DNA from: Halarcobacter sp.
Lineage (GTDB): Bacteria > Campylobacterota > Campylobacteria > Campylobacterales > Arcobacteraceae
Reading direction: 5' to 3'
Assembly (NCBI GenBank): GCA_048571215.1
Contig: CP182352.1
Location: forward strand, 3,232,001-3,296,000
Length of the DNA stretch: 64,000 nt
How positions within the stretch are numbered: the stretch's first letter is position 1; each line of letters starts with the position of its first letter. Positions 1 to 64,000 of this stretch are shown here, one piece after another. Below the pieces are notes generated by a model. That model did not search any database. It was not told the DNA's origin and worked only from the letters and a program-made list of their open reading frames with translations. The translations under genes were made by a program, and so were the position numbers.

Positions 1-1075
1 GGTCTAAATTAGCTTTATAGTCACCACCAACTCCCATAAAAATATTAGCATTAGATACTCCAATATCAAATACAGATACAATTACATCATTAACCATAGG
101 TTCAATCCCATCGAATAAATCTGCAACATTTTTTGAAAGCCCTGTATTAATATCTACTTCTGCATACTTCCCATATGATAATGTTAAGGAACCATCAATA
201 TAAGCAAAATCTGCAATAGAGAATCCCCCATCAATATTGATAGTTTTTTCACTTATATTAAAATAGTCTTGGTTATAATAAAGACCTAAACTATTTTTTG
301 TATCCCAATCATCAATGTCAAAAACAATATCCCCAACTTCTTTTGCAACTAGGGAGATTTTATTTTGGTATTGAATAACATCAAAATATAAACTTCCATC
401 TCCAAAGCCATATAGTCCTTCTGCATTATCAAATTTACCAGAAATAGAATCGTAAGTCATAATGTCAAAAGTATCACCTGCTTTAACTTCATAATCTCCT
501 AGTATTGAAACTGATAATGTACCATCTAAAGAAACAGCTCCAGAAGCATTTATTTGGTCAAAACCATTAAAAGTTCCAGCATTTCCAGTTCCAGCAATTT
601 CTATTTCTAGAACTGCGTCATTTGTTTGAGTATAAGAATTTACATTTTGTACACCAGGAGAGTATCCAGGAGATACTTCACCTTGGTTTATTAAATCAAC
701 AACTAAAGAACCACTACCACCTAATGTTGTACCATCATCAACAATAAGTGAACTAAGAGATAATAAAGAAGAATCAAGGTTTGAGAAATCAACAAGGTTA
801 TTGTCATCTGCAAATGATTTTGTACTATATTCTATCTTTTGGGAATCTGTATTTGAATCAACTTGAACTATATTATTCTGGTCTTCATTTAAATATTCAA
901 TCATACTTGCAGATATTGGATCTGCTGATAGAAGAATCCTATCTTCTAGCGAATTGATTGTAAATTTGTTTTGTCCAGATGCTAATAATCTCTTTTGCTT
1001 TTTTTTCTCTAGTTTTCTATGCGCAATTTCTCTTGCTCTTCTAAATATTCTTAATTCTTTTATACTTGTTGACAT
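1..1075 (-). CDS. N-terminal part of a large LEPR-XLL-motif secreted/surface protein (runs off the window start)
   Basis: Not in ORF track. ATG at 1075 after AAGGG. Translates MSTSIKELRIFRRAREIAHRKLEKKKQKRLLASGQNKFTINSLEDRILLSADP, then GGSGSLVVDLINQGEVSPGYSPG beta-rich passenger-like sequence. The same frame is open at the window start. Confidence 0.8.
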   Translation of the reverse strand, partial: MSTSIKELRIFRRAREIAHRKLEKKKQKRLLASGQNKFTINSLEDRILLSADPISASMIEYLNEDQNNIVQVDSNTDSQKIEYSTKSFADDNNLVDFSNLDSSLLSLSSLIVDDGTTLGGSGSLVVDLINQGEVSPGYSPGVQNVNSYTQTNDAVLEIEIAGTGNAGTFNGFDQINASGAVSLDGTLSVSILGDYEVKAGDTFDIMTYDSISGKFDNAEGLYGFGDGSLYFDVIQYQNKISLVAKEVGDIVFDIDDWDTKNSLGLYYNQDYFNISEKTINIDGGFSIADFAYIDGSLTLSYGKYAEVDINTGLSKNVADLFDGIEPMVNDVIVSVFDIGVSNANIFMGVGGDYKANLD

Positions 1076-1304
1076 TGTAAACCCTTTGATTTATACAAGA
1101 TGGTATCTTATGATAATATTATACCATTTAGGTATCATATTAATATCACAAAAATTAGATTGCAATAGAATATATAAATTAATCAGTTTGTATATGTAAA
1201 ATATTTATAATATTGTATATTTTATAAACTGTAAAATTCCAGTTATTTAGTACACTTTTATATAAATAATAATAAAATGAAAAACATTATCTTGGAGGTG
1301 TGTA

Positions 1305-2669
1305 TTGGCAGAAAATAGAAATGCAGTGATTGAAACTTTTTGGGATATTTATTCAAATCAAGATAGACAAAAAGTTACAGAGTTTAAAAAGTATATGGAT
1401 AAGTTTGCAGTAAACTTCAATCTATATAAGGATGGGAATTTTATTGAAAGGTCTTTACCTTTTGATGTGATACCAAGAATAATGACCTCAGAAGAATTTG
1501 ATAAAATAAATAAGGGATTAAGTCAAAGAATAATCGCACTAAACCTTTTTTTAGAAGATTTATATACTGATAAAAAAATAGTAAAAGATAAGGTTGTTCC
1601 TGAAGAGTTTATTTATGAAGCAAAAGGTTATTTAAAAGAACTTCAAGGTTTTTCTCCTACAAAAAAACTTAGAACACACATAAATGGGATAGATTTAGTA
1701 AAAGATACAGTAACAGATGAATGGATAATATTAGAAGATAATTTAAGAGTTCCAAGTGGGGTTAGTTATCCTTTATCTATTAGAAATACTTTTAGAAAGA
1801 TATATCCAGAATTTTTTGAGAAGATGAAAATTAAGCCAATAAAAAATTATGCTTCAATATTAACTGAAGCTATGGATTATGTAAATTGTGATGGAATAAA
1901 TGTTGTATTAACTCCAGGGAGGTTTAATTCAGCATATTATGAACATGCATATTTAGCAGAAATCATAGGAGCAAAACTTGTTAGAAATAGTGAACTTGTT
2001 GTGGAAAATAAGATATTATATTTCAAAAACTACAATGGTAAAAAGATAAAAGTAGGTTCTATTTATAGAAGACTTGATGATGAGTTTTTAGATCCAAAAT
2101 ATTTCAATGAAGAGAGTTTAATCGGAGTTCCAGGTATCATGGAAGCATATTTAGCTGGAAATGTTTCAATTATGAATGCACCAGGTAATGGAGTAGCAGA
2201 TGATAAAGGTATATACTATTTTGTTCCAAAAATGATTAAGTATTATCTAAATGAAGAGCCTATTTTAAAAAATGCACCAACATATTTACCATATTTTGAA
2301 AAAGACAAAAACTATATTTTTGATAATATAGAAAAACTAGTTATAAAAGATGTAGCAGAAGCTGGTGGGTATGGTGTGATGTTTGGACATGCTATGTCAG
2401 AGCTTCAACTTCAAGATATAAAAACAATTATTAAGGCAAATCCAAGAAGATTCATTGCACAAGAATTGGTTGAGTTTTATGATGAAGATTGTTATATAAA
2501 TGATGAGATAGTAAAAAGAAAAGCAGACTTTAGAGCATATGTTGTTATGGCAGATGAGCCAAAAGTTTGGGCTTGTGGTTTGACGCGATATGCTTTGGAT
2601 GCTGGGAATTATTTAGTTAATTCATCACAAGGTGGCGGTTTTAAAGATACTTGGGTTATGGAGGCATAA
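1305..2669 (+). CDS. Circularly permuted type 2 ATP-grasp protein (peptide ligase-like)
   Basis: PFDVIPR, LEDNLRVPSGVSY, LTPGRFNSAYYEH, IYRRLDDEFLDP, NAPGNGVADDK, VNSSQGGGFKDTWV motifs; GGAGG RBS before TTG start. Confidence 0.92.
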   Translation: MAENRNAVIETFWDIYSNQDRQKVTEFKKYMDKFAVNFNLYKDGNFIERSLPFDVIPRIMTSEEFDKINKGLSQRIIALNLFLEDLYTDKKIVKDKVVPEEFIYEAKGYLKELQGFSPTKKLRTHINGIDLVKDTVTDEWIILEDNLRVPSGVSYPLSIRNTFRKIYPEFFEKMKIKPIKNYASILTEAMDYVNCDGINVVLTPGRFNSAYYEHAYLAEIIGAKLVRNSELVVENKILYFKNYNGKKIKVGSIYRRLDDEFLDPKYFNEESLIGVPGIMEAYLAGNVSIMNAPGNGVADDKGIYYFVPKMIKYYLNEEPILKNAPTYLPYFEKDKNYIFDNIEKLVIKDVAEAGGYGVMFGHAMSELQLQDIKTIIKANPRRFIAQELVEFYDEDCYINDEIVKRKADFRAYVVMADEPKVWACGLTRYALDAGNYLVNSSQGGGFKDTWVMEA

Positions 2670-2670
2670 G

Positions 2671-3336
2671 ATGGAGCAATTATTAACAGCAAATGTAGCA
2701 AGTAACCTTTATTGGTTGGGAAGATATTTAGAAAGAATGGAATCAACTCTTATGGAGATAATTCCAGCTTTTGATAATATAATTGATGTAGATAAAGCCT
2801 CAGGAAAAAAACTATATAAAAGATTTGAGATTGATATCAAATACAAAAATGCAAATAGTTTTTTAGATGCTGCTGTTTTTGGAGAACATGATGCAAATAT
2901 TTATACTCTTATTAGTTATGTTAGAGAAAATGCGATTATTTCAAGATCATATATAGATGCAAATGCCTTTGGTTCTATTATAGAATTATCTGATACTTTA
3001 AAACAAGCAAATAATGATAACTTTGTTATTGATTGCTCCTTTGTTGAAAAAATCTCTTCAAGAGTTAGTGAAGTCTGGGGAGAATTAACAAGAAAACAAA
3101 AAAGAAATACAAGCGATTATTTTATTAGACTTGGAAAACTTGTTGAAAAAGTTGATTTTCATCTAAGATTAAAAAGAGACAAAACTTTTTCATTGGTGAT
3201 TATGGATGAGATAGATAGTATTGTATTAAGATTAAATCCTGAAGCAGAATTTGTAGCTCATGATGAGAGAGAATCTTATGATACAATTCTAAACTCTATA
3301 AATGGGAAAATAAATAAAATTATAGTTGAAGACTAA
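2671..3336 (+). CDS. Alpha-E domain protein (DUF403-like)
   Basis: ASNLYWLGRYLERME motif, second half-repeat RLGKLVEK; follows the ATP-grasp gene; ATG 2671 after GGAGG. Confidence 0.88.
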   Translation: MEQLLTANVASNLYWLGRYLERMESTLMEIIPAFDNIIDVDKASGKKLYKRFEIDIKYKNANSFLDAAVFGEHDANIYTLISYVRENAIISRSYIDANAFGSIIELSDTLKQANNDNFVIDCSFVEKISSRVSEVWGELTRKQKRNTSDYFIRLGKLVEKVDFHLRLKRDKTFSLVIMDEIDSIVLRLNPEAEFVAHDERESYDTILNSINGKINKIIVED

Positions 3337-4289
3337 TGAAAACAACTGAAATCTTCACTTCACAACTTCCAGTTGGGGAAAAACTATCTATAAAAAGAAC
3401 AAGGTTTCAAGCAAAAGGGAAAAAAAGTAAGAAGCTCAAAAGAATCTCTATAGTAAGTGGAATTCATGGGGATGAATTAGAGGGACAGTTGGTTATATAT
3501 TTACTTGCTAAATGGTTAAATGAAAATATAGATAAACTAAATGCAATAGTTGATATTTATCCTGCTGTAAACCCTCTAGGAATAGATACCATAACAAGAA
3601 GTTTCCCAAATTATGATGTGGATTTAAATAGGGCTTTCCCTGGAAGTGACAATGAGTTTCTCCCGGGACAAGTTGTTCATGCTCTAGCACAAGATATAAA
3701 AGGTAGTGACATAGCTATTGATATCCATTCTAGTAATATATTTTTAAGAGAAATTCCTCAAATAAGAATAAACAAAGAGTTTTCTAAAAAAACTCTGCCC
3801 TTAGCACGAGAGTTAAATTGTGATTTTATTTGGATACACGATGCAGTGACAGTTTTAGAAGCAACCTTTTCTCATACCTTAAACTCATTAGGAACTAAAA
3901 CTTTAGTTGTTGAGATGGGTGTTGGGATGAGACTTACAAAAGAGTATGGGCAACAGCTTTTAATTGGTATTTTAAATCTTATGAAAAAGCAAGGTATGAT
4001 AACTTGTGAGGAAACTTTTAAAGTAAAAACACCATTTAGTTCTTTAAAAGGGGATGTGTCTTATATAAATGCACCTAAAAGTGGCTTATTTGTACCCTCT
4101 CTTGACCATTGTGATATTATAAAAAAAGGTGATAAAATAGGTGAAATAGTAAATCCTTTAACAGGGGAAGTTTTAAGTGAATTATTAGCACCAAATGGTG
4201 GGATTTTATTTACACTAAGAGAATATCCTGTAGTATATGAGGGTTCCTTACTTGCAAGAATTTTTGGAGATAAAAGTGAAGAGAATTGA
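3336..4289 (+). CDS. M14 family metallopeptidase (succinylglutamate desuccinylase/aspartoacylase-like), active-site residues intact
   Basis: GIHGDE, DLNRAFPG, DIHSS and VEMG motifs; C-terminal lipoyl-like beta module. Confidence 0.88.
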   Translation: MKTTEIFTSQLPVGEKLSIKRTRFQAKGKKSKKLKRISIVSGIHGDELEGQLVIYLLAKWLNENIDKLNAIVDIYPAVNPLGIDTITRSFPNYDVDLNRAFPGSDNEFLPGQVVHALAQDIKGSDIAIDIHSSNIFLREIPQIRINKEFSKKTLPLARELNCDFIWIHDAVTVLEATFSHTLNSLGTKTLVVEMGVGMRLTKEYGQQLLIGILNLMKKQGMITCEETFKVKTPFSSLKGDVSYINAPKSGLFVPSLDHCDIIKKGDKIGEIVNPLTGEVLSELLAPNGGILFTLREYPVVYEGSLLARIFGDKSEEN

Positions 4290-5208
4290 GGTTTTAAGAA
4301 TAGAATCTTTAAGTAGAGAACCTTTAGTTGTAGAAGGGTATTTATTTAAAGGTACAGTTAAAAATGCTCCTAAAGTTGCAATAGTAGGTGCAATGGAAGG
4401 GGAAGGAATTCTTGCTTTATATTGTGCTGCTAGACTTGTGGATTTTTTTAGAAATAGAATCGATAAAAAAAAGATAAAAGGTGATATCTTAATAATCCCT
4501 TCAATAAACCATTATGCTTTTAATACAGGAAAAAGGTTTTGGCCTTTAGACAATACAAATATCAATATGATGTTCCCAGGCTACGAGCTTGGAGAGACAA
4601 CACAAAAGATTGCAAAAAGAGTTTTTGATGTATTGCAAGGGTATGATTATGGGATTATTTTAGAAAAAAGACATGATCCTGTTAACTGTATCCCATATAT
4701 TAAACTTTTTCAAAGTAAGTTTGAGGATTTGAAGGCTGCAAAAAGATTTGGTTTTAAATTTATTCACCATAGAAAAATGAAATCTATAGATAGTGTGACT
4801 TTACAATATAATTGGCAATTATGGGGAACAAAAGCTTATTCTGTGATGTGCCCAACAACAAAACAAGTTGATAAAAAGATATCAAGTCAAATAAATCAAG
4901 CAATTCTTAGATTTATGAATAAATCTAAAATTATAGATTTTTCAATATTTAATGGATATGAATCTACAGTTGTAAAAACCGATGAGATAGATGTTATAAA
5001 AAGTCCCAAAAGCGGCATTTTTATTTCAAAAGAGAGTCCTGGAAATTATGTAAATAAAAACCAAGTAATAGGGGAGATTATAGATTCTTTAGAGGGGAAT
5101 ATATCCCATGAGTTCTTATCTCCATGTGATGGGATGATTACTTGTTTTTATAATGATTCTTTGATATACGAAAATGCAGTAGCTTTTAGGATTGCAAAGA
5201 TTGGCTAA
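4276..5208 (+). CDS. M14/ASTE-ASPA-like paralog with degenerate active site
   Basis: Same architecture as upstream gene, but GAMEGEG, NINMMFPG, ILEKR and SVMCP replace the Zn/catalytic motifs; likely GTG start at 4276 after GGAG. Confidence 0.8.
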   Translation: MKRIEVLRIESLSREPLVVEGYLFKGTVKNAPKVAIVGAMEGEGILALYCAARLVDFFRNRIDKKKIKGDILIIPSINHYAFNTGKRFWPLDNTNINMMFPGYELGETTQKIAKRVFDVLQGYDYGIILEKRHDPVNCIPYIKLFQSKFEDLKAAKRFGFKFIHHRKMKSIDSVTLQYNWQLWGTKAYSVMCPTTKQVDKKISSQINQAILRFMNKSKIIDFSIFNGYESTVVKTDEIDVIKSPKSGIFISKESPGNYVNKNQVIGEIIDSLEGNISHEFLSPCDGMITCFYNDSLIYENAVAFRIAKIG

Positions 5209-6134
5209 ATAGTTTGGCTTTGTGTTTGAGCTTGTGCATATTGAACATTTTCAATACTTTGTACATTTACTCTTACACTAAGTTTACTTTTCCCACTACT
5301 TTGTACTACACCTTTAAGGGGAGATATATCAGAATAATCCCTTCCATATCCTAACAATATATACTCTTCATTTGGCATTTTGTTATTTGTTGGATCAAAA
5401 TCAACCCAACCAAAACCAGGGATATATATAGAAAACCAGGCATGTGAAGCATCCGAACCAAATAGTTTTTTTTGTCCTTCTTTAGGGTAGGTTTGGATAT
5501 ATCCACTTACATATCGTGTTGGGACTCCTATACTTCTTAAAGCAGATATTGCAAATTGGGCAAAATCTTGACACACCCCTTTTTTTTGTTCAAAAACAAG
5601 CTCAATAGGGGTTGTTATATCTGTAAATCCTGATACAAATTTAAAATCATTAAAGATTCTTTGCATAAACTCATAAGTAGCTTCAAAAATAGGTCTATTT
5701 TCACTAAATGATTGAAGTACATACTCTTTTATATTTTTTGATGCCATTGGAATCGAATCGGTTTCAAATAAATAATGACAAGCTAGTACATCTGATGGAT
5801 CTTTTCTAAGTCTTTGTTTAGCTTCTTGATAAGTTATTGTTAAAGCTTTCGCCTTGTTTATCTCTTCGTAGATATAATTTTCTAAAAGTTCAACCTTTGA
5901 TTTTGAAGTAACAATTAAATCTTTATGGGCTTCACGTATTAGCATAAAGGTATTTTCATTTCCAAAATAGTCTGTAAACTCACTTGTCTCAAATGGAGTT
6001 GGAGATATCTCTAAGGTATGCTCTAAAAGTTTTTGTTTAGAACAGTTCTTTGGGGTTAACCTTGCTATATCGTGACTGAAAGTTACAAGTGATGGGTAGT
6101 TGAATTTTGTTTCGTGAAATATTTCGTATATCAT
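5205..6134 (-). CDS. Bacterial transglutaminase-like protein (N-terminal domain + core)
   Basis: Catalytic triad motifs GVCQDFAQ, SHAW, FDPTN; GRDYSDISP. Confidence 0.92.
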   Translation of the reverse strand: MIYEIFHETKFNYPSLVTFSHDIARLTPKNCSKQKLLEHTLEISPTPFETSEFTDYFGNENTFMLIREAHKDLIVTSKSKVELLENYIYEEINKAKALTITYQEAKQRLRKDPSDVLACHYLFETDSIPMASKNIKEYVLQSFSENRPIFEATYEFMQRIFNDFKFVSGFTDITTPIELVFEQKKGVCQDFAQFAISALRSIGVPTRYVSGYIQTYPKEGQKKLFGSDASHAWFSIYIPGFGWVDFDPTNNKMPNEEYILLGYGRDYSDISPLKGVVQSSGKSKLSVRVNVQSIENVQYAQAQTQSQTI

Positions 6135-8629
6135 TATTGCTCATTATAGTGTGAAAAATATGTTTTTGTTAGCTCTTCTGATGTTTGTGTCAGAAAATCT
6201 GAAATTTGTGCTAAAAAAGTGTCCAATTCTAGATATATAAAATCCTCTTCTTTGGTTTCTAATAGTTTTTTTGCATTGCTTAATCTTAACATAGAATATA
6301 CTTTAAATACAGGTTCTTCAAAGCTATCAAGATAAAGACTTGTAGAGTTGTCTGGAAGCTCTTTTAGACTTTTTAAAAGTTCCTCAATAGTGTATATTAG
6401 TGATTTTGGATATTTATTATTAAGTAGCAAAAACTCTACTACACTTTCAAGTTCGAGTGTAGTTTTATAGTACCCTCTATAGGCATTATAACTCTCATAT
6501 GAGTTTAACATAGAATCAAGTATATCATACTCTAATGTTTTATCATATTTAGTTGTAAGCAAAGAACGAATTTTTGATATCAAAAGTTGTGAAATTTCGA
6601 TTTTACAACCAATATCATATAAAATCAAACCTTGGTCATTTGAGATACTCTCATCAATTAGCTCTTTATATGCTATTAGGTGTATCAAAAGGCTATCAAG
6701 TTCATTTATATGTTCTCTATTTGATAGTATAGATCTTTTATTGTATGCAAACCATTTTTTTCTCATCTTATCATAAACTCTCCAAGCATCCATGGTCAGA
6801 AGATTTTTGATATTTGCATTTATATTACTTAGCATTGAAAGGGTAAAAGATAAACTTCCTACTCTATTTTCATCTTGAATTATAGAAGTAATCTCTTGTA
6901 TTGGTTTTATCTCTTCCTCCTCTTCTAAAAAGCCAGGATAGGTCATAGTAAGGTGAGTTAGACATACATTTAAAATCTGATTGCTAGTATTTGAGGTGTT
7001 TCTCTCCTCATATCTATTTAGGTGTAATAAGCTTTTTAGATTAAATCTTAACATCCTTGTAGTGATAATTGCTCTATTTAGATATCTTCCAAGCCAAAAT
7101 AGGTTTTCAGCCCGTTTAGTAGATATATTTTCTAGTTTTGTATCTAAAAGACCTCTTTGTTTTATAATCCTACTTATTTTTTCCTCTTCATCTTTTCCAA
7201 GTATCCATAAATCTTTACTTGTTCCTCCTCTTTGGTTGGAAACCACTAAAGAGTCTTTTTTATTTGATACTCTTACTAATCCACTTGGCATAACTTCATA
7301 TTCATCATCTTTCAAATATGAAAAGGCTCTAATCACTGCATTTCTAGGTTCAATATGGTTATTTGTATATGAAGGAGTTGTAGAAAAATCAATAATCTCT
7401 TGACCCACATAATAAATAGGAGAAGTTAGAATTTTCTCTTTTAAAGAGATTTGCTCCTCTTCACTTAATTTATTTCCAAAATAAACCTCTATGGTTTCAG
7501 TTCTGTCAATTTTTTTAATAATAAGATTATGAATATTTGCTAATACAAAATCTAATTCTTTTTTTTGACCACACCACCATGTTGCTATTTGTGGAAGAAT
7601 TAAATCTTCATTTAGAAAAAATTTAGCAATATTTTTCATAAAAGGGTTTAATCCTACATTTTCAAGTACCCCTATACCTATCGGATTTATCATAGAGAGA
7701 TTATCATTTCTAAGGGTATTTATTAATCCTGCAACTCCAAGGTGAGAACCACTTTCTAATTCTAATGGGTCACAAAATTTTGAATCAACTCTTCTTATCA
7801 TAGAATCAACTTTTTTTAATCCACTTAGGGTTTTTAGCCAAAGTTGATTGTTTTTTGTAAGTAAGTCTTCCCCTTGAACCAAAGTTAGATTTAAAAAAGA
7901 GCTAAGATATGAGTGCTCAAAATAGGTTTCGTTGTGAGGACCAGGAGTTAAAAGTACTATTAGAGGTTCTTCATTTTTCCTATTTGCACTTTTTATTAGC
8001 ATATCCTTATACCCTTCAATAAAGCCTGCAATTTTTTTTATATCTACACCTTGGTATAAATCAGACAAAATCGAGTTCATTGTGAGTCTATTCTCTATGG
8101 CATAACCAAGACCTGAAGGTGATTGAGTTCTATCATTTATAACCCAAAACTTCCCATCTGGACCCCTACTTATATCAGAGGCATAAAATTTCATTTTGTA
8201 GTAGTCTTGATTTTTGAAGTTAAAAACCTCAGGAAGAAAACTTTTATGGGCAAAGATAATCTCAGCTGGAACAATTTTCTCTTTTATCAATCTTTGTTCT
8301 GTATATAAGTCCTTAAAGGTTAAGCTTAAAAGTTTTGCTCTTTGTTTTAAGCCAGCACTTACTTCATCCCACTCTTTGGAACTTAATATAAAAGGTATAG
8401 GGTCTAAGTTCCATCTTCTATTTGTACCCTCTGGGTCATTATATACATTGTATGTAACCCCATTATCTTCAAGTCTCCAGTCTATCTCAGTTTGTTTTTG
8501 TTCAAGCATTTCAAGACCTGAATTTTCTAAAGATGCTTTAATATTTTGCCAATGTTCCCTTACATTGCAGTTTTTATCAAACATCTCATCAAAAGCTGAG
8601 TCTAATTTACAACTATCAAAAATATCCAT
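6134..8629 (-). CDS. Circularly permuted ATP-grasp type 2 fused to alpha-E domain
   Basis: LDPIP, DRTQSPSGLGYA, LTPGPHNETYFEH, RRVDSKFCDPLEL, SNQRGGTSKDLW, then AENLFWLGRY alpha-E start. Confidence 0.92.
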   Translation of the reverse strand: MDIFDSCKLDSAFDEMFDKNCNVREHWQNIKASLENSGLEMLEQKQTEIDWRLEDNGVTYNVYNDPEGTNRRWNLDPIPFILSSKEWDEVSAGLKQRAKLLSLTFKDLYTEQRLIKEKIVPAEIIFAHKSFLPEVFNFKNQDYYKMKFYASDISRGPDGKFWVINDRTQSPSGLGYAIENRLTMNSILSDLYQGVDIKKIAGFIEGYKDMLIKSANRKNEEPLIVLLTPGPHNETYFEHSYLSSFLNLTLVQGEDLLTKNNQLWLKTLSGLKKVDSMIRRVDSKFCDPLELESGSHLGVAGLINTLRNDNLSMINPIGIGVLENVGLNPFMKNIAKFFLNEDLILPQIATWWCGQKKELDFVLANIHNLIIKKIDRTETIEVYFGNKLSEEEQISLKEKILTSPIYYVGQEIIDFSTTPSYTNNHIEPRNAVIRAFSYLKDDEYEVMPSGLVRVSNKKDSLVVSNQRGGTSKDLWILGKDEEEKISRIIKQRGLLDTKLENISTKRAENLFWLGRYLNRAIITTRMLRFNLKSLLHLNRYEERNTSNTSNQILNVCLTHLTMTYPGFLEEEEEIKPIQEITSIIQDENRVGSLSFTLSMLSNINANIKNLLTMDAWRVYDKMRKKWFAYNKRSILSNREHINELDSLLIHLIAYKELIDESISNDQGLILYDIGCKIEISQLLISKIRSLLTTKYDKTLEYDILDSMLNSYESYNAYRGYYKTTLELESVVEFLLLNNKYPKSLIYTIEELLKSLKELPDNSTSLYLDSFEEPVFKVYSMLRLSNAKKLLETKEEDFIYLELDTFLAQISDFLTQTSEELTKTYFSHYNEQ

Positions 8630-11600
8630 TTAGTTTTTCATCCATCTTTGTCTTAAGTCTAAAGTATGAGGATACTCTTTATTTTTTGGCATCTCATGGA
8701 AATATAGTTTTTCAAGACCTTTTTTCTCCACAACAGCTCTTTTTGCTCCATTTGCAAATATTGTGTTTTTGCCTGATGTTACAATTGGGTCAAAAGTTTC
8801 AATTTCCCCTTGAGAATGGTTAAAGTCCCAATATCTATTGATTCTTCTTGATTCTGCTTCATATGAATTTACTGGAAATGAATCATAACTTCTACCACCT
8901 GGATGGGAAACAAAGTAGTTAAACCCTCCAATTGATCTATCATTCCATTTATCAATAATATCGAAAGTTAGAGGTGTATCAACCCCAATAGTGGGGTGCA
9001 ATGATGACCAAGGTTGCCAAGCTTTATATCTAACACCACTTACATATACCCCTTCAATTGGTGTTTTGCTAAGGGGAATTTGAACTCCATTACAAGCTAG
9101 GGTATATCTATCTTCATTGAAGTTTTCAATTTTTATTTGAAGCCTTTCAACAGAAGAATCAACATATCTCGCAGTTCCTTGTGAACTAGATTCTTCCCCT
9201 AATACATTCCAAGGTTCAATTGCAGCTCTAATCTCAACATTCATTTTATCAATGGTTGTCATACCATATAATGGAAATCTAAATTCAAAAAATGGATCAA
9301 ACCAATCAAGTTTAAACTCATAGCCATTTTCATTTAAAAAATCTACAACCTCTTTTATATCTTGTTTTACATAGTGCTCTAGTAAAAACTCATCATGAAG
9401 TCTTGTTCCCCAACGCACTAGTTTATGCTTATATGGATTTTTCCAAAAAGATGAAACCAAGGCTCTTACAAGTAACATTTGTAAAAGTGCCATTTGTGAG
9501 TGTGGTGGCATATCAAAAGCACGCAACTCTAAAATACCAAGTCTTCCCGAGCTACTGTCAGGAGAGTATAATTTATCTATACAAAACTCACTTCTATGGG
9601 TATTTCCTGTTATATCTGTTAACATATGTCTAAAAAGTCTATCAGTTAACCAAAATGGAACATCACCAGAATCAGGTATTTGTGAAAAGGCTATTTCTAA
9701 TTCATATAGATTTTCCATTCTGCCTTCATCTACTCTTGGAGCTTGTGAAGTTGGTCCTATAAATGCCCCACTAAACAAATATGACAATCCTGGGTGGTGT
9801 TGCCAAAAGGTGATAAGGCTTCTAAGAAGATTTGGATTTCTTAAAAGTGGTGAATCACTAGGTTTTGCTGCACCTATTGTAACATGGTTACCACCACCTG
9901 TTCCTGTATGCCTTCCATCTATCATAAATTTCTCTGTTCCAAGTCTACATAATCTAGCATCCTCATATAGTTGGAGTAAGTTATCACTTAAATCTTTCCA
10001 AGTGCTTGTAGGTTGAATATTTACCTCTATTACACCTGGATCTGGAGTAACTTTTATTCTGTCTGTTCTAAGATCTTCAGGTGGCTCATACCCTTCAATA
10101 ATAACAGCCAAATTAAGCATTTTTGCTGTTTCTTCTATCGAGGCAATAAGATCTAAAAATGGCTCAGTTTGCTCTACTGGTGGTAAAAATATGCAAATCT
10201 TTTCATCTCTTAGTTCTATAGAAATAGCAGTTCTAACAAAAGCACTATAAGTGTTTTGTTCTGTTGTTTTATCATCAATATCTTTTGCTCTTTGCTCAAC
10301 TTGTGATATATAATCTCCAAGTTCTGGATAAGATGCAAATAAATCTGGCTCAAAGTTTTTTTCTATCTCAATATGTGGTTTTACAATAAGTGATTCTAAT
10401 GGAAGTCTAAGTCCAAGTGGTGAGTTACCAGCACTTAGAAAAAGATAACCTCTTCTAAACTCCCATTTGGAAGTAATCCATTTCGTTCTTCCAAACCCTA
10501 AAGGTAAAACATAGCCAACCTCTTCGTTTAGTCCTTGTGATAATTTTTGGGCTATTGTTCTTCTTTCAAGTGGGTCTTTTAGATTATATTCCATAGGATC
10601 AATATCAAGTGGAAGTCCAGCTTCTTTCATAATATAATAAACAGGATCTTCAAAAGCAGGGATAATATTTTTATCACTTACTCCTAAAACTAAAGCTAAA
10701 GTTGATAAGAATTTTTTAGCATCTGCTGTTGTGTATGGATAGCTCTTGTTTTTGTCAGCTAAAAGATTTGGGTCTTTCCATACAGGTTTTCCATCTTTTC
10801 TCCAAAATACAGTTGTTTGCCATCGTGGAATAGGTTCCCCTGGATACCATTTTCCTTGGGCATGATGTAGAAAACCTCCTGTTGTAGTTGAGTCTAGAAT
10901 TTTTCTTGCTAGATTGTTTGCAAGTTCTCTTTTGTGTTCCCCATCAGCTTTTGTATTCCATTGGTCTGATTCCATATCATCAATAGATACAAAAGTAGGC
11001 TCTCCACCCATAGTAAGTCTAACATCATTTGCAATTAGGTCTTCATCTACTTTAAAACCTAATTTATATATCTCATCCCATTGTTCTTGTCTATATGGTT
11101 TTGTAACTCTTGGTGATTCGAAAATTCTTGTTACTTTGTTTTCAAAACTAAATTCAGTTTCACATTTATCTGCTAAACCTTCTATAGCATGGGCGCTAGA
11201 ATAGTTTGGCGTACATGCAAGAGGTATATGACCTTCTCCTGCAAATAAACCACTGGTACTATCAAGTCCAATCCATCCTGCACCTGGAACATAAACCTCT
11301 GTCCATGCATGAAGGTCTGTAAAATCCTCTTCTGGTCCACTTGGTCCATCAAGAGATTTAACATCTGCTGTTAATTGAACTAAATACCCAGATACAAAAC
11401 GAGCAGCAAGTCCAAGATGTCTTAATACTTGAACAAAAAGCCAAGCAAAATCTCTACAACTACCAAGTTTCTTATCTAAAGTCTCTTTTGGAGTTTGAAC
11501 TCCTGCTTCCATTCTTACTGTGTAGTTTAAAGTATTGTGGATTTTTTGATTTATCTCAACTAAAAAGTCGTTTATATTTTTTTCAGATTTATCAATAGTT

Positions 11601-11995
11601 TTTACAAAATCGTGAAGCTCTTGACAATCCTCTTCTATCTCTAAATAAGGACTGAGCTCCTTTTTTAAATCTTTTTTATATTCAAATGGGAAATTTTTTG
11701 CAGAATCTTCAACAAAGAAGTCAAAAGGGTTTATCGTAACCATATCGGCAATAATCTCAACATCCACACTAAAATGGTCAGTTTTTTCAGGGAAAACTAT
11801 TCTAGCTAGGTAGTTTCCAAAAGGATCTTGTTGCCAATTTATAAAATGATTTTCAGGTTTTATTTTTAATGAATATGCTTCAATAGGAGTTCTACTATGG
11901 GGTGCTGGACGCAACCTAATGATATGTGGTGACATTGATATACTTCTATCATACTTGTATGCAGTTTTATGTGAGATTACAATTTTCAAAGCCAT
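8630..11995 (-). CDS. Transglutaminase domain + DUF2126 putative amidoligase
   Basis: GSCRDFAW, DLHAW, LTMGGEPTFVS, GKWYPGEP, PDPGVIEVN, GTGGGNH, HPGGRSY motifs. Confidence 0.92.
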   Translation of the reverse strand: MALKIVISHKTAYKYDRSISMSPHIIRLRPAPHSRTPIEAYSLKIKPENHFINWQQDPFGNYLARIVFPEKTDHFSVDVEIIADMVTINPFDFFVEDSAKNFPFEYKKDLKKELSPYLEIEEDCQELHDFVKTIDKSEKNINDFLVEINQKIHNTLNYTVRMEAGVQTPKETLDKKLGSCRDFAWLFVQVLRHLGLAARFVSGYLVQLTADVKSLDGPSGPEEDFTDLHAWTEVYVPGAGWIGLDSTSGLFAGEGHIPLACTPNYSSAHAIEGLADKCETEFSFENKVTRIFESPRVTKPYRQEQWDEIYKLGFKVDEDLIANDVRLTMGGEPTFVSIDDMESDQWNTKADGEHKRELANNLARKILDSTTTGGFLHHAQGKWYPGEPIPRWQTTVFWRKDGKPVWKDPNLLADKNKSYPYTTADAKKFLSTLALVLGVSDKNIIPAFEDPVYYIMKEAGLPLDIDPMEYNLKDPLERRTIAQKLSQGLNEEVGYVLPLGFGRTKWITSKWEFRRGYLFLSAGNSPLGLRLPLESLIVKPHIEIEKNFEPDLFASYPELGDYISQVEQRAKDIDDKTTEQNTYSAFVRTAISIELRDEKICIFLPPVEQTEPFLDLIASIEETAKMLNLAVIIEGYEPPEDLRTDRIKVTPDPGVIEVNIQPTSTWKDLSDNLLQLYEDARLCRLGTEKFMIDGRHTGTGGGNHVTIGAAKPSDSPLLRNPNLLRSLITFWQHHPGLSYLFSGAFIGPTSQAPRVDEGRMENLYELEIAFSQIPDSGDVPFWLTDRLFRHMLTDITGNTHRSEFCIDKLYSPDSSSGRLGILELRAFDMPPHSQMALLQMLLVRALVSSFWKNPYKHKLVRWGTRLHDEFLLEHYVKQDIKEVVDFLNENGYEFKLDWFDPFFEFRFPLYGMTTIDKMNVEIRAAIEPWNVLGEESSSQGTARYVDSSVERLQIKIENFNEDRYTLACNGVQIPLSKTPIEGVYVSGVRYKAWQPWSSLHPTIGVDTPLTFDIIDKWNDRSIGGFNYFVSHPGGRSYDSFPVNSYEAESRRINRYWDFNHSQGEIETFDPIVTSGKNTIFANGAKRAVVEKKGLEKLYFHEMPKNKEYPHTLDLRQRWMKN

Positions 11996-12143
11996 TTTTT
12001 ATCCTAATATATAATATTAGAGAGATTATACAAAAATATTAAGTCTATCTAGTTGAAGCGAAAACTATAGTTTTTATTGTTTTGTTAGTAATCAAAAAAT
12101 ATGAAAGCAAAAAAAAGAAAAAAAGCATTTATAAGGCAAATTA

Positions 12144-12202
12144 TTAGCACTCTATTATAATAATTGCTAAAAATATTAGCAGTTACTCTTGACAAGTGCT
12201 AA
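12144..12202. promoter_or_regulatory. Two tandem CIRCE-like (HrcA) operators overlapping the hsp20 promoter
   Basis: TTAGCACTC-N9-AATTGCTAA (12144-12170) and TTAGCAGTT-N9-AAGTGCTAA (12176-12202) versus consensus TTAGCACTC-N9-GAGTGCTAA. Confidence 0.8.
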
Positions 12203-12218
12203 AAATATTTGTTATAAT
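12189..12218 (+). promoter_or_regulatory. Sigma70-type promoter of hsp20
   Basis: TTGACA (12189-12194), 18 nt spacer, extended -10 TGnTATAAT (TATAAT at 12213-12218). Confidence 0.75.
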
Positions 12219-12226
12219 TCCATTAA

Positions 12227-12247
12227 CTTGATAGGTGATACCTCAAG
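12227..12247. promoter_or_regulatory. HAIR-like (HspR) operator
   Basis: CTTGATA-N7-CCTCAAG versus consensus CTTGAGT-N7-ACTCAAG, located just downstream of the -10. Confidence 0.6.
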
Positions 12248-12273
12248 TAAATAAAATTTAAAAGGAGTTAATT

Positions 12274-12687
12274 ATGTTACTAACAAGATTTGATCCATTT
12301 AAACAAATGAAAAACTTAGAAAAAAATTTTTATAACTATCCAACAAATGAAGGTGTAAATGCTTTTGTCCCTGTTGTAAATACAAGAGAGGGTGAGGCTG
12401 CATATCATATTGATGTGGATTTACCTGGTATAAAAAAAGAGGATATAAAAGTTGATATCAATAAAGATATCTTAACTATTTCAGGTGAAAGAAAAACAAA
12501 AGAGGAAGTAAAAGAAGAAGATTACTACAAAGTAGAAACTTCTTTTGGTAAGTTTTCTAGAAGTTTTACCTTGCCAGAAAATATTGATGGAGAAAACATC
12601 GAAGCAAGAAGTGATAATGGAGTTTTAGAGATTATTATTCCAAAACTTGATGAAGCAAAAAATAAAAAAACTATAGAGATAAAATAG
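12274..12687 (+). CDS. Hsp20/alpha-crystallin small heat-shock protein
   Basis: DLPGIKKEDIKV, LTISGERK, FGKFSRSFTLP, NGVLEIIIPK. Confidence 0.95.
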   Translation: MLLTRFDPFKQMKNLEKNFYNYPTNEGVNAFVPVVNTREGEAAYHIDVDLPGIKKEDIKVDINKDILTISGERKTKEEVKEEDYYKVETSFGKFSRSFTLPENIDGENIEARSDNGVLEIIIPKLDEAKNKKTIEIK

Positions 12688-12725
12688 AAGGAGCTTTTAA
12701 TACTCCTTCTAAAAGGAGTTAAGTA

Positions 12726-12827
12726 TTGAAAAACTTAAAACAGAAAGAAAATGACTATTTTGTCTCAATGACAATCTCACTTTTTACGATTATTATTTCC
12801 TTGTTTTTAATAAACAATACCCATTAG
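12726..12827 (+). CDS. Putative 33-aa small membrane protein
   Basis: AAAAGGAG RBS, TTG start, MKNLKQKENDYFVSMTISLFTIIISLFLINNTH*; one hydrophobic stretch; lies before the terminator. Confidence 0.45.
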   Translation: MKNLKQKENDYFVSMTISLFTIIISLFLINNTH

Positions 12828-12850
12828 ATACCACAACTTTCCCCTTAAAA

Positions 12851-12877
12851 AAAAGTAGCTTTTTAAAAGCTACTTTT
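12851..12877 (+). terminator. Intrinsic terminator-like hairpin
   Basis: AAAAGTAGCTTT...AAAGCTACTTTT inverted repeat. Confidence 0.65.
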
Positions 12878-12974
12878 AAAAAATCAAAAAAAATCAAATT
12901 TTTTATTAAATGTGACGTTAAAGTGACAACTTTTTTATATAATAGATTAATGATTTTATATAAGGTCTATCATT

Positions 12975-13712
12975 ATGAAATATTTTGAACTAAAATGCTT
13001 GGCATATATTAAAAAAGAGATTGAACTAAATGAAAGCTTTGATGCTCTATCTAGCTATATAAACTATTGTTTTACAAAAGATGAAGTATTGAAAAAACTA
13101 CATGAAGAAAAAGACTTCAAAAACTATTGTTTTGGGAATTTTTACCCAATAGAAAAAAACAAGGTATATAAAAAAGGAAACACTTATGAGTTTGTGATAC
13201 GCTCATTAGATGAAGAGTTTATTTATAAATTACAAAAACTATTAAGAGAAAATGTAAACAATAGTTTTTTTCAAGTACTACAAGCAACAAAAAAAGTGGT
13301 AAAACAATTTTTTGTAAGTGAACTATATACAATAACCCCAACCATCACAACAGTAAAAGATGAAAATGACAAATCAATATTTTGGACTCTAGATAAAGAT
13401 GGAGATATCTTAAAACTGCAAGAACAACTTCAAAAAAATCTTTTAAAAAAATACGAAAACTTTTATAATGAAAAACTAGAACCAACACAAAACTTTATCC
13501 AACTACTAAAAATCAAAAATCAAAAACCACAATCAATATATTTTATGAAAAAGATAAATGATAATAAAAGTATAAGAGTAAGACTCTTTGGAAATAAGTT
13601 TAAAATAGTACCAAATGAAGATGAAGTAAGTCAGAAGTTGGCGTTTGTTGCTTTAGCTTGTGGACTTGGGGAGAAACAAAGTTATGGTGGAGGGTTTTGT
13701 TTATGGAAGTAG
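12975..13712 (+). CDS. cas6: CRISPR-associated endoribonuclease Cas6
   Basis: C-terminal G-rich loop GLGEKQSYGGGF; first gene of the cas operon. Confidence 0.92.
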   Translation: MKYFELKCLAYIKKEIELNESFDALSSYINYCFTKDEVLKKLHEEKDFKNYCFGNFYPIEKNKVYKKGNTYEFVIRSLDEEFIYKLQKLLRENVNNSFFQVLQATKKVVKQFFVSELYTITPTITTVKDENDKSIFWTLDKDGDILKLQEQLQKNLLKKYENFYNEKLEPTQNFIQLLKIKNQKPQSIYFMKKINDNKSIRVRLFGNKFKIVPNEDEVSQKLAFVALACGLGEKQSYGGGFCLWK

Positions 13713-15466
13713 TTCAAGAAAATTTATTTAATGTTACACAAAAAGATAAAATTGTTTCTAAAAAGTTTACGGTAAAAGATGTATTTTTTAATAACGGTTT
13801 AGTAAATTTATACCAGTTCTTACAAGAGTATGCTTTTGATATTGATATTAAATTAGAAAAAAGTTTTTTAGAACTTAAATACCAAGATGAAGAAATCTTT
13901 TTTAAGATTTTGAATAAATTCTTAGAAGAAAAAGAGATAGTTACTTTTAATAAAAAAAATACAAGAATATTTTTTGATACAAATACAAATGAATTTACTC
14001 AAGCTGCTAAAGTAAATATAAAAAACGGTGGGAGTAATGATTCTAAAAATGCTTTGATAAGAGTTCATATTAGTGATTTATCTATATCAAAAGAAGAACT
14101 ATTAAAAAAAGAAGAAAAATATGTACAAGAAAATGAAAATCACACTAAAGATGAGTATAAGATAGAGAAGTGTTATTATGATAAATCAAAGCAGGAAATT
14201 TATGTATTATCATCTTTACAAGAACATATTGAAAAGTTTTCTTCATACTTAGTAAAAGATGATTTTTTGGCTTTAAATTCTTCTATTCATAATTTTGAAG
14301 ATGGGCAAAAAAGTTTTCATGATATGATAAAAATATCTAAAAATTATAATATAGACAAATGGGAAGCTTTAATTTACTGGTTTGGTACAAAAATACAACA
14401 CTATTTTAACTTTGCTTTTTTTATCTATCCAAACTCATCTAATATAGAAGCATTAAATATTTTTAAAAGAGATTTAAAAATAAAAGATGAAAAAAATAGT
14501 TTTAGAGATGAAAATGATACTTTAATAACGACAAATACAAATGTTAATTTTTATGACCAATTGAGAAAAGATAAGATATTTGGCAAAAAGTTTAAAAATT
14601 TTTATATCTCTAAAAGTGATGTTGAATTTGAATTAAAATTTTTTATGTATTTATTTTCAAAAATTTCTCATATAGAAAGTAGTTATGAAAAAGCTTTAGA
14701 TAAAGATAAAATGACAAAAAGAAAAGAAAAAATTTTTAATGCCTTACAAGAGATTACTTTTGTTGTCTATGTTGAAGATGGGACTTTCAAAAAGTCTTTA
14801 AATGAATATACAAAAGCATATCAGTTTATACAGTTTTTAGAGAAACTTAAAAAAACAAAAATAAATGTTCAAAAAGAATATGAGAGTAATCTTTTTGTTT
14901 ATCTTGCTGATATGATAGTGACATTTGGGTTATCTCAAAATTCAAAAGAAATAAATATAAATTTTCAGAAATGGTGTAAAGCTTTTTTAGAGTTTAAATC
15001 TCTTAGAAAGTATTATTATACAACTAGTTTTAATATTTTGAAAAATGAATCTAAATCTTTTGGTAAAGGTTTATATGAATTTGAAAAAATTTATTTAAAA
15101 AATATAATGAAAGGGAAAAATATGAACATTCTAGAAGAATCTAAAAAACTTGGTGAACAAATTGGTGATTTTGCATCTAAAAAATTTGATATGGTAGATA
15201 AAAAAGGGGATAAAGATTTATTATTTAAAATTAGAAATATTAAAAATAGTAAACAATTATTAAGTTTCTTAAAAGACGTAGAGTTTACATTTTTGAAAGA
15301 TTATAAAAGTGAGTCTACTAATAATTATTATCTTGATACAACAAAATTATTAGTAGATGAATCATTTATTACAAATAATTGGGAAGCAATAAGGGATTAT
15401 ATTTCAATTTTTGCGATAGATAAATATAAAAGAGTAATGTATAGTAAATCAAATAATCAAAAATAA
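13703..15466 (+). CDS. cas8: Type I-B large subunit Cas8 (Cst1-like), divergent
   Basis: Position between cas6 and cas7, about 590 aa, FFNNGLVNL N-terminal motif; ATG 13703 after GGAGGG. Confidence 0.75.
   Translation: MEVVQENLFNVTQKDKIVSKKFTVKDVFFNNGLVNLYQFLQEYAFDIDIKLEKSFLELKYQDEEIFFKILNKFLEEKEIVTFNKKNTRIFFDTNTNEFTQAAKVNIKNGGSNDSKNALIRVHISDLSISKEELLKKEEKYVQENENHTKDEYKIEKCYYDKSKQEIYVLSSLQEHIEKFSSYLVKDDFLALNSSIHNFEDGQKSFHDMIKISKNYNIDKWEALIYWFGTKIQHYFNFAFFIYPNSSNIEALNIFKRDLKIKDEKNSFRDENDTLITTNTNVNFYDQLRKDKIFGKKFKNFYISKSDVEFELKFFMYLFSKISHIESSYEKALDKDKMTKRKEKIFNALQEITFVVYVEDGTFKKSLNEYTKAYQFIQFLEKLKKTKINVQKEYESNLFVYLADMIVTFGLSQNSKEININFQKWCKAFLEFKSLRKYYYTTSFNILKNESKSFGKGLYEFEKIYLKNIMKGKNMNILEESKKLGEQIGDFASKKFDMVDKKGDKDLLFKIRNIKNSKQLLSFLKDVEFTFLKDYKSESTNNYYLDTTKLLVDESFITNNWEAIRDYISIFAIDKYKRVMYSKSNNQK
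15122..15466 (+). CDS. cas11: Putative internally translated small subunit Cas11 (in frame with cas8)
   Basis: AAGGG + 6 nt + ATG in frame inside cas8, giving 114 aa MNILEESKKLGEQIG. Confidence 0.6.
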   Translation: MNILEESKKLGEQIGDFASKKFDMVDKKGDKDLLFKIRNIKNSKQLLSFLKDVEFTFLKDYKSESTNNYYLDTTKLLVDESFITNNWEAIRDYISIFAIDKYKRVMYSKSNNQK

Positions 15467-15475
15467 GGAGAAGAA

Positions 15476-16399
15476 ATGTTTTTAAATATCGCATATATTA
15501 CAAAAGTAAATTTAGCATCATTAAATGGTAGTGAAGGGACAGGTGGGAATATAACTGAAATGAAAAAAATTGCAAGTGCAAATGGTGAAGAGTATGCTTA
15601 TGTTTCGGGACAAGCTTTAAGAAGATATTTTAAAGAAACACTACTTCAACTAGGACAAAGAATTACAGAAGTTAGTGAAAATGGTAATCCAACTTTTAGA
15701 GATGAAAATGGTAAATATATAGATCTTGATAAAAAATTAAAAGATGTAAAAGAATTGGCCTATAAAAAGTTTATAGATCTTGATCTTTTTGGATATATGT
15801 TCCCAAATGGTGGCAGAAGATGGTCTCCTGTAAAAGTTACCCCTCTTATATCAATACTTCCATATAAAGGTGAATATGATTACCTTACAAGAAAACAAAA
15901 ACCAAAAAAAGAAAATGAAAAAAGTGGGAATATTGTACAAATAGAGATAGATACATTAAATTTTATGAGAGGGAATATTATGGTAAATACTTCTCATATA
16001 GGAAATGAAATCGATGAATATACTTATGATGTAAATGAAATTTTAGATAATGAAGAAAAAAATAGTAGATTAAATATTTTTTTAGATGCTATTAAAAACT
16101 TTAATGGTGGAGCAAAACAATCAAGAAACCTTGAAGATATTTCACCAAAATTTATAGTAATAGCTAAACAAAAAACTGGGAATCCATTTTTATTAAATAG
16201 CTTGGATGTGGATATTGAAGGTAATATAAATATTGAAAATATAAAAGAATCTATTGAAGACACAGATGTAGAATCTCTAACTATAGGCATATCAAAAGGG
16301 ATATTCAAAAATGAAGAAGAGATAAAAAATAGCTTTGAAAATGTAGTTTCTGTAGCAAAGGCAATAGAAGAGTATAAAGATATATTAAAGAGTAAATAA
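15476..16399 (+). CDS. cas7: Cas7 (Cst2/DevR type)
   Basis: SLNGSEGTGGNITEMKK, YVSGQALRR, DLDLFGYM, RWSPVKV. Confidence 0.93.
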   Translation: MFLNIAYITKVNLASLNGSEGTGGNITEMKKIASANGEEYAYVSGQALRRYFKETLLQLGQRITEVSENGNPTFRDENGKYIDLDKKLKDVKELAYKKFIDLDLFGYMFPNGGRRWSPVKVTPLISILPYKGEYDYLTRKQKPKKENEKSGNIVQIEIDTLNFMRGNIMVNTSHIGNEIDEYTYDVNEILDNEEKNSRLNIFLDAIKNFNGGAKQSRNLEDISPKFIVIAKQKTGNPFLLNSLDVDIEGNINIENIKESIEDTDVESLTIGISKGIFKNEEEIKNSFENVVSVAKAIEEYKDILKSK

Positions 16400-17118
16400 T
16401 GAAAGTTATAAGATTTGAGATACAAGGTCTTATGAATTCATATAGAATACCTTTTTTTAGAACTTATCATAAAAGTTTTTTAGCTCCACCAAAAACTACT
16501 ATCATAGGAATGCTTTGTAATATCTCATTAAAATCTCAAAAAGAGTTTTTTGAGATTTTAGATAAAGAGGTATTTGAAGTATCAGTTGTAATAAATGAGA
16601 TTAAAGGTAGAGCTAAAGATTTATGGTCATATAAAACTTTAGAGAAAAAAAATATGGGAAAAAGTGTAGTTAGAAGAGATAAACTTTTTTCTCCAAAATA
16701 CACGATATATCTAAAAATAAAAGATAAAAAACTTTATAATGAAATTTTAGAAAATCTAAGATTGCCTAAAAATACTCCATCTTTAGGAATGGATGATGAG
16801 TTGATAGAGATAAAAAATATCAAAACCTTAGAGATGGAAGAACATGACACTAATAAAATAAATTCTATTTTTTTAGATAAAAATATTTCTTATAAGGCAT
16901 ATGTGAAAGATTTATCAAAAAGTATAGAGCTTCCAACTATAAATTTAGCTTCTACAAAGTTTATAGCTTTTGATAAAAAAAATAAAAGAATACCAAAAGA
17001 GTCAAATAAAGATTTTGAATTTAGTCAAGTTGAGTATTTAAATTGTGAAATAGAGTTTGCTAAAGATATAGAGAGTTTTGTGGATGTTGAACTTAATAAT
17101 AAAGTGGTGTTTTACTAG
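16399..17118 (+). CDS. cas5: Cas5 (type I-B)
   Basis: SYRIPF...APPKTTIIGML N-terminal Cas5 motif; SLG loop. Confidence 0.92.
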   Translation: MKVIRFEIQGLMNSYRIPFFRTYHKSFLAPPKTTIIGMLCNISLKSQKEFFEILDKEVFEVSVVINEIKGRAKDLWSYKTLEKKNMGKSVVRRDKLFSPKYTIYLKIKDKKLYNEILENLRLPKNTPSLGMDDELIEIKNIKTLEMEEHDTNKINSIFLDKNISYKAYVKDLSKSIELPTINLASTKFIAFDKKNKRIPKESNKDFEFSQVEYLNCEIEFAKDIESFVDVELNNKVVFY

Positions 17119-19319
17119 TGAAAATATTAGCAAAAAAAATCGTAGAAGATGAGCAGATTAAAACTCAGACTTTACAAGAACATACAAATTGGGTTATGGA
17201 AGAAGCTTTGAAATTAATAGATGATAAGTCATTATCAAAAGTTTCTATAATAAGTGGTTGGAAAAAAGAAAAGATTTTAGATTTGATTTTTTTTAGCTGT
17301 TATTTTCATGATATTGGAAAAGCTACTATTGAATTTCAAAATACTATTAATAATGGAACTAATTCATATCATTCTTTATATAGTGTAAGTGTTTTAAACC
17401 AAATAAATGAATTTAATATTTCAGGTGAAGAAGATAGCACTATAAATTTATTACTAACTCTTTGTTTAACTCATCATACACTATTACCATATAATAGTAA
17501 TAATGCATATTTTACTTTTTTAGATAGTGTAGAGAGTATTTTTTTTAATTATAAAGACTCTTATAAAAATTATTTAAATAAAGAGTGTTTATATGATTTT
17601 GATTTTGAGATAGAAGAAGATATAGAAGATATTTTATTTGATATTGAAGATGATTTAAAGTACATAAAAGAAAATCATAAATTAAGAACACTTTACACAT
17701 ATTGTAGTGGTATATTGAACCTTGCAGATTGGCTTGCAAGTGCTAGGTTTAGCAGAAGTTTACCAAAAACATATTTTGAAAAACTACCCACAAAAGAAAA
17801 TTTTAAAGGAAAATTATCTTTCTTTCAATTAAGAGATTTTCAAAAAGATTTATCAATTTTAAGTAAGAGTGTACTTGTAGAAATACCAACAGGAGAAGGG
17901 AAAACAGAAGGTTCTCTCCTTTGGGCTATAAAAAATCTATATGATAAAAACTCTAAGGTTATATATACTCTTCCTACACAAGTAACTTCAAATAAATTAT
18001 ATGAAAGAGTGACTTCTCTTTTTGATAAAAATGAATGTGGACTTATACATTCATCTTCAAAGTTATATCTTGAGAAGGAGTATGAAAAAGAACATGGTTT
18101 AGTAGATGACTTCTTTAAAAGTGAAATAACTTTTAATAAAAACTTTTCAAAGCCTGTAACTGTTTCTACTATTGATTCTCTTTTAAAGTTTTTCATAAAT
18201 ATTGGTAGATTTAATATTGCAACAAAAAACTATTTAAATTCAGTTGTGATTATAGATGAAGTGCATTGTTATGATTTTAAACTAATGGGTTTTTTAAAAA
18301 AGTTTTTAGAACTTTGCAACGAATTTGATGTAAAAGTTTGTTTGATGAGTGCATCTATTCCTAAAAAGATAAAAGAATTATTAGGTATTGAAAACTATCC
18401 AATTATCACTGAGAAAAAATTATTTAAGAAAAAAGCAAATGAAATTATAAAAATAGATGAAGAACTTGATGAAAACTTTGATTTAATAATTAAAAAGTTC
18501 AAAGAAAATAAAAATATATTAATTATAAGAAATAGTGTAAAAAGTGCAACAGATACATATAAAAAGCTTAGAGATGATTATGGTATAGATGAAGATGATT
18601 TGATACTTTATCATTCTACATTTAAAAAAAGAGATAAAAATCAAAAAGAGAAGGATATTTTTGATAAGTTAGATGGTAATAAACCTTTTATTTTAATTGC
18701 AACTCAAATAGTAGAAATATCATTAGATATTGATTTTGACATAATGTTTACAGATAATGCTCCAATTGATTCTTTGATTCAAAGGTTTGGTAGAGTGAAT
18801 CGTAAAAAAGATGAAACTAAAAAGGGAGTAATATATATTTTTAAATATGAAAAAGAGTTCCCTTATAAGTCAAAGTATCTAATACAAACAACTTTTGATA
18901 CTATAGAAAATGGATATTTTGAACTTGGGGAATATGTAAAATGGCTAAATGTAGTTTATGATAAAGTATTTAAAAATGATATAAAGATAAATAATGAGAT
19001 AGATAGCCTATTTAAACAAGGATATAAAAAATATGATGATGTTCTAAAAGAATTAGATGGAATAAAAAAATCTGAAGATAATTATGACTTAAGACATATA
19101 GAGCAATCTAAAGTAGACTATTTATTAGTAGATGATTTTTTAGATGATAATATAGATTCAAAAAAATTTCATGAATATACTATTTCATTACCAAATTATT
19201 ATGGAAAAAAATATCTTTATATATCACAAAAAGAATCTTTTTATAAAGTTTTAGACTTAAAATATAATTATAGAGAGGGATTATTAATAGATGATGATAA
19301 GTCTTGCGAATTTATGTAA
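17118..19319 (+). CDS. cas3: Cas3 HD nuclease-helicase
   Basis: LQEH, HDIGK, ADWLAS, PTGEGKT, DEVH, SAS, QRFGRVNR. Confidence 0.96.
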   Translation: MKILAKKIVEDEQIKTQTLQEHTNWVMEEALKLIDDKSLSKVSIISGWKKEKILDLIFFSCYFHDIGKATIEFQNTINNGTNSYHSLYSVSVLNQINEFNISGEEDSTINLLLTLCLTHHTLLPYNSNNAYFTFLDSVESIFFNYKDSYKNYLNKECLYDFDFEIEEDIEDILFDIEDDLKYIKENHKLRTLYTYCSGILNLADWLASARFSRSLPKTYFEKLPTKENFKGKLSFFQLRDFQKDLSILSKSVLVEIPTGEGKTEGSLLWAIKNLYDKNSKVIYTLPTQVTSNKLYERVTSLFDKNECGLIHSSSKLYLEKEYEKEHGLVDDFFKSEITFNKNFSKPVTVSTIDSLLKFFINIGRFNIATKNYLNSVVIIDEVHCYDFKLMGFLKKFLELCNEFDVKVCLMSASIPKKIKELLGIENYPIITEKKLFKKKANEIIKIDEELDENFDLIIKKFKENKNILIIRNSVKSATDTYKKLRDDYGIDEDDLILYHSTFKKRDKNQKEKDIFDKLDGNKPFILIATQIVEISLDIDFDIMFTDNAPIDSLIQRFGRVNRKKDETKKGVIYIFKYEKEFPYKSKYLIQTTFDTIENGYFELGEYVKWLNVVYDKVFKNDIKINNEIDSLFKQGYKKYDDVLKELDGIKKSEDNYDLRHIEQSKVDYLLVDDFLDDNIDSKKFHEYTISLPNYYGKKYLYISQKESFYKVLDLKYNYREGLLIDDDKSCEFM

Positions 19320-19330
19320 AAAGGTAGAAT

Positions 19331-20143
19331 ATGGACAAAATACAACTTTTTGAATCGAAACAGATAAGAAGTCATTGGGATGAAAATAGTGAATTGTGGT
19401 ATTTTAGTATTGTAGATGTAGTGACAATATTAACTCAAAGTGCTAGTCCTAGAAAATATTGGAATAAACTAAAACAGAGATTAAAAGAGGAAGGAAATGA
19501 AACGGTGACAAATTGTCACCAGTTGAAAATGAAAGCATCTGATGGTAAGATGAGACTTACTGATGTAGCTACTACAGAACAACTTTTAAGGCTTATCCAG
19601 TCTATTCCCTCACCTCAAGCTGAACCTTTTAAAATGTGGCTAGCAAAGGTTGGCTATGAGAGAATAGAAGCTATACAAGATCCTGAAAAGTCTATTGATA
19701 CTGCTTTGAGAGATTATATGAAACTTGGATACTCTGAAAAGTGGATAAACCAAAGACTTAAAAGTATTGAAGTAAGAAAAGAGCTAACTGATGAATGGAA
19801 ACAAAGAGGAGTAGAAGAGGGTAAGGAGTTTGCTCTTCTTACTGATATTATTTCAAAAGCTTGGAGTGGGAATACTACAAAAGAGTATAAAAAACTCAAA
19901 AATCTCAAAAAAGAGAATCTAAGAGACAATATGACAAATCTTGAGCTAGTTCTTAATATGCTTGCAGAAGCAACCACAACAGAAATCTCAAAAGAAAAAA
20001 AGCCAGATGGACTAGATGAAAGTAAAAAAATAGCTAAAGAGGGTGGAACAATAGCAGGAGATACGAGAAAAGCGATAGAAGAAAAAACAGGTAAAAGAGT
20101 TGTAACAAATCAAAATGCAAAAGACTTATTAGAAAACAAATGA
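19331..20143 (+). CDS. Bro-N domain (phage antirepressor-like) DNA-binding protein
   Basis: IRSHWDE..WYFSIVDVV, YWNKLKQRL, DGKMRLTD, IPSPQAEPFKMWLA, ENLRDNMT. Confidence 0.85.
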   Translation: MDKIQLFESKQIRSHWDENSELWYFSIVDVVTILTQSASPRKYWNKLKQRLKEEGNETVTNCHQLKMKASDGKMRLTDVATTEQLLRLIQSIPSPQAEPFKMWLAKVGYERIEAIQDPEKSIDTALRDYMKLGYSEKWINQRLKSIEVRKELTDEWKQRGVEEGKEFALLTDIISKAWSGNTTKEYKKLKNLKKENLRDNMTNLELVLNMLAEATTTEISKEKKPDGLDESKKIAKEGGTIAGDTRKAIEEKTGKRVVTNQNAKDLLENK

Positions 20144-20634
20144 AAATAAACGGCACTTTAATCTCATACTTTTTTATATGTAAAACAAAACTCTGGCTTC
20201 ACGCCAATCGCATAAACTTAGAAGACAATAGCGAAGATGTACGAATTGGTAAAATTTTACATGAGATAAATGAATCAAAGTCAAAAAAAGCTGAGATAAG
20301 TATTGACAATATCAAGATAGATAAACTCACCCGTGATTATTTGGTAGAGATTAAAAAAAGTGATAGTGATATAGAATCTGTACGATGGCAGGTTTTACTT
20401 TATCTTTATAAACTAAAACAAAAGGGTGTTGAAAGAAAAGGGAAAATAGAGTTTATTGAAAAAAATAAACAAGATAAAAAGATACATTATATTGACTTAG
20501 ATGAGGTAAATGAAAAAGAGCTTTTAAAAATATGTGATGAGATAGAAACTCTTATAAATGCACCAGTACCACCAACAGCAAAATTTGAAAACAAGTGTAA
20601 AAAGTGTGCTTATTATGAGTATTGTTTTATATAA
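20140..20634 (+). CDS. cas4: Cas4 exonuclease
   Basis: Fe-S cysteines (CKTK; CKKCAYYEYC), KIDK..VEIKKS, QVLLY. Confidence 0.95.
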   Translation: MKINGTLISYFFICKTKLWLHANRINLEDNSEDVRIGKILHEINESKSKKAEISIDNIKIDKLTRDYLVEIKKSDSDIESVRWQVLLYLYKLKQKGVERKGKIEFIEKNKQDKKIHYIDLDEVNEKELLKICDEIETLINAPVPPTAKFENKCKKCAYYEYCFI

Positions 20635-20642
20635 GGATTAAA

Positions 20643-21963
<1,321 letters not shown>

Positions 21964-22127
21964 TTTTTCCAAGCTACTTAAAAACAATATCATCTAAAAA
22001 CAGCTATAATAAGGCACTTTTAAAAAGTTCTTTCACAACTTATTGTTTTAAAATAATCGTTTGAAAAAACTTCTTTAAAGAACCAATTAAAGGGAAAGTG
22101 TATTTTAGAAATGCCTAAATCATCTTC
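21964..22127 (+). promoter_or_regulatory. CRISPR leader
   Basis: AT-rich non-coding stretch between cas2 and the first perfect repeat, with TTTTTCCAAGC...GTTTGAAAAAA inverted motif; degenerate repeats are at the opposite end of the array. Confidence 0.8.
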
Positions 22128-25100
22128 CTTGAACCAAGACATATAATGTATTGAAATGTTTTTACTTTATAAACTGGTATGGGACGAGACTACTTGAACC
22201 AAGACATATAATGTATTGAAATTTATAAATACTATCAATTAAAGCTTTTGGAAGTTGCTTGAACCAAGACATATAATGTATTGAAATTAGTTTTGTTTAA
22301 GTGGAATTAAATCGCCTTGATTGCCTTGAACCAAGACATATAATGTATTGAAATGCACTACCTCAAGAGTATTAAAATTTGTCAATGTCTTGAACCAAGA
22401 CATATAATGTATTGAAATATATTTAAAAAAAGGTAGCAAGGTTTTACTTGAGGGTCTTGAACCAAGACATATAATGTATTGAAATCGTTATCAGGTCGTT
22501 AACTTTAGTAGCTTCGGTTACCTTGAACCAAGACATATAATGTATTGAAATTCTTTAAAGTATTGCATCTGAGTTTCAGTTAGTCTAACTTGAACCAAGA
22601 CATATAATGTATTGAAATGAATTTGAATATATTAAAATAGAAGATAAAAGTAGCTTGAACCAAGACATATAATGTATTGAAATTCACTTTACCAAACAAT
22701 ACTAGCAGGTACTGGAAAAACTTGAACCAAGACATATAATGTATTGAAATTTCGTAATTTTAGATGTACCAGCGATATAGGGAGTCTTGAACCAAGACAT
22801 ATAATGTATTGAAATTAGTTAAACTTCTTTATTTATAGATGTTTTTGAACTCTTGAACCAAGACATATAATGTATTGAAATAACCCATAGTGAGTATGAG
22901 AACCTTGAAAAGTATTTCTTGAACCAAGACATATAATGTATTGAAATAATTTACCAATAGCTATTAATCTTAATCTATTGGACTTGAACCAAGACATATA
23001 ATGTATTGAAATCCAGCTCAATTAGTTAGACCTTCAATAACTGTTTCTTGAACCAAGACATATAATGTATTGAAATAGGACTATCTAGTTCTATGATTTA
23101 TGGAGCAGGAAGTCTTGAACCAAGACATATAATGTATTGAAATTAAATTGGTTTAGGCTCGTTGAAACAAAATATTTCAAACTTGAACCAAGACATATAA
23201 TGTATTGAAATTTAGCAGTAACAGATGTACAAGGTACAAAATTATCTTGAACCAAGACATATAATGTATTGAAATACATCTACATTTTATTTGACTGGGT
23301 ATGTAGTATCTTGAACCAAGACATATAATGTATTGAAATTTATATAGAACATCATTAAGTTATCCAAACGGTAACTTGAACCAAGACATATAATGTATTG
23401 AAATCATCAACCACCCCCAAATCTTTGGAGTGCAACTACTTGAACCAAGACATATAATGTATTGAAATTACTTAATAAAATATCATTCTCATTTGCTGAT
23501 GTCTTGAACCAAGACATATAATGTATTGAAATTTGTATGCAGCCATTTTGCTATTTAATTGTTGTTCCTTGAACCAAGACATATAATGTATTGAAATATT
23601 GACTTTTCATCTATTTGTTTTCTTAGTATTTCCTTGAACCAAGACATATAATGTATTGAAATAAATTAGAAATTGTCCCTACTTTATTATTCCCCTCACT
23701 TGAACCAAGACATATAATGTATTGAAATCCCTTAGTACTAAACTTAGTACTATTACACCAAACACTTGAACCAAGACATATAATGTATTGAAATTAATAA
23801 GAACCTTTCTTAAATTAAAAATTAATTAACTTGAACCAAGACATATAATGTATTGAAATATTAATAAATATTCTAAGCTGCTAAATCAAGAGTGTCTTGA
23901 ACCAAGACATATAATGTATTGAAATTTGATGAAAAACTAACAAAGGAAACTATATGAGAGCCTTGAACCAAGACATATAATGTATTGAAATTTGTTTGGT
24001 TGGATTTGGAGTAGAGAAAACAAAATACTTGAACCAAGACATATAATGTATTGAAATCGTAGAAAAATGGTAGAACAATGGAATAAAAGTGGACTTGAAC
24101 CAAGACATATAATGTATTGAAATCCAAAGTTTTCAGTTTCCCAAGCGACTATTGGTGTACTTGAACCAAGACATATAATGTATTGAAATAAAGCTACAAA
24201 TGTTGCTTATAAAGTATTTAATTTCTTGAACCAAGACATATAATGTATTGAAATTTTGAAGTTATTTTCAAATCATCAGGTCTAACCTTCTTGAACCAAG
24301 ACATATAATGTATTGAAATGCATCAAAAGTAATCACAACTTCGTCGCTATCAACCTTGAACCAAGACATATAATGTATTGAAATCTATTTTGATATTCAT
24401 CATCAGGATTTAATAAATCCTTGAACCAAGACATATAATGTATTGAAATAGGTATTGCAAATGGCGATTACTACATAATTCCTTACTTGAACCAAGACAT
24501 ATAATGTATTGAAATCAAGCTACAATATTTGTACAGTTTGCAGAAAAAGCCTTGAACCAAGACATATAATGTATTGAAATATGTATGCAAATCCAAACGG
24601 AGTATATTTCCCATTACCTTGAACCAAGACATATAATGTATTGAAATTGCACTTGATGCACTAAAATCATAGTCAGGCGAAACTTGAACCAAGACATATA
24701 ATGTATTGAAATACTGGAACAACGCTATCTCTTGGAAATAAAACAGGCCTTGAACCAAGACATATAATGTATTGAAATACTAAAGTAATAACACTAAAAC
24801 CATCATCATAAAGAGCTTGAACCAAGACATATAATGTATTGAAATCATGAAATTGCATTGACTGGGGGATATTTAATTTACCACTTGAACCAAGACATAT
24901 AATGTATTGAAATCCGCTTATAGAAATTACAAACATAGTTTTATTTGTACTTGAACCAAGACATATAATGTATTGAAATATCTCTACCCCATCTTAGAAG
25001 ATGAGATATCTTCCCCTTGAACCAAGACATATAATGTATTGAAATTCTGGTTTAAGCGTTAAGTAGCCGTTAGCATTGACTTGAACCAAGACATATAATG

Positions 25101-26086
25101 TATTGAAATTACATAGTTAAACCAATTGAAAGAGTTTGAATAACTTGAACCAAGACATATAATGTATTGAAATCGAAAATCCAGTTACTCTTTTATATTT
25201 ACTATATTCTTGAACCAAGACATATAATGTATTGAAATCAGAATGGAATATCTGGATATTTCACATTAATGAATACCTTGAACCAAGACATATAATGTAT
25301 TGAAATTAACTAAGTTAACGGCTGTCATAACTAGCACGAACTTGAACCAAGACATATAATGTATTGAAATCTCAATAGATTGATAATCATCCCCATGCAC
25401 AATAACCTTGAACCAAGACATATAATGTATTGAAATGAAACAGAGGAATCAGAACCATAACACTCAGGACTACTTGAACCAAGACATATAATGTATTGAA
25501 ATAAATGTATGAGGGGTTTCAAGGTTTAAAAAGATTCTTGAACCAAGACATATAATGTATTGAAATCACAGTTGCCATAATGTTCTTCAATTTCTAAATC
25601 ACTTGAACCAAAACATATGATGTATTGAAATAGAACTTTCTATTTTTTTGTTATCACAACCTGCACTTGAACCAAAACATATGATATATTGAAATTTAAC
25701 CGTACATTTTTGACTAATTTTCCAACCTTCTTGAATCAAGACATATGATGTATTGAAATATAATGCCTCTAAAAACACTAACAATACCAGTTTTCTTGAA
25801 CCAAGACATATGATGTATTGAAATATCATTGCACCTTTTAATAAGTTGTTTGTTGTCATTCTTGAACCAAGACATATGATGTATTGAAATAAGCTCACTC
25901 ATGCTGAATGGGCTAAAAAAAAGGTACTTGAACCAAGACGTATAATGTATTGAAATTTCTTTTTTATTTCTTAGTATAGCTACCATGCTTTCTTGAACCA
26001 AAACATATGATGTATTGAAATTTTGTATCTACATTGATATAATCAGGTTTTTCATACTTGAACCAAGACATATGATGTATTAAATA
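22128..26086 (+). CRISPR. CRISPR array, 61 repeats (30 bp CTTGAACCAAGACATATAATGTATTGAAAT) and 60 spacers of 34-38 bp
   Basis: Counted by hand. Repeats 1-53 are identical, repeats 54-61 are variant, and the last is degenerate; ATTGAAAT 3' end is typical of type I-B. Confidence 0.98.
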
Positions 26087-26283
26087 ATAGTATATGCTTT
26101 TTTTTAAGATTTTATTGTTAATGATATATTTAGAAATATATCATCTCAAGCCTTATCTATTGGTGTATTCATTTTTTATTTTAATAAATCTTTTGGACCT
26201 TAAAATTATTAAAAATTTCTAATATTTTATTTTTTGTATTTAATTTTGTCATTTAAATTATCTTGTGTTATAATTTTTTTTAA

Positions 26284-26365
26284 AAGCATCTGAATGTGAT
26301 TTTTCACCATGCGTCCCGTTCAAGCTAGCTTGAAGTGAGGGAGTAGACGACCTCTCCAGATGCTT
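26284..26365 (+). ncRNA. Candidate structured small RNA of unknown family
   Basis: GC-rich island with closing stem AAGCATCTG/CAGATGCTT and inner palindrome TTCAAGCTAGCTTGAA; extended -10 TGnTATAAT at 26266-26274. Confidence 0.5.
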
Positions 26366-26411
26366 CTTTACAAATCTTTTTAATTCATTTCATTTTGTAT
26401 TTATTAAAAGT

Positions 26412-26432
26412 TTTGAACCAAAATATATGTAT
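26412..26432 (+). repeat. Orphan degenerate CRISPR repeat
   Basis: TTTGAACCAAAATATATGTAT resembles the trailer variant CTTGAACCAAAACATATGATGTAT. Confidence 0.45.
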
Positions 26433-26464
26433 AAAAAAAGATTTTTAATTTTTTAATATAAAAT

Positions 26465-26800
26465 CTATCCCAGTAAATCTTTCAATGACAAAAATTTTAG
26501 ATTTATCCCACTATATCTCATGATTTTTGCTGTTTCTTTCCATTGTTTTTTTTCATAGCAAGGGGTGGGGCATTTTCTACATTTTGGTTTTATTTCGTGG
26601 GAACACTCTTGGAGACGTTGAAAGGAATAGTTTATTTTTTCTAAACACTCTTTACATAGCTTCAAGTTTAAAGATATGTTTGTATCTTTGTATATCAAAG
26701 TAAGTTTCGTATTTATTTGATTTGTATGTTTTCTATCACAATAAAACTCAAAAAACTTTTTTAAGGTAGTTATTTCTTCATTGAACTTTTTTATTTCCAT
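26465..26800 (-). CDS. YgbA-like (nitrous oxide-stimulated promoter family) Cys-rich protein
   Basis: FYCDRKH, LCKEC, RLQEC, KPKCRKCPTPCY, IMRYSG. Confidence 0.85.
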   Translation of the reverse strand: MEIKKFNEEITTLKKFFEFYCDRKHTNQINTKLTLIYKDTNISLNLKLCKECLEKINYSFQRLQECSHEIKPKCRKCPTPCYEKKQWKETAKIMRYSGINLKFLSLKDLLG

Positions 26801-27043
26801 AACAAAAGTTTATTATAATCTATTTATAAATTCCTTGATATAAATCAAAGTAAATAGTTCCTATCCTAGAATTAAGTCTATTTAATATAAAATTTAAAGT
26901 TGTAGTAAAGTTCTTCAATTCTCTAATATTATGAATATCTGAAGACTTTTTAGGAGATGGATAACAAGAAAAAAGTAAAGAATTTAGTTTTATTAAAGAT
27001 AGATATATATTCTTATACTTAGTATATAAAAGAGTCAAGTTTT

Positions 27044-29356
27044 ATGATTGAAAAATACGATAACATTAAAAATCAAATATATTCTCATCCTAAACTGGGA
27101 CGGCGTATTGCAATTATTATCTTTGGGATACTTGCTTTTGTTAGTTATACAGTTCTTGTCTCTCTTAATCTAAATTATGCAAGAGAGCGAGAGTTGCAAA
27201 CAGGTTATGCGCAACAATCAAGCTTATCGAAGATTCTTGTTAGTCATGCAGAAGCAACATTAAAAAAAATTGATACAGCTTTATTATCAGTACAATTACA
27301 ATTATCCAATAAGTCAGAAGAATCTAGACCAAAACCTTCTGTTATAAATAATATATTAGCTTCTCATCTTGCGTTGATTGGGGAATCCCAAAGTTTACGT
27401 GTATCAAATGCATATGGACATTTTATTTATGATGCCAGTGGTATTTTACATTCTGCAACCATCAGTGATCGAGACTATTTTTTACGTAATCGTGATAATC
27501 CCTATGGTGGATTAGTGATATCAAAACCATTATATGCTCGTATTACCCATAATTGGGTAGTAACACTAAGTCGTGCAATAGTAAATGAAAAAGGACAGTT
27601 TGCTGGATTGATTCAGGCTGCTGTACGTGCTGAATATTTTCAAAGTATTTATGCTTCTTTAGATTTAAGTAAGCATCATAATATTACTTTATTTAATGAT
27701 AAACTTCAAATTATAGCTACTAGTTCACCTCAAATGCAAAGTCAATTAGGGAAAACTATAGATAGTAGTATTTTGCGTGATTTTGTAAAAAGTAAAGATT
27801 TAGAGAAAAGTTATACTTCTAACTTAGAAGAAGATGGTACAGAACGCTATTATATCGCTCGAAAGGTGGGGCAATATCCCCTTTATATCATTGTATCTCA
27901 TACTGTAAAAGATCAATTATTTGAATGGAATAGACAACTTATATGGAGTATTGTAGGTATATTTGTTTTGGCTTTTGTATTGATTGGCTGGATAGTTGTT
28001 TGGTTAAGAAGTTATGATTCTGCTTTAGCCCTTGCTAATCGTATGACCTCTGCTTATGAAAAAACATTACAAGAGATACAGTATTTAGCAGAACATGACT
28101 TTTTAACTGATTTGCCAAATCGTACTTTTTTGGAAGAGTATATGAATTCATTAACAAAAAATCAAGAAGAGAAGATTAAGATTGCCCTTCTTTTTCTTGA
28201 TTTAGATCATTTCAAAGATGTTAATGATACCCTTGGGCATACAGTGGGAGATAAGCTTTTAATTCAAGTAGCAAAACGTTTAATAAAAATTCTTGATAAT
28301 AAAAGTATTATATGTCGTCAAGGGGGTGATGAATTTGTTATTTTGTTAAAAGAGTATCCAAATTCTTTTTCCCTATCTGATACTGCTCAACGTTTAATTA
28401 AAGCTATTGAAAAACCTTTTTTGGTAGATGCACATGAATTTGTTATTTCAGCAAGTATTGGTATAAGTATATATCCCCAACATGGTACTGATGTTATAAC
28501 TTTACTTAAAAATGCTGATACAGCAATGTATCAATCCAAAGCAGATGGAGGGGGTAAATATCATTTCTTTAATGAAGAGATGAATATTAAAGTTCTTAAT
28601 CGTGTTGATATGATCTCTAACTTAAGACAAGCTATTATTAATAATGAATTTGTACTGCATTATCAACCTCAGGTTGATGGATTTAGTGGGCGGATAATTG
28701 GTGTTGAGGCATTGATTCGTTGGAACCATCCTAAGGAAGGAGAAATTTCCCCAGTTCAATTTATCCCAGCAGCTGAAGAGAGTGGTTTGATTAATCCTAT
28801 TGGAGACTGGGTTCTAAAAGAAGCTTGTAAGCAAGCAAAAATATGGAAAGATAAAGGATTGCCTAGTTTAACTATGGCAGTTAATGTATCAGCAGTACAA
28901 TTACGTCAAGCAGATTTTATCGATAAAGTTATGAGTATAGTAAAAAACTCTGGATTATCAGCAGATTGTATAGAGTTGGAAATCACTGAAAGTGCACTAA
29001 TAAGAGATACCCAACGTATAGTTAAAATACTTGAAAAACTAAGAGAAGAGGGTATAAGACTCTCTGTTGATGATTTTGGAACAGGTTATTCAAGTTTAGG
29101 GTATTTGAAGCATTTACCATTTAATAAGATAAAGATAGATCAATCTTTTGTTCGAGGAGTTCCTCAAAATGAAGATGATGTTTCAATAACTCAAGCTATT
29201 ATAGGACTTGCAAAGAGTTTAAAGATGGAACTAATCGCTGAGGGAGTAGAAACCCAAGAGCAATGTAAGTTTCTACTAAATCAAGATTGCCAAGAGATGC
29301 AGGGATATTATTTTGGCAAGCCAATGCCTGCAAGCAAAATAGAAGAGTTGTTATAA
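27044..29356 (+). CDS. Membrane sensor (Cache-like) diguanylate cyclase/phosphodiesterase (GGDEF-EAL)
   Basis: Two TM segments, HDFLTDLPNR, GGDEF, VEALIRW, DDFGTGYSS, EGVET. Confidence 0.95.
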   Translation: MIEKYDNIKNQIYSHPKLGRRIAIIIFGILAFVSYTVLVSLNLNYARERELQTGYAQQSSLSKILVSHAEATLKKIDTALLSVQLQLSNKSEESRPKPSVINNILASHLALIGESQSLRVSNAYGHFIYDASGILHSATISDRDYFLRNRDNPYGGLVISKPLYARITHNWVVTLSRAIVNEKGQFAGLIQAAVRAEYFQSIYASLDLSKHHNITLFNDKLQIIATSSPQMQSQLGKTIDSSILRDFVKSKDLEKSYTSNLEEDGTERYYIARKVGQYPLYIIVSHTVKDQLFEWNRQLIWSIVGIFVLAFVLIGWIVVWLRSYDSALALANRMTSAYEKTLQEIQYLAEHDFLTDLPNRTFLEEYMNSLTKNQEEKIKIALLFLDLDHFKDVNDTLGHTVGDKLLIQVAKRLIKILDNKSIICRQGGDEFVILLKEYPNSFSLSDTAQRLIKAIEKPFLVDAHEFVISASIGISIYPQHGTDVITLLKNADTAMYQSKADGGGKYHFFNEEMNIKVLNRVDMISNLRQAIINNEFVLHYQPQVDGFSGRIIGVEALIRWNHPKEGEISPVQFIPAAEESGLINPIGDWVLKEACKQAKIWKDKGLPSLTMAVNVSAVQLRQADFIDKVMSIVKNSGLSADCIELEITESALIRDTQRIVKILEKLREEGIRLSVDDFGTGYSSLGYLKHLPFNKIKIDQSFVRGVPQNEDDVSITQAIIGLAKSLKMELIAEGVETQEQCKFLLNQDCQEMQGYYFGKPMPASKIEELL

Positions 29357-29421
29357 AGAAATTAATGACTATATAAAATTAAACCCTACTGCTGGGACAT
29401 TTTTAGATAAATTGATGTTCT

Positions 29422-30534
29422 TTACGCAGGAAGTAAACTTATGTAAGTTATCTCACTACTTGCACCCAATCTCATAGGTGGTCCCCAAAATCCTGTGCCT
29501 TTATTTACATAGATTTGAGTATCTTCATTGTGTTGATGTAGACCTTTTATATAGGGTTGTTGAAGTCTTACAAGTAAATTGAAAGGGGCTATTTGTCCTC
29601 CATGGGTATGTCCACTTAAGATTAAGTCAACTTTTTTATCAATCTCATTTATAAATCTTGGTTGATGGGCTAAAAGAATTATTGGGTTATTTTGTGTATT
29701 TTTTAAGGCTTTATTCAAATCAGGTTTATAAGCCTCCATTCTATATCCCATCACATCATAAACACCTGCTAAAAAGAACCCTTCATTTTTTTCTCCAATA
29801 TAGATATTTTCATTCTCTAAGGTTTTGATATTTAGTGTATTTACATATTTTATTATAGATTCTACTCCATGAAAATATTCATGGTTCCCAACTATAAAAT
29901 AGCTTCCATAAGTAGATTTTAGATTTTTTAATTTATTTAAAGCATCTTTCGCATATTTTATATTTGTATCAACTAAATCTCCTGTGATAACAATAAGATC
30001 AGGATTTAGCTCATTTACTCTTTGTACTAGATTTTTTATAAACTTTTGGTCTATCAGTCCACCAATATGTACATCACTTAATTGGACTATAGAGTAAGGT
30101 TTTTTTAGTTTTTTGATTTTTACTTTTATTTTTTCTAGCTCCACATGTTTTGCATTGTACATAGCCTTTGCATTAACAGATGTGGCAACTAATACGGAAC
30201 CAATATCAAAACTTTTTTTAAAGAAATCTCTTCTCTGTGAATTTATGGTAGTTTTTTCTAATATTCTTGAGGCAAGTTCATAAATAATAGTTGCTACAAA
30301 CAGCAGAAAAATTATACCAATAGGAATAGAGAGCAAAAAATATGCCCAGTTTGGCATTATTGGATTATATCTTGCGTACATATATCCAACAATACCTAGA
30401 AGATTTACTACTAAAAATATATTGATATATAGTTTGATTTTATTAGAAAAGTGTAATTTTCTAACAAATCGTCTACTAATTAGTAAGGTAAGAAGTGTCA
30501 TAACACTTAAAAATATAATTACAAAAAATTTCAT
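29422..30534 (-). CDS. Membrane-anchored metallophosphoesterase (YkuE-like)
   Basis: SDVH, TGDLVD, GNHE, LAHQP, GHTHGGQ. Confidence 0.92.
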   Translation of the reverse strand: MKFFVIIFLSVMTLLTLLISRRFVRKLHFSNKIKLYINIFLVVNLLGIVGYMYARYNPIMPNWAYFLLSIPIGIIFLLFVATIIYELASRILEKTTINSQRRDFFKKSFDIGSVLVATSVNAKAMYNAKHVELEKIKVKIKKLKKPYSIVQLSDVHIGGLIDQKFIKNLVQRVNELNPDLIVITGDLVDTNIKYAKDALNKLKNLKSTYGSYFIVGNHEYFHGVESIIKYVNTLNIKTLENENIYIGEKNEGFFLAGVYDVMGYRMEAYKPDLNKALKNTQNNPIILLAHQPRFINEIDKKVDLILSGHTHGGQIAPFNLLVRLQQPYIKGLHQHNEDTQIYVNKGTGFWGPPMRLGASSEITYISLLPA

Positions 30535-30560
30535 AAGTGATTATATAGTAAGAGTTTTAA

Positions 30561-31868
30561 CTAGATATTAATAGATTTTTTTAATGCATTAATTAAGTTA
30601 TCAATATCTTCAATTGTTTGGGAATAGTGAACAGAAAGTCTAAGCCATCCAGGTTTTCCATCAAGTTCATCTTTATTTTTCATATTAAGCAAATCATGTC
30701 CATATGGTCCAGCACAAGAACAACCAGCTCTTGTTTGATAACCACCATTTTTTGATAGGTTTTCACAGATTTTATAAGGGCTGATGTTAGTTATATTAAA
30801 AGAGACTATACCTATATTTTTAGATATTTTATTTCCGTAAATAATGATATTATCAAGTTTTTCAAGCTCTTTTATTAAGTGTTCATATAATGACTCTTTT
30901 CTTTTTAAGATAAAATCAAAACCAAACTCATTTCTAAGTTGATAGGCAAGTGCTGCTCTGATTAGTTGCAATATACCAGGAGTTCCTGCTGTTTCCCTTG
31001 CTGTAATATTCTCTTCATATTCTTGAGAAGAGTTATTTACATAGGTTACAGTTCCTCCACCAGCAAAAGTTGGACTTAAACTAGTATCAACTAAATCTTT
31101 TTTTATAACTAAAAGTCCACAACTTCCAGGACCCCCTAAAAGTTTGTGGGGAGATAGAAATAAAGCATCATAATAGTTACAATCTACATTCATATATGGA
31201 GAACTAGCAGCAGCATCAAAACAAACTAAGGCTTTATATTTTCTAAGAAGATTTGATATCTCTTTATAACAAGTTATGATTCCTGTTACATTTGAAGCTA
31301 TACAAAAACATCCTATTATCTCTCGATGACGATTCTCTTGTAGTAGCTCTTTTAGTTGTCTTAAGTCAATAAGTCCATCTGCTGTTAGTTTTATCCTTTG
31401 TACCTCACAAATAGCCTCTCTATAACTAACCTCATTTGAGTGGTGCTCATATGGACCAATGATTACTAAAGGTAGCTTTTTTTTAGCAACGCTTATTCCA
31501 TATCTTTTAACAGTTGCAGGTGGAATATATACACCAATTAGTTCTTGAAATTTTTTTATAGCACCAGTTGCTCCACAACCAGTTGGTATAAGTGCAAAAT
31601 CATCTGATATTTCTAAAGAGTTTTTTAAAGATTCAATTGATTCTTCATAATATGAGTTTGTTATATTTGCCATAGATGATTCTTTTGAGTGGGTATTAGC
31701 ATAGGTTTCTAATACATCTCTCATTCTATTTTCTACTTGTCTAAATGCAAGTCCTGAAGCTGTATAGTCAAAATACTCTTTCTTTTTTTTACCAATAGTG
31801 TTATATCGTATAAAGTCAAGTTTATTTGTATTTTTATCAAAAAATGGTCTAAATATATCTTTTTTCAT
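30561..31868 (-). CDS. Aminotransferase class V / cysteine desulfurase-like PLP enzyme
   Basis: FDYTASG, EHHSN, SNVTG, SPHK, RAGCSCAGPY. Confidence 0.9.
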   Translation of the reverse strand: MKKDIFRPFFDKNTNKLDFIRYNTIGKKKKEYFDYTASGLAFRQVENRMRDVLETYANTHSKESSMANITNSYYEESIESLKNSLEISDDFALIPTGCGATGAIKKFQELIGVYIPPATVKRYGISVAKKKLPLVIIGPYEHHSNEVSYREAICEVQRIKLTADGLIDLRQLKELLQENRHREIIGCFCIASNVTGIITCYKEISNLLRKYKALVCFDAAASSPYMNVDCNYYDALFLSPHKLLGGPGSCGLLVIKKDLVDTSLSPTFAGGGTVTYVNNSSQEYEENITARETAGTPGILQLIRAALAYQLRNEFGFDFILKRKESLYEHLIKELEKLDNIIIYGNKISKNIGIVSFNITNISPYKICENLSKNGGYQTRAGCSCAGPYGHDLLNMKNKDELDGKPGWLRLSVHYSQTIEDIDNLINALKKSINI

Positions 31869-31906
31869 TTTATAATTTTAGCTTATTTTTATTATATATA
31901 ATATTA

Positions 31907-31937
31907 ATAAAAAGGGAAAATATATTTCCCTTTTATT
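31907..31937 (-). terminator. Intrinsic terminator of the cys operon
   Basis: AATAAAAGGGAAA-N5-TTTCCCTTTTATT immediately after the sulfite reductase stop. Confidence 0.75.
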
Positions 31938-33493
31938 TATTTTGCTTTTGTTAGTAAAAAATCCCTAAGATTTTCGAAATTAGAATCTTGATATTCAGAG
32001 ATTAAATTCTCAATATTTTCATTTACATCTTCTTGGGCGAATTTTATTGAAGTTTTTTTATTGAATTGGGAATCAACTCCTTGTAAAAAACCACCAACAA
32101 GTAGCTCAAATGCTGGCACAGTCTCTCCATCTTTTTTAATCTTTGTACCAATAAGTCCTATATCAACAATATGTGGATGGGCACAAGAGTTAGGACAACC
32201 ATTTACACTTATACTTACACGTTGGTCAAAATCTGGAAATTTTGCTTCAAGATGTTCAACTAAACTTTTTGCAGTTCCTTTTGTTTCACTTATTGCAAAT
32301 TTACAAAAATTTAATCCAGTACAAGCTTGCGTTCTAGCTTTAAAATTTGATGGGAAAGCACTGATTCCAATATCTTCCAATTCCTCTGCTAGTTTTTGTG
32401 CCTTTGTTGTTGGTACATCAAGGATAATGATATTTTGTGTAACAGTTGCTTTTATCTTACTTGCTTCATATTTTTCTAATAGTGTTATTAGGTTTTTTAA
32501 GCCTTTAGCTCCTATACTCCCACTATTTAAGGCACAACCAATATAACTTTTGCCTTTTTCTTTACTCTCGTGGATACCAAAATGTTCCCTTTGTTTTGAG
32601 TTTGTGTATTCTAACTCTTTTGGTTCTTTGATTCTAAAGCTAAGGTTTGATTGTAGTGTTTCTACAAATTTTTCAATTCCCCAAGCATCGATTAGGTGTC
32701 CAAGTCTAGCTTTTCTTCTGTTTACTCTAAGACCATCTTCTTTATATATTTTTGTAACAGCTTTTGCCAATGGAACAACTTGTGATGGTGCAACATACCC
32801 AATATGTTTTGCGATTTGTTTATTTGAAGCTAAACCACCACCAACACTAACTGCGTATTGAATTCTTCCATTCTCTTGTTTTACTGCATTGAAACTTAAG
32901 TCTTGCATCTCATGGTTCATACAGTTTTTACAGCAACCATTTACCCCAACTTTATATTTTCTTGGAAGATTTGAGAAGTTTTTATTACCTTTAAAGACTG
33001 CATTTAGTTTCTCAACAATATCTGTAGTATCTGTAATTTCATCATGGTCTATTCCATTTACTGGACATGATACAACATTTCTAGGAACATCACCCGCTGC
33101 AAAGATTGAACATAGTTTTACTGTGTCTAAAAGTCTAAATATTTCAGGCAAATCTACAACTCTTATATAATGAAACTGTATATCTTGTCTTGTTGTAAAA
33201 TCAGCTGTTCCCCTTGCATAGGTTTCACTGATTTGTTCTATAACTTTTAGTTGCTCTAAATTTAACAAGCCCCCTTCAAGTTTTACCCTAAGCATAAAAT
33301 ATAAAGTTGGGTCATTCTCATCTTGTAGATTTCTATTTTGAGTATACATTCCATACCATTTAAATCTATCTATATCTTCAGGGTCTACCTCTTCACCTGT
33401 TATTGCATATCGATAGATGTCTTGAAGTACATCAAGACCATCTTTTTCTATTTTTATACGCTCAACTCTTTGAGCATTTGTTTCTTTTGCCAT
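31937..33493 (-). CDS. Ferredoxin-dependent sulfite (nitrite/sulfite) reductase, siroheme/4Fe-4S
   Basis: TTRQDIQ, NLPRKYK, ACTGLNFC, NGCPNSC; last gene of the cys operon. Confidence 0.9.
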   Translation of the reverse strand: MAKETNAQRVERIKIEKDGLDVLQDIYRYAITGEEVDPEDIDRFKWYGMYTQNRNLQDENDPTLYFMLRVKLEGGLLNLEQLKVIEQISETYARGTADFTTRQDIQFHYIRVVDLPEIFRLLDTVKLCSIFAAGDVPRNVVSCPVNGIDHDEITDTTDIVEKLNAVFKGNKNFSNLPRKYKVGVNGCCKNCMNHEMQDLSFNAVKQENGRIQYAVSVGGGLASNKQIAKHIGYVAPSQVVPLAKAVTKIYKEDGLRVNRRKARLGHLIDAWGIEKFVETLQSNLSFRIKEPKELEYTNSKQREHFGIHESKEKGKSYIGCALNSGSIGAKGLKNLITLLEKYEASKIKATVTQNIIILDVPTTKAQKLAEELEDIGISAFPSNFKARTQACTGLNFCKFAISETKGTAKSLVEHLEAKFPDFDQRVSISVNGCPNSCAHPHIVDIGLIGTKIKKDGETVPAFELLVGGFLQGVDSQFNKKTSIKFAQEDVNENIENLISEYQDSNFENLRDFLLTKAK

Positions 33494-33498
33494 ATAAA

Positions 33499-34974
33499 TT
33501 ATCCTAAAATCTCTTTACAACCCCACTCAGGGAAGTTTTCTCTAATATAAGCATTTAATGCAATCTCAGCTTGTGTATATTCTTTTTGTGGAACAGTCTC
33601 TTCTGAACTCTGAACACTATCTATAATCATACCAGCACCAACAGTTGAGTTTGTATATCTATCTATGATAATAAAACTTCCTGTATGTCTATTTTCATTA
33701 TAAGGATCAACTGCAATTTGTCTATCTAAAGATAAAGTACATTTTGCAATATCATTTAGCTCTAAAGAGTTAGTTGCTAGCTCTTCAAATGTATTTACTT
33801 CTTTTTTATACTCTATTGATTTAAATGTACCATTGATAACAGAGGTAGCTCTTTTAATAATATAGTTACTATTAAGTTCAAGTTTTTTCTCATCCATCCA
33901 AACAACCATCACTTCAAGCTTATTTGATACTTGTGGGATAGAGTTTGATTTTACAATCATATCACCTCTACTGATATCTATCTCATCTTTTAGTGTAATA
34001 GTTGTAGCCATTGGTGCAAAGGCTGTTTCTATAGTTTCAACTGTTTCATCTTTTCCTATTGGTCTTAAATCTTTAATCTCATTTGAAACAATAGATTTTA
34101 CAACTGAAGTTTTACGTGAAGGTAAAATTGTAATCTCATCACCTACACTAATACTTCCACTTGCAATTGTTCCAGAAAATCCTCTAAAGTTTAGATGAGG
34201 TCTTGATACATATTGAACTGGTAATCTAAAATCATGATTTTCAGTTTTATGAATATCAATAGTATCTAATAATTCCATAAGTGGAAGACCTTTATACCAA
34301 GTTGATTTTGGTGAATTTGTAAGGATATTATCTCCATCTAATGCAGAGATTGGGATATACTCAAAATTGATATCTTCATTATGTGGAAGATTAGGAATAA
34401 TTGTTTCATAATCTTTTTTTATCTCTTCAAATCTATCTTTGCTAAAATCAACCAAATCCATTTTATTTATAGCAACAATAAGATTTTTAATCCCAAGAAG
34501 AGAAGCTATAAAAGAGTGTCTTTTTGTTTGTGTTAAAACCCCTTGTCTTGCATCAATTAAGATAATAGCCACATCAGCTGTACTAGCACCCGTTGCCATA
34601 TTTCTTGTGTATTGTTCATGTCCTGGAGTATCTGCTATGATAAATTTTCTTTTTTCAGTTGAAAAGAATCTATAAGCAACATCAATAGTAATACCTTGTT
34701 CTCTCTCACTAGCTAATCCATCAACTAAAAGTGCTAAGTCAATTTTATCTCCAGTGGTTCCACTTTTTTTACTATCTTTTTCAATTGCAGCTAATTGGTC
34801 TTCAAAAATCATTTTTGAATCATAAAGTAATCTTCCTATTAGAGTACTTTTCCCATCATCAACTGAACCACATGTTATAAATCTTAGTATCTCTTTATTT
34901 TCATGTTCTTTTAAATATGCTTCTATACCGATAGTCGATAGTCGATTGTCGATAGTCGATTGATTTACTGCCAT
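33499..34974 (-). CDS. cysN: Sulfate adenylyltransferase subunit 1
   Basis: TCGSVDDGKSTLIGRLL, EREQGITIDVAY, DTPGHEQYTRNM, NKMD. Confidence 0.97.
   Translation of the reverse strand: MAVNQSTIDNRLSTIGIEAYLKEHENKEILRFITCGSVDDGKSTLIGRLLYDSKMIFEDQLAAIEKDSKKSGTTGDKIDLALLVDGLASEREQGITIDVAYRFFSTEKRKFIIADTPGHEQYTRNMATGASTADVAIILIDARQGVLTQTKRHSFIASLLGIKNLIVAINKMDLVDFSKDRFEEIKKDYETIIPNLPHNEDINFEYIPISALDGDNILTNSPKSTWYKGLPLMELLDTIDIHKTENHDFRLPVQYVSRPHLNFRGFSGTIASGSISVGDEITILPSRKTSVVKSIVSNEIKDLRPIGKDETVETIETAFAPMATTITLKDEIDISRGDMIVKSNSIPQVSNKLEVMVVWMDEKKLELNSNYIIKRATSVINGTFKSIEYKKEVNTFEELATNSLELNDIAKCTLSLDRQIAVDPYNENRHTGSFIIIDRYTNSTVGAGMIIDSVQSSEETVPQKEYTQAEIALNAYIRENFPEWGCKEILG
34929..34963. repeat. Five tandem heptamers CGAT(A/T)G(T/A) inside the cysN 5' end
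   Basis: CGATAGT CGATAGT CGATTGT CGATAGT CGATTGA. Confidence 0.9.
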
Positions 34975-35327
34975 TATTTCTTTTCCTCTTTATTTATACT
35001 ATTAATTAATCCTGTTAACATTTTTCCTATTTCCTCTAGGTCTTTTATCCATTTATTACCAATGTTTGTATCTATATATTTTATCTTCATACCTATATAG
35101 ATTTGGGTTTGTGCTTCAGCTAAAGAGCCTCTTGCTATATCTAAGAATCTAATTTTTTCTTTGTCTGAAATTCTTTCTAAGCCCTCAGCTATATTACTAG
35201 GAATTGACAATCCACTTCTAGTAATTTGATCTTTAAATCCATAATCTTTTAGACTAGCAAGTTCTAAATAGATTTCAGATGATAAAGCAGCTGATTTTTT
35301 CCAAACATCTAAATTTTTACATTTCAT
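34974..35327 (-). CDS. Four-helix-bundle protein (23S rRNA IVP / TIGR02436 / Avd-like family)
   Basis: LDVWKKS, DQITRSGLSIPSNIAEG, FLDIARGSLAEAQTQ; stop overlaps cysN start (TAATG). Confidence 0.92.
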   Translation of the reverse strand: MKCKNLDVWKKSAALSSEIYLELASLKDYGFKDQITRSGLSIPSNIAEGLERISDKEKIRFLDIARGSLAEAQTQIYIGMKIKYIDTNIGNKWIKDLEEIGKMLTGLINSINKEEKK

Positions 35328-35349
35328 ATTATTATTCCTTAGTTAATAA

Positions 35350-35405
35350 CAATAGTCAATTGTCCATAGTATTTCTATTGACTATAGACCATCGACTATT
35401 GACTA
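35350..35405. repeat. Two inverted blocks of tandem heptamers between cysD and the four-helix-bundle gene
   Basis: CAATAGT CAATTGT CCATAGT (35350-35370), then TCTATTG ACTATAG ACCATCG ACTATTG ACTA (35374-35405). Confidence 0.85.
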
Positions 35406-36314
35406 AAAATACCCCTCTTGTTTTTTCTTCTCCATTGATGCTTCACCATCACTATCTATAAGTCTTCCTTGTCTCTCACTAGTTGTACAAATCAACATCT
35501 CTTGAATAATCTCAGGGAGTGTTGTTGCTTCACTATTTACTGCACCTGTTAAGGGATAACAACCAAGTGTTCTAAATCTCACTTTCTCTTTTTTAGCAGT
35601 TTTTCGTAATTCTTCAGGCATTCTATCATCATCAACCATGATTTTTGTACCCATATATTCTACTACTTCACGCTCTTTTGAGAAGTATAAATCAGGAATA
35701 GGAATCTTTTCTAAATAGATATATTGCCAAATATCAAGTTCTGTCCAGTTTGATATTGGAAAAACTCTAATAGATTCACCTTTTGTGTGTCTTCCATTAT
35801 ATATATTCCATAACTCTGGTCTTTGGTTTTTTGGATCCCATCTATGGTTTTCATCTCTAAAAGAGTAGATTCTCTCTTTTGCACGAGATTTCTCTTCATC
35901 CCTTCTTGCTCCACCAAATACTGCATCAAATTTTTGCATATCTAGCATCTGTTTTAGACCTTCTGTTTTCATAATATCAGTATGAACAGCACTTCCATGA
36001 GTAAAAGGGGAGATATTCATCTCTAAACCTTTTGGATTAGAATAAACAATAAGTTCCATTCCAACCTCTTTTGCCCGTCTATCACGAAACTCTATCATCT
36101 CTTTAAACTTCCAAGTTGTATCAACATGTACTAATGGAAGTGGTGGAGGTGCTGGATAAAAAGCTTTTTGTAAAATATGTAGCATTACAGAAGAATCTTT
36201 TCCTACTGAGTACAGCATTGCTGGGTTTTGAAACTCTGCTATTACTTCTCTCATTATATGTATTGATTCTGCTTCTAGCTGTTTTAAATGGGTAAGTCTT
36301 TCCTTACTTATCAT
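35403..36314 (-). CDS. cysD: Sulfate adenylyltransferase subunit 2
   Basis: [54 protein letters not shown]. Confidence 0.97.
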
Positions 36315-36378
36315 AATCTCTCCATTAATTGTATTTAAATATTTTTTTAGATTCTTTCAAATTAAAAGTTTGATTCAT

Positions 36379-37074
36379 CTATTTTGCGTGTAATCCACAC
36401 TCTTTATGTTCTGGGTTCTCCCACCACCATCTTCCACTTCTAATATCTTCACCTTCTTTTACAGCCCTTGTACAGGGTGCACATCCAATACTTGGAAACC
36501 CAAGGTCATGAAGTTTATTGTATGGGACTTTGTTTTCTTTTATATATTTCCATACATCTTCTTCACTCCAATTAATTAAAGGGTTTACTTTTATTACATG
36601 GAAATTTTCATCGTATTCAATTACTGGCATATCAACTCTTGTTACACTTTGAGCTGCTCTTAGTCCTGTAATCCAAACCTTTAGAGGTTTTAATGCTCTT
36701 TTTAAAGGCTCAATTTTTCTAATATTACAACATCTTTTTCTATTATCAATACTTTCAAAGTGTCCATTTACCCCTTGAAGTTTATATAGTTTTTCTACAT
36801 CTTCATTTAGTGGGAAAAATATCTCTAGTTTAATACCATATTTTAAATTTGTTGCATCCATAACATTATAGGTTTCTGGATGTAATCTTCCCGTATCTAG
36901 TGTAAATATGTTTGCATTTTTATCTATTTTCAAAATCATATCTGTCAAAACTTGATCTTCAGCACCCAAGCTACTTGAAAGTGCTGCTTCTTGTTTATAC
37001 TCAGTTAAAAAATATTTTAAAATATCTTGAGCATTTGTATTTTTAAATTTTTTATTTAAATCTTCAATATCCAT
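36379..37074 (-). CDS. cysH: APS/PAPS reductase (CC and CxxC present, so likely 4Fe-4S APS reductase)
   Basis: LDTG, RCCNIRK, WITGLR, SIGCAPCT, ECGLH. Confidence 0.93.
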   Translation of the reverse strand: MDIEDLNKKFKNTNAQDILKYFLTEYKQEAALSSSLGAEDQVLTDMILKIDKNANIFTLDTGRLHPETYNVMDATNLKYGIKLEIFFPLNEDVEKLYKLQGVNGHFESIDNRKRCCNIRKIEPLKRALKPLKVWITGLRAAQSVTRVDMPVIEYDENFHVIKVNPLINWSEEDVWKYIKENKVPYNKLHDLGFPSIGCAPCTRAVKEGEDIRSGRWWWENPEHKECGLHAK

Positions 37075-37082
37075 TATCTACC

Positions 37083-37307
37083 TTAAATCTGATAATCTGG
37101 TTCTTTTACTTTTCCAAAAGAGATTTTATTCCAAGCTCTTTCATGAAAATAATATAAAATCATTTTTGTAACAACTTCAATAGAACCAATTGAAGCAGCC
37201 ATAATTAGGTTGCCTGTTACTAAATATGAGATTATCATTGTGTCTAAGGTTCCTACTGTTCTCCATGATACTGTTTTAGCAACAGATCTATATGCCTTTT
37301 CCGCCAT
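37083..37307 (-). CDS. DUF2061 small membrane protein
   Basis: RSVAKTVSWR...LYYFHERAW. Confidence 0.88.
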   Translation of the reverse strand: MAEKAYRSVAKTVSWRTVGTLDTMIISYLVTGNLIMAASIGSIEVVTKMILYYFHERAWNKISFGKVKEPDYQI

Positions 37308-37349
37308 TTTTGTCCCTCATTCTAATCATTTATACTAAGATGAGTATTC

Positions 37350-38276
37350 CTACTCATCGTCGTATAAACCAGAACTTAAGTATCTTTCCCCTGTATCACA
37401 AAGAATAGTAACTATAACTTTCCCTTTGTTTTCTGGTTTAGAAGCTATTTTTTCTGCAATAAACACATTTGCACCTGCTGAAACACCAACAAGTAGTCCC
37501 TCTTGATTTGCAAGTTTTCTTGAAGTTGCTATTGCGTCTTCATTTGATACTTGAACAACTTCATCATAAACTTCAGTATTTAAAATATCTGGAACAAATC
37601 CAGCTCCAATACCTTGAATTCTATGAGGTCCTGGTTTCCCACCACTCAATACAGGTGATGCTTCTGGTTCAACTGCAATCACTTGAATATCTGGATTGTG
37701 TGCTTTTAAAATTTCACCCGTACCTGTAATAGTTCCACCTGTTCCAATTGCTGCAACTAAGATGTCAATTTTTCCATCAGTATCAGCTAAAATCTCTTTT
37801 GCTGTTGTTTGTCTATGAATCTCTGGATTTGCTTCATTTGCAAATTGTTGAGGAACAAAAGAGTTAGGTGTTTGTTCTGCTAATTCATTTGCTTTATCAA
37901 CTGCACCTTTCATACCTTTTTCTGGTTCTGTTAAAACAAGTTCAGCTCCAAGTGCTTTTAGAAGTTTTCTTCTTTCGATACTCATTGAAGAAGGCATTGT
38001 AAGTGTAAGTTTTATTCCAAGACCTGCACAAACAGAAGCTAAGGCAATCCCTGTATTACCACTTGTTGGCTCAAATACAACTGTATCTTCATTGATTAAA
38101 CCTTTTTCTAAAGCTGATTTAATCATATTTGTCCCAATTCTATCTTTTACTGAATGAGTAGGGTTCATAAACTCACATTTTCCTAATATTGTTGCTCCTG
38201 CTCTTTCACTAGCTTTTTGAAGCTTAACTAATGGCGTATTTCCAATTAACTCTGTAACATTTTGTGCAAATTTCAT
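37350..38276 (-). CDS. cysK: Cysteine synthase A
   Basis: IGNTPLV, SVKDRIG, EPTSGNTG, GTGGT, IQGIGAG; start at MKFAQ after AAGGA. Confidence 0.96.
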   Translation of the reverse strand: MKFAQNVTELIGNTPLVKLQKASERAGATILGKCEFMNPTHSVKDRIGTNMIKSALEKGLINEDTVVFEPTSGNTGIALASVCAGLGIKLTLTMPSSMSIERRKLLKALGAELVLTEPEKGMKGAVDKANELAEQTPNSFVPQQFANEANPEIHRQTTAKEILADTDGKIDILVAAIGTGGTITGTGEILKAHNPDIQVIAVEPEASPVLSGGKPGPHRIQGIGAGFVPDILNTEVYDEVVQVSNEDAIATSRKLANQEGLLVGVSAGANVFIAEKIASKPENKGKVIVTILCDTGERYLSSGLYDDE

Positions 38277-38286
38277 TTTATTTCCT

Positions 38287-38700
38287 TTATATACTATAGT
38301 GTAAAAATTCGTTATATTTATCTTGATATTCATCTAGTTTTGATAGATTGATATCGAAGATATCCTTCATACCTCTTTTAGCATCATCAAAGAAGATATT
38401 CAAAATAGGATTTTCAGTTTTATTATCAATGATTTTCAAATCACCTTCTAATGCAACTAAAATATCTTTTACAGATATCTGCTCTGGTTTTTTTGCTAAT
38501 ATATACCCACCTTTTGCTCCTCTAATACTTTTAACTAAATCAGCTCGTCTTAGTTTACTCAGTAGTTGCTCAAGATAATTTTGAGGTATATTTGCATTTG
38601 AAGATATTTCCCTAATTTGCATGGGAGTATCTTCATCATGCTTACTTAATTCATACATGGCAGTTAAACCATATACACCTTTTGTTGATATCAAAGGCAT
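38287..38700 (-). CDS. Rrf2 family regulator lacking Fe-S cysteines (CymR-like)
   Basis: STKGVYGL, YLEQLL, SIRGAKGGY; no Cys; directly upstream of cysK. Confidence 0.88.
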   Translation of the reverse strand: MPLISTKGVYGLTAMYELSKHDEDTPMQIREISSNANIPQNYLEQLLSKLRRADLVKSIRGAKGGYILAKKPEQISVKDILVALEGDLKIIDNKTENPILNIFFDDAKRGMKDIFDINLSKLDEYQDKYNEFLHYSI

Positions 38701-38709
38701 AATAATACC

Positions 38710-39978
38710 TTAACTTAATGCTTGTTCTAAATCTTCAATCAAATCTTTTGAATCTTCTAATCCAATAGATAACCTAATAGTAGTTGGATTAACTCCAGCT
38801 TCTTTTAATCCCTCTTCACTTAATTGTGAGTGTGTTGTTGAAGCAGGGTGTACTATTAAAGATTTTGAATCTCCAATATTTACAACTACACTAAATAGTT
38901 TTGCTTTGTCAATAATCGCTTTTGCTGTATCGTAATCTTCTACTTCAAAAGAGATAAGTCCTGAAGCTTTACCATCTTTGAAATACTTTTGTGCTTTTTC
39001 ATAGTTGTCATTTGACTTAAGACCTGGATAGTTAACTGATTTAACTTTTGGGTTTGATTCAAGATATTTTGCTACTTCTAAAGAAGTACTTGAGTGTTTT
39101 TCAACTCTAATAGATAAAGTTTCTAAACCTTGAATTAAAAGCCAAGAGTTTAATGGTGATTGAGTTGCTCCAATATCTCTTAAAAGATTTAGTCTAATTC
39201 TTAGACAAAAATTTGGTAAAGGAACATCTGTATAAACTAATCCATGGTATGATTCATCAGGTTCACAAAAGTGATAATATCTTTTTGAATTCTCTTTAAA
39301 GAATTCAGCTAAACCATCTCTTTCTATTACAATTCCACCTACAGCTGTACCTTGACCATTTGTGTATTTAGAAGTTGAGTGAACTACAATATCTACTCCC
39401 CATGAGATTGGATTAAATAAGGCTGCTGTTGCAACTGTATTATCACATATAGTCAATACACCATGTTTTTTTGCTATTTTAACTATAGCTTCCACATCTG
39501 CAATTGCAATTTGTGGATTTGATAATGATTCAAAGAAGATAGCTTTTGTATTTTCATCAATTTGCTCTTCTAAGTTTGAAGCATCTGCACTTTTAAATAC
39601 TTTTGCTTTAATACCAAATCTTTTAATTGTATGTGTTAATAGGGTAATTGCACCACCATAAAGTTTATCTGAGATAATGATATTATCTCCAGCTTCTGCA
39701 ACATTTGCGATTGCATAAAAAATTGCAGCTTGTCCACTTGCTGTACAAATACCAGCTGCTCCACCTTCAAGTTGAGCATATCTTTGCTCTAATACATCTG
39801 TTGTAGGATTAGTAAGTCTTGTATAGATTGGTCCTAACTCTTTTAATGCAAATAAGTTTGCAGCGTGCTCTGCATCTCTAAAAGCATAAGCAGTAGTTTG
39901 TGTAATAGGAACTGACATTGTTCCAAAACCCTCTTTTTTATCGTATCCTGCGTGAATTGCTATTGTATCTTTTTGCAT
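38710..39978 (-). CDS. metY: O-acetylhomoserine/O-acetylserine sulfhydrylase (MetY-like)
   Basis: IYTRLTNPT, SGQAA, HSTSKY, NIGDSKSLIVHPASTTH, IRLSIGLE. Confidence 0.9.
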   Translation of the reverse strand: MQKDTIAIHAGYDKKEGFGTMSVPITQTTAYAFRDAEHAANLFALKELGPIYTRLTNPTTDVLEQRYAQLEGGAAGICTASGQAAIFYAIANVAEAGDNIIISDKLYGGAITLLTHTIKRFGIKAKVFKSADASNLEEQIDENTKAIFFESLSNPQIAIADVEAIVKIAKKHGVLTICDNTVATAALFNPISWGVDIVVHSTSKYTNGQGTAVGGIVIERDGLAEFFKENSKRYYHFCEPDESYHGLVYTDVPLPNFCLRIRLNLLRDIGATQSPLNSWLLIQGLETLSIRVEKHSSTSLEVAKYLESNPKVKSVNYPGLKSNDNYEKAQKYFKDGKASGLISFEVEDYDTAKAIIDKAKLFSVVVNIGDSKSLIVHPASTTHSQLSEEGLKEAGVNPTTIRLSIGLEDSKDLIEDLEQALS

Positions 39979-40011
39979 ATACATTCCTTATGTAAAATTA
40001 AATTATATGAA

Positions 40012-40040
40012 ATTGTATAATATTTTTTTTACAATGTCAA
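40012..40040 (-). promoter_or_regulatory. Sigma70 promoter of the metY-cys operon
   Basis: Minus strand TTGACA-N17-TACAAT. Confidence 0.7.
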
Positions 40041-40179
40041 GTATTTTAATAGTGATTATGTTAATATGCTTTAAAATAGTAGGTTATTGGAATGTTGATT
40101 AAATTAATTGACATTAATATTTTAATTAAGAAAACCTAAGTTATAATGCCCTTGAATAAACAATTTTAGGATAAATTAG

Positions 40180-40509
40180 ATGATAGAAAAATTAAATATA
40201 TTTGATTCTTTACCAATAGATAAAGAGAATGAAAAATTTTTTGAAATTTTTAAAAATGAGAATATAAGAATAGAAAAAATTGTTTCAAATGGTCAAAAAT
40301 CTTTAGAAAATTTTTGGTATGACCAAAAAGAGAATGAATTTATTCTACTTTTACAAGGGGATGCTATTTTGGAAGTTATTGAAAATAATGATATCAAAGA
40401 GATAAAATTAAAAACAGGAGATTATTTAGATATAAAAGCCCATGTTAAACACAGAGTTGCATATACAAGTGAGAGTAAAACAACAATTTGGTTAGCTATT
40501 TTTTATTGA
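40180..40509 (+). CDS. Cupin domain protein
   Basis: IRIEKIVSNG, WYDQ..NEF..LLQG, HVKHRV, WLAIF. Confidence 0.85.
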   Translation: MIEKLNIFDSLPIDKENEKFFEIFKNENIRIEKIVSNGQKSLENFWYDQKENEFILLLQGDAILEVIENNDIKEIKLKTGDYLDIKAHVKHRVAYTSESKTTIWLAIFY

Positions 40510-43319
40510 TTTATTGGAATAACAACTTTAAATAATGCTCCCGTATAATTCTTTCCTTTATAGGTAAAGTTTACATTATCAACACTGATTGAACCTTTCA
40601 TACTATTTACTATAAGATTATATGACATGTGAAGACCTAGTCCTGTTCCTTGACTTTGATGTTTGGTTGTGAAATATGGTTCGAAAATTTTATCTTTTAT
40701 TTGTGGAGAGATTCCTCCTCCATTATCTTTAAACTCAATAATTGCAAAGCCATCTTCTTCTTTTTGTGTTATTTCTATATATCTTTCATCGTGGGGAAGA
40801 TTTAATAAAACATCATTTGAATTATAAAATAGATTGATCATACATTGGATTAGTTGATTTGGATATCCTAAAATCTCTATATTATCTTCTGAGATAAGTT
40901 TAATATCTAAATTGTTCTTTTTTATAAAAGAATCAACTAAAGCTAAAAAACTTTTTGTATCTTTTTTTAGGTTGAATTTAATTTGACTGGTATCACCTTT
41001 GGCGTAGTTTTTAAAATCATCAATTGTTTTTGAGAGATATTGAGAGTAGTTATTTATGGTATTGCAAGCTTCAAAAAACTGCTCATCATTTAACATATCA
41101 TGTTCTTTTTGTAGTTTCATTCCAGTTGAAGCAGCACTAATAGCTGCTAAAGGTTGTCTCCACTGGTGGGCGATATTTGAAAGCATCTCCCCTAAGGCCA
41201 TCATTTTTGATTGTTCAACCAAGAGTTTTTCTTGATTTTTTAGTTTTGTTATATCAATAAAACTAGAGATTCTTACATTTCTTTTTTCTAAAATATAACC
41301 CCTTACTAAAGAGACAAATTTTGTACCGTCATTTTTCATTAAAACAACTTCGTATGGCTCAGAATTTTTATTATAAAGATTGTTTAATATGGTTTTTTTT
41401 GATTCTGTAGAAACAAAGTCAAATATAGACCTATTTATTATCTCATCTTTAGATTTCAAGCCCAAAAGTTCAAGACCACTTTTATTTGAATCTATACATA
41501 TCCCATCTTTTGTTATTATTATACCCTCTAAAGTTGCATTAAATAATTCATTAAACTCTTTTAATGATTTTTTTAAAAGAAACTGTTTATAAAAAGCAAA
41601 TAAAGCTAAAATAAAAACTATAATCAAGATTTGCATCACTAATGTGTAGTCAGTTACTTTTTGATAGTTTAGTGATTTCCAGTTTTCAACTATAGATTCA
41701 CTTTGTTTATTATTTAAACTTTTAACTGTTTTTTCTAAGATATTAAATAGTATTGGGTCATCATTTCTAACAGCAATACCCAATTCCCAAATTTCATTTA
41801 GTTTTCCTGCTATTTTTAATTCATCAAAATACTCCTTTTGGAATATATACTCTATGGTTGCCAAACTACCTATATATGCAAAAAGTTCATTATCTTTAAC
41901 TTTTTCTAAACCATCTTTATCATTTTCAACCTCTATTAGGTTTAAATAGGGGTATTTTGTTTTTAAAATTTGAGCAAAATTATAAGCTTTTGGAATACCA
42001 ACTTTTTTATTTTTTAGATTTGAGATATCGTTGATAAAAGATACATCTAAATTTGTTACTACTACTAAAGGGGTTTTTATATAAGCAGAGGTAAATCCCA
42101 GATACTTCTTTCTTTCTTTTGTTGGTATTGCTAAAGAGATGATATCACACTCTCTTTGTTTTGCTTTTTGCAAGGATTCTTTCCAAGTTTTTGTTGGGAT
42201 TACTTGAAAATTGATTCCTATCTCTTCACTAAAGAGTTTAAAGTATTCGGCAGTTAACCCTTCATGTTTACCTTTTTCAAACTTTTCAAAGGGCATCCAT
42301 GCAGGGTCTATGCACATAGTAATATATTTTTTATTTTTTAAATATTTTAGTTCATCCTTTGTAAACTTCTTTTTGATATCTTTATATAAATACTCTTCAA
42401 GATTGATATTTTTTTGAACTAGACCTAATATTCTATAGATATCATAGATTCTTTCTAGTTTATTTAGTTCTAATTTGCCAATATTTTCTGTTTTATAAAA
42501 TGAGAGTTTTTTTAATTCTTTTGCTTCGTAAAGTAGAGCTTCTTTAGTTTTGTGTTGTGTATTGTATTTTTCTAAAATGGTGTTTATAGATTCTTGTATA
42601 TTTGAAAAAGCATACTCCCAACCTTTTAGCGTAGCTTCTTTAAATTTTTTCACTTCTAAACTATTTTTATCTAAATAATTTTTACTAGTGACTAAAATAT
42701 CATTATAAAAATCAAATCCAAAATCCTTTGGATTGAAAATTATTGGTTCTCCACCAAGCTCTTTTAATAAATAGGGTTCGTTTGAGATATAAGCTGCTAG
42801 TAGGTCAGCTTTTCCATCTAATAAATCTTTTACATTAAAAGTTGGATCTGTCATTGTGACATTTTTTACATTTAGACCTTGTGACATCATCATTGCCATA
42901 AGTGAAACATCATTGCTTAAATCACCTGTGGTCATGAGTCTCTTATTTTCAAAATCTTTTATATTTTTTATCCCAGAATCTTTATTTGATAATATAATGA
43001 GTGGAGAGGATTGAAATATAGCAGATAGTAATATTATTTGTTTACCTTTTGAAATATCTATTAAGGCAGATGGTCTTACTATTGAGTATTGAGCTTTGCC
43101 ACTTATAACATCATCTACCATATTAACATTTTTGTTCCACTCTTTTATGGTGACATCCAGACCTACGTCTTTGTAGAACCCTTTTTCTTTTGCCATAATA
43201 TATCCAGCAAATTGAAATTGGTATTTCCATTGAAGTTGTAGGGTTACTTTTTTAAGAGGATTTGAGTAAGCATATACACTAAGAATTAGTATAAAAAATA
43301 ACTTAATAAAAAAATTCAT
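40503..43319 (-). CDS. Sensor histidine kinase (NMT1-like + SBP family 3 + PAS + HisKA/HATPase)
   Basis: LQLQWKYQFQFAGY, IDPAWMPFE, IAHQWRQPL, DNGGGI, GTGLGL. Confidence 0.93.
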   Translation of the reverse strand: MNFFIKLFFILILSVYAYSNPLKKVTLQLQWKYQFQFAGYIMAKEKGFYKDVGLDVTIKEWNKNVNMVDDVISGKAQYSIVRPSALIDISKGKQIILLSAIFQSSPLIILSNKDSGIKNIKDFENKRLMTTGDLSNDVSLMAMMMSQGLNVKNVTMTDPTFNVKDLLDGKADLLAAYISNEPYLLKELGGEPIIFNPKDFGFDFYNDILVTSKNYLDKNSLEVKKFKEATLKGWEYAFSNIQESINTILEKYNTQHKTKEALLYEAKELKKLSFYKTENIGKLELNKLERIYDIYRILGLVQKNINLEEYLYKDIKKKFTKDELKYLKNKKYITMCIDPAWMPFEKFEKGKHEGLTAEYFKLFSEEIGINFQVIPTKTWKESLQKAKQRECDIISLAIPTKERKKYLGFTSAYIKTPLVVVTNLDVSFINDISNLKNKKVGIPKAYNFAQILKTKYPYLNLIEVENDKDGLEKVKDNELFAYIGSLATIEYIFQKEYFDELKIAGKLNEIWELGIAVRNDDPILFNILEKTVKSLNNKQSESIVENWKSLNYQKVTDYTLVMQILIIVFILALFAFYKQFLLKKSLKEFNELFNATLEGIIITKDGICIDSNKSGLELLGLKSKDEIINRSIFDFVSTESKKTILNNLYNKNSEPYEVVLMKNDGTKFVSLVRGYILEKRNVRISSFIDITKLKNQEKLLVEQSKMMALGEMLSNIAHQWRQPLAAISAASTGMKLQKEHDMLNDEQFFEACNTINNYSQYLSKTIDDFKNYAKGDTSQIKFNLKKDTKSFLALVDSFIKKNNLDIKLISEDNIEILGYPNQLIQCMINLFYNSNDVLLNLPHDERYIEITQKEEDGFAIIEFKDNGGGISPQIKDKIFEPYFTTKHQSQGTGLGLHMSYNLIVNSMKGSISVDNVNFTYKGKNYTGALFKVVIPINQ

Positions 43320-43387
43320 TTAATTAATCTTTTGATGAGTTTATTTGTGTAATATAATAGCTTTAAATGCTTGATAAAAAGATAAAA

Positions 43388-44521
43388 TTAGAAGATAACT
43401 ATAGACCTTCCAAAAGGAATTTTATTTTTATTTTGAGACAACGCCCATAATACTTCATAGGGTGGTGGAATTCTTGGAAATATTCCATCCCCATCTGTAA
43501 AATATAAAAGCATAGAACTCATAGGAAGATTTGATTCAACATATTCAAATACGGGACGATAATCAGTACCTCCTCCACCTTTTATGGGGAAATCCATTTT
43601 ATCTCCCCCTTGAAAACTAAAGTGACCTTGTACCTTTGCATCAGCAGTTATTAGTTCAATTGCAACAGCTGGAAAGTTTTGCATGATAGTTTTAAACTCT
43701 TCAATAAAAGAGCCTAAGAGTTCATCATTTATACTTCCTGAGGTATCAATTACAACAACTAAACTTAGAGTATCACTAGTAAGACTTGGCAAAGCAATTC
43801 CTCTATAAATATGTTTTTTGTTTGGGGGCATAAAAGCATAGTTGTTTCTCATGTGACGGTTGATTGCATTATATAGTTCAAATTTCCAATCAATATCTTT
43901 AGCTTTTAGCTTTTTTGCAAGTCTTTCCAGTCCTAAGGGAACTGAACTTTTCCTTTGGGCTACCTCTTTTGCTAAAGAGGCTGCATATTCCCATTGGGAT
44001 TCATCATCTTCATCTAAGCTTTCATCAATTTTATTTAAATTTGCAAATTTTTCACCACTCTTTTCTATTAAGCCATCTAACATTGAAGCATTATCTTCAA
44101 AGGCATCAGTTCCTTTTACCTCATATTGCTCTTTTAAGATATCGTATATCTCTTCTGCATACATATTTTTAAAATCTTTATTATAATTAGCACCCTTTGG
44201 TATTTTGAAACCACTTTTATGTAAAATTGCGTTTATGGCAAAATCAGTAGCCACTTGCCAAAGAAGACCTTTTCTTTTTAGTTTTCTTTGTTGATGTGAT
44301 AGGATATGGTGCATAACACAATTTGTAAGGATAAAGATAAGTTCATCAATACTGCAAGATAAGATAAAATCAGGATTATATTTAAACCTAATTCCATTAC
44401 TTGCATAAAACCTTATTTTCTCATCTTCTTCATGTTTTAATCTAGAAGCTAATATCCCAAAGTAGGGTTGCTTTGAAGTTAATTGACTTTTTGCTTTTAT
44501 TAAAAGAGTATTTGCATCCAT
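43388..44521 (-). CDS. DUF2201-type metallopeptidase-like + vWA domain protein
   Basis: ATDFAIN, IDTSGSI (MIDAS), GGGGTDYRPVF, YFTDGDG; HExxH position reads NCVMH. Confidence 0.88.
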   Translation of the reverse strand: MDANTLLIKAKSQLTSKQPYFGILASRLKHEEDEKIRFYASNGIRFKYNPDFILSCSIDELIFILTNCVMHHILSHQQRKLKRKGLLWQVATDFAINAILHKSGFKIPKGANYNKDFKNMYAEEIYDILKEQYEVKGTDAFEDNASMLDGLIEKSGEKFANLNKIDESLDEDDESQWEYAASLAKEVAQRKSSVPLGLERLAKKLKAKDIDWKFELYNAINRHMRNNYAFMPPNKKHIYRGIALPSLTSDTLSLVVVIDTSGSINDELLGSFIEEFKTIMQNFPAVAIELITADAKVQGHFSFQGGDKMDFPIKGGGGTDYRPVFEYVESNLPMSSMLLYFTDGDGIFPRIPPPYEVLWALSQNKNKIPFGRSIVIF

Positions 44522-44524
44522 ATT

Positions 44525-45526
44525 TTAGTGTAACAACTTATTGAAATTTTTCATCCATAAAGGCCAATTTTTTAGATAATCTAACTCAATATTTCTTTGT
44601 CTTAAATCTTGGATTATCATAACTGCAAATTCTCCTGGAAGATTAAGGGTATATCCTAGAAGATTGTTTATCTCAGCTCCTGAACTCTCACTTGTTATTC
44701 TCATAGTTAAAGCTGTACATAAAATATGTAATGATGAGGTTTCCCTTGGAACTTCTGTTGTTGTCCCCTCTAAAATATCATCTATTTTAGGTAATGACTT
44801 TTCAACAGCTTTAAATCCTAAAAATGAAGCTGCCAACTCCTCCCCAATAGCTCCACTAATCATAGTTAAAAGTAGATCTTCATCGGGTGTTGATAATAAA
44901 ATCTCATTTACATATTGCCAGGTTCTTGGTGTTGCAAAAGATTTTTCCTCATTTTGAGTATTGAAATTAAATAATGCATCGGGTCTATAAGAGATAAAAG
45001 CAATAATACTTGTATCAATACCAGAACTTTTAGCCCACTCTTTCCAATCATCAACACTAACCTCCATAGATAAGTGAACAAATCTATTTGCAAGGGGTGA
45101 AGCCATTCTAAAAACTACACCTCTATCACTTTCCCTATTACCAGCTGCTACTATAGACCAACCATCAGGAAGGGTATATTCACCAATTTTTCTATCCAAA
45201 ATAAGCTGGTAAGCTGAGGCTTGAACCATTGGAGCTGCTGTATTTAGTTCATCTAAAAATAAAATCCCTTTTTCTTCACTTCCATCTGGTAAAAATGAGG
45301 CAGGTGCCCAAACAGCTGAGTTATCTTTTGTATTAAAAAAAGGGATTCCCCTTAAGTCTGTGGGATCAAGAAGTGAAAGCCGTAAATCTATACAAGCTAT
45401 CCCTTGCTCTTTTGCTATTTGTGCAACTATTGAAGACTTTCCAATCCCTGGAGGTCCCCACAAAAATATTGGTACTTTTCGTTTTGTTAGGTGTTCAATT
45501 GCTCTTTTTGTACTTTGAGGGTTCAT
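44525..45526 (-). CDS. MoxR-like AAA+ ATPase partner of DUF2201
   Basis: GPPGIGKS, DLRGIP, LFLDELN, AAGNR, ANRF, TPRTW; start at MNPQ after AAGGA. Confidence 0.92.
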   Translation of the reverse strand: MNPQSTKRAIEHLTKRKVPIFLWGPPGIGKSSIVAQIAKEQGIACIDLRLSLLDPTDLRGIPFFNTKDNSAVWAPASFLPDGSEEKGILFLDELNTAAPMVQASAYQLILDRKIGEYTLPDGWSIVAAGNRESDRGVVFRMASPLANRFVHLSMEVSVDDWKEWAKSSGIDTSIIAFISYRPDALFNFNTQNEEKSFATPRTWQYVNEILLSTPDEDLLLTMISGAIGEELAASFLGFKAVEKSLPKIDDILEGTTTEVPRETSSLHILCTALTMRITSESSGAEINNLLGYTLNLPGEFAVMIIQDLRQRNIELDYLKNWPLWMKNFNKLLH

Positions 45527-45621
45527 ACATTTCCTTAATAAGACATAATTACTCTTATTTGCAATATGTGTACCAAAATAAAAATATTGTATAATTAAAT
45601 TACTTTTTAAGAAGGATTTAT

Positions 45622-46848
45622 TTGAAGATAGCAATTATAGGAGCAGGGGCAGCTGGCATTATGTCGGCTATTAGTGCAAAAAGATTAAATAAAAGTTTAA
45701 ATATTGATATTTATGATATCAACAATGGCATAGGTAAAAAAATCCTTGCAAGTGGAAATGGAAGATGTAATATCTCTAATACAAATTGCACCCAAGAAAA
45801 CTTTATAGGTGAGAATCCCTCATTTGTAAAATATGCGCTAAATCAGTTTGATTTCAAGGCTTTTGAAAACTTTTGTAAATCTATAGGTTTATTGCTTGAT
45901 ATAAAAGAAGATGGAAAAGTTTATCCCCTTTCAAATGAGGCAAAATCAGTGGTAACACTACTTGAAAATACACTAAAAAGCTTAGAAATAAATCTAATAC
46001 TTAATACAAAAATAAATGATATAGAAAAACAAAATGGGAAGTTTATATTAAAAAGTGAAAGTGATGAATACAAAGATTATGACAAGGTTGTAATAAGTTC
46101 AGGACTTAGTGCGGCACCCCAATTAGGAGCAAGCGAAGATGGGATGAGTATGGCTTGTAAATTTGAACATAGTTTTAATCTGACATATCCCTCTTTAGTA
46201 GGGCTTCACACAGATTTTGAACACAATAGTAAAATCCAAGGGGTGAAAAAAGAATCAGCTGTGTCACTTTTTATAGATGGGCAAAAAGAGTGTGAAATAA
46301 AAGGGGATGTGTTATTTACAAAATACGGAGTATCAGGTTTTGCAATACTTGATATCTCTCAATATGCAGTATACCCTTTATCTTTATATCAAGATGTACA
46401 AATATCAATAAATCTTTTCCCAACAAAAAGTAGAAATGAAGTATTAGGGATGTGCGAATCACAGTTTAAGACCCTACCTGAGCAAAAAGCTATTGAACTA
46501 CTAGTTGGAATAGTATCCAATAAACTAGCACCAATACTTCTAGATATTTGTAAAATAGATAAACAAAGTAAAGCAAAAGATATAAATGCCAAACAAATAA
46601 GAGCTTTGGTAAATGTAATTACAAATTGGAGAATGAAAATCACAGATACCCAAGGTTTTAAACATGCAGAAGCTAGTGGTGGAGGTATTAGAACCGATGA
46701 GGTAGATAGTAAAACTTTTGAGAGTAAAAAGTGTAGAGGCTTGTATTTAGCCGGAGAGGTTTTGGATGTCGTTGGGAATAGGGGTGGTTATAATTTGCAG
46801 TTTGCGTGGGCATCAGGATTCCTAGCTGGACAAAGCCTTGCGAAGTAA
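45622..46848 (+). CDS. HI0933/YhiN family flavoprotein
   Basis: GAGAAG, GKKILASGNGRCNISN, LFTKYGVSG, GGYNLQFAWASG. Confidence 0.93.
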   Translation: MKIAIIGAGAAGIMSAISAKRLNKSLNIDIYDINNGIGKKILASGNGRCNISNTNCTQENFIGENPSFVKYALNQFDFKAFENFCKSIGLLLDIKEDGKVYPLSNEAKSVVTLLENTLKSLEINLILNTKINDIEKQNGKFILKSESDEYKDYDKVVISSGLSAAPQLGASEDGMSMACKFEHSFNLTYPSLVGLHTDFEHNSKIQGVKKESAVSLFIDGQKECEIKGDVLFTKYGVSGFAILDISQYAVYPLSLYQDVQISINLFPTKSRNEVLGMCESQFKTLPEQKAIELLVGIVSNKLAPILLDICKIDKQSKAKDINAKQIRALVNVITNWRMKITDTQGFKHAEASGGGIRTDEVDSKTFESKKCRGLYLAGEVLDVVGNRGGYNLQFAWASGFLAGQSLAK

Positions 46849-46966
46849 AATAACTACTTTTATCCAATTTCTGCGTTCGATACGAATTTTTTAGTTGTCA
46901 CATACTTCTAGTATGCTCCGCCCAAAAAATTCTATCTGCCTTGAACTTGAATAAAATTAGTTATTT
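46848..46966. repeat. ERIC/IRU-like palindromic intergenic element (about 119 bp)
   Basis: Terminal AAATAACT/AGTTATTT, nested stems, and core TGCGTT...GTCACATACTTCTAGTATGCTCC...GCCTTG resembling the ERIC core GTCACTTACTTATGTAAGCTCC. Confidence 0.65.
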
Positions 46967-46986
46967 AAAAAAAAGGAATTAAAATA

Positions 46987-47298
46987 ATGTATCATCTAAA
47001 AGATAAAGTAAATGGATTAACTTGGGTTATTGACAAAATATACGATATATATTTTTATTTTAAAGTTGCATTATTTCATACACCAGCTGTATTTATTTTT
47101 TTAATTATGATTTGTTTTGGTTTGTATGTAGGTATTAAAGAACTTTTTTTTAAAGAAAAAATAGATATTAATGAAGAATCTTTACAAATAGAAAATAAAA
47201 TTGATGTAAAAGAAAATTATGATTATAAGCGTTTGATTTTTTCTTTTTTCTTTATATTATTGGGGATAGTTTTCTTTCTTTATTCCCAAAAAAATTGA
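46987..47298 (+). CDS. Hypothetical membrane protein
   Basis: AAGGA RBS; two hydrophobic segments. Confidence 0.6.
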   Translation: MYHLKDKVNGLTWVIDKIYDIYFYFKVALFHTPAVFIFLIMICFGLYVGIKELFFKEKIDINEESLQIENKIDVKENYDYKRLIFSFFFILLGIVFFLYSQKN

Positions 47299-47465
47299 AT
47301 TGAAATATTCTCTATAATTAAGAAATTAAGTTATTAAAATATGTTTTTAGATTTGCATATGATACTTTATATTAGAGACAAGTTTTTCAAAAACTAAAGG
47401 AAAGGAAACTTTGCCTTTAACAACTTTGTTGGTGTCTTCTTTTCAATGAAAGTGTAATCACAGGT

Positions 47466-47569
47466 CTTACTTTTACCTCTTACATTTATAGTTAGTTCAT
47501 AACTTTCTCAAGAAGTTTTCCAAAAAGTTATACCTCTTTTGTTTTAACTTCATTGGCCTTTATTACCAT
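47466..47569 (-). pseudogene. Frameshifted remnant of a Phd/YefM-like antitoxin
   Basis: Fragments MVIKANEVKTK / GIT / GKLLEKV / ELTINVRGKSK in shifting frames resemble the antitoxin N-terminus (ANELKTKG...INVRGK). Confidence 0.5.
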
Positions 47570-47713
47570 ACATAGTATCTTTAATAATACTTATATATAA
47601 ATAAGTTCAAATTATCAAAGAATTTAATTCATCTTAAAATTTTTAATATAAGTATTAAACAACTCTCAACATAAGTTCAATTAGATACAATACGAAAAAA
47701 TATTAGGAGAGTA

Positions 47714-48406
47714 GTGAACTTCAAACAAATAAGCATAGCTATTTATGCCACATACCTTACAAATAAATATGGATTCAAGCTAAAAAAAGTTAAAAATCCT
47801 CAAGAAGTATTTGATTTACGATTGGAATATGCCAAACTACTATTAAAAAAATTAAATATTAGTGTTGATATTACAAATAAAGAAAAATTACCCCAAGATG
47901 GGCAGTATTTATTAGTATCAAATCATAGAAGTATAATAGATCCTTTGATTATTGAACTTGCTTTAGAAAATAGTAAAATCAATGGTTTTTGGGTTGCAAA
48001 AAAAGAGTTGTATAACTCTTTTTTCTTTGGAACCTTTACTAAAAATGCTGGAACTGTTTTATTAGATAGAGATGCATCAAATATGGCACCATTTTTTAAA
48101 AATACGAAAGAGGTGGTAAAACAAGGAGATTCTTTATATATTTTTCCAGAAGGAACTAGAAATAAAGACAATACTGCTCTATCTGCTTTTAAAGAGGGTT
48201 CTAGACTTATTGCTTTAAAAAATAGATTGCCAATTTTGCCTGTATATATAAAATCAAATGCAAATGAGGTTTTAGAAGATGCTATTAAAAATAGAACTAA
48301 AGGTTTAAAAATAGAGATTGAAATTGGTGATATAATAGATTATAAAGATAAAACATCTTTAGAAGAAAACTATAAAAAGCAGTTTATAAAGAGTAAAAGA
48401 GATTAA
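47714..48406 (+). CDS. plsC: 1-acyl-sn-glycerol-3-phosphate acyltransferase (PlsC family)
   Basis: NHRSIID, AKKEL, FPEGTR, LPILPV. Confidence 0.88.
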   Translation: MNFKQISIAIYATYLTNKYGFKLKKVKNPQEVFDLRLEYAKLLLKKLNISVDITNKEKLPQDGQYLLVSNHRSIIDPLIIELALENSKINGFWVAKKELYNSFFFGTFTKNAGTVLLDRDASNMAPFFKNTKEVVKQGDSLYIFPEGTRNKDNTALSAFKEGSRLIALKNRLPILPVYIKSNANEVLEDAIKNRTKGLKIEIEIGDIIDYKDKTSLEENYKKQFIKSKRD

Positions 48407-48412
48407 TTTTTT

Positions 48413-50563
48413 TTAATCATCTTTTACTACAACTTTATTTCTACCATCATTTTTAGCTTGATAAAGTGCTATATCTGCTCTTTGTAAAATTGATTCTATG
48501 TCATCACCTTTTTTTGAGATAGTTACCCCGAAACTTGCTGTTTTATTTTTTATTTTTGTAAAATCATAGTTTGCAATCTTTTTTCTAAAGGTTTCCATTA
48601 AAGAACTTACACTTTCTAAATCTGATTCTGGACAGATTATTACAAACTCTTCTCCTCCAAATCGACCAACAAAATCTGTTTTTCTTAGATTGTTTTTTAA
48701 TATACTTGATATCTCTATTAGTATTTTATCTCCTATTTGGTGCCCATATGTGTCATTAACATCTTTAAAGTTATCAATATCAACAATTGCTAATCCAAAA
48801 GGGTGGTTAAATCTTTCACTTCTATTTATTTCAATTTCTAATAACTCTTCTATTTTTCGTCTATTATAAAGGTTTGTTAATTTATCAGTTATAGAGAGTT
48901 TTTTTAACTCTATATTTTTATCTTCAATATCTTTTTTTGCTTTTTTTAATAGGTTGTTTGCTTTTATTATCTTGATATTCCAATATAAAATAAGGATGAT
49001 AAAAAATATTGTAGCTATTGCAATCTTCCAAACAAAAGTATAGTCTGTACCTTTTTGGTATTTTATAGGAACCCATTTATTGAAAATCTCTCTATGCATC
49101 TCATTTGTGATATTATTAATAGCTTTCTGTAAAATATTTAATAAACTCTTATCCTCTTTTATTACAGCAATTGATAGTTTTAAGTTTTCAGATATTTTCC
49201 CAGCAATTTTTAGTTCCCCAAAATATTTTTGCTGAAATTCATATCCTATACTAGCTAAGGTATCAATATATGCAAATAGTTTACCATCTTTGACTTTGTC
49301 TAGACCTTCATTGATATCTTCTACTTCTACAAGATCTAAAGAGGGGTATTTTTGTCTAAGTATTTTTACAAAAGCATCACCTTTGATAATACCTATCTTT
49401 TCCCCTTCTAAATCTAATATTTGGTTTATAAATGGCACATCAACCCTTGTTGCTACTACTAAAGGTACTTCTAAATAACTACTTGTGAAGTTTAGATATT
49501 TTCTTCTTTGTGGTGTTTCCATACCAAGAGCCAACATATCACATTTTTTCTCTTTTATATAAGTGATAGATTCGTTCCAATTTTTTGTTTTAACAAGCTT
49601 GAATTTTGCAGATAACATTTTTTCAAATAGATTATAATAGTCTGAACTCATACCTATATGTTCACTCTCTTCATTAAGTCCTTCAAAAGGTAAGCCATCT
49701 GGATTTATACAATATTTTATAATCTTTGTATCAAGATAGGCTATCTCATCTTTATTAAGTTCAATATGACCTCCTCTATACTCTTTTATGGAACCTATCC
49801 ATTTATTGACTAAAGCCTCTTTTTGTTTATCTGTAATAGAGTTAAGGGCTTTTTGTAAAATAGAACTTAAAAGGGGTTTCTCAGGCTGTACCCCAAATCT
49901 TAGATCCTCTTTTTTTGTATTAGGAAGGATTAATTCACTAGCAAGTTTCAAATTTGAATATAGATTCTTTTTTATTAGATAGTTTATATTTGTAAGATTT
50001 TGAATCAAAGCATCAATTTTTCCAAAAACTAAATCTTTTGTCAAATCTGCATAGTTGTCATAGTATACTAAATTCATAGAACCTAATTTTTTAAGTTCAT
50101 TGATATAAAATACATCTTTTAAAACCCCAACTTTTTTCCCTTTTAGACTTTTTAGTCCCTTGTATTCACCAAAATCATCTTTTACAAATATCATAATTGG
50201 TATATCATAATAAGAGCTTGTAAAAGTAGTAAAAGGTTCTCTATATCTTTTATATGAAATACTAGTTATCATATCAACTTCTTTATTTTTGAAAGCAGTA
50301 TAGATATTGGTCCACTTACCAAAGGATTTTTCAAACTGTAAACCAGTTTTTTCAGATATTATTTTCAATAAATCATGTTCAAATCCAACGGGTGTATTTT
50401 TTATATAATATGAAAATGGCGTAAAATCAGGCATTAAGCCAACTTTTACTACAGGATTGGTTTTTATAAACTCCTTTTCCTCTTTTGTAAGAATAAGAGG
50501 CTTTGCAATTGCTTGAATAGAAAAAAATAATAAAAAAAGTAGCTGCATAAATAATATTTTCAT
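48413..50563 (-). CDS. Diguanylate cyclase with two periplasmic SBP domains
   Basis: Two SBP_bac_3-like repeats, TM segment, TDKLTNLYNRR, GRFGGEEF. Confidence 0.93.
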   Translation of the reverse strand: MKILFMQLLFLLFFSIQAIAKPLILTKEEKEFIKTNPVVKVGLMPDFTPFSYYIKNTPVGFEHDLLKIISEKTGLQFEKSFGKWTNIYTAFKNKEVDMITSISYKRYREPFTTFTSSYYDIPIMIFVKDDFGEYKGLKSLKGKKVGVLKDVFYINELKKLGSMNLVYYDNYADLTKDLVFGKIDALIQNLTNINYLIKKNLYSNLKLASELILPNTKKEDLRFGVQPEKPLLSSILQKALNSITDKQKEALVNKWIGSIKEYRGGHIELNKDEIAYLDTKIIKYCINPDGLPFEGLNEESEHIGMSSDYYNLFEKMLSAKFKLVKTKNWNESITYIKEKKCDMLALGMETPQRRKYLNFTSSYLEVPLVVATRVDVPFINQILDLEGEKIGIIKGDAFVKILRQKYPSLDLVEVEDINEGLDKVKDGKLFAYIDTLASIGYEFQQKYFGELKIAGKISENLKLSIAVIKEDKSLLNILQKAINNITNEMHREIFNKWVPIKYQKGTDYTFVWKIAIATIFFIILILYWNIKIIKANNLLKKAKKDIEDKNIELKKLSITDKLTNLYNRRKIEELLEIEINRSERFNHPFGLAIVDIDNFKDVNDTYGHQIGDKILIEISSILKNNLRKTDFVGRFGGEEFVIICPESDLESVSSLMETFRKKIANYDFTKIKNKTASFGVTISKKGDDIESILQRADIALYQAKNDGRNKVVVKDD

Positions 50564-50670
50564 TTTATTCCTTGAAAAATTATTATAGCAGTTAGTAGTT
50601 TGCAGAAAGGTTTATTTTTTTAGTATAAAGAGTTTATTTAATGTTAAAATTATTAACAAACTATCAAAAT

Positions 50671-50859
50671 TTAAAATCTCTCTTTTGAAATAATAAGTTT
50701 TTTTATCTCATCTGTCTCAAAAGAGCTGTTGTTTGATTTTAATAGTTTTCCTAAAAGGCTTAGAGGTTTAACCCTATCAAAGCATTTACCTTTGTAAGAA
50801 AAACTAACATAGTTTTTATCCTCAATAGCCTTTTGTAAAAAGTGATATTCTATATTCAT
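50671..50859 (-). CDS. Small hypothetical protein (WYL-like SH3 fragment?)
   Basis: LQKAIEDKNYVSFSY..RVKPLSL; overlaps upstream gene (ATGA). Confidence 0.55.
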   Translation of the reverse strand: MNIEYHFLQKAIEDKNYVSFSYKGKCFDRVKPLSLLGKLLKSNNSSFETDEIKKLIISKERF

Positions 50860-51113
50860 GCACTCAAATAGCAGTTTAATTGTTTCGTATCTTTCCCATT
50901 AAAAGCCAATACTCTATCTAATCTAATAAGTGTACCATCTTCAATTATCATAAACTCTTGTCTTTCAAAGCTTCTAAAGTTTACAATTTTTGTAGAAACA
51001 GTTTTCTCTTTATCCTCTTCTAGATATGTTAATTTACATTGCTTCTTTTTTGTAGCAGCTGCTTCAAACTCATCGTATAATGAACACGACACTGGTATAT
51101 ATTTCTTACTCAT
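50856..51113 (-). CDS. Rho-binding antiterminator Rof/YaeO-like protein
   Basis: YIPVSCSLYDEFE...EFM...IRLD. Confidence 0.78.
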   Translation of the reverse strand: MSKKYIPVSCSLYDEFEAAATKKKQCKLTYLEEDKEKTVSTKIVNFRSFERQEFMIIEDGTLIRLDRVLAFNGKDTKQLNCYLSA

Positions 51114-51124
51114 CTCTTTCCTTC

Positions 51125-51544
51125 TTATAATTCTAATTTATTTAATATATGAAAAAATATTTCATTCTCTTCTTTACTTAGTTTAGAGCTTAGATTTTCT
51201 CTAAACTCTGTAACCTTGTCAAAGGTTTTTTCTAATATCTCTTCCCCTTGTGAAGTTAGAATGATTTTATTACTTCTTTTATCATTATTTATATCATTTT
51301 TTCTTATTATCAAGCCTTTTTTTTCTAAAGAGTTTAAAGAACGGCTTATTGTTGTTTTATCTTTCCCTAAAAGTTTAGCTATGGTTGTTTGATTTACACT
51401 TGGTTCAAACTTTATAATCTCTAGGGTTGCTCTTTGTTCTATGGCAATATTATAAGGGTGCAAATTTTTATTTAATTTTTGGCTTGCGCTATTTGCGCCT
51501 TTTATGAATCTATAAGCTATTGAATCTTTTAAAGCATATTTCAT
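51125..51544 (-). CDS. MarR family transcriptional regulator
   Basis: DKTTISRSLNSLEKKGLI, DKRS..LTSQG. Confidence 0.93.
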   Translation of the reverse strand: MKYALKDSIAYRFIKGANSASQKLNKNLHPYNIAIEQRATLEIIKFEPSVNQTTIAKLLGKDKTTISRSLNSLEKKGLIIRKNDINNDKRSNKIILTSQGEEILEKTFDKVTEFRENLSSKLSKEENEIFFHILNKLEL

Positions 51545-51556
51545 ATCATCCCTTTA

Positions 51557-51585
51557 GTTGCATATGCAATTATTGCATATGCAAC
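51557..51585. promoter_or_regulatory. Double palindromic operator, probably the MarR autoregulatory site
   Basis: GTTGCATATGCAAT-T-ATTGCATATGCAAC: two copies of TTGCATATGCAA, 12 nt upstream of the marR start. Confidence 0.75.
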
Positions 51586-51657
51586 CTTTTTTTTGGCTTA
51601 CATATTGTTGTTTTGTTAAAGAAAATCTATTATAATAAAAAAAATTCTTTAGGAAAT

Positions 51658-52701
51658 ATGATGTTAATGCTTTTATATTTTTCAATTGCTATTGGAATCT
51701 CTTTTTTATGTTCAATTTTAGAAGCTGTAATACTTTCTATAAACCAATCCCATATTGAGTTAATAAAGCAAGAAAAACCAAAACTTGGTTCTTTGATGTA
51801 TAAACAAAAAAGAAAGATTGATTATTCTATTGGAGCTATTCTTACTTTGAATACTTTTGCACATACCTTAGGTGCAGCAGGGGTTGGGGCAGAGGCTGCC
51901 AAAGCTTTTGGGGAGCAGTATATGTTTTTTGTATCTGCTATATTAACTCTTTTGATACTATTTTTTTCTGAAATAATTCCTAAAACAATAGGAGCACTTT
52001 ATTGGAAATCTCTAAGTGAATTTACAACAAGAGTAATAGAATTCTTAGTTTTTATCACTTATCCTTTGTTATTTATTATGAATAAAGTTACAGCCTTATT
52101 TAAATCAAATAAACATGAGACTATTAGCAAAGATGAGATAAATGCCTTAGTTAATATTGCTAAAAATCATGGAGTGTTAAAAGAAAGAGAGAAAAAATTC
52201 ATAGGTAATATATTGAGTTTAGGGGATCTTAGAGTAAAAGATATTTATACGCCAAGAAGTGTAATGTTTGCTATAAAAAAAGAGGATTTGATAAATAGTT
52301 TTTTACAAAAAGATAAGAGTTTTGATTTAGAGAAACTAAAGGTGTATTCTAGGATCCCTATTTATGATAAAAATATTGATGATATTGTTGGAATAATAAT
52401 CTCAAAAGAGTTTTTTTATGAAACTATAGAGAATAATTTAGAAAATAAAGAAGATATCATCAATGAAGTAAATAGTATAAATGAAAATATTAGAGTTCCT
52501 AAATTGATTGATATGTTTATATCTAAAAATGAGCATATTTATATAGTAGAGGATAATTATGGACAAACAAAGGGAATAGTGACCTTAGAAGATGCTCTAG
52601 AGGCTATTTTAGGTATTGAAATAGTTGATGAACTTGATCAAAATATTGATATGAGAGAGCTTGCAAAAGAAAAAATGAAGTTACATAGAGCTAGATCTTG
52701 A
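51658..52701 (+). CDS. CNNM (DUF21) + CBS domain protein
   Basis: SFLCSILEA, ILTLNTFAHT, SEIIPKT, TPRSV, YSRIP, VTLEDALE. Confidence 0.92.
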   Translation: MMLMLLYFSIAIGISFLCSILEAVILSINQSHIELIKQEKPKLGSLMYKQKRKIDYSIGAILTLNTFAHTLGAAGVGAEAAKAFGEQYMFFVSAILTLLILFFSEIIPKTIGALYWKSLSEFTTRVIEFLVFITYPLLFIMNKVTALFKSNKHETISKDEINALVNIAKNHGVLKEREKKFIGNILSLGDLRVKDIYTPRSVMFAIKKEDLINSFLQKDKSFDLEKLKVYSRIPIYDKNIDDIVGIIISKEFFYETIENNLENKEDIINEVNSINENIRVPKLIDMFISKNEHIYIVEDNYGQTKGIVTLEDALEAILGIEIVDELDQNIDMRELAKEKMKLHRARS

Positions 52702-52702
52702 G

Positions 52703-52728
52703 TATATGAAGAGAGATCTCTTCATATA
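52703..52728. terminator. Bidirectional terminator hairpin
   Basis: TATATGAAGAGA-GA-TCTCTTCATATA between convergent genes. Confidence 0.7.
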
Positions 52729-52732
52729 TTGA

Positions 52733-53248
52733 TTATTTTTTGCAGTGTTCAGCGTAAAAATTACCAAACTTAAGACCAGTTCCTGCCTTGTCTTTTTTTA
52801 CAGTATATTTAGTAACTACAGGATTACACTCATCAATCCAAGAGTATAAATCATATATTTTTACTGTTTTAAAACCCATTTTTTTAAAGTTTTCAGCCTC
52901 TATTGATGCTCTTGCTGCTGAATTACAAACAACAATGATATTATCTTTTATGAATTTGCCATTATCATCTAAAACAAAATTCCCTAAAGCCTTCTCTGGT
53001 GCTTGTCTTCCAACTCTTTGAGAACCTTTTATATGAGCACCTGACCATTCTTCAATAGTTCTAACATCTGCAACTATCCAATCTTTTGAAGCTAAAGCTT
53101 TTTTAACCTCTTGTGTGGTTGCAAAGTTACCACTTTTTTTGAACTCTGCTTTTAAACCTTTTGTTAATGTACTATAATCTACAAAATCAGATGCGAACAT
53201 AGAACTTGTAAACAATAATGCACTTATACAAAGCATTTTAATTTTCAT
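52733..53248 (-). CDS. Secreted rhodanese-like domain protein
   Basis: Signal peptide, DVRTIEEWSGAHIKGS, VVCNSAARA. Confidence 0.87.
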   Translation of the reverse strand: MKIKMLCISALLFTSSMFASDFVDYSTLTKGLKAEFKKSGNFATTQEVKKALASKDWIVADVRTIEEWSGAHIKGSQRVGRQAPEKALGNFVLDDNGKFIKDNIIVVCNSAARASIEAENFKKMGFKTVKIYDLYSWIDECNPVVTKYTVKKDKAGTGLKFGNFYAEHCKK

Positions 53249-53435
53249 TACTTCCCCTTATGATAAAAATCTTTATATTATAATTATAACTTATTATTTT
53301 AATCTTAAAAAAATATATTAAAATCATAATATTTATTATTAATTTATATTATGATTCTTAAAGTGCCTGTTTTATTTTCCCTTTATACTTATATATTATA
53401 ATATCGTCAATAATTTATTTTTTAGGATTCTAAAA

Positions 53436-53819
53436 ATGGATAATACAAATTTAACACAAAAGCCCACAAGCTCTTTTGAAAAGAAACTAGTACAAGAAAA
53501 ATATAATGTAAACATTGCTTTTTATGTTCATTTAAAAGAGTACAATAATACAGTAAGAGAAGAATTAGAAAAAAGACTTGCAGAAGTGTTTTTTTATTCA
53601 AAGGGAGTTGATTGGAAGTTTGACAGCTTTGGCATAGAAAAAAGTGGTTCAAGAAGTAAAAATTTATTAGGTTACTTTATCTTTAGAACTTCAAATATTA
53701 GTGAACTAAAAAAGTTATTTTTGGAATATTTTGAGGATTATAATAATGCTTTAAAAATAACTTGTTCAATTGCGGAATATGAGAAGATAAGTGAAACTTT
53801 TTTTGAATTAGAAGTATAA
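53436..53819 (+). CDS. Hypothetical protein
   Basis: 127-aa ORF with AGGA RBS. Confidence 0.65.
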   Translation: MDNTNLTQKPTSSFEKKLVQEKYNVNIAFYVHLKEYNNTVREELEKRLAEVFFYSKGVDWKFDSFGIEKSGSRSKNLLGYFIFRTSNISELKKLFLEYFEDYNNALKITCSIAEYEKISETFFELEV

Positions 53820-53843
53820 TGTTTCAATATAAGGGAGAGTATT

Positions 53844-54659
53844 ATGAGTATTAAAAAAATAACATCTTTAACTATGCTATTAACCATGGTTATAATGACA
53901 TATACAGGAATAATGCTATTTATAGCACCTCCGGGAAGAGTTGCAAATTGGGCTGATTGGCAGATAATTGGTTTAAGTAAAGAACAATATGCTCAAGTTC
54001 ATTCTACTTTTATGGTACTTTTTATTGTTTTTACACTTTTACATATATACTATAATTTCAAACCAATGCTTAGTTATATGAAAAACCAAGCTAAACAGCT
54101 AGTGGTTTTTACAAAAGATATGATTATATCTTTTTTATTGGTAGGTATATTTTTAATGGGAACTTTATACAATTTCTCTCCCTTTTCAGATTTCTTACGA
54201 ATGGGAGATACAATAAAAAATTCTTGGGAAAAAGAGTATGGTACAGCACCTTATTCACATGCAGAACTTGATTCTTTAGATAAGTTTTCTAAGAAGTTAG
54301 GTTTTGATATGATAAAGGTAAATGAAGTTTTAAACTCAAATAATATAGAGTTTCTACCTTCCCAATCATTAATTCAAATTTCAAAAAACAATAAAATTAG
54401 TCCCCAGTTTATATATAATATTTTAAGAAAAAACTTGGATAAAGAAAATAAGCTTATCCCCCTAACAGGTTTAGGTAAAAAAACTGTAAAAGAGGTAGCT
54501 CAAACTTTAAATATCTCTTTTCAAGAATTTAAAAAACAGCTAAATCTTTTGGGTATAAAAAATATTGAAGAGGATAAAAAGTTTAAGGAATTACTTGAAG
54601 AGTATGATATGAGCCCAATGGCTGTTATGCAAAAGCTAGGTTATAAAAAACCTAACTAG
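53844..54659 (+). CDS. DUF4405-like membrane protein
   Basis: TGIMLFIAPPGRVANW, QVH, LLHIYYN, PYSHAEL. Confidence 0.8.
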   Translation: MSIKKITSLTMLLTMVIMTYTGIMLFIAPPGRVANWADWQIIGLSKEQYAQVHSTFMVLFIVFTLLHIYYNFKPMLSYMKNQAKQLVVFTKDMIISFLLVGIFLMGTLYNFSPFSDFLRMGDTIKNSWEKEYGTAPYSHAELDSLDKFSKKLGFDMIKVNEVLNSNNIEFLPSQSLIQISKNNKISPQFIYNILRKNLDKENKLIPLTGLGKKTVKEVAQTLNISFQEFKKQLNLLGIKNIEEDKKFKELLEEYDMSPMAVMQKLGYKKPN

Positions 54660-55311
54660 ATTTAGATATCAAATCAAAAATATCTAATGGGGTTTTGACA
54701 ATATAGTCTGCCCCATTTTCTAATAGCTCAATCTCTTCCCTAAAACCCCACTTTACACCTACAGCTATCATATTTGCATTTTTTGCTGTTTGCATATCTA
54801 CATCAGTATCCCCAATAAAATATATCTCCTCACAAGGGATATTAAACTTTTTGGCAATCTCTATTGCTGCAGTTGGATTTGGCTTTTTAGGAACTTGTAA
54901 TTTTTGTCCGTGGGGTTCTTCAATTTTGTATGAGCTAAAGAATTTTTCAACATATTTTAGGGTAAATTCATGGGGCTTATTTGATAGAACTGCTAGTTTT
55001 ATATTGTGTTTTTTTAACTTATCAAAAAGTTCATATACTCCCTCATAAGGCTTTGTATTTGAATGAAGATTTTGTTCATAAATAGTTTTAAACCTATCTA
55101 ATAGTTTACTAATCATCTCTTCTTTTGTATCTTTGGGAGTACAATTTCTTATCAAAATCTCAGCTCCACCACCTACAAAAGATTTATATTGTTCAATTGT
55201 ATGTGTGGGCAAACTAAACTCTTCTAGTACTTTATTTGCACATATTGCTATATCACTTAGAGAATCTATAAGTGTTCCATCCAAATCAAATATAATAGCT
55301 TTGTTTTTCAT
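54652..55311 (-). CDS. HAD-superfamily hydrolase (phosphoglycolate phosphatase-like)
   Basis: FDLDGTLIDS, LSNK, KKPNP, IGDTDVD. Confidence 0.92.
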   Translation of the reverse strand: MKNKAIIFDLDGTLIDSLSDIAICANKVLEEFSLPTHTIEQYKSFVGGGAEILIRNCTPKDTKEEMISKLLDRFKTIYEQNLHSNTKPYEGVYELFDKLKKHNIKLAVLSNKPHEFTLKYVEKFFSSYKIEEPHGQKLQVPKKPNPTAAIEIAKKFNIPCEEIYFIGDTDVDMQTAKNANMIAVGVKWGFREEIELLENGADYIVKTPLDIFDLISKSS

Positions 55312-55318
55312 ATAAATC

Positions 55319-56494
55319 CTAATGTTCTTTTATTATATGTCTTGAAAAAATTATTGATAAAATAATAGCAAAGAAAGTTAACGTGGAACTTATTAAAAAG
55401 ACTAAATCATAACTTTTATTCAAATCATAAAGATAACCAGCTCCTACAGGAGCAATTGTTTGGCATAGGGCAAAAAGCAAAGTTACTAAAGCTAAAACTT
55501 GTGCATTTTTTTTCACATCAAAGTGGATAGAAGTAAGTAGTGTTATGAGTGAAGGCACACTCCAAACAGATATTCCAAAGGTGATAGCAGATATCCAAAC
55601 AGCAATAAAATTTAAGTCAAGGGTTAATATAAAGTTGGAAATTGTTTGTAAAATAAAAACCAAAATCAAAGCTTTATAGGCGCTTGTTTTATCTGCAAGA
55701 ATACCAAATATATAACCTGAAAAAATACTCAAAAATCCAACTAAAGCCCAAAAGTCTCCAGAGATAGAAGTACTAAAATCGTATTTGCTAATAACTGCAC
55801 TTACAAAATATGTAACATAAACAGCATAGCTTAGTCCAAATATCATATATAATATCCCAACCTTCCAAAAGGAGCTTATAAAAAAGTATTCAAAAGCTTT
55901 TGATTTTAATTCACTCAAATGATGTGAGGTGTCTTTTTTTATCCCAATTTGTGAAACAAAAGCAAAAACAACCATTATACAACTAAATAAAATCCATGAA
56001 GTTTCCCAAGCATCTATTTTAACAATATTTTCAATATATGGAACAATTTGTCCAGAAATCACAATTGCAACTCCACTTGCACTAACTACTATTCCTATAG
56101 CTTTTCCCCTTATATCTTTTGGAATCTCATTTGATAAGTAAGACATAATTGAGATATTTGAAATACTTGCTAAAAATCCTGCAAGGCAATAGAAAAAAGA
56201 GATAAGTAGGTAGTTTGAAAAAACTGTCATAAGTACCATAAATAAAGCTTGTAAAATCATTGTTGCAAAGATAAGTTTATATGTTGGGTATTTTGTATAT
56301 AAAGAGTTTACAAATAAAATACCAATGAAGTATCCTATAAAATTAGCTGTACCTATAAAACCAACTTGGGTTGTTGAGAGTTCTAAAGATGCTTGTAGAT
56401 TTGGTAAAATCATACCAAAAGCAAATCTTCCAAATCCTAAACATGAAAATAGAATTAAAAAAGCTGATAAAATCTGTTTTATGTAAGGTTTCAA
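55319..56494 (-). CDS. MFS transporter (YbfB/YjiJ-like)
   Basis: GFGRFAFGMILP, ANFIGY; about 12 TM segments. Confidence 0.88.
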   Translation of the reverse strand: MKPYIKQILSAFLILFSCLGFGRFAFGMILPNLQASLELSTTQVGFIGTANFIGYFIGILFVNSLYTKYPTYKLIFATMILQALFMVLMTVFSNYLLISFFYCLAGFLASISNISIMSYLSNEIPKDIRGKAIGIVVSASGVAIVISGQIVPYIENIVKIDAWETSWILFSCIMVVFAFVSQIGIKKDTSHHLSELKSKAFEYFFISSFWKVGILYMIFGLSYAVYVTYFVSAVISKYDFSTSISGDFWALVGFLSIFSGYIFGILADKTSAYKALILVFILQTISNFILTLDLNFIAVWISAITFGISVWSVPSLITLLTSIHFDVKKNAQVLALVTLLFALCQTIAPVGAGYLYDLNKSYDLVFLISSTLTFFAIILSIIFSRHIIKEH

Positions 56495-57108
56495 TTTCTT
56501 AGTTCTATCACTTCATTTGATAATTCATTTTCATCATTTTCTTGAATAGGAAAATTTTTGATTAGAATCTCATTACATTGTTTTATTGCTTTTATATAAC
56601 CATTTGAAATATTGTTATCTTTTACATCTTTGATAAATTCATCAACAATATTTTGCCAATAAGAGTCATCAATCTTCCCTTTTATGACACTATCTGTAAT
56701 AATTTCCACATATTTTTCATCTAAACTAACAAAAAACATAATAGCCTGCTTTGTTTTTATTTTTTGTAAACCTAGATTAGCAAATTGTTTATTTGCATAA
56801 ATAGATGCTTTTTCATATTTGTATGATTTTGGAAGTAAAGATAAAAGTGCTTTATTTGATTTATCAAAAATAAAATAAAAGAAGATAAAACTTAGTGTTT
56901 GTATTTCAAATAGTTTTATACTATTATTTTCAAAAACTAATGTTATAAGTGAAATAATAGTTGTGATAAATAGGCTTAAAGCTATGGTTTCAAACTTGTA
57001 TAAAGATGATTTTTTAGTCATAACTGCAACAAGTTCAGCTGAACTTTGTTTCTCAAGGTTTTCAATCTCTTGTGAGATTTTTTGTTTTTCATTTTCGTTT
57101 AAATACAT
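56491..57108 (-). CDS. TPM domain membrane protein
   Basis: EIENLEKQSSAEL, FFVSLDEKYVEIITD, NELSN; in the lemA operon. Confidence 0.85.
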   Translation of the reverse strand: MYLNENEKQKISQEIENLEKQSSAELVAVMTKKSSLYKFETIALSLFITTIISLITLVFENNSIKLFEIQTLSFIFFYFIFDKSNKALLSLLPKSYKYEKASIYANKQFANLGLQKIKTKQAIMFFVSLDEKYVEIITDSVIKGKIDDSYWQNIVDEFIKDVKDNNISNGYIKAIKQCNEILIKNFPIQENDENELSNEVIELRN

Positions 57109-58001
57109 TACCATCCTCCACTAGCGCCACCGCCACCAAAACTTCCGCCACCTCCACCGAAGCCACCAGAACTACTAAACCCTCCACCTGAAGAGAAACC
57201 ACCAAAACCTCCATTATATCCAGTACCATAAGAGGGGTGAGTACTAGAATAAGAATCAAAAGAAACTTTTTTTGTAGTTAAATAAACAATAATACCAATA
57301 ACAAAGTATGCAATACCAGCAAATAATAAACTTTGGGTAAAGCCAATAGCAAAAGTACCTGCAAATCCCCCTAACATACTAGAATGAAATAGTTTACTAA
57401 TTTTCATATTTTTAAATTTTCTAGTAGCTCCACCTAATATAGCAGATATAAATATTATTGCAAAAAATAGGAAAAACCAATTTTCGGAAGTTTTATTTAA
57501 TACTCCATAATCACTTGGTTTATATTCACCCTTAATAGCTTTTATAATAGCATTTGTTGCCTCACTAATACCACCATAAAAATCACCTTGTCTAAACTTT
57601 GGTTTTAAAACATATTCTATAATCTCATGGGCTGTCTTATCTGTAAGTACTCCTTCAAGACCATATCCAACTTCTATTCTTAGCTTTTTTTCAGCCATTG
57701 AGATGATAAGTAAAACTCCATTGTTTTTATCTTTTTGACCAATTTGCCAATATCTTCCTAACTGATAACCATAATCTGCTATATCATAACCATCTAGGGA
57801 GTTTAGTGTTACTATTACTATTTGATTAGAAGTATTTTTTTCTTCATTTGCTAATATAGAAGATAGTTTTGCCTCCTCTTGTTTTGATAATATTTGAGCA
57901 TTATCAACAACTCTTCCTGTAAGGGAAGGAAAAGTTGGAGCTGCTAATAGTATATTTTGTAAAAGAAGAAAAGATACTATTGTTAGAACTATTTTTTTCA
58001 T
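57108..58001 (-). CDS. TPM domain (YgcG-like) protein
   Basis: GRVVDNA, NGVLL, RIEVGYGLEG, Gly-rich tail GGGGASGGW. Confidence 0.92.
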   Translation of the reverse strand: MKKIVLTIVSFLLLQNILLAAPTFPSLTGRVVDNAQILSKQEEAKLSSILANEEKNTSNQIVIVTLNSLDGYDIADYGYQLGRYWQIGQKDKNNGVLLIISMAEKKLRIEVGYGLEGVLTDKTAHEIIEYVLKPKFRQGDFYGGISEATNAIIKAIKGEYKPSDYGVLNKTSENWFFLFFAIIFISAILGGATRKFKNMKISKLFHSSMLGGFAGTFAIGFTQSLLFAGIAYFVIGIIVYLTTKKVSFDSYSSTHPSYGTGYNGGFGGFSSGGGFSSSGGFGGGGGSFGGGGASGGW

Positions 58002-58002
58002 A

Positions 58003-58593
58003 TTAGAAATTTACTTTCGGAGCTTCTTGTTCTTGAGGTGATGCTGTAAAAGTTTGCTTTACTTGTGCTTCTGGATATATTATCGCTGCAACTATTTTAC
58101 CAGGAAAAGTTCTTAATTCAAGATTATAAAGTCTTACTGTTTCTATGTAATCCCTTCTTGCAACAGAGATTCTATTTTCTGTTCCTTCTAGTTGAGATTG
58201 AAGTGCTAGAAAGTTTTTGTTTGCTTTCAAATTTGGATATCTTTCAACCACTAACATTAGTTTTGATAGGGCAGAACTTAGGGCTCCTTGTGCTTGTTGA
58301 AATTGTTTGAAAAGTTGTGGGTTAGATAACATCTCAGGAGTTAAGTTGATTTTCCCAACATTTGCTCTTGCTTGGGTAACTTCTGTTAAAGTTGATTTTT
58401 CATGTGCCGCATAAGCTTTTACTGTTGATACAAGATTTGGGATCAAATCTGCTCTTCTTTTGTATTGGTTTTGAACTTGAGACCAAGCTGCTTTAACATT
58501 TTCATCCAATTTTGGCACATTATTTATATTTGTTGCAATTAAGGCAATAATTGCAATAACAATTACACCTAGTCCTATTAAAAAAGCTTTCAT
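58003..58593 (-). CDS. lemA: LemA family protein
   Basis: QYKRRADLIPNLV, ERYPNLKA, LEGTENRI. Confidence 0.95.
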   Translation of the reverse strand: MKAFLIGLGVIVIAIIALIATNINNVPKLDENVKAAWSQVQNQYKRRADLIPNLVSTVKAYAAHEKSTLTEVTQARANVGKINLTPEMLSNPQLFKQFQQAQGALSSALSKLMLVVERYPNLKANKNFLALQSQLEGTENRISVARRDYIETVRLYNLELRTFPGKIVAAIIYPEAQVKQTFTASPQEQEAPKVNF

Positions 58594-58712
58594 TTTTTAA
58601 ACCTTTCTTTGAAATTAAGGTATATTATTTAAATATTGATTAATAGATAATGAAAGATGTTTTATAATTTAGTATTAATTTGTAATAATACTACTTTAGA
58701 AGAAAGGTATTT

Positions 58713-59363
58713 ATGAAAAAATGGGAAGAGATAATAAATAAAGAGAAATCTAAAGCTTACTATTCAAGCTTAAAAGAACAGATTGATTACAAATATAAAA
58801 ATACAACAGTATTCCCTCCTAAGAGGATGATCTATAACGCTTTTTCAAAAACACCATTTGATGATTTAAAAGTTGTAATATTAGGGCAAGATCCTTATCA
58901 TGGAAAAGACCAAGCTCAAGGCTTAGCTTTTTCAACACCAAAAGAGATTAAAAATCCACCCTCTATGAAAAATATATTAAAAGAGATTGAATCTGATCTT
59001 AAAAGGCCCTCATCTTGCATAGATGGAGATTTGAATACCTGGGCACAAGAGGGAGTATTATTGTTAAATACAATTTTAACTGTAGAAGAGGGGAAACCTA
59101 AATCTCATCACAATCTTGGTTGGGAAATTTTTACAGACAATATTATAAAATATATTTCTCATAATTGTGAAGATGTGATTTTTTTACTTTGGGGAGCACC
59201 AGCTATTTCTAAATCAAAGTTGATAGATAAAAGGAAACATTATATATTAACTGCTCCACATCCTAGTCCTTTATCTGCATACAGGGGATTTTTTGGATGT
59301 AAACATTTTAGTAAAACAAATGAAATTTTAGATTTAATAGATAAAAAACCAATTAATTGGTAA
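58713..59363 (+). CDS. ung: Uracil-DNA glycosylase (family 1)
   Basis: GQDPYH, GLAFS, LLLN, HPSPLS. Confidence 0.97.
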   Translation: MKKWEEIINKEKSKAYYSSLKEQIDYKYKNTTVFPPKRMIYNAFSKTPFDDLKVVILGQDPYHGKDQAQGLAFSTPKEIKNPPSMKNILKEIESDLKRPSSCIDGDLNTWAQEGVLLLNTILTVEEGKPKSHHNLGWEIFTDNIIKYISHNCEDVIFLLWGAPAISKSKLIDKRKHYILTAPHPSPLSAYRGFFGCKHFSKTNEILDLIDKKPINW

Positions 59364-59374
59364 AAGGAAGAGAA

Positions 59375-59779
59375 ATGGATGAAGAGAAATGGTATTTAGA
59401 AAATACTGGAAATCTAAACCAAATGTTAAGAGTAAGGGATGATATAGATTTACCTCAGACTATGAATGAGTTCCCAAATTTGGTTTTAATAAAACATGAT
59501 TTTCATGCAGCTGATGATATTATGTTCCCTGATCCTGCTTGTATAGCTTTCTTTACAGTTTTTGAAAACAATTATTTAGAGGCTTTAGAAGAGGAAAATG
59601 AATTAGCCCTATTAGCAGTTGATATATGTGAAGGCTTAATGGAATTTTATGTTTATTGTAAAGACCCACAAAAGATAATATATGATTCAATTGAATTTTT
59701 AAAATCAAATTCATTGTATGAATGTGATTTTGAAGTTATTTTAAATGATAATGGAGATAGATTAAATAATTTAATCTAG
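59375..59779 (+). CDS. Hypothetical protein (DUF695-like)
   Basis: Acidic protein with MLRVR, FPD and EFYVY motifs; start MDEEKW after AAGGA. Confidence 0.6.
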   Translation: MDEEKWYLENTGNLNQMLRVRDDIDLPQTMNEFPNLVLIKHDFHAADDIMFPDPACIAFFTVFENNYLEALEEENELALLAVDICEGLMEFYVYCKDPQKIIYDSIEFLKSNSLYECDFEVILNDNGDRLNNLI

Positions 59780-60366
59780 AATCCACTATTTAACCAAAGA
59801 TATACTTTATAATACCAATATCTATGACCTTTTGAAGGATATTTTTTTATATCACCAAAAACAAACTCTACAATCTCTTTATTTTTTGCATCAAGACTTG
59901 CACCTTTAGATAGAAATTGAGCAAATCCATTTTTTAGAAAAGTTTGAACTTGTTCCTCTTTTTCTTTAAACTCCATATAGCTCAAATCTTTTATTCTTTG
60001 TATCTCTCTATCCTCTAAAGTTTTTAGATATACTTGAAACTTAGTGTATGCACTAGATTTTTTTTCATTTTTACTATTGAAAAAAGCACTACTTGACTTC
60101 TCTACATCATGTTTTATATCCATTCCCATATCAATACATTGTTGAGTGTTATAGTCAATTTCTACACTTTTTTCATTTTCTTCCTCTTTTTTTTCTTCTT
60201 CTTGTGGAGTTTTATTTTCATATATTCTTTTTTCTTGTGGAGTTTCAATAAATGGATTTTTATTAATAACTTTAGTAGGAGTTTTCTTCTGAATCTCTTT
60301 TTGTTTCTCTACTTCATCATCTTTTTTTTCATTTTGTACAGGTTTTTTACTAAAAAAATTTAACAT
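59776..60366 (-). CDS. Hypothetical protein
   Basis: 196-aa ORF, charged N-terminal half. Confidence 0.65.
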   Translation of the reverse strand: MLNFFSKKPVQNEKKDDEVEKQKEIQKKTPTKVINKNPFIETPQEKRIYENKTPQEEEKKEEENEKSVEIDYNTQQCIDMGMDIKHDVEKSSSAFFNSKNEKKSSAYTKFQVYLKTLEDREIQRIKDLSYMEFKEKEEQVQTFLKNGFAQFLSKGASLDAKNKEIVEFVFGDIKKYPSKGHRYWYYKVYLWLNSGF

Positions 60367-60394
60367 CCTTCGCCCTTCTTTCTTCGTATTCTAT

Positions 60395-60790
60395 TTATTC
60401 ATTAAGACCTTGCAAAAAATTTACAAAATTTTTGTTATGTATTTTACTAATTTGCATAAAAATAAATACAACAATTACCACATTAAAATGAATCATCGCT
60501 TCTCTAAATGGCAAAAAAGCCAATAAAACCCCTGCAATAAGTATAAAAATAGGATAAGATAGTTTTATCCTAGCTTCATCATTAAGCAAAGCAGTTTTGT
60601 AATCTCTTAGATTGTTTTTTATGAACTCTTTATCATTTGTAGTTAATTCATTATTTTGTTTTAACTCATTTAAACCTTTTAATACCTCTAGTTTTTTTCT
60701 ATATTGATAATATTTAACAAATATTAAAATTAGTATCACAATAGAAAGCAAGTTTGATAATAGCTCTAAAGGAATTTGAACATTTTGCAT
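60395..60790 (-). CDS. Hypothetical membrane protein
   Basis: 131-aa ORF with three hydrophobic segments. Confidence 0.7.
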   Translation of the reverse strand: MQNVQIPLELLSNLLSIVILILIFVKYYQYRKKLEVLKGLNELKQNNELTTNDKEFIKNNLRDYKTALLNDEARIKLSYPIFILIAGVLLAFLPFREAMIHFNVVIVVFIFMQISKIHNKNFVNFLQGLNE

Positions 60791-60938
60791 TACACACCCT
60801 GAAATAAAATTTAATCTTATTATATATGAATTTATATTTATATAATATCAAAAAATAAAATAAAAAACACTTTTCTATTTAAATAAGTTTTAAGATTATT
60901 TATATAATAATCATTAATATTATTTAAAAGGAGTAAGT

Positions 60939-61178
60939 ATGAAAAGAGTTTTATTGTTGTTAATCTTAGGATTTAGTTTTATTTGGGCACAAATAGATTT
61001 AAATAATGCATCAAAGGATGAGTTAATGGCTATTAAGGGGATTGGTGAAAAAAAAGCGCAACAAATAATAGAGTATAGGAAAACAAAAAAGATAGAAAAT
61101 ATTGAGGAGCTTGCTTCTTTAAAAGGTTTTGGTCCTGCACTTATTAGTAATATAAAAGAGGAAAATAAGAGTAAATAA
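60939..61178 (+). CDS. ComEA-like helix-hairpin-helix DNA-binding protein
   Basis: Signal peptide, IDLNNASKDEL..IKGIGEKKA, LKGFG. Confidence 0.9.
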   Translation: MKRVLLLLILGFSFIWAQIDLNNASKDELMAIKGIGEKKAQQIIEYRKTKKIENIEELASLKGFGPALISNIKEENKSK

Positions 61179-61251
61179 ATTTTTTAAATTTTAAAATAAG
61201 TATTGTACTTTATTAATTTTTTGCTAAAATATAGCAAAAAAGGCAAAAGCA

Positions 61252-61668
61252 TTGAAAATATCAGTTAACTCATTTTGCCCTTGTGGCAGTACCAAAAAAT
61301 ATAAGAAGTGTTGTAAGATATTCCATGATGGCTCAAATCCAAAAAATGCCTTGGAACTAATGAAATCAAGATATACAGCTTTTGCCGCCAATGAGTATAA
61401 GTATATTATAAAAACTACACATAAGGAAAATAGCGATTATTCTTCTGATAAAGAGAGTTGGAAAAACTCGATTTTGGAGTTTTCTAAAATTAGTAAATTT
61501 GAGAAGTTAGATATTTTGGAGTTTATTGATGGTGAGAATGAAGCTTTCGTGACCTTTAAAGCTACAATTTTTCAAGGTGCCATTGATGTTTCTTTTATAG
61601 AAAAAAGTAGATTTTTAAAAGATGATGGAGTTTGGTATTATCATAGTGGCGAATTCCTAAATGAATAA
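61252..61668 (+). CDS. YchJ family (SEC-C motif) protein
   Basis: CPCGSTKKYKKCC, LMKSRYTAF, EKSRF..WYY..G. Confidence 0.92.
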   Translation: MKISVNSFCPCGSTKKYKKCCKIFHDGSNPKNALELMKSRYTAFAANEYKYIIKTTHKENSDYSSDKESWKNSILEFSKISKFEKLDILEFIDGENEAFVTFKATIFQGAIDVSFIEKSRFLKDDGVWYYHSGEFLNE

Positions 61669-62332
61669 AATTATTGAAAAGGCTTTTGAGGGAGTAGTTG
61701 GAAATATACTTCTACTCTCTTTATTTATAACTCTTTGTCTGATCACTTTTGTAATTGTTAGTTATCAAATCGATAATAATTTTGCAAAAAAAATTACTGC
61801 AATTGTATTTACTAATGTATTAGTTGGAAGGGTTCCTGCTTTATCTTTAGGATATGCAGCAAGTTTACCCCATTTTATTGTTATATTCATTAATATTCTT
61901 GTTGAGATGATTTTAGTAACTTTGTTTTATCCACTTTTTGTTTATAGTTTTAAAGGGATAGTAAAAATAAAATTATTGGAAGATTTTTTTAATGAAGTAA
62001 AAAATAAAAAAGAATCACATCAAAAAAAATTTGATAGATATGGAAAGTTTGGGCTTTTTATATTTGTTTTTATTCCTTTTTGGATGACAGGCCCAATAGT
62101 TGGGTCAATAATTGGATTTTTGATTGGAATGAAACACTATACAGTTATATTTATTGTATTTATTGCAACTGTAATTTCAATAACTCTATGGGGCTTGTTT
62201 TTACAAGAGATAATTAATTTTTTATTAAATTTTAATGCCCAGCTTGCATGGATTGTTTTATTTATAGTAGTGATATTTTTACTAATACTTAGGTTTAAAG
62301 ATAAAATATTTAAAAAGGATAAAAATAAATGA
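61661..62332 (+). CDS. Putative small multi-drug export family membrane protein
   Basis: GLFIFVFIPFWMTGPIVG; multiple TM segments. Confidence 0.75.
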   Translation: MNKIIEKAFEGVVGNILLLSLFITLCLITFVIVSYQIDNNFAKKITAIVFTNVLVGRVPALSLGYAASLPHFIVIFINILVEMILVTLFYPLFVYSFKGIVKIKLLEDFFNEVKNKKESHQKKFDRYGKFGLFIFVFIPFWMTGPIVGSIIGFLIGMKHYTVIFIVFIATVISITLWGLFLQEIINFLLNFNAQLAWIVLFIVVIFLLILRFKDKIFKKDKNK

Positions 62333-63066
62333 AAATACTTTTAGCACCAGCAGAAACAAAAAATAGTGGTGGAACTCAAAACCCATTTTGTAAAAACAAT
62401 TTTTGCTTTGAAGATTTATTTCCAAAAAGAGAAGAGATATTTGATATATATGAAGATTTTATAAATAATTCTACAATTGAAGAGTTATCTTCTTGGTTTG
62501 GTTTAAAAAAGTTAGAAGATGTAGCAAAATATAAGACTAGTTTAAAAGATAAACCAACAATGAAAGCTATAAACCGATATAGTGGAGTTGCTTTTGATGC
62601 TTTAGCTTATAATAGTTTAGATAAAAGAATACAGAATTATATTGATGAAAATGTAGTTATATTCTCAAATCTATTTGGACCACTTTTAGCAAAAGATTTA
62701 ATCCCTGATTATAAGTATAAACAAGGGGCAAAATTACCTAATATAAATGTAGAAAAATTTTATATGGATAATTTCACAGAAAAATTGGATGATTTTGTAG
62801 CAGATGAGGTTATAGATTTAAGAGCTGGATTTTATGAAAAATTTTATAAAGTAAAAAAAGCAAATGTTTTAACTTTTAAGTTTATAAAAGATGGAAAAGT
62901 TGTATCCCATTGGGCTAAACATTATAGAGGAAAAGTTTTGCAAGAGATAGCTAAAAATGGGATAAAAAACCATAGTGAGTTTATGAATATGCAAATACCT
63001 GGGCTCAAACTAAAAGAGATACAAGAGAAAAACAATATAAGATTATTGATAATGGAAATTGTTTAA
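62329..63066 (+). CDS. yaaA: YaaA (DUF328) peroxide-stress family protein
   Basis: ILLAPAETK, AINRYSGVAF, SNLFG, IPDYK, AKHYRG. Confidence 0.85.
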   Translation: MKILLAPAETKNSGGTQNPFCKNNFCFEDLFPKREEIFDIYEDFINNSTIEELSSWFGLKKLEDVAKYKTSLKDKPTMKAINRYSGVAFDALAYNSLDKRIQNYIDENVVIFSNLFGPLLAKDLIPDYKYKQGAKLPNINVEKFYMDNFTEKLDDFVADEVIDLRAGFYEKFYKVKKANVLTFKFIKDGKVVSHWAKHYRGKVLQEIAKNGIKNHSEFMNMQIPGLKLKEIQEKNNIRLLIMEIV

Positions 63067-63077
63067 TTTATAAAAAA

Positions 63078-64000
63078 TTAATTAGTATTTGGAAGTCTTT
63101 TATTATATAAAAAAACTAATGCACAAAAAGAGAAAAATGAAGAGTATAAAAATAGATATTCTCCATAAAGCCATCCTGCAATTAGTGCACCTAAAAATCC
63201 TCCTAGACCATATGCAACTCCATACATAAATTGTTGTGCTAACTTTTTATTTTCATATAAAGTATATAAAAACATAATTGTAGCACTGTGATAAAGTCCA
63301 AATGAAAAGGCATGAATACTTTGAGTTAAGAAGGTAAGTGTTATATTATCAGGAAAGGCAAAAAGTAAAAACCATCTAAGAACTGTTATAGCAATTGAGA
63401 ATTTGATTATACTTAAAAGATTTTTTTTCAAAAGTGGTGCTTGGAAATATAAAAGTATAATCTCACAAATAACACCAAATGACCACATATAAGAGGTTAA
63501 CTCTAAACTTATACCATGTTCCGTCTCATATATAGTAAAAAAGTTATAAAATCCCCCAAAACTTAGTTGCATAAAAAATAAACTAACCCACAAAGGCCAA
63601 TACTTAAAAAATGAAAATGGTTCTTTTGATTCTTTTTCATTATGACTAATATCATCATATTTAAGTAATGAAAAAGCAAAGCTTGTTGTAAGTACAATTA
63701 CTGCTAAATAATAGTGTAGGGCAATAAACGGGTGGGTCAAAAAATGCCCTAAGACTAAAGATATGAGAGTAAAACCAATAGAACCATATAGTCGTGATTT
63801 ACCATATCTATCTTTCCCTAGTATTTTTATTGCAGTTACTTCTAAGTAAGGAAGTATTAAAGACAAAGCAGCACCTAAAATGGCATTGTTTATCATAAAA
63901 GCGTAAAAATTTTCAATTGTCAAATAAAAGAATAGTGCACAAATAACTGAAAGCAATAGTGCAGATTTAAATACTCTTTGATTTAGTGTTATATGTTTTA
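63078..64000 (-). CDS. MFS transporter (MFS_1-like/HcaT-like); 5' end probably outside the window
   Basis: YGKSRLYGSIGF, YNFFTIY, GVICEI, HAFSFG, YGLGG. Confidence 0.85.
   Translation of the reverse strand, partial: KHITLNQRVFKSALLLSVICALFFYLTIENFYAFMINNAILGAALSLILPYLEVTAIKILGKDRYGKSRLYGSIGFTLISLVLGHFLTHPFIALHYYLAVIVLTTSFAFSLLKYDDISHNEKESKEPFSFFKYWPLWVSLFFMQLSFGGFYNFFTIYETEHGISLELTSYMWSFGVICEIILLYFQAPLLKKNLLSIIKFSIAITVLRWFLLFAFPDNITLTFLTQSIHAFSFGLYHSATIMFLYTLYENKKLAQQFMYGVAYGLGGFLGALIAGWLYGEYLFLYSSFFSFCALVFLYNKRLPNTN

Follow-up and report, generated by a model that had tools for sequence, protein, structure and literature searches.

CRISPR-associated RNAs of the CreA and CreR type are described in PMC8501985 as a spacer-like guide between degenerate repeats, which provide an 8-nt 5' handle and a 3' handle. 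Mobile elements also carry type III toxin-antitoxin systems (toxIN, cptIN, tenpIN), in which an endoribonuclease is paired with a pseudoknot-forming RNA (PMC12283969). Iyer et al. 2017 (PMC5512222) describe the PBECR domains of polyvalent proteins as predicted RNases borne by prophages and T4SS elements; the terms 'antisense', 'noncoding' and 'RNA structure' do not occur in the main text of that paper. In H. pylori, the polyvalent genes HP0488 and HP1116 are listed with antisense RNAs that are uncharacterised (PMC8322730). Oversized pseudo-spacers are likewise known, an example being SiL-E1, a long mobile-element fragment between CRISPR repeats (PMC3718332). Searches of a mainly open-access literature listed no description of the RNA family reported here or of RNA antitoxins of PBECR domains, although the candidate-RNA tables of PMC8040213 may contain the motif.

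The window referred to below is the whole stretch of DNA that was analysed (64,000 nt). Its relevant features are the following:

12975..21963, + strand: type I-B cas operon (cas6, putative cas8, cas7, cas5, cas3, Bro-N gene, cas4, cas1, cas2), from ORFs and Pfam
22128..26086, + strand: CRISPR array of 61 repeats of 30 nt and 60 spacers of 34-38 nt
26087..26411, no strand: 325-nt segment in spacer position, from the last full repeat to the degenerate repeat, probably an oversized pseudo-spacer
26246..26274, + strand: sigma-70 promoter TTGTCA-17-TATAAT with extended -10, predicted start near 26282
26261..26389, - strand: remnant of a former coding frame, 43 codons (what is left of the nuclease domain's tail; the domain proper is gone)
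26284..26365, + strand: structured RNA (the island), from homologs and covariation
26284-26292/26357-26365, + strand: P1 of the island RNA, a 9-bp stem enclosing both ends
26296-26299/26304-26307, + strand: P2 of the island RNA
26319-26324/26329-26334, + strand: P3 of the island RNA
26337-26341/26352-26356, + strand: P4 of the island RNA
26312-26315/26346-26349, + strand: probable pseudoknot of the island RNA, weakly supported by the own-pair test
26412..26441, + strand: degenerate terminal repeat, 5' part retained and 3' handle lost
26465..26800, - strand: ygbA-like gene (PF11756), convergent neighbour outside the element

The CRISPR trailer and its island behind a predicted promoter

The 82-nt island at 26284-26365 has a GC content of 47.6%, compared to 15.6% and 12.1% in its flanks and 28.5% genome-wide, and it folds with a modest z-score on the + strand (-2.1 to -2.6) and with a z-score of -3.2 on the - strand. 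We confirmed both this GC-rich island in AT-rich DNA and the extended -10 (TGTTATAAT, 26266-26274, 180 nt past the last CRISPR repeat), which the first-pass annotation had located correctly; absent from that annotation was a -35 element, TTGTCA, at a 17-nt spacing from TATAAT, which brings the promoter to 11 of 12 consensus matches. The island promoter was the best-scoring of 10 sites found, while the number of sites is itself not enriched because shuffles predict 8.8. The AT-rich flanks at 26167-26210 and 26388-26432 are loosely similar to each other; an apparent direct repeat of the two RNA flanks was borderline and was set aside, as 8 of 500 shuffles scored equally well and so did 28 of 2000 AT-rich windows. 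A likeness to the right end of an IS200/605 or TnpB element was also abandoned, since the genome is without PF07282 and the homolog context (see below) supplanted the idea.

The degenerate repeat at 26412 proved to be real, with an alignment score of 32.5 that was reached by 0 of 2000 AT-rich control windows. Because the RNA sits between two repeats, its place in the trailer is no accident of neighbourhood, and this part of the CRISPR link drawn by the first-pass annotation stands. The regulatory part, a CreT/CreA-like or Cas6-processed regulator, was not supported: the homologs sit in phage and plasmid nuclease genes, and only 2 of 53 family loci lie near arrays. A CreT-, CreA- or CreR-like RNA, whose degenerate repeat and flank would guide Cascade to a promoter, is considered very improbable. 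The genuine repeat speaks for it, as do the 36 nt past the repeat, which match a T-rich stretch upstream of cas6 at 13 seed positions (1 of 300 controls); however, this match is one of nine comparisons and of low complexity. The locus has one degenerate repeat, which has lost its 3' 8 nt and with them the 8-nt 3' handle, no second repeat follows, and neither the RNA nor its left flank showed a repeat match above controls. Six possible CreT minigene starts were found in 26282-26412, none with an SD and tandem rare codons, although CreT types that have no minigene would escape this criterion. The first-pass annotation had allowed that a 7-nt likeness between the RNA and the repeat could be chance, in agreement with our finding that a 7-mer was shared in 18.8% of 5000 shuffles and that the match was carried by 0 of 33 homologs.

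The linkage to I-B loci, which had been put forward as a check, was not borne out. The window Cas7 (15476-16399) is 100% identical in G047 (L180) and 97% identical in G151 (L182), both genomes of other genera, which indicates recent horizontal spread of this I-B locus; the island RNA is absent at the I-B loci of G047, G151 and G014. Ten further genomes encode this Cas7; no RNA match was obtained in eight of them, the match in one was at chance level, and that in the tenth, G203, was strong. The island RNA is not a core CRISPR part, as eight other genomes carry this I-B system without it. It is also absent from the closest relative, G100, where the first 90 nt of cas6 abut the 5' edge of one repeat exactly and are followed by ygbA (L029, G100:C2, about 1310-1430). 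The entire cas operon and array have been lost in G100, and the cas6-repeat junction was also seen in contigs of DNA run X6. In the window's operon, we infer from its position that a 602-aa ORF without a Pfam match is cas8. A Bro-N gene (270 aa, 19331-20143) splits the operon between cas3 and cas4, and BLAST blocks suggest that several related I-B loci are without it. Elsewhere in the window, repeated TAGCAC/GTGCTA motifs at 12150-12210, upstream of a small heat-shock gene, presumably resemble a CIRCE/HrcA operator.

The first-pass annotation had named one function that would undo its own reading, that of a mere terminator for the convergent ygbA-like gene, and we weighed this together with a more general 3' structure of that gene. 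The RNA is located 100 nt past the ygbA stop and the minus strand folds at the z-score given above, but no terminator was called, 16 other ygbA loci had no match, the homologs lie inside nuclease genes and the promoter is on the plus-strand side, which leaves this explanation with a negligible probability.

An RNA family antisense to nuclease-like genes

The island RNA is a member of an uncatalogued structured RNA family that is absent from Rfam. In a covariance-model search of the island against Rfam 15, nothing reached the gathering score (best E 1.9), in keeping with the earlier proposal of a promoter-driven structured noncoding RNA outside the catalogued families. The homolog search that had been recommended by BLAST (island against 184 family genomes, phages and plasmids) returned matches of the AT-rich flanks only, whereas covariance models succeeded. 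With a model built from the island alone, homologs at E 1e-8 to 1e-10 turned up in 4 of 150 other genomes of the phylum. One built from six sequences gave matches in 24 of 131 family f11 genomes (one judged chance) and in 10 of 149 genomes across the order (three judged chance), and yielded only two chance-level rows in 150 genomes of the window's own family. Exact-pattern scans produced chance matches in viral sequences, 25 matches in GTDB that were all unrelated and, in another scan, 109 matches of which 4 were real. No carrier of the RNA was listed among public runs, contigs of four DNA runs contained no further homolog, and one candidate (L179) was discarded because it lay within a coding gene. 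Chance rows were removed before counts (L378, L384, L385 and two 16-bit rows; later L449, L453 and L454), and 48 distinct copies were collected. Named plasmid matches point to Campylobacterota as the taxa carrying the family.

In the predicted fold, P1 shuts both ends and P2, P3 and P4 are arranged round a four-helix junction. In the model-fitted alignment 96.9% of cells pair (slid controls 33-46%), with two-sided changes in 22 of 23 pairs, while an unfitted MAFFT alignment of the 48 copies gave 83% pairing for P1 (slid controls 27-44%), 95% for P2 (15-59%), 95% for P4 (35-59%) and 62% for P3. Compensatory changes were present in every core helix, so that the covariation check suggested by the first-pass annotation came out positive. 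Its stem reading was right for the closing stem and the hairpin; for the nested CGTC/GACG stem, pairing with the loop of a fourth helix (GAGGG/CTCTC) as a pseudoknot is the better reading. This pseudoknot (CGYC/GRCG) is probable: 72% of cells pair, two-sided change occurs in 1 of 4 pairs only, and an own-pair versus cross-pair test was weak (379 of 5000 permutations). The core is conserved, including the junction bases, the lengths of P3 and J2/3 are variable, and several copies run into T-rich tails. Family or related RNAs stand in tandem behind one promoter at L244, L245, L417 and L451.

Family copies lie antisense within prophage polyvalent-protein ORFs of 400 to >1000 residues that bear PBECR1, PBECR2 and LPD23, and in solo genes of about 180 aa on conjugative elements (149 plasmid records, all Campylobacter or Helicobacter), the plasmid home including the pTet cpp33 slot. 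At 23 of the 34 copies found by the RNA model and at 36 of all 47 copies, a nuclease-like domain lies on the complementary strand immediately 3' of the RNA, the domain profile having been seeded from 5 of the genes counted as partners. RNA matches were present at 15 of 15 scanned domain loci (22 fetched, many near-identical) and at 21 of 27 in a set of 29 fetched, the other 6 being without. The RNA promoter coincides, in reverse complement, with protein-linker codons of the IIPQ or NSTQ kind, and TGnTAnnnT was found upstream of 29 of 47 copies compared to 4.4% of control windows. Long polyvalent genes hold several such RNAs, some in tandem, and copies were also found where the cognate mRNA is gone. 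Tails that end on NSTQ/IIPQ-type codons, the reverse complement of an extended -10, likewise come after the PBECR1 and PBECR2 domains of polyvalent genes, among them L246 (747-2852), and further hidden RNA families are likely.

The partner domain comprises roughly 110 residues (217 representatives in the protein library) and matched no Pfam or NCBIfam family. In a structure comparison of its model (pLDDT 89), CdiA toxins and tRNases, a Salmonella toxin-antitoxin complex, colicin D and BrnT led the list, with middling top matches (Z 5.3-6.6, all under 8; rmsd 3.2-4.1; 75-91 residues aligned). The top Foldseek rows were CdiA, HigB and YoeB, none at E<=0.001, and the Atlas neighbours were PBECR3 clusters (0.86-0.88). 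His35, His98 and Asn100 are nearly invariant. By its predicted structure, the domain has a BECR ribonuclease fold.

Catalytic and binding RNAs typically combine a junction with a pseudoknot, and this architecture, together with a conserved core and variable P3 and J2/3 lengths, would suit a cofactor, whether the RNA guides or scaffolds the nuclease, cleaves itself or binds a ligand. We regard such a role as decidedly improbable, as no ribozyme or riboswitch matched in Rfam, the variable parts fold back on themselves and the RNA's strand has no gene downstream.

At the pTet cpp33 slot there are two alleles, alike at their ends but different in domain and antisense RNA. The allele of C. jejuni 81-176 (L387 986-1651) carries another domain and a shorter antisense RNA that gave no match to the family model. 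An antisense start within this gene was detected by dRNA-seq with a step height of 8855, the second-highest among the pTet rows listed (PMC3656092 Table S5), and the published position is the first base of the closing stem of that RNA. Although this start concerns a different RNA and not the window's family, the two alleles and the dRNA-seq start indicate that reverse-strand promoters of such a kind fire and that domain and RNA change together. The promoter strings of family copies were not found in PMC3656092 Table S4, and the polyvalent genes of the H. pylori phages phiHP33 and KHP30 gave no RNA-model match.

We lean, by a little over even chances, towards an RNA that acts as the antitoxin of the predicted BECR nuclease, most likely by means of its closed junction and pseudoknot and with one RNA per domain. 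The RNA would be transcribed antisense from the promoter in the reverse strand of the linker codons, fold into a closed four-way junction with a pseudoknot and bind or decoy the enzyme. An alternative explanation is a cis-antisense regulator in the style of type I toxin-antitoxin systems, which would pair with the nuclease mRNA and lead to its decay or cutting, with the fold serving for stability only. By position the RNA is wholly complementary to the nuclease mRNA, T-rich tails follow several copies, and the H. pylori antisense RNAs to HP0488 and HP1116 (PMC8322730) fit the same pattern. However, both RNA ends are locked in a 9-bp stem, the junction bases are conserved, long genes bear several such RNAs, tandem ones included, and copies persist without any cognate mRNA. 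We consider antisense pairing unlikely and favour protein binding because of the closed conserved junction, the one or more RNAs per domain, the swapping of cassettes and the survival without mRNA.

Probable capture in CRISPR arrays and possible fates of the window copy

Within 1.5 kb of a CRISPR array we found 2 of the 53 family loci, namely the window and G203, a genome of another family (70-contig assembly, 8% contamination). The G203 array consists of 58 normal spacers, a 400-nt spacer, four normal spacers and then a 1.82-kb insert. The 400-nt spacer (L441 11406-11805) lies between two intact repeats and contains a phage-portal-like piece (tblastx E 1e-5 to KHP30), while the 1.82-kb insert is a piece of a polyvalent gene that begins at the repeat edge and contains the closest copy of the window RNA (73% identical). 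The insert is followed by a degenerate repeat, a 225-nt tail segment (L441 13950-14174) and a terminal degenerate repeat. This tail segment comprises the end of another domain together with a promoter-like site and a distinct structured RNA that gave no model match, in the same arrangement as the window's 325-nt segment. The family RNA has probably been captured into arrays at least twice, because this second I-B-type array holds the closest copy in a phage-gene pseudo-spacer, and the two captures look independent because orientation and insert differ. Spacers of the window and of G203 gave only short chance matches to family loci among the matches listed.

The window copy probably entered its array within an oversized, phage-derived pseudo-spacer. 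The segment is a long insert flanked by repeat 61 and by the significant degenerate repeat, and its RNA and tail match phage and plasmid genes; since none of the fetched phage loci matched the 159 nt that precede the promoter on its left, the proposed origin is based on position and analogy. All 24 P1-P4 pairs of the window copy are intact and its promoter retains 11 of 12 matches, while the opposite coding frame is down to 43 codons. The first eight codons of this remnant resemble homolog tails, or the domain's last helix, by eye only, the domain profile giving 0.9 bits, and the cognate nuclease domain had no match anywhere in the window's genome. The window copy would be a phage-derived piece caught in the array, with the nuclease domain gone and promoter and RNA intact.

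In a tentative proposal to which we give less than even chances, the host would retain the window RNA as an orphan antitoxin, whose effect would be to blunt the nuclease that phages or plasmids bring in. Competing with it is the view of the window copy as a neutral remnant of a captured fragment, irrespective of the family's role in phages; this is likewise possible but falls short of an even chance. In line with a relic, the RNA is single-copy in its genome, it is absent from G100 and not clearly found in 150 other family genomes, and the genome has no cognate domain. The intact pairs and promoter opposite a frame of 43 codons argue against it, as do eight other orphan copies in a like state, though these were found by a structure model (ascertainment). 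Orphan copies outside arrays were seen at L363, L364, L380, L372, L373 and L361, in intergenic or decayed mobile regions and mostly with the promoter kept. In the nine orphan copies 151 of 152 cells pair, compared to 437 of 442 in 26 others, an intactness that is partly forced because the copies were found with a structure model.

A broader scheme would have the BECR nucleases of phages and plasmids each carry a cognate protein-binding RNA antitoxin, encoded opposite their own linker codons, with domain and RNA shuffled as a cassette and the RNAs stolen by bacteria, partly via oversized spacers, and retained as a second, Cas-independent immunity layer that acts on injected or transferred nucleases; we consider this speculative and, taken as a whole, rather unlikely. 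The analysis adds a new family of structured RNAs that shows strong covariation and is carried by common conjugative plasmids and prophages of Campylobacter. The antitoxin reading offers a testable answer to the question of how polyvalent RNases without a known protein immunity partner spare the producing cell. It further suggests that the low-complexity, IIPQ/NSTQ-ended 'linkers' behind such domains are in truth reverse-strand promoters and RNA genes, as could then hold for many more domains. In view of two apparently independent captures, CRISPR arrays may also keep functional antitoxin RNAs beside target memories.

Comparison with known systems

The locus resembles CreTA in combining a small RNA with an ectopic repeat at a type I-B locus; it differs in having no two-repeat, crRNA-like unit with handles and no rare-codon minigene, and in not being conserved with the cas locus. 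As in the SiL-E1 pseudo-spacer, a long insert, here probably from a mobile element, is bounded by repeats, but in the window the right repeat is degenerate and the insert retains a promoter and an intact noncoding RNA.

With type III toxin-antitoxin systems the family shares a predicted nuclease-fold domain and a probably pseudoknotted RNA on mobile elements. The RNA is, however, a single four-way junction placed antisense and 3' of the domain, whereas type III RNAs are same-strand upstream repeats, and where type III systems have ToxN, CptN or TenpN, the partner protein has a predicted BECR fold, no Pfam or NCBIfam match and only BECR proteins among the fold neighbours listed. The likeness to type I systems such as IsoA/AapA lies in an antisense RNA with its own strong promoter over the mRNA of a putative toxin gene, an arrangement found in the family, while the window copy is without a toxin gene. 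Type I toxins are small membrane peptides; the partner here is a folded RNase domain by prediction, often within polyvalent proteins of 1000-1800 residues.

The host genes of the family carry PBECR1, PBECR2 and LPD23 and in this respect resemble the PBECR systems, from whose families the partner domain differs in being absent from Pfam. The closest described transcripts are HPnc2240, HPnc2250, HPnc5970 and HPnc6000 of H. pylori and the cpp33 antisense start of 81-176, which likewise lie antisense within polyvalent or solo genes of a like kind; the 81-176 RNA differs from the window's family in being unmatched by its model, and the HPnc RNAs were compared by description only.

Follow-up and report, generated by a model that had tools for sequence, protein, structure and literature searches.

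We found that a 117-aa four-helix-bundle gene situated between cysD and cysN in Halarcobacter sp. is enclosed by inverted arrays of heptamers, and we are confident that the gene and its two arms constitute a cassette. It is an intervening sequence (IVS)-like cassette located at an mRNA junction. It was revealed in the window, that is, the whole 64,000-nucleotide stretch analyzed here (contig CP182352.1, positions 3,232,001 to 3,296,000 of the forward strand; all coordinates below are those of the window). Relatives, and a second cysDN copy of the same genome, either lack the unit at this junction or have it replaced or internally deleted. On balance, we slightly favor the view that this is a widespread, transposase-free cassette swapped as a block at operon junctions, whose protein would form an Avd-like ring binding its own arrays. 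To our knowledge, PF05635, the large family to which this protein belongs, has no known function and is represented by two solved structures, and we know of no established origin or partner of bacterial heptamer repeats.

Structure of the cassette and its surroundings

All elements are located on the minus strand. The host gene cysD (35403–36314) ends in a TAG stop codon (35405–35403) that abuts the cassette. Directly after the stop lies the 5' arm, A (35374–35401), composed of four heptamers of G/T-type polarity, the reverse complement of an ACTATCG-like unit (CAAUAGU CGAUGGU CUAUAGU CAAUAGA on the mRNA strand). It is followed by block B (35350–35370), three heptamers of C polarity (ACUAUGG ACAAUUG ACUAUUG) that form an inverted near-copy of A, with 18 of 21 bases in agreement. 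The Shine–Dalgarno-like AAGGA of the four-helix-bundle gene (35336–35340) is predicted to pair with the last cysD codons below the A:B hairpin. The gene itself (34974–35327) was assigned to TIGR02436/PF05635 by its profile scores and is under strong purifying selection. Inside its 3' end, a GAGG at 34985–34988 is likely to serve as the ribosome-binding site of cysN.

The stop codon of the cassette gene and the start codon of cysN overlap as TAATG (34976–34972). Because of this overlap, arm C (34929–34963), five heptamers of ACTATCG type just after the gene stop (UCAAUCG ACUAUCG ACAAUCG ACUAUCG ACUAUCG), lies wholly within cysN (33499–34974). It encodes CysN residues 5–15, which replace the native N-terminus. 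The cassette thus supplies the start of cysN and keeps the operon readable. The three blocks and the gene correspond to the description in the earlier note from which this analysis started.

A tandem-run scan of the 3.6-Mb genome for the cassette unit returned A and C only, B being below the filter, and just three non-trivial arrays passed a genome-wide period-7 scan. Two DNA runs each yielded a 540-base contig across the cassette with zero differences; these runs are possibly from the source sample and therefore do not count as independent confirmation. Together with the presence of the same arm C in the genome G135, the contigs rule out an assembly artefact. A promoter scan gave 20 sigma-70-like sites against 22 expected, including one 10-of-12 site overlapping B; since such sites were no commoner than expected, a promoter in B was rejected. 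No terminator-like site was found within the cassette, and no rRNA match was found in 33000–37500. Rfam gave no family matches, its one sub-threshold match being irrelevant and outside the cassette.

Distribution and exchange of the cassette

The junction was empty in all 24 other genomes of the same genus: cysD and cysN were adjacent in 23 of them and separated by a plain spacer in one. These genomes retain the native CysN N-terminus that is replaced in the window. The genome under study contains a second cysDN copy, in an apparent polysaccharide cluster, with cysD 97.3% identical over 35399–36298 and cysN 99.0% identical over 33515–34927. The differences between the two copies are confined to 34928–35398; this segment, delimited by the copy-versus-copy alignment, is the exchanged unit. 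At the corresponding place the second copy has a cassette with an internally deleted gene from another four-helix-bundle lineage and with different inverted heptamers. Intact versions of this second type were found in genomes G025, G142 and G159, and a 17-base relic of its 5' arm, matching that of G025 and G142 without a difference, is present in frame in the variable linker of the window's cysN (33603–33619). A search of the genome gave a single intact PF05635 gene besides one remnant. Across the bacterial family, a PF05635 match above the cut-off was obtained for 41 of 184 genomes.

The whole cysD-cassette-cysN stretch was matched in six other genomes, and one further gutted cassette was detected in G076. 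Among 58 distinct cysD/cysN junctions, 31 were short, 23 carried the full-length gene, two a deleted gene and two something else; as this set was gathered by searching for the gene, the counts do not represent a frequency. At least five unit types occur at the junction. Grouping of 18 of the cysD/cysN cassette proteins as one clade was rejected (AU test, p = 1.3e-4; 11 changes; L309, which has masked bases, excluded; the group was set by location, after a related tree had been seen), and a single ancestral insertion was rejected with it. Proteins closely related to that of the window are also encoded at the cysN/cysC junction and ahead of pepA or hldE. The cassette is not tied to sulfur metabolism, and a role in sulfate assimilation is likely incidental.

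In an identity profile against a genome of another genus, the cysDN tract reached mostly 90–100% and its flanks 66–86%. Thus, the locus was exchanged between genera. No target-site duplication was seen when filled and empty junctions were compared by eye, and the native first codons of cysN had been replaced. The sharp borders of the unit would fit exchange at the level of the cassette; the same picture would result if the second copy had converted the flanks. A gene-less form was also observed: in G121, the window's own unit makes up a hairpin, in frame, in the linker of cysN. The suggestion of the earlier note that gene and repeats make up a self-contained unit is borne out by these comparisons, in which they are gained, replaced and gutted as a block. 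Repeats without the gene, which that note had named as evidence to the contrary, do exist in deleted cassettes and gene-less hairpins; these look like products of decay rather than counter-examples.

The same layout was found well beyond this junction. We analyzed 100 loci, obtained from 124 with full flanks by reduction at 90% identity. Seven was the best period in 82 of the 3' flanks and in 58 of the 5' flanks. Scored as inverted repeats, the two arms of one locus reached a median of 14.75, versus 7.5 for cross pairs of arms, and exceeded the 95th percentile of the cross pairs at 76 loci in inverted orientation versus 21 in direct orientation. In a larger set (217 matches, 194 with flanks, 146 after reduction) crude ORF calls identified both neighbors at 122 loci, of which 105 had both in the same direction as the gene, and the downstream ORF started no more than 10 bases from the stop of the gene in 40 of 119. 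Of 84 A arms, 50 have four to five copies, as do 68 of 98 C arms; the minimum of three copies set for detection bounds the copy-number mode from below. Heptamers of the same polarity flank the gene in relatives, a point that the earlier note had proposed to check.

The unit itself follows the protein. It was the same within one base in 78% of the 40 pairs with more than 80% protein identity, in 14% of the 289 pairs at 70–80% identity and in at most 4% of pairs below 70%. The arms change unit together. An upstream arm in B polarity was detected at no fewer than 9 of 85 loci, in a few other clades; the architecture classifier missed the window's own B, so that all counts of B are lower bounds.

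The encoded protein and the pairing of the arms

The 117-aa ORF greatly exceeds the curated cut-offs of PF05635 (117 vs 33.8 bits) and TIGR02436 (112 vs 24 bits). An AlphaFold2 model (pLDDT 96) consists of four long helices that can be superposed on those of 2GSC and 2RLD, with a TM-score of 0.89 and an rmsd of 1.3 for 2GSC; for the Avd structure 4DWL the TM-score was 0.77. With the Avd profile the protein scores 22.1 bits, far below the cut-off of 80. Both 2GSC and 2RLD contain five chains, and by analogy with these and with Avd the protein likely forms a five-subunit, Avd-like ring.

Both the gene and its 3' arm are under selection. Comparison with G135 gave dN 0.042 and dS 1.17, i.e., a dN/dS of about 0.04, with the synonymous sites of the cassette gene saturated. 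The synonymous sites of arm C, in turn, are unusually conserved: one of its 13 codons differs, whereas in the cysN codons that follow the figure is 68 of 125 (p = 6e-4). Thus, the protein and the repeat sequence are both constrained.

We consider the chances about even that the protein binds the arms of its own cassette, a proposal made by analogy with Avd. In the Avd pentamer each protomer grips flipped-out bases of an RNA stem-loop with the same residues (bioRxiv 10.1101/2023.10.23.563531), and an array of four to five copies suits a five-part ring. Phase-free covariation over 86 loci in 43 clusters pointed to two residues, namely residue 50 (L50), where helix 2 ends (z = 6.3; none of 500 permutations as high), and I111. 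In an independent set, in which 13 of 45 new loci passed the filters and 12 could be scored, the signal at residue 50 was in the predicted direction in seven (p = 0.17) and was not replicated. Phased residue-to-base tests were borderline or null: assignment of phase by EM was unstable, and with a fixed phase only A70 was at the limit of the null distribution. We therefore make no claim of a residue-to-base code, L50 having failed to replicate. It should also be kept in mind that a unit following the clade is expected from descent alone.

Both pairings of arm A put forward in the earlier note are predicted by folding, at energies below those of nearly all shuffled sequences. The A:B hairpin has -26.9 kcal/mol on the mRNA strand (z = -5.2, none of 200 shuffles as good) and -17.0 on the other strand, and it dominates local folding. 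In the fold of the region as a whole, A:C is the outermost stem (z = -2.6, one of 100 shuffles as good). As duplexes on the mRNA strand, A:C and A:B have -30.8 and -25.5 kcal/mol; A:C is stronger on the antisense strand, at -37.0. The ensembles, -102.2 kcal/mol for A:C versus -100.0 for A:B, slightly favor A:C at equilibrium.

The comparative evidence comes from those 110 of the 146 loci that have a stem. Read on the mRNA strand, these stems contain fewer G-U than A-C oppositions (72 vs 124), and loci with more G-U were outnumbered by loci with more A-C (23 vs 41, 46 ties, p = 0.033), a result partly confounded by arm composition. In local hairpins no enrichment of G-U was found either (5 vs 10 upstream, 15 vs 13 downstream); an excess of G-U as a sign of pairing in mRNA is thus absent from both long stems and local hairpins. 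Rates of substitution in the arms look alike in repeat polarity and not in mRNA polarity. Variant units were mirrored in register in 46 of 73 (p = 0.034) and in 42 of 73 of the reversed control, a weakly positive result that still allows pairing some role. For the most part the two arms share one consensus word, a pattern more in keeping with recognition than with selection for a duplex. Joints seen in the DNA runs are no evidence of splicing, as they match the second copy or cassette-free alleles. Of 20 sequencing runs, one is recorded as RNA; its contigs, which belong to relatives, leave most of the cassette uncovered.

These data bear directly on the three other explanations that we weighed. 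According to one of them, the gene acts as an intervening sequence at the mRNA level: the stem between A and C would be cut by RNase III and the gene released, as in 23S rRNA. The outer position and strength of the A:C stem on the mRNA strand and the weak mirroring speak for it, and so do two precedents for RNase III: it cuts the same heptamer layout in Coxiella rRNA (PMC4990558) and processes a hairpin made of heptamers in the leader of Haemophilus hmw (PMC12721329). Nevertheless, the start of cysN and codons 5–15 are inside the unit; cutting the A:C stem would remove the CysN start and destroy the cysN message. The downstream ORF also begins within 10 bases of the stop in the 40 loci mentioned above, the stem is stronger on the antisense strand and A-C oppositions outnumber G-U, with the confounding already noted. 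We know of no re-ligation after IVS excision. An intervening sequence at the mRNA level, as considered in the earlier note, is not supported in view of the coding nature of C and the shortage of G-U; we regard this explanation as improbable, and functional excision from the mRNA is to be doubted to the same degree. Still less probable, in our opinion, is an RNA switch responding to sulfur, with A pairing by turns with B and C and so controlling translation of cysN. It draws on the closeness of the two ensembles (within about 2 kcal/mol), on the greater strength of the A:B hairpin on the mRNA strand and on the B-polarity arms of a few other clades; it is opposed by the empty junction of the 24 congeners, the position of relatives beside unrelated genes and the lack of an Rfam family match. 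In addition, block B is absent from all seven other cysD/cysN cassettes with the same unit, each of which has C inside cysN, so that a conserved A:B/A:C switch is not supported. B is private to the window's copy, where it may act locally.

The remaining explanation regards the arms as a by-product or handle of insertion, of hairpin or template-switch origin, and the protein as unrelated to them; the cassette would be a tolerated passenger moved by homologous recombination of cysDN. We judge it unlikely, if less so than excision or a switch. Its merits are that the residue-to-base code was not replicated, that the gene is often deleted with the arms kept, that the cysDN tract was exchanged between genera and that the Coxiella ORF decays and is probably untranslated (PMC4990558). 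It does not account for the conservation of synonymous sites in arm C next to a gene whose own are saturated, for the joint switching of unit by both arms along the protein tree, or for the narrow range of period and copy number.

Known systems and the proposed mode of spread

The closest known counterpart is the S23p IVS in the 23S rRNA of Coxiella burnetii, for which PMC4990558 describes a 28-bp terminal stem, heptamers before the start codon, deletions and cutting by RNase III. The window's cassette shares with it the protein family, an ORF enclosed by inverted repeats, the heptamers in front of the start codon, variable copy number, internal deletions and horizontal acquisition. In contrast to the Coxiella element, it is situated at an mRNA gene junction between cysD and cysN instead of an rRNA helix, its 3' arm forms part of the coding region of the gene that follows, and its ORF keeps a ribosome-binding site and is under purifying selection. 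Excision would also be expected to be harmful here, whereas the host RNA of an IVS stays functional. The earlier note had seen in the locus a candidate for an undescribed system. This has to be restricted, as the design is not special to cysD/cysN and its rRNA form, heptamers included, is already in print (PMC4990558); for sites outside rRNA, no gene-plus-heptamer-arm cassette was found described in a literature search that covered few subscription papers.

Other systems share single features with it. The Avd protein of DGR has the same fold (TM-score of 0.77 to 4DWL) and provides the precedent of a pentameric nucleic-acid-binding protein; the window's protein differs from it in profile score (22 vs 80 bits) and in its neighbors, two cys genes on each side and no reverse transcriptase among them. 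In what is available of PMC10053308 only the likeness of PF05635 to Avd is noted. Unlike an insertion sequence or MITE, the cassette has no transposase, near-identical copies or target-site duplication, and its arrays are unique in the genome.

The GGGAATC repeats of Xanthomonas and Nostoc, about 185 per genome, are mostly gene-less and have G-quadruplex-forming potential (PMC4692102). They resemble the window's arrays in having 7-base units, a mode of four copies and inverted pairs between co-directional genes, with the G-rich strand just past stops and its complement just before starts; in contrast, the window's unit is unique in its genome and lacks G runs. According to the supplement of the same paper, a four-unit heptamer run overlaps the start of XCC0516, which encodes the protein solved as 2GSC; XCC0516 does not appear in the main text. 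The 5' leader of Haemophilus hmw likewise places a heptamer array, with a unit that begins purine-pyrimidine-pyrimidine as those of the cassettes do, in an mRNA hairpin, yet it is one long phase-variable array that encloses no gene, and its cutting by RNase III was shown (PMC12721329).

Thus, the following scheme can be proposed. The mobile unit would be the conserved gene of the four-helix bundle together with the inverted heptamer array on either side of it, and it would be transcribed from the host operon. It would spread by recombination at or just beside the arms and be carried with cysDN between genera. The ring would read about one unit per subunit, which would keep arms and protein matched. 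In the window's copy, B may have arisen as a local inverted copy of A and would pair with A first during transcription, so that the long A:C stem would rarely form; as equilibrium slightly favors A:C, this step rests on kinetics. Translation of cysN would be coupled to that of the cassette gene.

The locus links PF05635 proteins to bacterial heptamer repeats. It pairs a protein with its own 7-base unit, and the second unit in the same genome offers a built-in control of specificity. Here, a non-triplet repeat carried by a foreign cassette provides a core enzyme with a rewritten N-terminus, and the cassette was exchanged almost exactly from arm to arm without a transposase. To the systems already known, the locus adds two cassette types between near-identical flanks, a border that matches the arms and a measured constraint on a coding arm.

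A broader, more speculative possibility, which we consider less likely than not, is that PF05635 proteins in general are sequence-specific rings that read their own heptamers, one unit per subunit, and define transposase-free mobile cassettes. Such cassettes would lodge at junctions within operons, in linkers where the frame is kept and in helices of rRNA, and could take over the start of the next gene, and loss of their gene would leave heptamer hairpins. If this is true, the takeover of the start of the next host gene would make that gene dependent on the cassette, and the unexplained heptamer hairpins of many bacterial genomes would be cassettes that have lost their gene.

Local partners of the arms in the two cysDN copies

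In the window, arm A of the cysD/cysN cassette lies beside block B, its inverted near-copy. In the cassette of the second cysDN copy of this genome (L125:10680-10960, corresponding to about 2072700-2072950 of C1 in G000), an internal deletion has juxtaposed a stretch of the gene and the 5' arm, and the two form a local hairpin (z = -4.4). Therefore, arm A has a local partner in both cysDN copies. In the RNA sequencing run X5, a single contig with a depth of 7.7, ending at window position 35399, runs from the cysD stop into the arm of the second cassette, followed by that cassette's internal gene stretch in reverse-complement orientation. This contig may have arisen as a fold-back artefact, or it may reflect an inversion between the two stretches that pair.

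Gene-free hairpins and CRISPR-like arrays

At window 22850-25760 lies a long CRISPR-like array whose repeat measures about 30 bases, and the same genome contains a second such array with a different repeat. Outside the window, at G000:C1:1587150-1587700, a CRISPR-like array terminates in three tandem units, each composed of a partial repeat and a heptamer hairpin without a gene. The arms of these hairpins are of the type found in another four-helix-bundle clade, and no gene of this clade was found in the own genome. In the operon of the related genome G121 (L088/L128; cysN linker and cysN/cysC junction), an in-frame hairpin without a gene was also revealed within cysN, in addition to two cassettes with differing units.

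Variation and insertions in the cys region

Related cysD/cysN cassettes vary in arm period, which is 8 bases in L189 and about 9-10 bases in L221. In L130 and L207 the four-helix-bundle open reading frame extends across arm C, and about 20 of its codons overlap with the start of cysN, which is read in a different frame. In L129 (2351-4114), about 130 extra residues are fused to CysN at the linker; we assume that they resemble a PemK/MazF-type domain, a label for which a scan at E 1e-8 gave no confirmation.

Comparison with relatives revealed two short tracts of high identity within a region that elsewhere has 66-90% identity: window 36250-36500 is 98-100% identical to one relative and 38250-38750 is 93-99% identical to a different one. 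Since these tracts match different relatives, the cys region of the window is, judging from sequence, a recombination mosaic. The cysD/cysN junction of L194 is occupied by two small open reading frames, presumably resembling a nucleotidyltransferase-HEPN pair, and this content shows that the junction is a general insertion hot spot.
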